A stretch of DNA of 26,772 nucleotides, from positions 1 to 26,772 of the forward strand of contig JAWBON010000012.1 of NCBI GenBank assembly GCA_038826135.1, written 5' to 3'. The translations under genes were made by a program, and so were the position numbers. Positions 1 to 26,772 of the stretch are shown piece after piece. Each line of letters opens with the position of its first letter. The first letter of the stretch is position 1. The DNA comes from Candidatus Odinarchaeota archaeon. GTDB lineage: Archaea; Asgardarchaeota; Odinarchaeia; Odinarchaeales; Odinarchaeaceae. The notes beneath the pieces were generated by a model. That model was given only the letters and a program-made list of their open reading frames with translations. It searched no databases and was not told the origin of the DNA.

Positions 1-2
1 CA

Positions 3-671
3 GCTGGAATAATAACATATGCCCTTACGTTTTTAGGAGGGCTATATTCTATAAAAAATGGCGAGGGGCTTTTAAATTTATTTTTTATTCTATTTATTGT
101 TGCATTGATTTTCTCTCTTCTACCAGCAGGTTTCTTAGGGATACCTTGGCCTCCCGTAAGATACATAATGTATATGAGTATATCTAGCAGCATAGTCGCA
201 AGTTTTGGAATTCAGGAAGCTGTTAAATTAATTAAGAAATATGACAAATATAATATTTCCAAATACACAATTCCATTCTTTATAATAGGCACCATTATCC
301 TCCAGTCATCTATCGGATTAACAGCGTTAGTTGGTAAAGGATATTGGGATTTTGCTATTAGCAGAGACGAGTATCAGGTACTGATCTGGGTAAATAGCCA
401 GACAGGTTATAGTGAGCACATAATGGTTTATCCGAGTATTATTCTACCTTCTAGAGCATTTTTAAACCCTCGAAGTGTTGGAACAAATGCCACTCATATT
501 TTTAACGAGACGATTGTTAATAATACAATTTTATCAGAGCTTTTAGCAACCGAGTTTAATTATATAATGGTTAATACGAGCAGTTATCCTGTTTTAACAA
601 GTCTACTGGAAGCAGACCCCGCATTTACTTTAGTATACTTAGTCTCAAATATAAGATTGTACAGATTCTAA
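3..671 (+). CDS. C-terminal part of a multi-pass membrane protein, possibly GT-C glycosyltransferase-like (5'-truncated by window)
   Basis: The frame is open from position 3 (AGIITYALTFLGG...) to TAA 669-671, so TTG 105 is not the real start. Several hydrophobic helices are followed by a soluble tail (EYQVLIWVNSQT...FTLVYLVSNIRLYRF) like the C-termini of archaeal GT-C-type membrane proteins. Confidence 0.55.
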   Translation, partial: AGIITYALTFLGGLYSIKNGEGLLNLFFILFIVALIFSLLPAGFLGIPWPPVRYIMYMSISSSIVASFGIQEAVKLIKKYDKYNISKYTIPFFIIGTIILQSSIGLTALVGKGYWDFAISRDEYQVLIWVNSQTGYSEHIMVYPSIILPSRAFLNPRSVGTNATHIFNETIVNNTILSELLATEFNYIMVNTSSYPVLTSLLEADPAFTLVYLVSNIRLYRF

Positions 672-693
672 ATTATATCGGAAATTTATTACT

Positions 694-795
694 CTAAAGA
701 TTTTTTAACTCACCGCGGGCTACTGCTATTTCAGGTCTTTTAGCTTAGGGTATAGGTGTACCGTCATAGTCTATGAAGAGAATGATTTTTTTCAC
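694..795 (-). pseudogene. Degraded N-terminal fragment of a trehalose-6-phosphate phosphatase (OtsB-like HAD-IIB)
   Basis: Manual translation from GTG 795: MKKIILFIDYDGTPIP*AKRPEIAVARGELKNL*. It has HAD motif I (DYDGT) and the P-x-A-x-RPE-x-A-V segment typical of T6PP, interrupted by TAA (747-745) and TAG (696-694). Not in the ORF track. Confidence 0.6.
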
Positions 796-1216
796 CCCAT
801 CTTACTTTATCTTTGATATTAATCCATAAATTTAGTAGGCAGAGTGGACGGAGCGAGCTCATTATTTCACATTTAAAATTAATCTGTGTTGCATGGTTTA
901 AGGTCTACATCTATAATATATTGTTTATTTTCTCCTAGAGAAATCTAGCGATATGTTTATTAATATCTATGTTAGTTAACGTTAAACTGGATGATGCTTA
1001 TCCCACTGATTGAAGATGGAGCTTATTTAAAGTGAAAACAGGTAGTTTCAGAAAAATAGTATATGGGTTTAGAGAAATAAAATCTCTTTTTAACCCCTAT
1101 AGGATTTTAACTTATTTCTTTCCAGTAATAAATCATAGAAGATTTTGCCAGTTTTATTTTAATTTTAACCTTCCTATTTTAGCGGATTTAAAATTTAAAG
1201 TTGAGAAGTGGAGGCT

Positions 1217-3151
1217 ATGAAAAAAGAATTAGAGGTTAAACCGTCTAAACCTTTAAAAAATGGGAAAAAACCTGTGAGAGTTTTAGGCCCGATAGATGAT
1301 TTAGCGAAATATGTCAGACCCGACTGGTGGAAGAACCTGTTCACCTCCCTGTATCTTAAGACGGATGCGGATGTTGTTGATGATCAGGGTATTACAGGCC
1401 GGGAAGTGGACTTGTTCACCGAGATGCTTACACTTCAACCTGAAGATAAGATTCTAGACTTATGCTGCGGACACGGGAGACACTCGCTTGAATTAGCGCG
1501 GCGCGGGTTTAAATATGTAGAGGGGCTCGACCGCTCTTCATATCTTATACAAAAAGCCAGGTCCACAGCGAAAAAAGAGAATCTGACTGTTAAATTCAGG
1601 GAGGGTGATGCTAGGAAGCTTCCTTATCCTGCGGACAGCTTCGACGCTGTTATGATCTTAGGGAACAGTTTCGGATATTTTGAAACTGTTGAAGATGATA
1701 TGAAAGTTTTAAGAGAGGTTTTCAGAGTATTGAAACCTTGGGGTAAACTACTTATAGATGTAGCTGACGGCGAATATGTGAAGAAGAATTTTCAACCTCG
1801 CTCATGGGAGTGGATAGATAAGAAGCACTATGTTTGCAGGGAGAGGAGTCTCTCAGTTGACGAGCAGCGTTTAATCTGCAGAGAGGTTGTAGCCCACGTA
1901 AACAAAGGGGTTTTAGCAGACCAATTCTACGCTGAAAGACTTTACACGAAGGATAATTTAACTAAGTTTCTAACAGCCGCCGGGTTCACAGACCTGGTTT
2001 TTCAAGGGGAGATAGCTACAGATTCTAAGAGAAAACAGGATCTTGGAATGATGGAGCAGAGAATAGTTTTAACAGCTTTAGTGAAGAAAGAGTGGAGCCC
2101 TGTAAGAAGAAAGCTTAAAGCTGAGGTTAAAAACATAGTTGTTATCTTAGGGGATCCTACTAAAAGAGACCCCGTGAAACCAGCTACAGTCTTCGATGAT
2201 GATGATATTTATACTATAGATCAGATGAAAGACGCTCTCAGAGAGCTGCAAGGATACAATTACACGTATCTTAATAATCATGACACACTTATCAGCGACC
2301 TTGTGAAGTTGAAGGATAAGATAGACTTAGTTTTAAACCTGTGTGATGAAGGATATTTTAATAATCCGCGTAAAGAACTCCACGTACCAGCCATTCTTGA
2401 AATACTGGGTATACCTTACACTGGAGCCGGCCCCCAGTGTTTAGCAATCTGCTATGATAAGTCGCTTGTAAGAGGCGTTGCCAGAGAGATGGGGATACCT
2501 GTACCTGAAGCCGTGTTTATTAAACCTGAAGATAAAACATTTGAAATCAACTTTGACTTTCCAGTTATCGTGAAACCGAATTTCGGTGACTCAAGCTTCG
2601 GAATCACCCAGAAAAGCGTAGCCTATAACCGGGAGGAGTTTATAGCCGCGATATCCGAGATAAGAGACAGATTCGGATACGATAAACATATTCTTGTTGA
2701 AGAGTTTCTGCCAGGGAAAGACTTAAGTGTAGGGATAATAGGAAATCCACCGGACTATGTGGTTTTACCTATAACAGAGGAAGATTACAGTACCATACCT
2801 GAAGGATTGCCTAAAATATGCGGTTATGAAGCTAAATGGTTACCTGAAACTCCTTACTGGAATATTAAAACAATCGTAGCAGACCTGCCAACAGACACAT
2901 ATAATATAATAGTGGAGTGGTGTGTTAAACTCTTTCAGAGATTAGAATGCAGAGACTACGCTAGATTTGATTGGAGAATGGATGAAAACGGAGTGCCAAA
3001 GCTTTTAGAAGTTAACCCGAATCCAGGATGGTGCTGGGATGGTCATCTCGCTAAAATGGCAAAGTTTGCAGGCATATCATACTCTATGATGCTAGGAGCC
3101 ATCTTAGAAGCTGCAGAGAAACGGTTAAACATACATAAAGAAGAGCATTAA
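1217..3151 (+). CDS. Fusion of class I SAM-dependent methyltransferase (N-term) and D-Ala-D-Ala-ligase-like ATP-grasp domain (C-term)
   Basis: Methyltransferase motif I ILDLCCGHGRH, plus GLDRS and FREGDARKLP. ATP-grasp motifs GIPYTGAG, CYDK, VIVKPNFGDSSFG, LVEEFLPG, YARFDWR and LLEVNPNPG. ATG 1217 follows GGAGG; alternative GTG 1208. Confidence 0.85.
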   Translation: MKKELEVKPSKPLKNGKKPVRVLGPIDDLAKYVRPDWWKNLFTSLYLKTDADVVDDQGITGREVDLFTEMLTLQPEDKILDLCCGHGRHSLELARRGFKYVEGLDRSSYLIQKARSTAKKENLTVKFREGDARKLPYPADSFDAVMILGNSFGYFETVEDDMKVLREVFRVLKPWGKLLIDVADGEYVKKNFQPRSWEWIDKKHYVCRERSLSVDEQRLICREVVAHVNKGVLADQFYAERLYTKDNLTKFLTAAGFTDLVFQGEIATDSKRKQDLGMMEQRIVLTALVKKEWSPVRRKLKAEVKNIVVILGDPTKRDPVKPATVFDDDDIYTIDQMKDALRELQGYNYTYLNNHDTLISDLVKLKDKIDLVLNLCDEGYFNNPRKELHVPAILEILGIPYTGAGPQCLAICYDKSLVRGVAREMGIPVPEAVFIKPEDKTFEINFDFPVIVKPNFGDSSFGITQKSVAYNREEFIAAISEIRDRFGYDKHILVEEFLPGKDLSVGIIGNPPDYVVLPITEEDYSTIPEGLPKICGYEAKWLPETPYWNIKTIVADLPTDTYNIIVEWCVKLFQRLECRDYARFDWRMDENGVPKLLEVNPNPGWCWDGHLAKMAKFAGISYSMMLGAILEAAEKRLNIHKEEH

Positions 3152-3245
3152 ACGTATTAAAACCCGCCAGCTTCAAAAGCGTAAAATTGGTATTTCACCA
3201 CCAGTAATAGATTAATCCACTTATTCACGAGCGGGTTAGATTAAC

Positions 3246-3944
3246 ATGAAATATCGCGAACAGTTAAAGCTGGTTTGGGAGATAATTTCAAAAAATCTCA
3301 GAGAGTATTCCCAAAACAGTCGAATAGTATTAGACAAGTCGCTTGTAAACGAACAGATTATAAGATTTATAAATAAAGCGCTTGGCAGAGAAGACGATGA
3401 GAAAAACCCGATTAACCTTAATGACAGAGATGTGTTAACAAGAATCATAATACAACTTATAGAGAAAAATTATCCTATAGAAGATTTAAGTGAAGCTTTA
3501 AACTGGGTTCAATTCGAATATCTATGCATGAAAATATTCGAGTACAATGATTTCGAGTGCAAAATACATTACTGTTTCAGAGACGGGGATAAACGATTCG
3601 AAATAGATATCTTAGCCTACAGAGATAATTTAATTCTAGCAGCGGATGTCAAACACTGGTCTGCAAGACAAGGTAAGCGAAGCCTGCTTGTAAAATATGT
3701 TGAAAAACAGGATTCAAGAACAAGGCGCCTAGTCAACTCTGAGAAATTCCTAGAAGACTACAGCCACCTCCCAGTAAAATCGCTTATACCTTTAGTAATC
3801 ACATGGTATGATGAAAACATACAATTCCATGAGAGAGTCCCGATCATACCTATCTATAAACTCAATAATTTTTTAAACACCTTCGAACAGTATGATTTGA
3901 AAACCTATTCTATAATTAATAGTAGAGTGGTTGAGAATGGATAG
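3246..3944 (+). CDS. PD-(D/E)xK nuclease, Mrr/restriction-endonuclease-like
   Basis: LNWVQFEYLCMKIF helix followed by FEIDILAY...LAADVKHW, the catalytic D...DxK pattern. Confidence 0.75.
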   Translation: MKYREQLKLVWEIISKNLREYSQNSRIVLDKSLVNEQIIRFINKALGREDDEKNPINLNDRDVLTRIIIQLIEKNYPIEDLSEALNWVQFEYLCMKIFEYNDFECKIHYCFRDGDKRFEIDILAYRDNLILAADVKHWSARQGKRSLLVKYVEKQDSRTRRLVNSEKFLEDYSHLPVKSLIPLVITWYDENIQFHERVPIIPIYKLNNFLNTFEQYDLKTYSIINSRVVENG

Positions 3945-4527
3945 TGACGAGAGAATTAGAAGACTGGTTTTACAGTTAAGCGGTGTTTTCTATGATGTTA
4001 AAGAAGAGTTTATAAAACGTTTACCCGAGTATTTTAACGAGCAGACAGCCAGCAGTCTAAGTGAAAAATCACCTGTAGTTAAAGACCAGGAGTACCCGGT
4101 GAAATTTACTAAAAAATTTGCAGATAAAATATTAGAAGATTTGATAAGCAGCCTTCTTAAAGAGAGTATAAAAACTGTTACAAGAAACATTGAAGTTTTA
4201 AATAGCAGTATAGAGGTTGAATTAAACAATTTTAAAAACAGATTAGAAGAGAAAAATAAGAGGTTGACATCAGCTCTTTCGGATAGAAATATGCTGATAA
4301 AAAAACTATTAATTAAAGACCCGAAGTTCAAGTTATTAGGATTATTAGAGGAACTTAAAGAAGCTGATTTAAAAACATTGAAAGCCAAGCTTAGACTCCA
4401 GACGGAAACAATTATGATGATTCTGAGAGTTTTAAGAAGAGAAGGATACATTCAAATTTCAAGAAAGGATGGAATGCCTAAAATATTTTTTAAAAATGCA
4501 CCGTGGAATTACAAAATAGATTCTTAA
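3937..4527 (+). CDS. Hypothetical coiled-coil protein with probable C-terminal winged helix
   Basis: Heptad-like region (IEVLNSSIEVELNNFKNRLEEKNKRL) and a wHTH-like end (LKTLKAKLRLQTETIMMILRVLRREGYIQI). ATG 3937 overlaps the nuclease stop by 8 nt. Confidence 0.55.
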   Translation: MDSDERIRRLVLQLSGVFYDVKEEFIKRLPEYFNEQTASSLSEKSPVVKDQEYPVKFTKKFADKILEDLISSLLKESIKTVTRNIEVLNSSIEVELNNFKNRLEEKNKRLTSALSDRNMLIKKLLIKDPKFKLLGLLEELKEADLKTLKAKLRLQTETIMMILRVLRREGYIQISRKDGMPKIFFKNAPWNYKIDS

Positions 4528-4570
4528 ATAAGTCATCGCAAGATAATTTCCTGCACTATATTTAATAAAT

Positions 4571-5701
4571 TTATGCTACTTTAACTGTTGGATTAATGTT
4601 TTTTAAGTGTAACTTGATTTTTTCTATAAGCTCGTTTACACCAGCTTGTTTTATAGCTGAGGTGAACAGTGTTTTATCCGCCGGATACAAGTTAGCTAAC
4701 TCTTCTCTATAGTATTCCTGCTTAGTATTATCTAATCGATCTATTTTTGTGAAGACTAATAGAATCTTATTAAAATCGATTTGAAGCTCACGATATATTT
4801 CGAAGCCTTGTTGAATTTTAAACCTGATAGTTTCTATTTCATCCTCCACACTGACTGTGAAGAGAATTAGATCAGCGTTCATAATATCAAGCATGTTGAG
4901 TGAGAAAGATTTGAGTATGTTTAAATCCATATCAGCTACGAATCCTATTGTATCTATGAAAAGTATTTCCTTATCAGATTTAGATGCTTGGTATTTGCTT
5001 GTTAACGTTGTGAAGGGCGTATTGCTTGTCTCCTTGTTTTCACCTGTTAATAGGTTAAAAAGGGTTGTTTTACCAGCGTTGTAATATCCGGAGATGCAAA
5101 CAGACAGTTTGTTTAAAGCCTTTCTTTTTTCGATCTGACATATTTTATCTTGGAAATAGGCTTCCATTTCTGCTTTAATCTTGCAAATTTTCCGTGTATA
5201 CGCTTTAAGCGTGTTATGGTACCCGTATTCGCCGCTTGAACCGATAAACGGCCGGTCGTCCATGAATTTCTCTCTGACGAGTAGTTTATAGTATGGTAGC
5301 ATTCTTGATGTTTCAGCGTATTCGATCTGTAGTAGGGATAGTTTATCAGATGCTCCTCTTTTAAACAGTTCGAAAACAATATCGTTTCGATCTATAACCG
5401 GGCATGTTAATAGCCGGTTTAAATTTAAACGCTGTTTACTTGACAAGCGATTATAAAATACGACTAGTTCAATACCATTCCGTTTAATATACTCTTTAAG
5501 TGATAAGATTTTCCCTTTTCCAAAATAATAATTAGATGCTGGTTTTAACCTAATTTGAGTTATAGTATCTATTATTTGAATATTTAAAGAGTTGACGAGG
5601 GTTTTTAACTCATCTATTTTTAGTTTATATATTTTATGGTCGTGCGGATTCTTTTTAAGAAAACAGATGACGGCTTTCTTATTCTCTAAACTTTTAGTCA
5701 T
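4571..5701 (-). CDS. hflX: GTPase HflX
   Basis: N-domain YYFGKGK and LSSKQRLNL...VIDR; G1 GYYNAGKTT, G2 PFTTL, G3 DTIG, G4 TKID, G5 SAI. Confidence 0.92.
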   Translation of the reverse strand: MTKSLENKKAVICFLKKNPHDHKIYKLKIDELKTLVNSLNIQIIDTITQIRLKPASNYYFGKGKILSLKEYIKRNGIELVVFYNRLSSKQRLNLNRLLTCPVIDRNDIVFELFKRGASDKLSLLQIEYAETSRMLPYYKLLVREKFMDDRPFIGSSGEYGYHNTLKAYTRKICKIKAEMEAYFQDKICQIEKRKALNKLSVCISGYYNAGKTTLFNLLTGENKETSNTPFTTLTSKYQASKSDKEILFIDTIGFVADMDLNILKSFSLNMLDIMNADLILFTVSVEDEIETIRFKIQQGFEIYRELQIDFNKILLVFTKIDRLDNTKQEYYREELANLYPADKTLFTSAIKQAGVNELIEKIKLHLKNINPTVKVA

Positions 5702-5737
5702 TTAATCTCACTGAAAAATAATAATTTTTTATCTTTT

Positions 5738-6985
5738 CTATTTAATTATCGGGGCGACTGTCCCTCCGTCCATTAGAAACAGTATTTTTGCTGAGGGGCC
5801 GGTTATTTTAAAAGCTTCTTGTAAGGCTTCTCCGATAGTTCGGAAAGGTTTTATAAAGGTTCCTTTAAAAATATCAGGGTTCATCTGTGAGACTATGAAC
5901 ATATTTGAGAACATGGCTGTTTCTATAAGTTTAGCAGTTTTATGATATCCTAGCTTGTAGTTGCTTTTTATTTTAGCGAATATTTCTTCCGGTGAATTTG
6001 ACTCTTTCATAAGATTGTAAAAATCTGGCGGCCCTATCCCTTCAAGGCATGGGGCTACTAAGATTATTACACCTTTATCTTTAACAGCTATTTTAGCTGA
6101 TTCTATTGCTTTCTGAGCTTGATAAAGGTTTATGTCAAGAGGGGGGCGTGCTACGGTAACGACTATATCTGCTTTACTAGGTATTTTTGCGCAGTAAACT
6201 TCTTCAGCCGGCTCTACAAGTTTATAAAATGATTTTAGTATGTGACCTGTAGAGCAAGCGTAGATATCTCCATCCCCGTCAATGACCACGTTGATCGCGA
6301 ATATTCTAATTTTTTCTAATACTATTCTAGCTATATCTTCGAAGTCTTCGTGAACAGGGTTGCCTTTAAGTTTAGTCAGTTGAGCTTCTCTGTAGAGGGA
6401 TAGTGAATGATTCTGAGTGATTGTCTGATATCCGGCAACCCCGGGTACAAGGCTTTTTCTACCGCCGGTGTAGCCTGCGAAGTAATGTGGCTCCAGAGAG
6501 TTTATTGCTATAATCGCCCCATAATCGAATAGTAACTTGTTAAGGTATATTTCAGTTCCCCTTTTACTTTGGCCGAAATAGTGTAGTTCAGATTTCTTAC
6601 TTTCATGGTAAGTTACTTTACTGTGATATTTAGGATAAAGTTTATCGCCTAAAATTTTCTTTATCTCCTCCAATGTAGGCGCTCTGTGGTCTCCTGTAGC
6701 TACAAGAAAAATGAAGTCTCTGCCTTCTAATTGCGGTTCAAGATAGTTTAATATTTTAGATGTGGGTGTGGAGCGCTGACAGTCATTAACCACGATTATA
6801 AAGCGTTTATTATTGTCTAGGAATTCTACTAGTTTAGGGCTTTCAACAGGGTTATTAAACGCTTCTTTAAGAATCTTGTTTTCATCACGTTTTCTAACAC
6901 TGTTAGGGTAGACTATTTTTAAAATATTCTCGTCTTTTACAGATATTTTTTGAGAAACTGAGCCGTAAGGGATTTCGATCTCCAA
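5738..6985 (-). CDS. larA: Nickel-pincer-dependent LarA-family alpha-hydroxyacid racemase/epimerase
   Basis: VVNDCQRSTP, ATGDHR, EPHYFAGYTGGRKS, QNH and LYQAQKA match the LarA (DUF2088) active-site motifs. TTG start after GGTGAG. Confidence 0.88.
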   Translation of the reverse strand: MEIEIPYGSVSQKISVKDENILKIVYPNSVRKRDENKILKEAFNNPVESPKLVEFLDNNKRFIIVVNDCQRSTPTSKILNYLEPQLEGRDFIFLVATGDHRAPTLEEIKKILGDKLYPKYHSKVTYHESKKSELHYFGQSKRGTEIYLNKLLFDYGAIIAINSLEPHYFAGYTGGRKSLVPGVAGYQTITQNHSLSLYREAQLTKLKGNPVHEDFEDIARIVLEKIRIFAINVVIDGDGDIYACSTGHILKSFYKLVEPAEEVYCAKIPSKADIVVTVARPPLDINLYQAQKAIESAKIAVKDKGVIILVAPCLEGIGPPDFYNLMKESNSPEEIFAKIKSNYKLGYHKTAKLIETAMFSNMFIVSQMNPDIFKGTFIKPFRTIGEALQEAFKITGPSAKILFLMDGGTVAPIIK

Positions 6986-6989
6986 TTAT

Positions 6990-8084
6990 TCACTCACCTT
7001 TATTTTTCATCAATTCTATTTGACGGATTATTTCATCCGCCATCTCCATTGTTCCGGCAGGTGAACCGTCGGGTTTACTATATAGGTCGTATGTTACTTT
7101 CACACCCTCATTAATAACTTTTAAGGTGGCTTTTTCCAACAAGTCTGCTTCTCTTAACATTTTAAGATGCTTCAGCATCATAATAGCGCTGTTTATCATC
7201 GCTGTAGGGTTAACTTTATTCATTCCAGCGTATTTTGGAGCTGAACCGTGAACTGGCTCGAACATTGCATATTCGGATCCTATATTCGCTCCGGATAAAA
7301 GACCTAAGCCGCCTACTAATCCTGCCGCTAAATCTGATAGTATATCACCGTATAAGTTGGGTGTTACTAGCACATCATATTCTTCAGGTTTCATAACCAG
7401 CTGCATAGCCATGTTATCAACAACTTTTTCATCGTAAACTATATTAGGATAGGATTGAGCTATTTTCCTCGCCTCTTCTAGGAAGAGGCCATCAGTAAAC
7501 TTGTGTATGTTAGATTTATGAACGCATGTAACTTTACGCCTGTTATTTTGAAGAGCATAATCGAAAGCGAATTTTACAATTCTCTGAGAGGCTTTAACGG
7601 ATATGGTTTTCAAAGATACAGCTGTGCTCTCATCAAGTGTGATATTATGAGTTCTCTTAAGAAGCTGTATTAATTCTTTTAATTGTAGTGAATTTTGCTG
7701 GAACTCTATGCCGGAATAGGATCCCTCGGTATTCTCTCTTATGATAACTAAGTCTATATTTTTATATTTTGATTCAACACCCTCTACAGATTTTGCAGGT
7801 CTAACATTAGCGTAAAGATCGAAGGTTTGCCTTAAAGCTACAGTTACGGATCTGAAACCTGTTCCGAAACTAGTTGTGATAGGGCCTTTAAGTAGAACCC
7901 GTGTTTTTCTAAAAGATTCAACTGTCTCTTTTGGAAGAGGTGTGCCGTATTTTTCTAAAGCTGTAGCTCCAGCTAAAACTTTATCCCATTTAATATTAGC
8001 ACCTGTCGCTTCAACACATTTTAACGTAGCCTCTGTTATTTCAGGTCCTATCCCATCCCCTGGTATTAATGTAACTTTAACCAT
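6990..8084 (-). CDS. icd: Isocitrate/isopropylmalate dehydrogenase family enzyme, IDH-like, probably NADP-preferring
   Basis: LIPGDGIGPEI, GFRSVTVALR, DLYANVRP, IRENTEG, VHKSN, NLYGDILSDLAAGLVGGLG and FEPVHGSAPKYAG. The KY pair and TYD are the NADP-type signature. Confidence 0.85.
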   Translation of the reverse strand: MVKVTLIPGDGIGPEITEATLKCVEATGANIKWDKVLAGATALEKYGTPLPKETVESFRKTRVLLKGPITTSFGTGFRSVTVALRQTFDLYANVRPAKSVEGVESKYKNIDLVIIRENTEGSYSGIEFQQNSLQLKELIQLLKRTHNITLDESTAVSLKTISVKASQRIVKFAFDYALQNNRRKVTCVHKSNIHKFTDGLFLEEARKIAQSYPNIVYDEKVVDNMAMQLVMKPEEYDVLVTPNLYGDILSDLAAGLVGGLGLLSGANIGSEYAMFEPVHGSAPKYAGMNKVNPTAMINSAIMMLKHLKMLREADLLEKATLKVINEGVKVTYDLYSKPDGSPAGTMEMADEIIRQIELMKNKGE

Positions 8085-8289
8085 TATCTCACCACAGCTT
8101 TAGAAGCTTATTAATAATTTAAATATTTCAGGTATTTAGCATACAATTTATAATTTCAAGCTTAGCTTAGCCTACATGTTATTATATACGTTTTATATGT
8201 TAAAATGTAAGATAATCTTTTTATAATTAAACTTATAAGGGATTTATCAACTGTTAAAATCATAATTTTTTATTTAATGGTGTTATGGA

Positions 8290-9861
8290 ATGGCTAAAAC
8301 CGATAGTCAGACAGCTAAAACCTCAGCTGACACAGGATCGATGATCGAGGTTTTTAAAGGAGTTACAGATAACGTTTTAATTAGAAGGATACTTAAAGGT
8401 ATTTCTAAATATTGTAGATTCGATAAAGATAATAGACTGGATGTGGCTTTACAAATCTACACAGGGCAACGGGATAAAGCCTGTCCCTGGTGTAAAATAT
8501 CGGCAAAGATTCTTGCACCCATACTTAAACTCGGAGGCTCATCCTTCGGGGTTGGTGCTAGCGAGCTTAAAGAGAAATTTTCAGATATTTATTGGAGAAG
8601 GGGATTAGCTAACGTTATAAAAGGGATAGCTTATTTCGGTGTTCGTAAACCGTTTATTCCAGGAGCTCCGTTCCAAGTGGTTTGGAACGTGACTAGGAGA
8701 TGCAATCTTAAATGTAAACACTGTTATGAGAACGCGGGTGTAGCGGATCCTGATGAATTAACCACGGAGCAGGCTATAAAAGTTATAGATAAGCTGGCAG
8801 ATGCGGGTGTAATAATACTGGCTTTCTCCGGTGGTGAGCCTACTATAAGAAAAGATATTTTGAAACTGATAAGCCACGCTCATAACCGTGGAATGTATAT
8901 TGCATGTGCTACTAACGCGTTAACTTTCGCGGACCGTGAAGTTGTTAAAAAATTTAAAAAAGCAGGCTTAGAGTTCGCTCAGATAAGCTTAGATGGTTTA
9001 GATCCGAAAACACATGACGAGTTTAGAGGTGTTAAAGGAGCTTTCAATAAGACTGTTGAAGGTATTAAAAACTGTGTAGCTGAAGGTCTTTTTGTAGAAG
9101 TCGCCACAACAGTTACCCACTACAACTATAAAGAGATCCCGGCTTTAATAAAATATGTTGACGGTCTTGGCGCCAACTGGTTTATGGTTTACAATTTTGT
9201 TCCAACAGGTCGTGGTGTTGACATAATAGACCAGGATCTCACTCCACAGGAGAGGGAGGAGCTTCTAACAACATTATGGAGTTCACTAGCTAGTAAAGAA
9301 GTTAAAGTTAACTGTCTGTCAACAGCCCCACAGTTTGCACGAGTTGCAATACAGCAGACAGAGCAGGCTATGGGAGTATCCTTAAGCGGAGAGGAGTGCA
9401 ATCAGGTTGTAGTGCCAACGCATTTTTACAATCCATCCTTTTCAGGGAAGTTGAAAAACTTAGCCTCGTTCATAGGAGGTTGCGGAGCCGGCCGCTTCTA
9501 TATGGCTATAGAGCCTAACGGAGACTTATACCCATGCGTATTCTTCCCACATGAAAAAGAGGTTTTAGTTGGAAACATTTACAGAGACGATTTTGAAGAC
9601 ATCTGGGTTAATAGCCGTGTGTTGCAGGAGTGCAGAGATAAAGACATATTATCAGATAACTGCGGCAGCTGCGAGTTTAGATATTATTGTGGTGGTTGCA
9701 GGGCTAGATCATTTAACTATTTCAAAGATCTGAGGGCGCCTGATCCGGGGTGTGTGAGGAATGAGGTTTACTGGGATAAATTAAAGAGTACTCTCGAGAC
9801 GGGATATGCTAAAGAATTTGTGGGCCCGGATATACTTTTGAAGAAGGTTAGTACTAATTAG
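8290..9861 (+). CDS. Radical SAM/SPASM-domain protein with N-terminal extension
   Basis: CNLKCKHC (CxxxCxxC), FSGGEP, QISLDG; SPASM cysteines CGAGR...DLYPC, CGSCEFRYYCGGCRAR and PDPGC. Confidence 0.92.
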   Translation: MAKTDSQTAKTSADTGSMIEVFKGVTDNVLIRRILKGISKYCRFDKDNRLDVALQIYTGQRDKACPWCKISAKILAPILKLGGSSFGVGASELKEKFSDIYWRRGLANVIKGIAYFGVRKPFIPGAPFQVVWNVTRRCNLKCKHCYENAGVADPDELTTEQAIKVIDKLADAGVIILAFSGGEPTIRKDILKLISHAHNRGMYIACATNALTFADREVVKKFKKAGLEFAQISLDGLDPKTHDEFRGVKGAFNKTVEGIKNCVAEGLFVEVATTVTHYNYKEIPALIKYVDGLGANWFMVYNFVPTGRGVDIIDQDLTPQEREELLTTLWSSLASKEVKVNCLSTAPQFARVAIQQTEQAMGVSLSGEECNQVVVPTHFYNPSFSGKLKNLASFIGGCGAGRFYMAIEPNGDLYPCVFFPHEKEVLVGNIYRDDFEDIWVNSRVLQECRDKDILSDNCGSCEFRYYCGGCRARSFNYFKDLRAPDPGCVRNEVYWDKLKSTLETGYAKEFVGPDILLKKVSTN

Positions 9862-9862
9862 A

Positions 9863-10465
9863 TTATAATTTAAAATTTAGCATTTCTATTATTTTATCCA
9901 CCGCGTAATCTGTGTGCTGGAATTCATATTTCTGAGGCCATGTTAAATCAATTATTTTAACATAGCATTGATTTATAGCGGAGTAGCTGATAGCGTACAT
10001 TCGGTTCACTTGCTGGTGAATAAATATTTCCTCCTCACTCTCCATATCACGCGTGGTTCTCTTACCCGCTAACCTGTCTTTTTCGCGTCTAGCTATCACA
10101 TCACGGGGATTAAATTCTACAAGTATAATTCCGTCCGGCTGAATTATATGAAGTGTTTCAGGGATTAGGCCTGGGTAAAAACCGAACGGTGTTTTAAGCG
10201 ACATGTGAGTGTCTATTATAAGGTTCTCTTCTAATAGGCTGATTTTATTAGCCGCCTCTATCTGTATTTCTTTATAATTTTTCCGTGGTAGTTTCCGAGT
10301 ATCCTCTCTTGTACAGATAATCTTCGGATATAATTCTTTAGCTACTTCAAATATCATATCCCCATAGTTAACTATGCTCACACCGCTCATTTTTTCAGCG
10401 ATTCGATTGCAGATTGTGGATTTACCTGCTCCCGGTACACCTGTTAAAATAAATTTCATAGTCAT
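9863..10465 (-). CDS. adkA: Archaeal adenylate kinase
   Basis: P-loop GVPGAGKST, VNYGD, IIDTH and GFYPGL, all archaeal AdkA motifs. Likely start ATG 10465 or 10459 rather than 10492. Confidence 0.9.
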   Translation of the reverse strand: MTMKFILTGVPGAGKSTICNRIAEKMSGVSIVNYGDMIFEVAKELYPKIICTREDTRKLPRKNYKEIQIEAANKISLLEENLIIDTHMSLKTPFGFYPGLIPETLHIIQPDGIILVEFNPRDVIARREKDRLAGKRTTRDMESEEEIFIHQQVNRMYAISYSAINQCYVKIIDLTWPQKYEFQHTDYAVDKIIEMLNFKL

Positions 10466-10583
10466 TACCAGCCTTATATGAATACAGTGCATTTATATAT
10501 TTTTATATTGTAAAGGAGTGGAAAAGTATAAATATCGCTTTCGCTCAATTATATGTAGTAAAGCTACAAAAAAAGTGATTATT

Positions 10584-10811
10584 ATGGGGAGACAAATATA
10601 CTGCGTGACTGGCGAAGGGGAGTTAAAACCTGTAACTGAGCCCAATAAAAACTCGTGCGTAATAATAGTTGACTCCGAGAGCAGAACAATATATACATCC
10701 ATACCAGAAGAAGCCCCTGTTAGAGACAAATTTATAACAGCCAGGCTAGCAGCTGAATTAAAAAGAATGAACGGTTTGGTTTACAAGATACAGAATATAG
10801 CCACAGTTTAA
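10584..10811 (+). CDS. Minimal single gelsolin-like domain protein (Asgard type)
   Basis: NSCVIIVD...IYTSIP...VRDKFITARLAAELKR...YKIQNI follows the gelsolin repeat pattern (two strands, then long helix). Start taken as ATG 10584 (75 aa). Confidence 0.6.
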   Translation: MGRQIYCVTGEGELKPVTEPNKNSCVIIVDSESRTIYTSIPEEAPVRDKFITARLAAELKRMNGLVYKIQNIATV

Positions 10812-11105
10812 ATAAAACCAAGCAGTCTACAGTTAAAAGCTTACCTTAAAAATTCTTTAAACATTTTAAGAATAGCATTCACCATGCAATTAGCAATATA
10901 CTTTTATAAAAACAATTTAAATCGAACTATTTTAAACAGTAAGATTAAATAAATAAAATTCTATCATTCTAAGATTATCAGCTATCCGTGTTTTTTAATA
11001 ACAGTGATTAGCTTGCGATTTTTAAATATTAGAATTTAAACCCCACAAGAGCGAACAGTTTATATTTACAGTAAATACTTATGGTTTAAACGGGGTTGAA
11101 CAGTC

Positions 11106-11477
11106 ATGGACGAGTTAGAGCGGATAAGACTTAAGAAAATGAAAGAAATGATCCAGAGAGTTAACGAGCAACATAAGCTGAAAGAACGTGAGGAGAAGTT
11201 AAGCCAGCAGAAGAGTAAATTTTTCAAAATTGTTTGCGAAGAGGAAGCGTTAAACTATCTGGATGAACTTCGCCGGTTAAAACCGGCTGTAGCCTCACAG
11301 ATTGAGGATATTATAATTACGATTGTTAACCAGTATGGGCTTCAATCTAAAATCTCGAAGACGGATATTATGCTATTAGAAAGGAGAATTGAGGGCAGAG
11401 GCCCTGAGATTAAAATTAAGAGAAGAGGTAAAGAGGAAACAGACATATCAAATATATTAGCTGACGATAAAACTTAG
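11106..11477 (+). CDS. PDCD5-family DNA-binding protein (MTH1615-like)
   Basis: MDELERIRLKKMKEM N-terminus, LKPAVASQIED core and IKIKRR near the C-terminus. Confidence 0.8.
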   Translation: MDELERIRLKKMKEMIQRVNEQHKLKEREEKLSQQKSKFFKIVCEEEALNYLDELRRLKPAVASQIEDIIITIVNQYGLQSKISKTDIMLLERRIEGRGPEIKIKRRGKEETDISNILADDKT

Positions 11478-11490
11478 TATATTAATTAAG

Positions 11491-11937
11491 CTAAGGACTT
11501 GTAGCTATGATTTTCTTAGTGTCTAACAGTTTAATATCATTAACTGTAATATCCAGTACACCTTTAACGTTTCTTTTAACATCCCTGATCATCATTTCCT
11601 GCCAAGTGGGATTTTTCAAATTTTTATAATCTGTAGAGCGAAAAACCAGATTCACGTTAACTATACATTGAGGTTTCTCCTCTAAACCAGGTTCCATGTT
11701 AACAAGCTCTTTTACCACCGGTTTCTCGACGGAGACCAACCACTGAGCTAATTTCTCATTACCACGCCGGGAGACTTTAATAGTATTCAAAACCGTTAAC
11801 ACATCTAAAACATCATAGATTCTTCTCTTTTTCTCGATAGGTAACTTGATTTTCCGGGCTATTTCAACCGCTGATAAAGGTTTACCTGACTCTCGAAGGC
11901 AGTCTACAATCTTTTTTGTAAGCTCTACAAGTTTCAA
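11491..11937 (-). CDS. Winged-helix DNA-binding protein with E2F/DP-like RRIYD recognition helix
   Basis: LVELTKKIVDCLRES...LSAVEIARKI...KKRRIYDVLDVL...QWL. TTG start after GAGGT. Confidence 0.7.
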   Translation of the reverse strand: MKLVELTKKIVDCLRESGKPLSAVEIARKIKLPIEKKRRIYDVLDVLTVLNTIKVSRRGNEKLAQWLVSVEKPVVKELVNMEPGLEEKPQCIVNVNLVFRSTDYKNLKNPTWQEMMIRDVKRNVKGVLDITVNDIKLLDTKKIIATSP

Positions 11938-12027
11938 AATAGATTACCTCAATAACACTATATAATTAAATATTGTGACTTGAAAAATATTAATTTATCT
12001 ATACTCTTTGAACGTCTTTAAGATATC

Positions 12028-12555
12028 TCAAGGTGTGGAATAAGGCTTTTTAAATATCATTTTCGAAATAGTGGTGAAAGATTCGTTAACACCTAAACCT
12101 GTTTTAGCGCTTGTCTCCAAGTATGATGAGCTCAGTTTTTCAGCGAATCCCTTAGCATCCAGTGTTTTAACCACCCGCATAGATGTTAAGTCAAGCTTGT
12201 TTCCTATAATGATGAGCGGGATTTTACCTTTAATATACTCGTTAAGTTCTTTCACCCAGTTATCTAAATTAGTAAAAGTGGATAACCGGGTTAGATCAAA
12301 TACTAGGATGGCCCCCGAGGCCCCCCTGTAGAAAACATTTCTAAAAAATCTGAATTTATCCTGGCCGGCTATATCCCATAGAGAGAGTTTAATTTCAAAC
12401 CCATCAACATAAACTGTTTTACTCATAATATCCACGCCGATTGTGGCCTTATAGTCTACTTCGAATCTTTCTTGAACGAATTTATTAATAAGCGAGGTTT
12501 TACCTACAGCAGGATCCCCTAATAACAGGATCTTAAATCTGTAACTGGGTTTCAC
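12028..12555 (-). CDS. Rab-like small GTPase (Ras superfamily)
   Basis: G1 GDPAVGKTS, switch I YKATIGVD, G3 WDIAGQ, FYRGA, LVFDLT, G4 GNKLD, G5 ETSAK. No C-terminal Cys. GTG start after GGAGGT. Confidence 0.93.
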   Translation of the reverse strand: MKPSYRFKILLLGDPAVGKTSLINKFVQERFEVDYKATIGVDIMSKTVYVDGFEIKLSLWDIAGQDKFRFFRNVFYRGASGAILVFDLTRLSTFTNLDNWVKELNEYIKGKIPLIIIGNKLDLTSMRVVKTLDAKGFAEKLSSSYLETSAKTGLGVNESFTTISKMIFKKPYSTP

Positions 12556-12692
12556 TGATATAATACCTCCAAATTTTTAGCAAATTTCACTCCAGCGAAG
12601 AAGACTTTTTATAATAACTTATATACTCGCTTTGAATATTAATTTATTTTAACGAGTATCATGTTAAATAATAATATGGAAGCGTCATCTAT

Positions 12693-13547
12693 ATGCTGGA
12701 TAGTAACGTTTCAATAGAGAAAAACCCGCTGTTAAAACTATTAAAGCAGTATAGTAGAAAAGAGCTTACAACCGCATATAAGTCGCTTGGTTTTACCGGT
12801 GTGAAACTAAGAGAACTACTCTCAGCAGGCGTGGATCATAAGAGACTGCCACGTTTAATATGTTTATACTTATCATTGCAGCGTCTTTTAAATTTTAAAA
12901 ATATTTTTTGGGAGAATGACTGGCTGCTTTTCACAGTTAAAGATAAGAAAGCCAGTGAGAGTACAGATTTAAAGCAGGTTGAAAAACCAGGGTTGAAAGA
13001 CGATGACCGTGTTTATCTTTGGGTTGAAAGCCCTTTAAAATCTGAAATATTCCATTTATTTAATATCGAGCAGATGGGGGTAAAATCCACGGTTCAAGAT
13101 GCTTTAAAGAACATACTCGCTGTCCTGGATAAAAAAAGATTCATCCTGCTTATTAGAAACGGTTTAAAGGATGCTGAAAAGATTCTCAGGGAATTTAAGA
13201 ATAGCGCATTCCCATTCTATAAAATTAGTTTCCCAGCTTACATTATAAAAGAACTAGTCTGGAGTTGTAATGATGTTTTAACTGCTTCTATATCGTGCTC
13301 AAGAGAAATAAGCGGCACTGACGGTATTGACAGGATAATTTTCTATGGATGCAATGTTGGAAGAGGGATAACTGAACTGAATAGAAGACATGAAATAGAT
13401 TTAAGCAGACTTGGCAGTTGGACGGAAATCCAAACAAGCGATTTCTATCTGAATGTAGACGGTAAGATAAGGTTTAAGGATTATAATAGGTTACTGGAAT
13501 TTGTTGAAGGGAGAGAGAAGGATCTCCGTTACATTAAAACAATTTAA
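12693..13547 (+). CDS. Hypothetical protein (284 aa)
   Basis: Long ORF with normal composition; no motif recognised. Confidence 0.75.
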   Translation: MLDSNVSIEKNPLLKLLKQYSRKELTTAYKSLGFTGVKLRELLSAGVDHKRLPRLICLYLSLQRLLNFKNIFWENDWLLFTVKDKKASESTDLKQVEKPGLKDDDRVYLWVESPLKSEIFHLFNIEQMGVKSTVQDALKNILAVLDKKRFILLIRNGLKDAEKILREFKNSAFPFYKISFPAYIIKELVWSCNDVLTASISCSREISGTDGIDRIIFYGCNVGRGITELNRRHEIDLSRLGSWTEIQTSDFYLNVDGKIRFKDYNRLLEFVEGREKDLRYIKTI

Positions 13548-13601
13548 AATCCGGTTAAACTCATTAAAAACGTAAATTTATTAAGAAACTTATCACTATA
13601 T

Positions 13602-13622
13602 TTTATTTAAAATTTAAATAAA
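13602..13622. promoter_or_regulatory. Perfect 10-bp inverted repeat, candidate operator/promoter element
   Basis: TTTATTTAAA-A-TTTAAATAAA, about 40 nt upstream of the AbrB-like gene. AT-only, so a chance occurrence is possible. Confidence 0.3.
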
Positions 13623-13660
13623 GGGGGGTTAGGGGCTGTGAAAATTAAGGGAGGGAGTGA

Positions 13661-14167
13661 ATGGCTCTTAACTCGGAGAAGAGCAAGCTATTAAACCAGT
13701 GTTTTAAAAGCAGGATCAGAGACTGGGGTGGGAGCAAGGGTCTTCTCATACCGAACTCTGTGAATTTTCCTAAGGGACCGGTTGTTCTCGTCGAAGATAA
13801 AAACAAGTTAGAAGTGATATTCATCGGTTACGAGTTGCCTGTGTTTCTCAGCTTTGTAAAAAAACAGATCAACGGTGTTCTTAAAGACAGTGAGGGGAAA
13901 ATTATAGATTTGAACGATTTGAAAGAAAACCATATAAAGAGAATAGTTATAGCTGTTGAAGCCTTAGAGCAAAGAGCTTTAGCCGGGGCTGAAGAAACTG
14001 GTGATTCAGATGCAGCTCGAGAACTGTTCGGTAACATGGCTGCAGCGGTTAAAAAACACTTGGAACTGTTTCTAAATAGCACGCATTTAACAAGTAAATT
14101 ATACCATTTAACAAGGCTGAGTGATGAACTAGACTATGCTGTGAAAGCTTTAGACAGAGTTTTATAA
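13661..14167 (+). CDS. Protein with N-terminal AbrB/MazE/SpoVT-like DNA-binding domain and helical C-terminus
   Basis: SRIRDWGGSKGLLIPNSV resembles the AbrB/MazE 'xxWGNSxxxRIP' swapped-hairpin motif. Strong SD (GGGAGGGAG). Confidence 0.55.
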   Translation: MALNSEKSKLLNQCFKSRIRDWGGSKGLLIPNSVNFPKGPVVLVEDKNKLEVIFIGYELPVFLSFVKKQINGVLKDSEGKIIDLNDLKENHIKRIVIAVEALEQRALAGAEETGDSDAARELFGNMAAAVKKHLELFLNSTHLTSKLYHLTRLSDELDYAVKALDRVL

Positions 14168-14326
14168 AATCACATACTTTTTTCTTTTTATTTCATAGTT
14201 AACTTTTGAAAGTTTTGTTAATTTTCAGATTATTTGTTAACTATTTGCTTATTTGTTATAGTATATAGTTAAATTTTTAAATAAAAATCTATACTTATTT
14301 TGATTAAAAAAGAGGGAGGGAAAATA

Positions 14327-14353
14327 ATGATCCCGATCGGATGGCCAAGATAA
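14327..14353 (+). CDS. Putative 8-codon upstream ORF/leader peptide MIPIGWPR
   Basis: ATG ATC CCG ATC GGA TGG CCA AGA TAA, preceded by GAGGGAGGG (14312-14320). Its stop abuts the AGGAGG SD of the next gene. Confidence 0.4.
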   Translation: MIPIGWPR

Positions 14354-14366
14354 AGGAGGATAATTT

Positions 14367-14588
14367 ATGAGCTTGTACAGTGACCTCACCGAGATAAAAG
14401 GGCTTATTTCAAGCGGGATAGTCATAAGAGAGTACACCAGCGACTGGGTTGAAGCCTATATACCAAACACAAGAAGATTTAACGTAACCAAGCGCCTGAG
14501 AGAGATAGCACAGTATTTGGAGGAAAAATACAGTAGACCAGTACATGTTTATATAAGTCAAAATAAGTGCATGTTCAGATTACGCTAA
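14367..14588 (+). CDS. Small hypothetical protein (73 aa)
   Basis: AGGAGG SD 7 nt upstream of ATG; globular-looking composition; fills the gap before the convergent gene. Confidence 0.65.
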   Translation: MSLYSDLTEIKGLISSGIVIREYTSDWVEAYIPNTRRFNVTKRLREIAQYLEEKYSRPVHVYISQNKCMFRLR

Positions 14589-14593
14589 GGGTT

Positions 14594-16168
14594 CTACACC
14601 CTTTCTTTCAAAATTTTAATAATGGTTTTTTGAGGTAAAACCCATTTTTTAAACTCTTCTTTATATAAATAGCTATTCTCAAATGTGAAGGGTAATCCTT
14701 GAGAAAGATAATTTTGCTTCAGCCTGTAGAAGAGTTTGAAATCCACGTCCTCACCAATATCTTCAAGATAGTTTTTAAGCGTGTAGTCAACCATTACAAG
14801 ACTACCTTTAGGGAGAAATAGGTAAGCGTTAAGAGCCTTCTCCCCGCTTAAACTCCTAGCTCTGAAGATATATACACTAGGTAAATCTAGTAATCCTGAT
14901 TCAACAGAATTTATAATTTTCTCCGAACCTTTAATTTTTATAAAAACATGCTCGTCCAGACCGATATTCTCTACAAATAGTGTAGGTTTAACAACCCCTG
15001 CTGATATTAATCGAGTTTTTCTCTCGAAAACACTAGTAGCGGATATACCAAGCTTTAAAGATATGTCGCGAATAGGCTGCTTGAAATCATAACTTAATTG
15101 GTTTAGTAATTCTAAATCAACTAAGTCGTAACCTACACTGTTTAAGTTAAAACCTTCACGAGCACTAGCCTCCTCTACATCACCTGAAACGTATAATGTA
15201 TGCCATGATTCATCTAAAACTTTCCTCACCCATAAAGCCCAGTTCTCCCAGTTAAAAGCCCATTTTTTATTTACCGTATCATAAGAGTTTCTTAAGGAAA
15301 GAGAATGCCGGCCAGGCCCTTCGTCAATCCAGTACTCAGCGTTTCTTATATAGGGTTTTAGTAGTTCTATAAAATGTACTAAGAATTCATCAGGAATATT
15401 AAAGGAATAAAGATAAATAGTGGAGCCACCGCGGAGTTCTTGAACTATTCTCATATAGGGGAGTTTTGGAATAACCTGATCAGTCATAACTGTTAAAATT
15501 TTTAAACCGAGTTTTTCAAGGTTAATCCGTCCGTTAAAAAATACGCACCCCCTTTTCTGAAGCGATATCAGACGATTTGAAAAAGTGTTTCTTGACAGAC
15601 CAAGCCTGTTGGCAGCATCGATATTTGAAATCAACGGGTCCTTGCTAAGTAGCTCTATTATTTTAATATCAGTCGTATCAAGTTCTACGGTGTGAGTTAA
15701 AAGAGAGTGGAGTCTAATATAATGGCAGGCATCCCGTAAATCTAAAATATAATTATATTTTTCTAATTTTTTCAAGTTATCTAAAATTGTTGGAAGAAAC
15801 AGCCCACTGGTCATCTTATCGTAAATTATAAGATCATAAACAGCTCGATAACAAGAGCCGTCTTCAAATTCAAATGTTATTTTTGACGCGTCTTCTAAAT
15901 CAGAGTTTTTCTTATCAGCCCACTCTTTTAATAATTTCGCTCTTAAAGGAGGGTCGGATAATTTATAGAGTAGTAAGTATTCAAGATCCTCTTTTATAGG
16001 TTCAGGGATTATGTCTGATAAGTATCCTCGGAATATTTGCCTAGCAAATTGAACCTGTTCATCGTTAAATATTAACGGGGGTTCTAAAAATTCACTCCAA
16101 ACATACTTTTTATTAAGATACTCCTTAATTTTGTTTTCAATAAGAGACTGGTCTTCGAGTTGAATCAT
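14594..16168 (-). CDS. Tandem Lrp/AsnC-type transcriptional regulator with N-terminal extension
   Basis: Two AsnC-type HTH units: LDTTDIKIIELLSKD...ANRLGLSRNTFSNRLISLQKRG and DLVDLELLNQLSYD...ISLKLGISATSVFERKTRLISAGVVKP. Confidence 0.75.
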   Translation of the reverse strand: MIQLEDQSLIENKIKEYLNKKYVWSEFLEPPLIFNDEQVQFARQIFRGYLSDIIPEPIKEDLEYLLLYKLSDPPLRAKLLKEWADKKNSDLEDASKITFEFEDGSCYRAVYDLIIYDKMTSGLFLPTILDNLKKLEKYNYILDLRDACHYIRLHSLLTHTVELDTTDIKIIELLSKDPLISNIDAANRLGLSRNTFSNRLISLQKRGCVFFNGRINLEKLGLKILTVMTDQVIPKLPYMRIVQELRGGSTIYLYSFNIPDEFLVHFIELLKPYIRNAEYWIDEGPGRHSLSLRNSYDTVNKKWAFNWENWALWVRKVLDESWHTLYVSGDVEEASAREGFNLNSVGYDLVDLELLNQLSYDFKQPIRDISLKLGISATSVFERKTRLISAGVVKPTLFVENIGLDEHVFIKIKGSEKIINSVESGLLDLPSVYIFRARSLSGEKALNAYLFLPKGSLVMVDYTLKNYLEDIGEDVDFKLFYRLKQNYLSQGLPFTFENSYLYKEEFKKWVLPQKTIIKILKERV

Positions 16169-16450
16169 AGTAACCCCTGAAAAAAAACACAGTATTTATT
16201 ATAAAAATTGTGCACTTGTTCGATATAAAGTTTGTGATAGACAACGTAATATATGATAAATAAAGAGATTAAAATAATGTTTTTACCAAATAAAACGATA
16301 AAAAATTGATTAAGATTAAAAAACGTTTTTAAAAACCCTAGAAAAGATTTATAGCTAACCTAAAACTTATTTTATAATAATTTTTTAACACGACAGTAGA
16401 GTTTAAAAGGGAATAAATAAAGGCTATATCTGCAAGAAGAGGGGATAAAA

Positions 16451-16762
16451 ATGAAAACTTTACTTGTAGCACATGATATAAAGGAAAAAATCATGAATAT
16501 CGCGCAAAGGACAAACGAGTTTATAACAAAACAGTCGCCGGAGGGGACACTACTAGTATATGAGGAGTTAAATAATATATGGAAGTACTTGAACAGGCTT
16601 CAATCCTTTGAAACAAAGTATATAATAGAGATCATAATCAACATGTCAATAGCCTTCGAAGCGTATTTTGCAGGGGCAATAACAAAAGAGGAGCTTATAA
16701 CAAATATTTTAAAAAACAAAATCGTCAGCGAGTTGATAAACCATTTAAAAACCATAAATTAG
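16451..16762 (+). CDS. Small helical hypothetical protein (paralog of 17058..17354)
   Basis: GAGGGG SD before ATG; first of three closely spaced co-directional ORFs. Confidence 0.7.
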   Translation: MKTLLVAHDIKEKIMNIAQRTNEFITKQSPEGTLLVYEELNNIWKYLNRLQSFETKYIIEIIINMSIAFEAYFAGAITKEELITNILKNKIVSELINHLKTIN

Positions 16763-16775
16763 AGGGGTTTTGGAG

Positions 16776-17012
16776 ATGGGGGAGAAGCAGCTTAGTTATC
16801 TGTTTAACTTACTTAAAGGATTACAGAGCGGCGATATCCTAATGGATGGACAAGGTCATGAACGCTTTAAATTGGTGTTTAAGGAAGCGTATTATAATAT
16901 AGACACTATTAAAATATTTTTAAATCTTCTTGAAAAAGTAACAGATGATCAGATTAAAGCATATATGAGGGAGATTGATAACAGTAAATGTGAAGTTTAT
17001 ATACACCTTTAA
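16776..17012 (+). CDS. Small hypothetical protein
   Basis: GAGGGG/GGAG SD; ATG 16776 or TTG 16770; starts 7-13 nt after the previous stop. Confidence 0.65.
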   Translation: MGEKQLSYLFNLLKGLQSGDILMDGQGHERFKLVFKEAYYNIDTIKIFLNLLEKVTDDQIKAYMREIDNSKCEVYIHL

Positions 17013-17057
17013 TTTACTATATTATATAGTAGTACTACGAAAATTGTGGTGTAATAA

Positions 17058-17354
17058 TTGAGCATAGACTTAGAGCTCAAACAGATAAGTTCAATGTTGG
17101 GGATAGGAGACGAGGAAGAATTCAGAGTCGACGAGCTTCAAAACCACATAGACAGGGTATGGCAGATAATAAATAACAAACAAAGAGATATCAACGATAT
17201 AATCCTGAACCATTTATGCAATCTTGTAACAAAGCTAGCTATAATTGTAGACGCTTATAGAGCTAAAATGGTAAGATTCGAAAGTTTAAAGGTGTATGTT
17301 GAAAAAGAGGGTTTAGCAGCCCGCCTTCTAGAATTATCAAAAAATATAAGTTAA
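17058..17354 (+). CDS. Small helical hypothetical protein (paralog of 16451..16762)
   Basis: TTG start after GTGGTG; aligns by eye with the ORF at 16451. Confidence 0.7.
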   Translation: MSIDLELKQISSMLGIGDEEEFRVDELQNHIDRVWQIINNKQRDINDIILNHLCNLVTKLAIIVDAYRAKMVRFESLKVYVEKEGLAARLLELSKNIS

Positions 17355-17375
17355 GCGAAATAAGATGAAAAAATC

Positions 17376-17981
17376 TTATCTGGCTGCAGCTGCAACTCTT
17401 TCACGCTCTTCCTTTCGGCTCACAGCGTAGCTTTTAGGATTATTCTCAGCCGCGGCTATCAGCTCATCAGCCACACATTCTTCAATAGTGGAGGAGTTCT
17501 TTTTACTAGCTTTTAAAGCACCTTGAGCTAGAAACCGTAAAGCGATGTCAACACGTCTCTGAGGGGACATGTCAACAGATTGATGGTATACCACACCACC
17601 ATAACTTATCCGCGTGGTATCCTCACGAGGAGCAGAATTAATAACAGCGTCTATTAAAACTTGAATGGGATTCTTCCCCGTTTTCAAATTGATTATTTCA
17701 AAAGCGTTTTTAACAATGGTGATCGCGGTCTGCTTCTTACCTGTAGCCACACACATTTTAATATGCTTTCCACCTTTCCCCTTAGCTAAACCAACAGAGG
17801 TAAGCCTGTTCACAAATCGTTCAACTATAGGAACCTCTGATTTACCGAATCTTCTATGCTCGTGTCTACCACCAGTATGGGGTAGCACAACAGGCTTCAA
17901 GGATATGTAACGTTGAAGACCTAAATCATTCACTTGAAGATTATCATAATCCCATTTATTAAATAATTTTATATCGCTCAC
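17376..17981 (-). CDS. rps7: 30S ribosomal protein S7 (uS7), archaeal type
   Basis: IKLFNKW, LPHTGGRH, PIVERFVNRL, NPIQVLIDAVINSAPRED, SPQRRVDIALR and EERERVAAAAR. Likely start GTG 17981. Confidence 0.97.
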   Translation of the reverse strand: MSDIKLFNKWDYDNLQVNDLGLQRYISLKPVVLPHTGGRHEHRRFGKSEVPIVERFVNRLTSVGLAKGKGGKHIKMCVATGKKQTAITIVKNAFEIINLKTGKNPIQVLIDAVINSAPREDTTRISYGGVVYHQSVDMSPQRRVDIALRFLAQGALKASKKNSSTIEECVADELIAAAENNPKSYAVSRKEERERVAAAAR

Positions 17982-18140
17982 AGCAACCACTTCTAAACAC
18001 AAGACTGTGAAGTAAAGCCTTACCTATAATGATAACTATATTATTTAAATCTTTTTCCACGCGTGTACTTACAGAAGATACTGTTAACATTTTATTCCGC
18101 TAAAATACTATTAAATATCATCTTCAACATACTTTCATAT

Positions 18141-18734
18141 ATGCCAGATAAACTAGGTGTTGAAGCTAAATATTTTTTTAATAAAGAGAAAGCCGGAGCA
18201 TACGAACATAATAAATCAATAATTAAAGCACAGATAAAAATGGCTGAACGATTAAGCGAACTAATCAAACTTGGAGTAAACCAGCTTCTACTCGAGTTAG
18301 GCTGCGGAACAGGCATTGCCAGTGTACACTTCAAAGAGAAAGCGGGCAGAGCCGTAGGCGTTGACTTATCGATTGAAATGTTAAACTACGCTAACAATAA
18401 AAACATCGATATTGTAAACGCTGATTTTAAAAACATACCTTTCAGAGATCGGGTTTTCAACGCGGTCACCTCCATCTCCTCTCTTCAATGGATTTGGGGT
18501 TCAACACTAGAGCAGGTAATAAGTAAATATACAATGGTTATTAAAGAAATTAAAAGAGTTATTCAAAAGGATGGTGTGGTTGGAGTACAATTCTATCCGC
18601 AGAGTATGAGGGAATTTGATTTTGTAACCGGATTATTCAAGAAAAACGGGTTTGAAGGAGCCATTATAATAGACGCCCCGGACACACCTAGAAAAACCAA
18701 AAAATACCTTATTTTAAGCTTGCGAAGTAGATAA
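18141..18734 (+). CDS. Bud23/WBSCR22-like SAM-dependent (rRNA guanine-N7) methyltransferase
   Basis: Q-x-KMAER...LLELGCGTG, GVDLS, IPFR...FNAVTSISSLQW, VQFYP, GF-x-G-x-IID-x-P...KKYLIL. The order and content match the Bud23 catalytic domain as I recall it. Likely start ATG 18141. Confidence 0.75.
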   Translation: MPDKLGVEAKYFFNKEKAGAYEHNKSIIKAQIKMAERLSELIKLGVNQLLLELGCGTGIASVHFKEKAGRAVGVDLSIEMLNYANNKNIDIVNADFKNIPFRDRVFNAVTSISSLQWIWGSTLEQVISKYTMVIKEIKRVIQKDGVVGVQFYPQSMREFDFVTGLFKKNGFEGAIIIDAPDTPRKTKKYLILSLRSR

Positions 18735-18736
18735 AA

Positions 18737-19264
18737 TCAACCTATGAAGAGCTGATTAATAACCCCCTTTCTATTCAGTAAACAGTAGGCGAATACTAAC
18801 ACAGTCATAACTGTGAAAACAATATATAAGAAGTTAGACGCTAGCACCAGATTATTAAATATAATAATACTGTTAAAAGACCCGGCGTAGATAGGCCAAA
18901 ACAACGGGTTATAAGGGTGTTGCATAGCATCTAAAAAAACATGAGATAATACTCCTATAACTGCGGAAATGGTTAAAATCTTATAAGATTTAACAGGAAA
19001 TGACGGATCAACTAAAAGCTTTTTAAAAAAAATTTTATAAAGAGGGTAGAATAGGAGGATACTTAAAGGAACACCTAAAAATATAGAGCCTATTAAACTG
19101 TGAAGAATTAAGCGGTCGATTAAACCGTTAGTTATAAAAAATATAAAAGGTATCTCAATATCTGATATCATAGAGGATACGATGAGCACAGGTAAACTGA
19201 GATTTCTCTTAGAAATATAATAGGTTATAAACGCTATAGGGTAATGTAACGGTGTAAGTGGCAA
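18737..19264 (-). CDS. DUF4184-like membrane-bound metal-dependent hydrolase family protein
   Basis: MPLTPLH, SMISDIE, HSLIG, SHVFLD and PLFWP, with several TM helices. Confidence 0.7.
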   Translation of the reverse strand: MPLTPLHYPIAFITYYISKRNLSLPVLIVSSMISDIEIPFIFFITNGLIDRLILHSLIGSIFLGVPLSILLFYPLYKIFFKKLLVDPSFPVKSYKILTISAVIGVLSHVFLDAMQHPYNPLFWPIYAGSFNSIIIFNNLVLASNFLYIVFTVMTVLVFAYCLLNRKGVINQLFIG

Positions 19265-19344
19265 AAAACAACCCCGCTCATACGATTACAGTTTTAAGCT
19301 AATATCACAAACACAATATAAAAATATATTCAAGGTGAGATTAA

Positions 19345-19689
19345 ATGTATATTAGAAAAGTTAAGGATGTTAAAGCACAATTAGTTAATCAAGAAGGTGT
19401 CAAAGACACTTATATCCAAATCCTTATAAATAGAGTGAACGGTGGCGCTGAGAATTTCGCGATGAGACGCTTCACAGTTAAACCAGGCGGTGAGATTGGC
19501 CTCCACAGCCATAACTGGGAGCATGAGATCTTCATATTACAGGGAAAAGGCATATTAAAAAACAGTCATAAAACCTACAAGGTTGAAGAAAACACAGTTA
19601 TTTATATACCACCGAACGAGGAGCATTATTATAAGAACACGGGTAAAGAAGACCTGATATTTCTATGCATGATACCAATAACAGACTAA
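19345..19689 (+). CDS. Cupin domain protein (TM1459-like)
   Basis: NFAMRRF, HSHNWEHE and PPNEEH...N cupin metal motifs. Confidence 0.9.
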   Translation: MYIRKVKDVKAQLVNQEGVKDTYIQILINRVNGGAENFAMRRFTVKPGGEIGLHSHNWEHEIFILQGKGILKNSHKTYKVEENTVIYIPPNEEHYYKNTGKEDLIFLCMIPITD

Positions 19690-20111
19690 CCGCTAATTTT
19701 TTTGATAATGCGTCTTAAATCAGCCGTATTCTTATAAACTTCACGAATGTAATCGTGAATGGTTTTATACCGTGTTCTAACCTGCCAATTTTTCTGAACA
19801 GCTTCATCATCACATTTCTTTAAATTAGCTAATATGTGGATTATATCGTTTTCAACCCTCTTAATCTTATTTACAAGACTGATTTTATCGTTAAGAAGCG
19901 ATTTCTGATGTTGAAGCTCTTCAAACTCTTTCAGCCATATCTGAACCTGAATATCAGAGGATTTAACCCAGTAATAATTTGCATAATACTTGTAAAAATT
20001 AGCCATCCTCTCTTTTTCAACAATGTTTTTAAAAGCCTCTTCCAGTTTCGACCTAGCGGTTTTAAGGTTTTTTTGAAGAATACGAATACTCTGAGGCAAG
20101 TTTAACACCAT
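19686..20111 (-). CDS. Hypothetical coiled-coil protein
   Basis: Helical/heptad composition; convergent 4-nt overlap with the cupin gene. Confidence 0.65.
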   Translation of the reverse strand: MVLNLPQSIRILQKNLKTARSKLEEAFKNIVEKERMANFYKYYANYYWVKSSDIQVQIWLKEFEELQHQKSLLNDKISLVNKIKRVENDIIHILANLKKCDDEAVQKNWQVRTRYKTIHDYIREVYKNTADLRRIIKKISG

Positions 20112-20195
20112 ATTATTATTTCCTAACAGAATATAATAAATTTTACTTCACAACACACAGGTTTCCAAATTTGATACAACGAGGTTTATTCAAAC

Positions 20196-20936
20196 TCACT
20201 TATACACTTTTATCCAGTGCTCTACCCTCTCCCTCCAAGCGGGTACTGTTATAAGCGCTGCGATAAGTTTAGCTTCATGAATATTTCTCTTCTTTATAAG
20301 AGCTACAGCGATATATGTGAAAGCGTTAGAGCGTTGAATAGGATCCTCAATTTCATTAGCTACAAGTATAGCTTCATCTGTCTGCTCCTTAAAACTGAAT
20401 GCTTTGACAATATATAATAATGCCAGAGATTTAAAAAAAGGATTTTTTATCTCAGAAACTGTCTCCCGAGATTCTTTAAAGTCACCGATCTTTGATTGAA
20501 CATCAACCAGTGAGCAGAGTAATTCATCTCTATCACCTTCAGTATATCTTTTAAGAGCATCTAAAACATACTTGATTATTTTATGCGTCTCCTGGATTAA
20601 CCCTATTCTGAAATACGAGACCGCGATCTTTAAAGCCAGATTTATCTTAGAGTTCCCCTCACTTAAAGAATCAAGCTTCACCTGAGCTTGTTTAAGAACT
20701 TCTTGCAATTTATTGACCATACCCATCTCTGAAAGCTTCATATTAAAATAATCATCGGTGGCGATTTTAATAAATAATTCCGGGACCTGTATTTCAGGTA
20801 AATATTTAAGCGCGTCGTTGAAACAACCAGACTTAAATAGTAAAACACAGGCTTCAAAAAATTTCTCTGAGCGTTTAACAGGCTCTGTTTCAGCAACAGC
20901 CGCGTTTAAAGCATCTGCCGCAGTTATCAAACTCAT
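20196..20936 (-). CDS. Alpha-solenoid (TPR-like) repeat protein
   Basis: About 33-aa periodicity (EIKNPFFKSLALLYIV... / EIEDPIQRSNAFTYIA... / LITVPAWRERV). Likely start ATG 20936. Confidence 0.7.
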   Translation of the reverse strand: MSLITAADALNAAVAETEPVKRSEKFFEACVLLFKSGCFNDALKYLPEIQVPELFIKIATDDYFNMKLSEMGMVNKLQEVLKQAQVKLDSLSEGNSKINLALKIAVSYFRIGLIQETHKIIKYVLDALKRYTEGDRDELLCSLVDVQSKIGDFKESRETVSEIKNPFFKSLALLYIVKAFSFKEQTDEAILVANEIEDPIQRSNAFTYIAVALIKKRNIHEAKLIAALITVPAWRERVEHWIKVYK

Positions 20937-21025
20937 ACAGTTCCACATCCATTAAACACTCATATTTTTAGTTTAACATTTATATAAAGATGGAAACTAC
21001 GCTTTAAAGTGTATATTCAATATTA

Positions 21026-21045
21026 TTTATAACGTATGTTATAAA
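21026..21045. promoter_or_regulatory. 8-bp inverted repeat upstream of mobB, candidate operator
   Basis: TTTATAAC-GTAT-GTTATAAA, 17 nt before the mobB ATG, in a divergent intergenic region. Confidence 0.35.
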
Positions 21046-21062
21046 CGTGGACGGCGGTTAAA

Positions 21063-21851
21063 ATGAACCCGATCATATGTATACTAGGAAAAAAGGATAC
21101 AGGTAAAACAGGTCTGGCTGAAAAGATAATATATAATTTGGCTAATCGTAAAATTAAGGTTGCTGCCGCCAAGCATACAACTCACATGGTTGAATTAGAT
21201 AGGGAGGGAACGGATAGCTACCGTTTTCAGAAAGCAGGAGCCGACCCTGTTATACTTTTTTCAGCAAGCGGTGTTTTCACATACATGGTATCGGAGAACA
21301 GGGTGTCTTCAGTCGATGAGATTGAAAAAAAGATTAACACAGCGGTTGACGTTATAATATTAGAGGGGTTCTCTGAAACTGTTAAAAAAGATAATCGTGT
21401 AGCTAAGATTATCTGCTACTCTAGCAGAGAGCAGCTTCAAGAATACTTTAATAATATAACCCCGCCAATACTAGGGTACTATTCTTACAAGGATATTGAT
21501 AGCATTGATTTTAATGAGTTAATGAAGAGAATAGATGATTACATAGTGGGGTTTAAAACAATTTACAATTTCTACAATCTTCTCCCTAAAATAGATTGTT
21601 TAAAATGCGGTTATAATAATTGTTTTGAAATGGCTAGAAAAATATATGAAGGTGAAAATGATTTAAGCGATTGCCCTGTAATCTCGGCTGAATTTTCAAA
21701 CATAGAAGTGACTGTGAACGGTACAAGACTTTCTCTAAAACCGTTTCCAGCTAAGATAATAAGGAACACCGTGATCGCTTTAATATCTAGTTTGAAACAG
21801 GTTGATGAGAAACTGGAGGGGAAGATTACAATAAACATAAATAAAAATTGA
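21063..21851 (+). CDS. mobB: Molybdopterin-guanine dinucleotide biosynthesis protein MobB with C-terminal Fe-S domain
   Basis: P-loop GKKDTGKT, KHTTH, DREGTDSYRF...GAD, ILEGF; LPKIDCLKCGYNNC...CP four-Cys FeS domain. Confidence 0.9.
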   Translation: MNPIICILGKKDTGKTGLAEKIIYNLANRKIKVAAAKHTTHMVELDREGTDSYRFQKAGADPVILFSASGVFTYMVSENRVSSVDEIEKKINTAVDVIILEGFSETVKKDNRVAKIICYSSREQLQEYFNNITPPILGYYSYKDIDSIDFNELMKRIDDYIVGFKTIYNFYNLLPKIDCLKCGYNNCFEMARKIYEGENDLSDCPVISAEFSNIEVTVNGTRLSLKPFPAKIIRNTVIALISSLKQVDEKLEGKITININKN

Positions 21852-21912
21852 GTTATCCACCTCTGTAAGCAGGCAGACTCGCTGGTATCCCTACCAGTAA
21901 AAGTGTTAAAAT

Positions 21913-22581
21913 TCAACCGGTTTTACGAGTATTACTAGAAAACCTGTTTTCAACCGCTTCAATATCCTCTTCTGATAAGAGTCTGAACCCTTTTTTATCT
22001 ATTACAGCCACACTTATCTTATTACCTGAGAATACATCTCGTTTCTTAGCGGCGGAAATAGCTCTTACAGATAGTTCAACCGCCTCTTTCTCACTCAGCC
22101 CGTCTTTATAAGAATCCTCTAAAACACCGTAAGCTATAACTGAACCTGAGCCGGTTGAAGTGAACTTATCAGGTATAAGAGAGCCAGCTGCATCCAAGCT
22201 GTATAGGTGAGGCCCCTCCTCATCCACACCGCCGATTAGAAGAGCGGTCATCAAGTATAATGGCCGCTGACCGAAGAGAATATTAGATATAAGTTTAGCT
22301 GCTGCTTTAACAGGCATCCTTCTACCCTTATCGTAAAAATATAGTTTTACAAGAGCTTTAGCCTGATCCACCATAGATTGAGCGTCAGCAACGGAACCTG
22401 CTATCGTCATACCGATATGCTCATCTATCATTAAAACTTTTTTACCTGTCTTACTCGCCACATAGTATCCTTCAGATACTCGACTTTCACTTGCGAGAAC
22501 AACACCGTCACTGTAAACTAATCCTAAAGTGGTTGTACCTGTTTGAAAACCTGGTGTTTTATACTGTTTATTATTTAACAT
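21913..22581 (-). CDS. psmB: Proteasome subunit beta
   Basis: 15-aa propeptide ending TG|TTTLGL (Thr1), ASESR, KK, TIAGSVADAQ, TGSGS and KRDVFSG. Confidence 0.96.
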   Translation of the reverse strand: MLNNKQYKTPGFQTGTTTLGLVYSDGVVLASESRVSEGYYVASKTGKKVLMIDEHIGMTIAGSVADAQSMVDQAKALVKLYFYDKGRRMPVKAAAKLISNILFGQRPLYLMTALLIGGVDEEGPHLYSLDAAGSLIPDKFTSTGSGSVIAYGVLEDSYKDGLSEKEAVELSVRAISAAKKRDVFSGNKISVAVIDKKGFRLLSEEDIEAVENRFSSNTRKTG

Positions 22582-22778
22582 ATCCTACCATCTCAGACAA
22601 TTTTTAAAACATTCTTGAAACTTATTTACAGCGTAAAACAGCTCAAATTAATAGAGCGCTGTTAAATTAATAATGCGAGTACTCTTATTTATCGAAGATT
22701 AATTTAGAATATAAGCATTATGTACTTGACTAAAGTAGATATTCTATATAAATCATAGAAGCTAGTTTTTTCAAGATT

Positions 22779-23534
22779 TTAGAAAGGATATACCCGTTCC
22801 ATGATAGAGTTATCCGCTGTTATCCGCCTTGTTAAATACCCTTTTCTTTTAACAGAGTATCTTAACTGGGAGCGGGGTATTTTATCCCTATCGGGAGGGA
22901 AAACCAACTCATTTATTGTAAAAGATGATTCAACCTTTATTGATTCGCAAGCATGTTTATCTGTAGATAAATCCGGTACTAAGACAGTTAATATGTTGAA
23001 AGACGAATCCCTGAGTTCACCGGTATCCAACCGCATGATTATAAATGATGGGGGTGTTTCAGATCTTTCTATTTTAGGTTTAGGGATTCGAGATCCGGTT
23101 TTAATATTAGAGTATAATCCACCCTCAGGCTTAATATTAAGTAGAATAGCTGTGACAGCTTCACATTCTAGAATTTTAAGCAACACCCCTCTGTTAAATG
23201 AGCCGGATATATCAGCATAGTATAGTGGTGGGGAGGTTTTCATAGATGATACACCCAGCTCTTTAAGCTCGCTGCTAATATCTTTAACCGTGTAAATTTT
23301 ACCTTTCAAATTAAATAATTCGCAACCTATTTCAGAGATGAATAAAAACTCAAGAAAACTGGCATATTCATAATCCGCGGCTATTGTGAACTTACTGCCT
23401 TTCTTTTTAATAAGCAGATCAGGCCCTGGAAACTCTCCTTTACTATATTTTACAAGATGTTTATGAACATCCTCATCTACGACATTGCTGATAATCTTAT
23501 TTATATAGAAACTATTGAAGCCCATATTCATCAA
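22779..23534 (-). CDS. Conserved-looking archaeal hypothetical protein
   Basis: 251-aa ORF; DEDVHKHLVKYSKGEF and KRKGYLTRRIT look like family motifs, but I cannot assign a function. Confidence 0.7.
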   Translation of the reverse strand: MMNMGFNSFYINKIISNVVDEDVHKHLVKYSKGEFPGPDLLIKKKGSKFTIAADYEYASFLEFLFISEIGCELFNLKGKIYTVKDISSELKELGVSSMKTSPPLYYADISGSFNRGVLLKILECEAVTAILLNIKPEGGLYSNIKTGSRIPKPKIERSETPPSFIIMRLDTGELRDSSFNILTVLVPDLSTDKHACESIKVESSFTINELVFPPDRDKIPRSQLRYSVKRKGYLTRRITADNSIMERVYPF

Positions 23535-23588
23535 CCAGTATGTTTTATGATTAAAAAACAGATTTATATTAAACTTACTGATAAGTTT

Positions 23589-24431
23589 TTAAGATAACCC
23601 GGTTAATCTTAAGCTTAAATCCCATAGTCTGCTAGCTATACTTTCATCATAGGCGATACTAGCAGGTTTAGCTTCAATTCGGCCTTTAAAGTATTTTCCA
23701 GTAACATCCTCTAAATCAGGTGATGTGGCTAAATATATTAAATCATCCGCAGCTTTTTCAGGAGGTTTACCGAATAGAAGAGAAGCGGCTTTAAACCCGA
23801 ACCTGTAGACTCCTTTAAGCCCTCTGCTGATACCTGTTTTAAGAAAACCTGGATGAAAACAGTTTACCGTTATGCCTGAACCGCTAAGTCTTTTAGATAA
23901 CTCGAATGTGAAAATTATTAATGCAAGTTTGGAAAGCTTATAAGCGTTGAAAGGTGTAAATTTTTTCTCACCTTGCAAATTATTGAAATCGATTTTATCG
24001 CTGTGGAAAGCTGAAGCCACGTTTACTATACGAGAAGGAGGGTTTATTCTTAAATTATCTATTAACAGGTTTGTTAAAAGAAACGGTGCAAGATAGTTGA
24101 CAGCGAAGGTTGCCTCATAGCCGTCAACTGTTAAAACCCTGTTTTGAAGCATAACACCTGCATTATTTATCAGCAAATTAATCGCCCGATTCTCTTCTTT
24201 AAACTCTGATGCAAAGCGTCTAATACTTTTTTGAGAGGATAATTCAACCACTCTATATTCAACTGAGTGATTACCTGTTCTGCGCAGTATATCTGAAACC
24301 GTATCTTCACATCGATTTTGATTACGCCCTAAAATTATAATATTATCGAATAGTTTAGCTAAGCCGATGGCTGTAGCCTTTCCTAAACCACTTGTTCCAC
24401 CTGTGATAAGACACACCATCTTAGTCATCAT
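23589..24431 (-). CDS. Short-chain dehydrogenase/reductase (retinol-DH-like classical SDR)
   Basis: TGGTSGLG, LINNAG, FAVNYLAPFLLT, RIVNVAS, YKLSK (YxxxK) and HPGFLKT. Confidence 0.93.
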   Translation of the reverse strand: MMTKMVCLITGGTSGLGKATAIGLAKLFDNIIILGRNQNRCEDTVSDILRRTGNHSVEYRVVELSSQKSIRRFASEFKEENRAINLLINNAGVMLQNRVLTVDGYEATFAVNYLAPFLLTNLLIDNLRINPPSRIVNVASAFHSDKIDFNNLQGEKKFTPFNAYKLSKLALIIFTFELSKRLSGSGITVNCFHPGFLKTGISRGLKGVYRFGFKAASLLFGKPPEKAADDLIYLATSPDLEDVTGKYFKGRIEAKPASIAYDESIASRLWDLSLRLTGLS

Positions 24432-24464
24432 ATTAACCGTTTTGAATTAAAATTTCCAGACAGT

Positions 24465-25292
24465 TTAATATTTCAACTCGGTGTCGGCAGGATAGGAACC
24501 TAAAATCTTTAGAAAAGATGTTTTAGCCTGAAGCTGATTTAAAGTCTCTGCGATCACAGGCTCCTCCTTCACCCCTTCAAAATCAAGGTAGAAAATATAC
24601 TCCCAAGGTTTTTTCCTGTCCGGTCTTGACTCGATCTTAGTCAAGTTTATACCAGCTTCAGCTAAAGGCTTTAAACAATTATATAGGGAGCCAGGGATAT
24701 TCTTTATCGAGAAAACTATTGTAGTCTTATTCTTCACACCCTTAATGGAACTTTTAAGCGATATTATGAAGAAGCGAGTGTAATTGTTAGAAACGCTTTC
24801 AATAGATTCAGCCAATATATTCATGTTATAAATTTCAGCTGCATAACGGCTGGCTATAGCTGCTGCGCTTTTTAAATTTTTCTCCTTAATATATTTAACA
24901 CTACCCGCAGTGTCGTAAAAGGGGATAATTCTCTTATTTATTTTTTTAAGAAATAAGTCGCATTGCGCTATAGCTTGAGGATGAGCGTAAACGTCTTCGA
25001 TATTTGAGAGGGTAACACCTTTATTAGCGATTAAATTATGTTTTATTCTAAGAATTTTTTCACCAACTATGTTTACAGTATAATTTAAAAGTAGATCATA
25101 GGTGTCAACTATACTCCCAGCGTAAGAGTTCTCCACAGGCACCACACCGTAGTCAACACTTGTATTTATAACGTTTTCAAAAACTTCTTGGAAACTATAA
25201 CATGGTTTAAGAGATATTTTCTTGCCAAAATATTCTAGCGCAGCTTCCTCGCTGTAGGCTCCTCTTTCACCTTGAAAAGCAACACTTAACAT
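24465..25292 (-). CDS. pheA: Prephenate dehydratase (monofunctional, PDT + ACT)
   Basis: VAFQGERGAYSEEA, VPVENS, HPQAIAQC, NYTRF, NLTKIESRP and YIFYLDFEG. Confidence 0.96.
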   Translation of the reverse strand: MLSVAFQGERGAYSEEAALEYFGKKISLKPCYSFQEVFENVINTSVDYGVVPVENSYAGSIVDTYDLLLNYTVNIVGEKILRIKHNLIANKGVTLSNIEDVYAHPQAIAQCDLFLKKINKRIIPFYDTAGSVKYIKEKNLKSAAAIASRYAAEIYNMNILAESIESVSNNYTRFFIISLKSSIKGVKNKTTIVFSIKNIPGSLYNCLKPLAEAGINLTKIESRPDRKKPWEYIFYLDFEGVKEEPVIAETLNQLQAKTSFLKILGSYPADTELKY

Positions 25293-25322
25293 TCACATGC
25301 TCACCGTTTAAGTTTAACCAGA

Positions 25323-26165
25323 TTATAATGAGATTTTATCTTTAAGATCAGCCAACTCAATATTATCAGACAAACTCACATCATCTTCCATAATTGATAT
25401 AATCTTTTTTTCTATTAAATCCTGAGGTGATATTATATCAAACTCACCAGCTCTTTTCAAAGTGTATTTGGCGGTTTCAAGCAAATCCTGGTATATTAGA
25501 AACGGTCTGAAACTCATAGTCTTAATTTTATTTTTAGAGATAACATCCACAGGTATCGTGTTACCTTTTATATCGGGATTAAGATATTCTTCTTCAAGCA
25601 CATCCTCTTCCAGTATAGGGTAGTCAACGCACACCTGTTCAACTTGAACCGTTATCTTATTACCTGAGATTCTATCCCTACACCTCTTAATAATATACTC
25701 TAGATACTGTTTTAACGAATCCTTAACAGCGGCCCCTTCAAAGTATAATGGTAAAACATTTTCAAAATAGTGTTTTAAGAAATCCTCCACATCTTCCGAT
25801 AGAGTTGGAACTATTATCCGGGCGTTCAGTGTTTTATCCAGCCATGAGGTTAAACGCTCCCTAGGCAGTTCTTTGTTAAACCTGGTTTTCACAATGTTTT
25901 TACTCCAGTCTATGAGCAGACCCACCACTTCTAATACGAGTTGTAAAGTATTGATAAAATAAGTCTTATCTAATATTTTTCTATGAAATAATCTACGCGG
26001 AAGTATAAAAGTCGTCAACTCTCCGTTGATAACCTTATCAACTCTTAACGGAACTGGGACACATGTAAAAGGAAGCCCGTACGTTTTAGCAACATCTATT
26101 ATAGGAAGCATCGGAGCCGCGTCGTTACGGTGAATTGTATAAACATATTTTTTAAATAAGCCCAT
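25323..26165 (-). CDS. Hypothetical protein (280 aa)
   Basis: Long ORF co-directional with its neighbours; no motif recognised. Confidence 0.75.
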   Translation of the reverse strand: MGLFKKYVYTIHRNDAAPMLPIIDVAKTYGLPFTCVPVPLRVDKVINGELTTFILPRRLFHRKILDKTYFINTLQLVLEVVGLLIDWSKNIVKTRFNKELPRERLTSWLDKTLNARIIVPTLSEDVEDFLKHYFENVLPLYFEGAAVKDSLKQYLEYIIKRCRDRISGNKITVQVEQVCVDYPILEEDVLEEEYLNPDIKGNTIPVDVISKNKIKTMSFRPFLIYQDLLETAKYTLKRAGEFDIISPQDLIEKKIISIMEDDVSLSDNIELADLKDKISL

Positions 26166-26198
26166 CTAAACCACAATTAACCGCCTGAAAAATATATA

Positions 26199-26771
26199 TT
26201 ATATAATATTTATGAAAACACCTAAACTAAACACTATTACTATTACAGCCCAAGCTATACCCACATAAATTAATTTTTTTCTAAGTGTTTGAGGGTCTAA
26301 AATACTTTTATCCGGTATGATTCTATTATACATAAATGTCATAAGTATAAGCATAACCATTATAATCGTACCTAGCACAAGCACGTACCTGACTACAAAA
26401 TCATTTATACTCGCAATCCATAATGACACATACTCAAGGCTTGTTCTGGCGAAGTTACCTATTATAAATAAGTCTATAAGATTCCATGCTAAAAGCCATG
26501 TGAAAAACATAGGCAGTGAACGGTGTCTTCTTCTCACAGGATGCTCTATATTAAATGGTTTACGGTCTACGTAAAAAGCTAACACTGCAAAAACTAAAGC
26601 TACTAAATATAGGGCTAAACCACCCATTACAAAAAAAGTGTTTTCCTCTAATATAAAATAGCTTCCACCAATTTCCACTAGAAAAGCGCTGTAAGGGTAG
26701 CCTAACATAAAAGCGGACAACAAAGATAATATTATGAATATGAATCCTAAAAGTCCGGATAGTCTTTTTTT
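26199..26771 (-). CDS. Multi-pass membrane protein (5'-truncated by window)
   Basis: The frame is open to the window edge (KKRLSGLLGFIFIILSLLSAFMLG...); at least five hydrophobic segments. Confidence 0.7.
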   Translation of the reverse strand, partial: KKRLSGLLGFIFIILSLLSAFMLGYPYSAFLVEIGGSYFILEENTFFVMGGLALYLVALVFAVLAFYVDRKPFNIEHPVRRRHRSLPMFFTWLLAWNLIDLFIIGNFARTSLEYVSLWIASINDFVVRYVLVLGTIIMVMLILMTFMYNRIIPDKSILDPQTLRKKLIYVGIAWAVIVIVFSLGVFINII

Positions 26772-26772
26772 C

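What the first reader, a model, noticed from the sequence alone, without database searches (positions are those of the whole stretch)
11491..11937. Archaeal protein resembling the E2F/DP cell-cycle transcription-factor DNA-binding domain
Seen: MKLVELTKKIVDCLRESGKPLSAVEIARKIKLPIEKKRRIYDVLDVLTVLNTIKVSRRGNEKLAQWLV (RRIYD at 11826-11812). Knowledge: the E2F/DP winged helix reads roughly SLxxLTxKFxxLL...xxAxxL...KRRIYDIxNVLExxxLIxK...IxW, and its RRxYD helix contacts the GC-rich core of E2F sites. The resemblance covers helix 1 (LTKK), the recognition helix and the final QW strand, not only the pentapeptide. The conserved Asn of NVL is Asp here. The C-terminal ~60 aa look like a small alpha/beta domain rather than the coiled-coil/marked-box. 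Inference: a candidate prokaryotic, probably homodimeric, precursor of E2F/DP, and the most striking signal in the window. I cannot tell whether it has been reported. The main alternative is a TrmB-like HTH, which also has a VYDVL-type helix.
Basis: partly seen in the sequence, partly recalled or inferred. Interest (0 to 1): 0.85.

Follow-up and report, generated by a model that had tools for sequence, protein, structure and literature searches.

The report
Known Asgard archaeal E2F-like regulator
This gene encodes a small Odinarchaeia (Asgard archaeal) protein whose DNA-reading domain is a true relative of the eukaryotic cell-cycle factors E2F/DP; the family and its closest orthologs are already published, and the only new point is that its unique tail is predicted to pair two copies of the protein.

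Summary
Window 11491-11937 (-) is a 148-aa ORF with the quoted sequence and RRIYD at 11826-11812.

- Pfam E2F_TDP scores above its curated cut-off.
- A profile of the archaeal family finds only E2F8, E2F4 and DP2 among all PDB sequences.
- It aligns with the whole DNA-binding domain of a vertebrate E2F2.
- TrmB gives no hit.

It is not new. Eme et al. 2023 (Nature, Suppl. 4.1.5 and sequence table) describe Asgard E2F/DP homologs and list three Odinarchaeia orthologs 70-73% identical to this protein. NCBI names one of them 'E2F family transcription factor'. This scan has also reported the family before on other DNA (19 notes, including the Ca. Odinarchaeum yellowstonii ortholog).

What I add:
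- The C-terminal ~55 aa is an uncharacterised module found only fused to this winged helix (28 of 28 hits).
- It is predicted to form a homodimer. The genome has a single E2F-type gene, no Rb and no CC-MB domain.
- A second, more common Asgard architecture (winged helix, long helix, beta domain) coexists as a paralog in the sister family and aligns structurally with eukaryotic E2Fs beyond the DNA-binding domain.

No target site could be inferred.

The parts
11491..11937 (-). E2F/DP-like gene: 148 codons plus stop, TTG start
   Evidence: ORF list and sequence. Orthologs are 46-73% identical, the same length and start M-K-L. It is the only PF02319 match in the genome.
11737..11937 (-). Winged-helix DNA-binding domain, residues 1-67 (H1 3-17, H2 23-29, recognition helix H3 34-49, beta-hairpin wing 53-66 ending in W66)
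   Evidence: Pfam E2F_TDP 32.7 bits, over the 25.7 cut-off. AlphaFold model with pLDDT 83-92 over this part. Family profile hits only E2F8/E2F4/DP2 in the PDB. hhalign to the E2F2 DBD, probability 93%.
11812..11826 (-). RRIYD motif (R38-D42) in the recognition helix
   Evidence: K37, R38, R39, Y41, D42 and V43 are invariant in 27 proteins down to 21% identity. The motif aligns on the KRRIYD of E2F4 chain 1cf7_A. That it contacts the GC core is textbook knowledge of the E2F4-DP2-DNA structure and was not tested here.
11677..11736 (-). Variable linker, residues 68-87, predicted disordered
   Evidence: pLDDT below 50 for residues 69-87. Poorly conserved and of variable length in alignments A1 and A5.
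11515..11676 (-). C-terminal 'type B' module, residues 88-141 (strand, two helices, strand): predicted homodimerisation domain of no known family
   Evidence: No Pfam, PDB-sequence or ESM Atlas feature match. As conserved as the DBD. Found only fused to PF02319, in 28 of 28 hits. The entire predicted dimer interface lies in residues 88-140.
11572..11586 (-). Invariant R-D-x-K-R motif (R118-R122) in the second helix of the C-terminal module
   Evidence: R118, D119, K121 and R122 are invariant in 27 proteins. D119 and R122 are in the predicted interface; R118 and K121 are not listed there. Its role is unknown.
11946..11970 (-). Putative own expression signals: AT-rich TATA-like TTTAATTATATA (11970-11959) and Shine-Dalgarno-like GAGGT (11950-11946), 8 nt before the TTG
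   Evidence: Read directly from the sequence. The published gene calls of the orthologs carry 'start_type TTG, rbs_motif GGAG/GAGG, spacer 5-10 bp'. Promoter function is an inference.
12028..12555 (-). Upstream co-oriented neighbour: Ras/Rab-like small GTPase (context only, not shown to be functionally linked)
   Evidence: Pfam Ras 3.9e-52. The adjacency is kept in G013 and in the sister family, but the gene is in two frames in G001 and was not found in G024.
11106..11477 (+). Convergent neighbour: PDCD5-like dsDNA-binding protein, ending 13 nt from the E2F-like stop
   Evidence: Pfam dsDNA_bind PF01984, 33.7 bits. The convergent pairing with a type B E2F-like gene recurs across the order and in a distant family at 31% identity.

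Best explanation
The gene encodes a sequence-specific DNA-binding regulator of an Odinarchaeia (Asgard) archaeon. Its N-terminal 67 residues are a member of the E2F/DP winged-helix family, which reads DNA with the RRxYD recognition helix. Eukaryotic E2F pairs with DP through a coiled-coil/marked-box. This protein is instead the only E2F-type gene in its genome and most likely works as a homodimer, held together by its own conserved C-terminal strand-helix-helix-strand module. That module is joined to the two DNA-binding domains by flexible ~20-residue linkers. A homodimer of RRxYD helices would be expected to read a two-fold symmetric, GC-cored site, in the way the E2F-DP pair reads CGCGCG. 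Shown here: family membership of the DBD, conservation of the contact motif, single copy, and absence of Rb and CC-MB. Predicted only: dimerisation through residues 88-140. Inferred from the eukaryotic family: DNA binding, the type of site, and a regulatory role. The regulon, and any link to the cell cycle, are unknown.
For: DBD membership:
- Pfam PF02319 scores 32.7 bits against a cut-off of 25.7.
- The family profile hits only E2F8 (1e-4), E2F4 (4.4e-4) and DP2 (0.036) among 177,635 PDB sequences.
- hhalign to the vertebrate E2F2 DBD covers residues 2-70 against 131-194, probability 93%, E 2.8e-7, 33% identity.
- The model has winged-helix topology with pLDDT 83-92.
- K-R-R-x-Y-D-V is invariant in 27 homologs.

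Published family: three Odinarchaeia orthologs are listed as E2F/DP in Eme et al. 2023.

Single copy: one PF02319 match in this 93%-complete genome, and one in the complete single-contig genome of the same genus.

Dimer (complex prediction):
- Score 0.48, best of 3 controls 0.13.
- That mark was reached by 20 of 30 proteins solved as pairs of one chain and by 1 of 23 solved as single chains. These counts hold only roughly, because my own alignment was used.
- The runs agree in at least 78% of contacts and partner pLDDT is at least 66.
- The interface is confined to residues 88-140, with strand 91-99 pairing with itself across a two-fold axis.

The C-terminal module occurs only with PF02319 (28 of 28) and is as conserved as the DBD.
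Against: - Fold searches rank generic winged helices first (Z-alpha, Hop2, ArsR/MarR, O-methyltransferase dimerisation domains). No E2F structure appears among the listed top hits, so the fold does not discriminate.
- The eukaryotic Asn after RRxYD is Asp/Glu here, so specificity may differ.
- Canonical E2F sites are not enriched in intergenic DNA. They are absent upstream of orc1/cdc6, ftsZ, mcm and the gene itself in this genome.
- The dimer is a model's confidence, not a measurement.
Confidence: 0.7

Rival explanations
1. It is a true E2F/DP-type DNA binder, but the C-terminal module is not a homodimerisation domain. It would instead bind a ligand or another protein (a sensor or partner-docking domain), and the protein would bind DNA as a monomer or with an unidentified partner.
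For: The invariant R118-D119-x-K121-R122 motif includes two basic residues that are not listed in the predicted interface, which would suit a further binding surface. The monomer model leaves the two flanking strands unpaired, so they could pair with another protein instead. In the sister family a type A paralog coexists, so mixed complexes are conceivable there.
Against: The homodimer prediction passed its controls (0.48 against a best control of 0.13; 20 of 30 true homodimers and 1 of 23 single chains reach the mark). This genus has no second PF02319 gene. The module never occurs on other proteins or alone among the hits found.
Confidence: 0.18
2. It is an ordinary archaeal TrmB/MarR-type winged-helix regulator, and its RRxYD resemblance to E2F/DP is convergent.
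For: The more common Asgard 'type A' relatives all give a weaker secondary hit to Pfam TrmB (14 of 14, best 4.5e-6). TrmB appears at E 0.12 in their PDB profile search. Structurally the domain is a generic winged helix.
Against: This protein gives no TrmB hit at E<=10, while E2F_TDP is over its curated cut-off. Only E2F and DP chains are found in the PDB by the family profile. The alignment to E2F2 covers the full domain. There is no TrmB C-terminal domain. 0 of 14 control prokaryote genomes reach the PF02319 cut-off.
Confidence: 0.04
3. It is a structure-specific nucleic-acid binder of the Z-alpha or Hop2 kind (Z-DNA/RNA or recombination intermediates) rather than a sequence-specific transcription factor.
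Confidence: 0.03

Closest known systems
Asgard archaeal E2F/DP homologs (eukaryotic signature protein 'E2F/DP', PF02319, arCOG02749; Eme et al. 2023 Nature 618:992, Suppl. 4.1.5 and sequence table)
   Same: It is a direct ortholog, 70-73% identical and of the same length and architecture, of the listed proteins of Odinarchaeia LCB_4, RPA3 and J65_bin_29. The base-contact motif is equally conserved. It has the same phyletic pattern: present in many Asgard lineages and over the cut-off in none of the 14 control genomes.
   Different: This exact sequence is not in the stored part of the table. The paper states that homology is limited to the DBD and that the proteins lack a dimerisation domain. 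Here the C-terminal module is predicted to dimerise and is exclusive to this family.
Eukaryotic E2F1-6 and DP1/2 (E2F4-DP2-DNA structure 1CF7; Pfam E2F_TDP, E2F_CC-MB)
   Same: The winged-helix DBD shows full-length sequence similarity and an identical K-R-R-I-Y-D. It works in pairs if the dimer prediction is right.
   Different: It has no coiled-coil/marked-box, no transactivation or pocket-protein-binding tail, and no second family member to heterodimerise with. No Rb was found in the genome, and the only cyclin signal is sub-threshold. Asp replaces the Asn that follows RRxYD. Pairing is by an unrelated strand-helix-helix-strand module.
Asgard 'type A' E2F-like proteins (e.g. L008, 183 aa; the commonest form in the phylum)
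   Same: They share the same DBD family, the same M-K-L N-terminus and the RRxYD motif. They are paralogs that coexist with type B in the sister family.
   Different: Type A has a 37-residue helix plus a beta domain after the DBD. It aligns with eukaryotic E2Fs over residues 1-172 by Foldseek and into the coiled coil by hhalign. The type B tail is unrelated to the type A tail (hhalign probability 0.1%).
TrmB family (PF01978)
   Same: It is an archaeal winged helix that also works as a dimer. Type A Asgard E2F-likes show a weak secondary TrmB signal, so the two families may be distantly related.
   Different: This protein gives no TrmB hit, has no TrmB effector domain, and RRxYD is not a TrmB signature.

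Membership tests
E2F/DP winged-helix DNA-binding domain (Pfam PF02319) | Score over the curated Pfam gathering threshold | tested here: met
   32.7 bits against 25.7, E 6.3e-8. In the six-frame genome search, 33.8 bits.
E2F/DP winged-helix DNA-binding domain (Pfam PF02319) | Winged-helix topology (H1, H2, recognition helix H3, beta-hairpin wing) | tested here: met
   AlphaFold model: H3-17, H23-29, H34-49, strands 53-58 and 61-66, pLDDT 83-92.
E2F/DP winged-helix DNA-binding domain (Pfam PF02319) | RRxYD motif in the recognition helix, conserved among homologs | tested here: met
   R38, R39, Y41 and D42 are invariant in 8 close homologs and in 27 more distant ones.
E2F/DP winged-helix DNA-binding domain (Pfam PF02319) | Reciprocal specificity: the family profile finds E2F/DP and not other winged helices | tested here: met
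   Only E2F8, E2F4 and DP2 fall below E 0.1 in all PDB sequences. hhalign to the E2F2 DBD gives probability 93%.
E2F/DP winged-helix DNA-binding domain (Pfam PF02319) | Closest structural neighbours are E2F/DP structures | tested here: inconclusive
   Foldseek and VIA list generic winged helices. E2F chains are not among the rows shown. Small winged helices are not resolved by fold.
E2F/DP winged-helix DNA-binding domain (Pfam PF02319) | Binds TTTSSCGC-type DNA through the two arginines | not testable with these tools
   This needs EMSA, SELEX or DAP-seq. Motif counts in the genome gave no signal.
Canonical eukaryotic E2F or DP protein (full architecture) | Coiled-coil/marked-box dimerisation domain (PF16421 or the DP domain) | tested here: not met
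   There is no such hit in the protein or anywhere in the genome. The model shows no long helix after the DBD.
Canonical eukaryotic E2F or DP protein (full architecture) | A second family member to form the E2F-DP heterodimer | tested here: not met
   One PF02319 match in this genome, which is 93% complete, and one in the complete genome of the same genus.
Canonical eukaryotic E2F or DP protein (full architecture) | Regulation by pocket proteins (Rb) and cyclin/CDK | tested here: not met
   RB_A gives no match. Cyclin_N gives only two sub-threshold repeats in one 331-aa ORF, which I read as probably TFB (inference). The protein ends at residue 148 with no extra tail.
Asgard E2F/DP homologs (Eme et al. 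2023) | Orthology to proteins listed in the published ESP table | tested here: met
   P0002, P0003 and P0004 (70-73% identical) are the RPA3, J65_bin_29 and LCB_4 entries in the table. Synteny with them is conserved.
TrmB family (PF01978) | Pfam TrmB hit and TrmB C-terminal effector domain | tested here: not met
   No TrmB hit at E<=10. The C-terminus matches no family.
Z-alpha domain (PF02295) | Score over the Pfam cut-off | tested here: not met

The most novel reading that the evidence does not exclude
Asgard archaea already had two paralogous E2F-like lineages with different pairing modules. Type A has a winged helix, a coiled coil and a beta domain, co-linear with eukaryotic E2F beyond the DBD. 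Type B is the form in this window, with its own strand-helix-helix-strand dimerisation module. On this reading, pairing modules, and perhaps an A/B partnership that foreshadows E2F-DP, predate eukaryotes. That would contradict the published statement that the archaeal proteins share only the DBD and lack a dimerisation domain. This Odinarchaeia genus would have kept only the type B homodimer.
Probability: 0.12. Interest if true: 0.7.

Novelty: already known. Interest (0 to 1): 0.3.

Why it matters
E2F/DP drives the G1/S transcription programme of eukaryotes, and its archaeal relatives are one of the few links between Asgard archaea and eukaryotic cell-cycle control. That link is already in the literature, so this gene adds only one more ortholog. 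No Asgard E2F-like protein appears to have been characterised biochemically in the papers I could search. A 148-aa, single-copy protein from a thermophile, predicted to homodimerise, would be a convenient first subject for structure and DNA-specificity work. Such work would show whether the RRxYD reading of GC-cored sites, and pairing as a principle, predate eukaryotes.

Tried and rejected
1. Fold searches as a discriminator. Foldseek against the PDB and Swiss-Prot, and VIA, with the type B model return only generic winged helices. No E2F/DP chain is among the rows shown. This is uninformative rather than negative.

2. Identity of the C-terminal module. Pfam on residues 70-148 gives only a sub-threshold C2 hit in one of three proteins. 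The profile against PDB sequences finds nothing. The ESM Atlas gives no feature hit, and its structural rows have TM <= 0.54 to unrelated families. hhalign against the type A tail gives probability 0.1%.

3. Target sites. TTTSSCGC, GCGCGC, CGCGCG and GGCGGG are not enriched in intergenic DNA. The de novo 8-mer outliers with a CCCGCC core turned out to be Shine-Dalgarno-like elements 0-10 nt before starts, or tRNA-like sequence.

4. No TTTSSCGC lies within 250 nt upstream of orc1/cdc6, ftsZ/tubulin, mcm or the E2F-like gene in this genome.

5. A 12-mer, AAGCGCTAAAAC, is shared by the orc1 upstream region and the region upstream of this gene. It is the codons of the GTPase G5 motif and recurs inside other GTPase genes. 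GCGCTAAAA occurs 23 times against 19.5 expected. This is coincidence.

6. Functional coupling to the Rab-like GTPase. The adjacency is conserved in part of the order, but the GTPase is in two frames in one congener and was not found in another. There is a 90-nt AT-rich spacer with promoter-like signals. No evidence of an obligate operon.

7. Marked-box homology of the type A beta domain by sequence. hhalign gives probability 0.08%, and Pfam E2F_CC-MB is not hit at E<=1.

Full report
OBSERVATION. RRIYD (residues 38-42) maps to 11826-11812. A GAGGT lies 8 nt before the TTG, and an AT-rich TATA-like element lies further upstream in the 90-nt spacer after the preceding gene. All homologs begin M-K-L. 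The published gene calls of the orthologs also use TTG with a GGAG/GAGG ribosome-binding site.

WHAT THE N-TERMINAL DOMAIN IS. Pfam E2F_TDP (PF02319) matches residues 3-55 at 32.7 bits, above its curated cut-off of 25.7. TrmB (PF01978) does not appear even at E<=10. The single sequence finds E2F4 (1cf7_A) as its best PDB hit, but weakly (E 0.072). A profile of eight orthologs makes the test reciprocal and specific: among 177,635 distinct PDB sequences, the only matches below E 0.1 are E2F8 (1e-4), E2F4 (4.4e-4) and DP2 (0.036).

A profile of 27 proteins with this architecture aligns residues 2-70 with residues 131-194 of a vertebrate E2F2-like protein. That is the whole Pfam-defined DBD (129-192), at probability 93%, E 2.8e-7 and 33% identity. 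The AlphaFold model is a winged helix (H1 3-17, H2 23-29, H3 34-49, hairpin 53-66) with pLDDT 83-92.

K37, R38, R39, Y41, D42 and V43 are invariant in 27 proteins down to 21% identity. The Asn that follows in eukaryotes is Asp or Glu here. Fold searches are no help: Z-alpha, Hop2, ArsR/MarR and O-methyltransferase winged helices come first. The assignment therefore rests on sequence profiles, not on fold.

ORGANISM, DISTRIBUTION, COPY NUMBER. The closest named relative (71% identity) is 'E2F family transcription factor [Candidatus Odinarchaeum yellowstonii]'. The window lies in a 1.26-Mb genome that is 93% complete, with exactly one PF02319 match. In a sample of 301 genomes of the phylum, 122 have a match over the cut-off. 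The family-level pattern is strong (for example 68/76 and 17/19 against 0/68 and 0/29), and most genomes have one copy. None of 14 control genomes is over the cut-off.

ALREADY PUBLISHED. Eme et al. 2023 (PMC10307638) devote Supplementary section 4.1.5 to 'E2F/DP'. They report homologs in most Asgard groups and none in other archaea, with a conserved DBD including the base-contact residues. They state that homology is restricted to the DBD, that there is no dimerisation or regulator-binding domain, and they propose that eukaryotic E2F/DP arose from the Asgard gene.

Their sequence table lists the Odinarchaeia LCB_4, RPA3 and J65_bin_29 proteins. These are my P0004, P0002 and P0003, 70-73% identical to the window's protein. 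The exact sequence of this window is not in the stored part of the table. A review repeats the point (PMC7617429). Earlier notes of this scan reached the same verdict on the LCB_4 ortholog and on many other Asgard members.

THE C-TERMINAL MODULE. Residues 88-141 are as conserved as the DBD. They include an invariant R118-D119-x-K121-R122. They match no Pfam family and no PDB sequence, and give no ESM Atlas feature hit. A profile of this module alone retrieves 28 proteins of 147-197 aa. Every one carries PF02319. They come from Odinarchaeia, unclassified Promethearchaeota and a Hodarchaeota MAG. It is therefore a dedicated partner of this winged helix.

In the monomer model it is two helices flanked by two extended segments left unpaired. 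In a two-copy prediction the segments pair: score 0.48 (runs 0.48, 0.51, 0.45) against a best control of 0.13. That mark was reached by 20 of 30 proteins solved as pairs of one chain and by 1 of 23 solved as single chains (roughly, since my own alignment was used). The runs agree in at least 78% of contacts and pLDDT is at least 66. The interface is confined to residues 88-140, with strand 91-99 antiparallel to itself across a two-fold axis. This supports homodimerisation but does not show it. It also qualifies the published statement that these proteins have no dimerisation domain.

TWO ARCHITECTURES. Translating the loci shows a second, commoner form, which I call type A. It is mostly 183 aa, with the same M-K-L N-terminus and RRxYD motif, then a heptad-rich segment and a beta-rich tail. 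Its model has a winged helix at 1-64, a helix at 74-110 and strands at 117-164. Its tail is unrelated to the type B tail (hhalign probability 0.1%). The sister family of this genus has both types in one genome, so they are paralogs. This genus has only type B.

With the type A model, the 23 best Swiss-Prot AlphaFold matches are all eukaryotic E2Fs. The alignments span query residues 1-172, for example human E2F1 130-304, with E 9.5e-6 to 1.6e-3. TM by query is only 0.31-0.41 and rmsd is 11-20 A. hhalign runs co-linearly from the DBD into the coiled-coil part of E2F2's CC-MB domain (6-109 against 135-237). The beta domain shows no sequence signal to the marked box, and PDB fold searches were swamped by the winged helix. 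This is suggestive, not established, and it concerns relatives rather than the window's gene.

CONTEXT. The order HTH24, orf168, orf284, Rab-like GTPase, E2F-like, then convergent PDCD5-like, orf97 and radical SAM is conserved in the genus and the sister family. However, the GTPase is in two frames in G001 and was not found in G024. The convergent E2F-like/PDCD5-like pair recurs in a distant family at 31% identity. Type A loci show neither neighbour within the fetched loci, which extend about 1-1.5 kb to each side. I read this as inherited synteny, with no evidence of functional coupling.

PARTNERS AND TARGETS. The genome has no E2F_CC-MB and no RB_A. The only Cyclin_N signal is two sub-threshold repeats in one 331-aa ORF, which I take to be TFB (inference).

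Canonical E2F sites are not enriched in intergenic DNA. GC-cored 8-mer outliers are ribosome-binding-site-like or tRNA-like. No TTTSSCGC lies upstream of orc1/cdc6, ftsZ/tubulin, mcm or the gene itself. A shared 12-mer proved to be GTPase G5 codons. The binding site and regulon therefore remain unknown.

VERDICT. The modest additions are the predicted, family-exclusive homodimerisation module of this 'type B' form, the A/B paralogy, and the hint that type A resembles eukaryotic E2F beyond the DBD.

Noticed in passing
L008:1144-1692 (-), with L003-L007, L012-L014, L016-L019 and L029: The commonest Asgard E2F-like form ('type A', about 183 aa) has a winged helix, a 37-residue helix and a beta domain. 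Its model's top 23 Swiss-Prot AlphaFold hits are all eukaryotic E2Fs, aligned over residues 1-172. hhalign runs co-linearly into the coiled coil of E2F2's CC-MB domain. The beta domain shows no sequence signal to the marked box. This conflicts with the published 'homology restricted to the DBD'.
   Followed up: partly
L029 (G035:C10) and L025 (G035:C52): The sister family of this genus carries both a type A and a type B E2F-like gene in one genome, so the two forms are paralogs. This genus keeps only type B.
   Followed up: partly
window 11106-11477 (+) with 11491-11937 (-); also L028 and L020: The convergent pairing of the type B E2F-like gene with a PDCD5-like dsDNA-binding gene (PF01984), 13 nt apart here, recurs in a distant Asgard family at 31% identity.
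   Followed up: partly
window 12028-12555 (-); L022:6279-6769; L024: The Ras/Rab-like GTPase upstream of the E2F-like gene matches in two overlapping pieces in different frames in the complete genome of a congener, and gives no match in another congener. This may be a frameshift or a loss.
   Followed up: no
G000:C9:16449-22419 (-), outside the window: The MCM helicase matches lie scattered in one open frame of about 1990 codons, as expected if the gene holds several inteins.
   Followed up: no
G000 genome-wide, e.g. C6:28428, C7:2942, C11:24441: GGCGGG-containing elements sit 0-10 nt before many start codons and look like a Shine-Dalgarno variant. aragorn found only 12 tRNAs, although several more intergenic stretches look tRNA-like.
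   Followed up: no
window 10518-10811 (+), 12693-13547 (+), 13661-14167 (+), 16451-16762 (+): Four neighbouring ORFs have no Pfam family. The first three tested are conserved in synteny across the order.
   Followed up: no

Follow-up and report, generated by a model that had tools for sequence, protein, structure and literature searches.

The gene at positions 18141 to 18734 of a 26,772-nucleotide stretch of DNA from a Candidatus Odinarchaeota archaeon (the whole stretch is called the window below) is, as judged from family, predicted fold and pocket residues, a stand-alone and tail-less archaeal orthologue of Bud23. From sequence and modelled structure, its product is most likely a Trm112-activated m7G methyltransferase, the probable target being the G1338 equivalent of 16S rRNA on the immature 30S subunit. 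The features of the locus are as follows.

17376..17981, minus strand: rps7 (uS7); longest open reading frame from 18002, probable start GTG 17981
18042..18058, minus strand: BRE+TATA-like element (GGAAAAAGA TTTAAATA) of archaeal promoter consensus; putative rps7 promoter
18109..18117, plus strand: TATA-like box, 24-32 nt before the ATG of the methyltransferase gene; putative leaderless promoter
18141..18734, plus strand: Bud23/WBSCR22-family class I SAM methyltransferase gene; 197 aa, no WBS_methylT tail
Key residues of the Odin Bud23-like protein: E52, G56, D75, D95, S113, Q116, W117, Y152, K187
18737..19264, minus strand: YdjM/DUF4184 membrane protein gene, tail-to-tail; stable neighbour in Odin-type contigs
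19345..19689, plus strand: cupin gene; direct divergent rps7 neighbour in sister family f2

The Odin gene belongs to the Bud23 family

The open reading frame starts at ATG 18141, and its N-terminus matches those of three homologues. A sequence-only reading of this DNA had assigned the protein to the Bud23/WBSCR22 family from a series of motifs, all of which were found (Y21, Q31-x-KM, LGCGTG, IPFR, SISSLQW, QFYP, GFEG..IID.P and KKYLIL). When the Odin protein was used as a single-sequence phmmer query against the PDB, the top match was human BUD23 (E 2.3e-21, residues 9-192), and yeast Bud23 was matched up to residue 193 (E 2.3e-19). Bud23 was ahead of other matches by 12-13 orders of magnitude; the distance between 2.3e-21 and the 8e-8 of the next methyltransferase indicates that the similarity is not due to chance. 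The Odin genome (93% complete) holds a single Bud23-like copy, scoring 216 bits against 51 for its next methyltransferase. All near-full-length members examined reached at least 155 bits in the family profile, and the best other methyltransferase reached 83. The O. yellowstonii orthologue is 65% identical, and gene order around the locus in Ca. Odinarchaeum yellowstonii is the same as in the window, which makes the organism probably a relative of Odinarchaeum.

Small-molecule methyltransferases of the BioC/UbiE type were ruled out by NCBIfam cut-offs, phmmer and the fold search. With only partial coverage, the Odin protein scored 57 against a cut-off of 185 bits for the BioC model, and 44 against 158 for the MenG/UbiE model. 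BioC and UbiE-MenG share generic Methyltransf_11/25 SAM motifs with it, and automatic annotators sometimes use those names, but they lack the SISxxQW, QFYP and KKY motifs.

The absence of the eukaryotic basic C-terminal tail had been proposed as well, and PF12589 was indeed not found in the Odin protein. The tail is present in tailed eukaryotic matches and absent from two rows within the eukaryotic clade; the yeast Bud23 crystal construct also lacks it. Codon-position differences among intact Odin-type copies rank third > first > second, and the sequences indicate that these copies are under purifying selection.

Fold, pocket residues and phylogeny

An AlphaFold model of the Odin protein (pLDDT 95), built from an alignment that included eukaryotic rows, was matched by Foldseek to yeast 4qtu (TM 0.87/0.90, rmsd 2.0 Å, E 9e-20 versus 8e-12 for the next) and by VIA to human 7wtw (Z 26.2 versus 21.4 for the next match). 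The Atlas's own model gave the same ranking, with eukaryotic 18S m7G methyltransferases best (TM 0.92). The reference system is Bud23/BUD23-WBSCR22 with Trm112/TRMT112, the 18S rRNA (guanine1575/1639-N7)-methyltransferase (KEGG K19306; PDB 4qtu, 4qtt, 6g4w and 7wtw). The Odin protein can be aligned with it along the entire catalytic domain (residues 9-193) at about 28% identity and a TM of 0.85-0.88, and resembles it in SAM and guanine-pocket residues, the N-terminal P-D/E motif, the Y..Q helix and a predicted Trm112 beta-zipper. It differs in having no PF12589 tail, an E for D in motif I and non-basic equivalents of K21/R27; its gene is dispensable, no HA2-domain helicase was found in three carrier genomes, and it is known here from sequence and models.

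We take yeast Bud23 G57 (human G63) to be a SAM-site position and yeast W122 to be a guanine-pocket residue; their Odin counterparts are G56 and W117. The key residues D53, D77, D99, S118, Q121, Y159 and K194 of yeast Bud23 (PMC2896518 Table 3) correspond to E52, D75, D95, S113, Q116, Y152 and K187. Of the eight published positions that bind SAM or guanine, the Odin protein retains every one, E52 being a D-to-E change. No variation at Q116, W117 or Q150 was seen among 17 eukaryotic rows and 62 further canonical archaeal ones. The eukaryotic basic residues K21 and R27 of yeast are A20 and S26 in the Odin protein. This residue mapping bears out the claim of an intact Bud23-type cofactor and guanine pocket.

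In a C20 tree, a branch with 87/94 support (not starred) split the eukaryotic and archaeal members from the 12 nearest other methyltransferases, the rows called eukaryotic being assigned by tail and clade rather than by source names, with PF12589 confirmed for four. The Odin protein groups with Bud23 and not with small-molecule methyltransferases, and sequence, fold, profile gap and tree agree in placing it in the Bud23/WBSCR22 family. The nearest outgroup is an Asgard family of methyltransferases of about 185 aa with an RY..IQ..KY motif, scoring 50-83 bits (L066-L069; G000 C76:1984-2529).

Within the family, the Odin clade is without a supported sister and the backbone of the tree is open. 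Loki A copies nest with Micrarchaeota/Iainarchaeota rows (99/97). Monophyly of the canonical Asgard copies was not rejected (AU p 0.084); a grouping of Odin with eukaryotes was not rejected either (AU p 0.48) and had no positive support. Bootstrap trees gave an Aenigmarchaeota group as the Odin sister in 37% and P0019 in 35%, most trees having a non-Asgard or unnamed sister. As far as these sequences go, transfer and repeated loss cannot be told apart as histories of the family.

A Trm112 gene is present in the Odin genome

The trm112 gene that was looked for in the Odin genome was found (168 aa; contig C11, L001:1483-1989), and homologues occur in further Odin and Loki genomes. A complex of the Odin Bud23-like protein with Trm112 was predicted with the canonical interface and an ipSAE of 0.93, a score that solved homologues may drive, versus 0.00 for the best of three controls. 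Contacts agreed by at least 98% between prediction runs, partner pLDDT was at least 90, and the closest predicted contacts with Trm112 involve residues 92-101, in the beta-3 region. The complex-score mark was reached by 58 of 80 solved pairs versus 2 of 110 mismatched pairs. PMC5372719 describes this region for Trm112 complexes. Because Bud23-Trm112 has already been solved and the score may reflect those structures, the predicted complex speaks for likeness, not for binding. It cannot name the substrate either, since archaeal Trm112 partners many methyltransferases (PMC6144793).

One such enzyme is Haloferax volcanii Hvo_0019 in complex with Trm112 (PDB 6f5z; PMC6144793). It is a class I methyltransferase, as is the Odin protein, for which Trm112 is the predicted partner. 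Among Trm112 partners other than Bud23, 6f5z comes closest in fold to the Odin protein (Z 20.6). Hvo_0019 is nevertheless not Bud23-like, at 15-17% identity and a TM of about 0.7. Asgard Trm112 proteins are long and carry a large central insertion (168 aa in Odin, about 205-220 aa in Loki), and the Loki ones (L105-L109) were missed by the Pfam genome search.

Target guanine and proposed mechanism

The GGAAU motif is present as GGAATCCCTAGTAA in two congeneric 16S genes, the 16S being unassembled in the Odin genome itself, and also in a non-carrier. Its second G is, as we assume, the equivalent of E. coli G1338 and yeast G1575. The presence of this target G in congeneric genomes, to which the sequence-only reading had attached its proposal, is uninformative because that small-subunit G is universal (PMC7005279). 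The Odinarchaeum 16S genes (L057, L058) measure 1541-1546 nt versus 1495-1498 in Loki and G002, implying insertions.

In the mechanism that we favor, the Odin Bud23-like protein would pair with Trm112 via a beta-3 zipper and bind SAM, and the pair would dock on the head of the immature 30S subunit. The G1338 equivalent (second G of GGAAU, on the P/E-site ridge) would then enter the S113/Q116/W117/Y152 pocket and be methylated at N7, the predicted site being the second G of GGAAUCCCUAGUAA. The protein would have a dispensable, accessory role in fine-tuning, with neither the tail nor the processome function of its eukaryotic counterparts. Its gene tends to stay next to genes for head proteins of the small subunit or for initiation, an arrangement that probably serves co-expression with the 30S subunit. 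Yeast Bud23 cannot dock on the mature subunit (PMC5372719). In the relevant passages of PMC5372719 and PMC6144793, no m7G at the Bud23 position is reported among the archaeal 16S analysed so far, and no carrier lineage is named.

The rps7 arrangement is local

The neighboring gene was identified as uS7 by NCBIfam NF003106 (286.7 bits, cut-off 225, for the frame 17376-18002). Its start is likely GTG 17981, behind a conserved SD-like GAAGTG, and the gap between the starts of rps7 and the Bud23-like gene is 159 nt. The sequence-only reading had described a shared divergent promoter region of about 160 nt: the size stands, and the sharing does not, since the pattern of the gap suggests a separate promoter for each gene, the two placed back to back. 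The BRE+TATA element at 18058-18042 is kept in four Odinarchaeum genomes and would serve rps7, because it survives in the one whose methyltransferase is dead. A sigma-70 promoter scan of bacterial type, irrelevant for archaea, stayed at chance level.

Three Odinarchaeum species keep the head-to-head order with rps7, as does a single relative at 57% identity. In sister family f2, rps7 and the cupin gene are immediate divergent neighbors; another Odin-type contig reads cupin-YdjM-rps7 without the methyltransferase, and a 702-kb contig reads cupin-YdjM-methyltransferase with rps7 gone. The cupin gene marks the site of methyltransferase gain or loss. In the congeneric genome G302 (93% complete), a Bud23-like pseudogene lies between intact rps7 and YdjM (L192:~880-1250), with a deleted start, frameshifts, three stops and a 41-nt insertion. 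The enzyme is dispensable, as this pseudogene indicates, and G302 is a natural knockout at the same site in Odinarchaeum. No Bud23-like gene was adjacent to rps7 among the Loki or DPANN loci examined; the nearest DPANN case is rps7 three genes away in one Woesearchaeota genome. Coupling to uS7, which had been offered as support for a ribosomal role, is thus local to the genus and one relative and not a family trait. Across Asgard it is not conserved, being absent in Lokiarchaeia and broken in Odin-type contigs.

YdjM is probably functionally unlinked to the Bud23-like gene. YdjM-like neighbors in one Aenigmarchaeota clade hinted at a methyltransferase and YdjM cassette from that lineage, a notion left unsupported because the nearest named non-Odin relative of YdjM is Bathyarchaeia-type. 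The rps7 gene is orphaned from rps12, which is found on contig C37 (G000 contig C37:9433-10916) on the opposite strand to nusA and rpoA2. EF2 matches occur on three contigs of the Odin genome (C99, C39 and C32).

Other parts of the window were also noted. Positions 1208-3151 (plus strand) encode a 647-aa fusion of a class I methyltransferase and a D-Ala-D-Ala ligase-type ATP-grasp domain. A winged-helix protein lies next to a Ras-family GTPase (11491-11937 and 12028-12555, both minus strand); the former scores 32.7 against a Pfam E2F/DP cut-off of 25.7, and the GTPase is called as two reading frames in O. yellowstonii (L002:1923-2461). Positions 14594-17354 hold a 524-aa double Lrp/AsnC-type regulator and three small unknown divergent reading frames (103, 80 and 98 aa), a set conserved in Odin-type genomes.

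Distribution in Archaea

A census with an 85-row profile (E<=1e-30, 8 candidates scored per genome) found matches in 149 of 400 Asgard genomes. Carriers were three of four genomes in the genus Odinarchaeum, 2/3 in f17, 1/1 in f20, 13/14 in f21 (Promethearchaeaceae), 125/135 in f22, 4/4 in f23 and one genome of f32, with none in the other Asgard families of the census. Five non-carriers that were scored exhaustively peaked at 83 bits. Intact copies, with identities as low as 57%, are carried by three Odinarchaeum species and by two more Odin-type contigs.

In Lokiarchaeia the family is near-universal, and most genomes have two paralogues, a canonical A (QW, QFYP) and a divergent B (NF, EFYP). 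In paralogue B, Q-W is replaced by N-F and Q150 by E (L037:5700-7039, L039:4777-6112 and f22 loci). The two stand in tandem between eS25 and uS10 in Promethearchaeaceae; genome G138 is Loki-B35. A Loki-type paralogue B with uS10 was also seen in MAGs labelled Hodarchaeota, Thorarchaeota or Hermodarchaeota at NCBI (L152, L162, L164, L170, L186). Those labels were not trusted: L152 (G404), which was looked at more closely, shares its match coordinates with G174, a genome of Lokiarchaeia family f22.

Sampled DPANN genomes, which were incomplete MAGs with centres excluded, gave carrier rates of 4-7% (Aenigmarchaeota 7/120, Nanoarchaeia/Woesearchaeota 7/200, Micrarchaeota 10/150, Iainarchaeota 5/80). 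These carriers rule out an Asgard-specific signature protein. TACK and Euryarchaeota were covered by representative search only. Long members were P0009 (412 aa), P0024 (382 aa) and L222 (about 420 aa); in P0009 two stretches match, which suggests that a pair of Bud23-like domains has been fused. A canonical Bud23-like gene on a 930-bp contig of an Actinomycetota MAG (L143) is probably on a mis-binned archaeal contig.

Small-subunit head genes recur as neighbors

The proteins uS7, eS25, uS10 and eS28 all belong to the small-subunit head. The gene for eS25 is head-to-head with the canonical Loki A copy in 32 of 35 loci, and that for uS10 lies within 5 kb of paralogue B in 27 of 29 copies. Directly upstream are L7Ae-eS28 in five Nanoarchaeia/Woesearchaeota-type genomes and aIF2-alpha in five Aenigmarchaeota-type genomes. 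In yeast, Rps28 sits next to the Bud23 site, and a bud23 deletion is suppressed by a mutation of rps28A (PMC7758049). An adjacent ribosomal gene was seen in 0/30 control methyltransferase loci, as judged by eye. Counted as independent neighborhoods, about 3 of 31 have an adjacent head-protein gene, with a binomial P of 0.004-0.07 depending on the assumed base rate; the lineage-counted comparison with controls gave a Fisher p of 0.12. These recurring neighbors are suggestive of a role, and of a substrate, on the 30S subunit. The variety of head-gene neighbors is a better argument than the rps7 link, and the eS25 link, persisting over three families, is the stronger part of the context signal.

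Alternative explanations

The protein may instead be a Bud23-family enzyme for another substrate, such as a small purine, a protein of the ribosome or of initiation, or a different guanine in rRNA or tRNA. The pocket can change within the family, as the N-F and E replacements of Loki B illustrate, and that of Bud23 resembles a xanthosine methyltransferase (PMC5372719); accessory enzymes are commonly distributed in patches and lost locally. The Odin copy, however, retains the eukaryotic pocket exactly, and the recurring small-subunit neighbors indicate 30S, making a different substrate unlikely. A mainly non-catalytic 30S head assembly factor, with methylation incidental or absent, would fit the co-location with head-protein genes and has a precedent in catalytically dead Bud23, which complements in yeast and human (PMC7758049, PMC4472018). 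We find such a role hard to credit, given the missing tail, the strictly kept SAM residues, the loss tolerated by a congeneric species and the outcome of the helicase search: no Dhr1-type HA2_N domain was found in three carrier genomes, with positive controls. RIBIOP_C and Brix searches, which addressed Bms1 and Imp4, were run without a positive control.

A horizontally acquired gene, placed beside rps7 by accident and now of little function in Odinarchaeum, could explain why the sister family and an intermediate contig lack it at this site, why G302 has a pseudogene, and why most bootstrap trees give a non-Asgard or unnamed sister. We hold this to be very improbable, since the gene is intact in three species and two Odin-type contigs under apparent purifying selection and monophyly of the canonical Asgard copies was not rejected; transfer and current function are, moreover, compatible. 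Methylation of the G1338 equivalent with Trm112 is the reading that we retain. To call it a eukaryote-like step of small-subunit maturation, as the sequence-only reading did, is overstated: the gene is a pseudogene in a congener and missing in the sister family, its product is tail-less, no Dhr1-type helicase domain was found in three carriers, and there are DPANN carriers too.

Relation to earlier work and significance

According to PMC5372719 and PMC6144793, archaea lack both Bud23 and the corresponding m7G. Table S10 of Birikmen et al. 2021 (PMC8481954) places BUD23 in the Asgard repertoire after an abundance filter; it was dropped by the domain-architecture filter, and the unfiltered listing has it for Eury and TACK as well. 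BUD23 does not appear in the main text of that paper, and the listing comes without phylogeny, pocket analysis, gene context or experiment (PMC8481954). Ebersberger 2014 gave tail-less Bud23 orthologue candidates in all taxa, and JGI labels some archaeal members 18S rRNA (guanine1575-N7)-methyltransferase. In our literature search, 'Bud23' and 'Asgard' never stood together in the main text of a paper. By sequence and model, then, the Odin gene is a tail-less archaeal variant of a known family. The gain is evolutionary and not one of new chemistry, because the enzyme family is known.

We tentatively entertain, at slightly less than even confidence, that the m7G1575 mark of 18S rRNA arose in archaea. 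A minimal Bud23-Trm112 would have methylated the P/E-site guanine of the 30S head there already, its gene retained next to head-protein genes (uS7, eS25, uS10, eS28) in independent lineages; having spread or survived in patches in Asgard and DPANN archaea, it would have gained the basic tail and the processome role only afterwards. The analysis yields a prediction for one nucleotide, open to testing in cultures of P. syntrophicum and Ca. L. ossiferum. If the Odin protein is an orthologue, its tail-less form would split an ancient methylation from a later eukaryotic assembly role, which bears on why yeast and human can do without Bud23 catalysis although it has been conserved.
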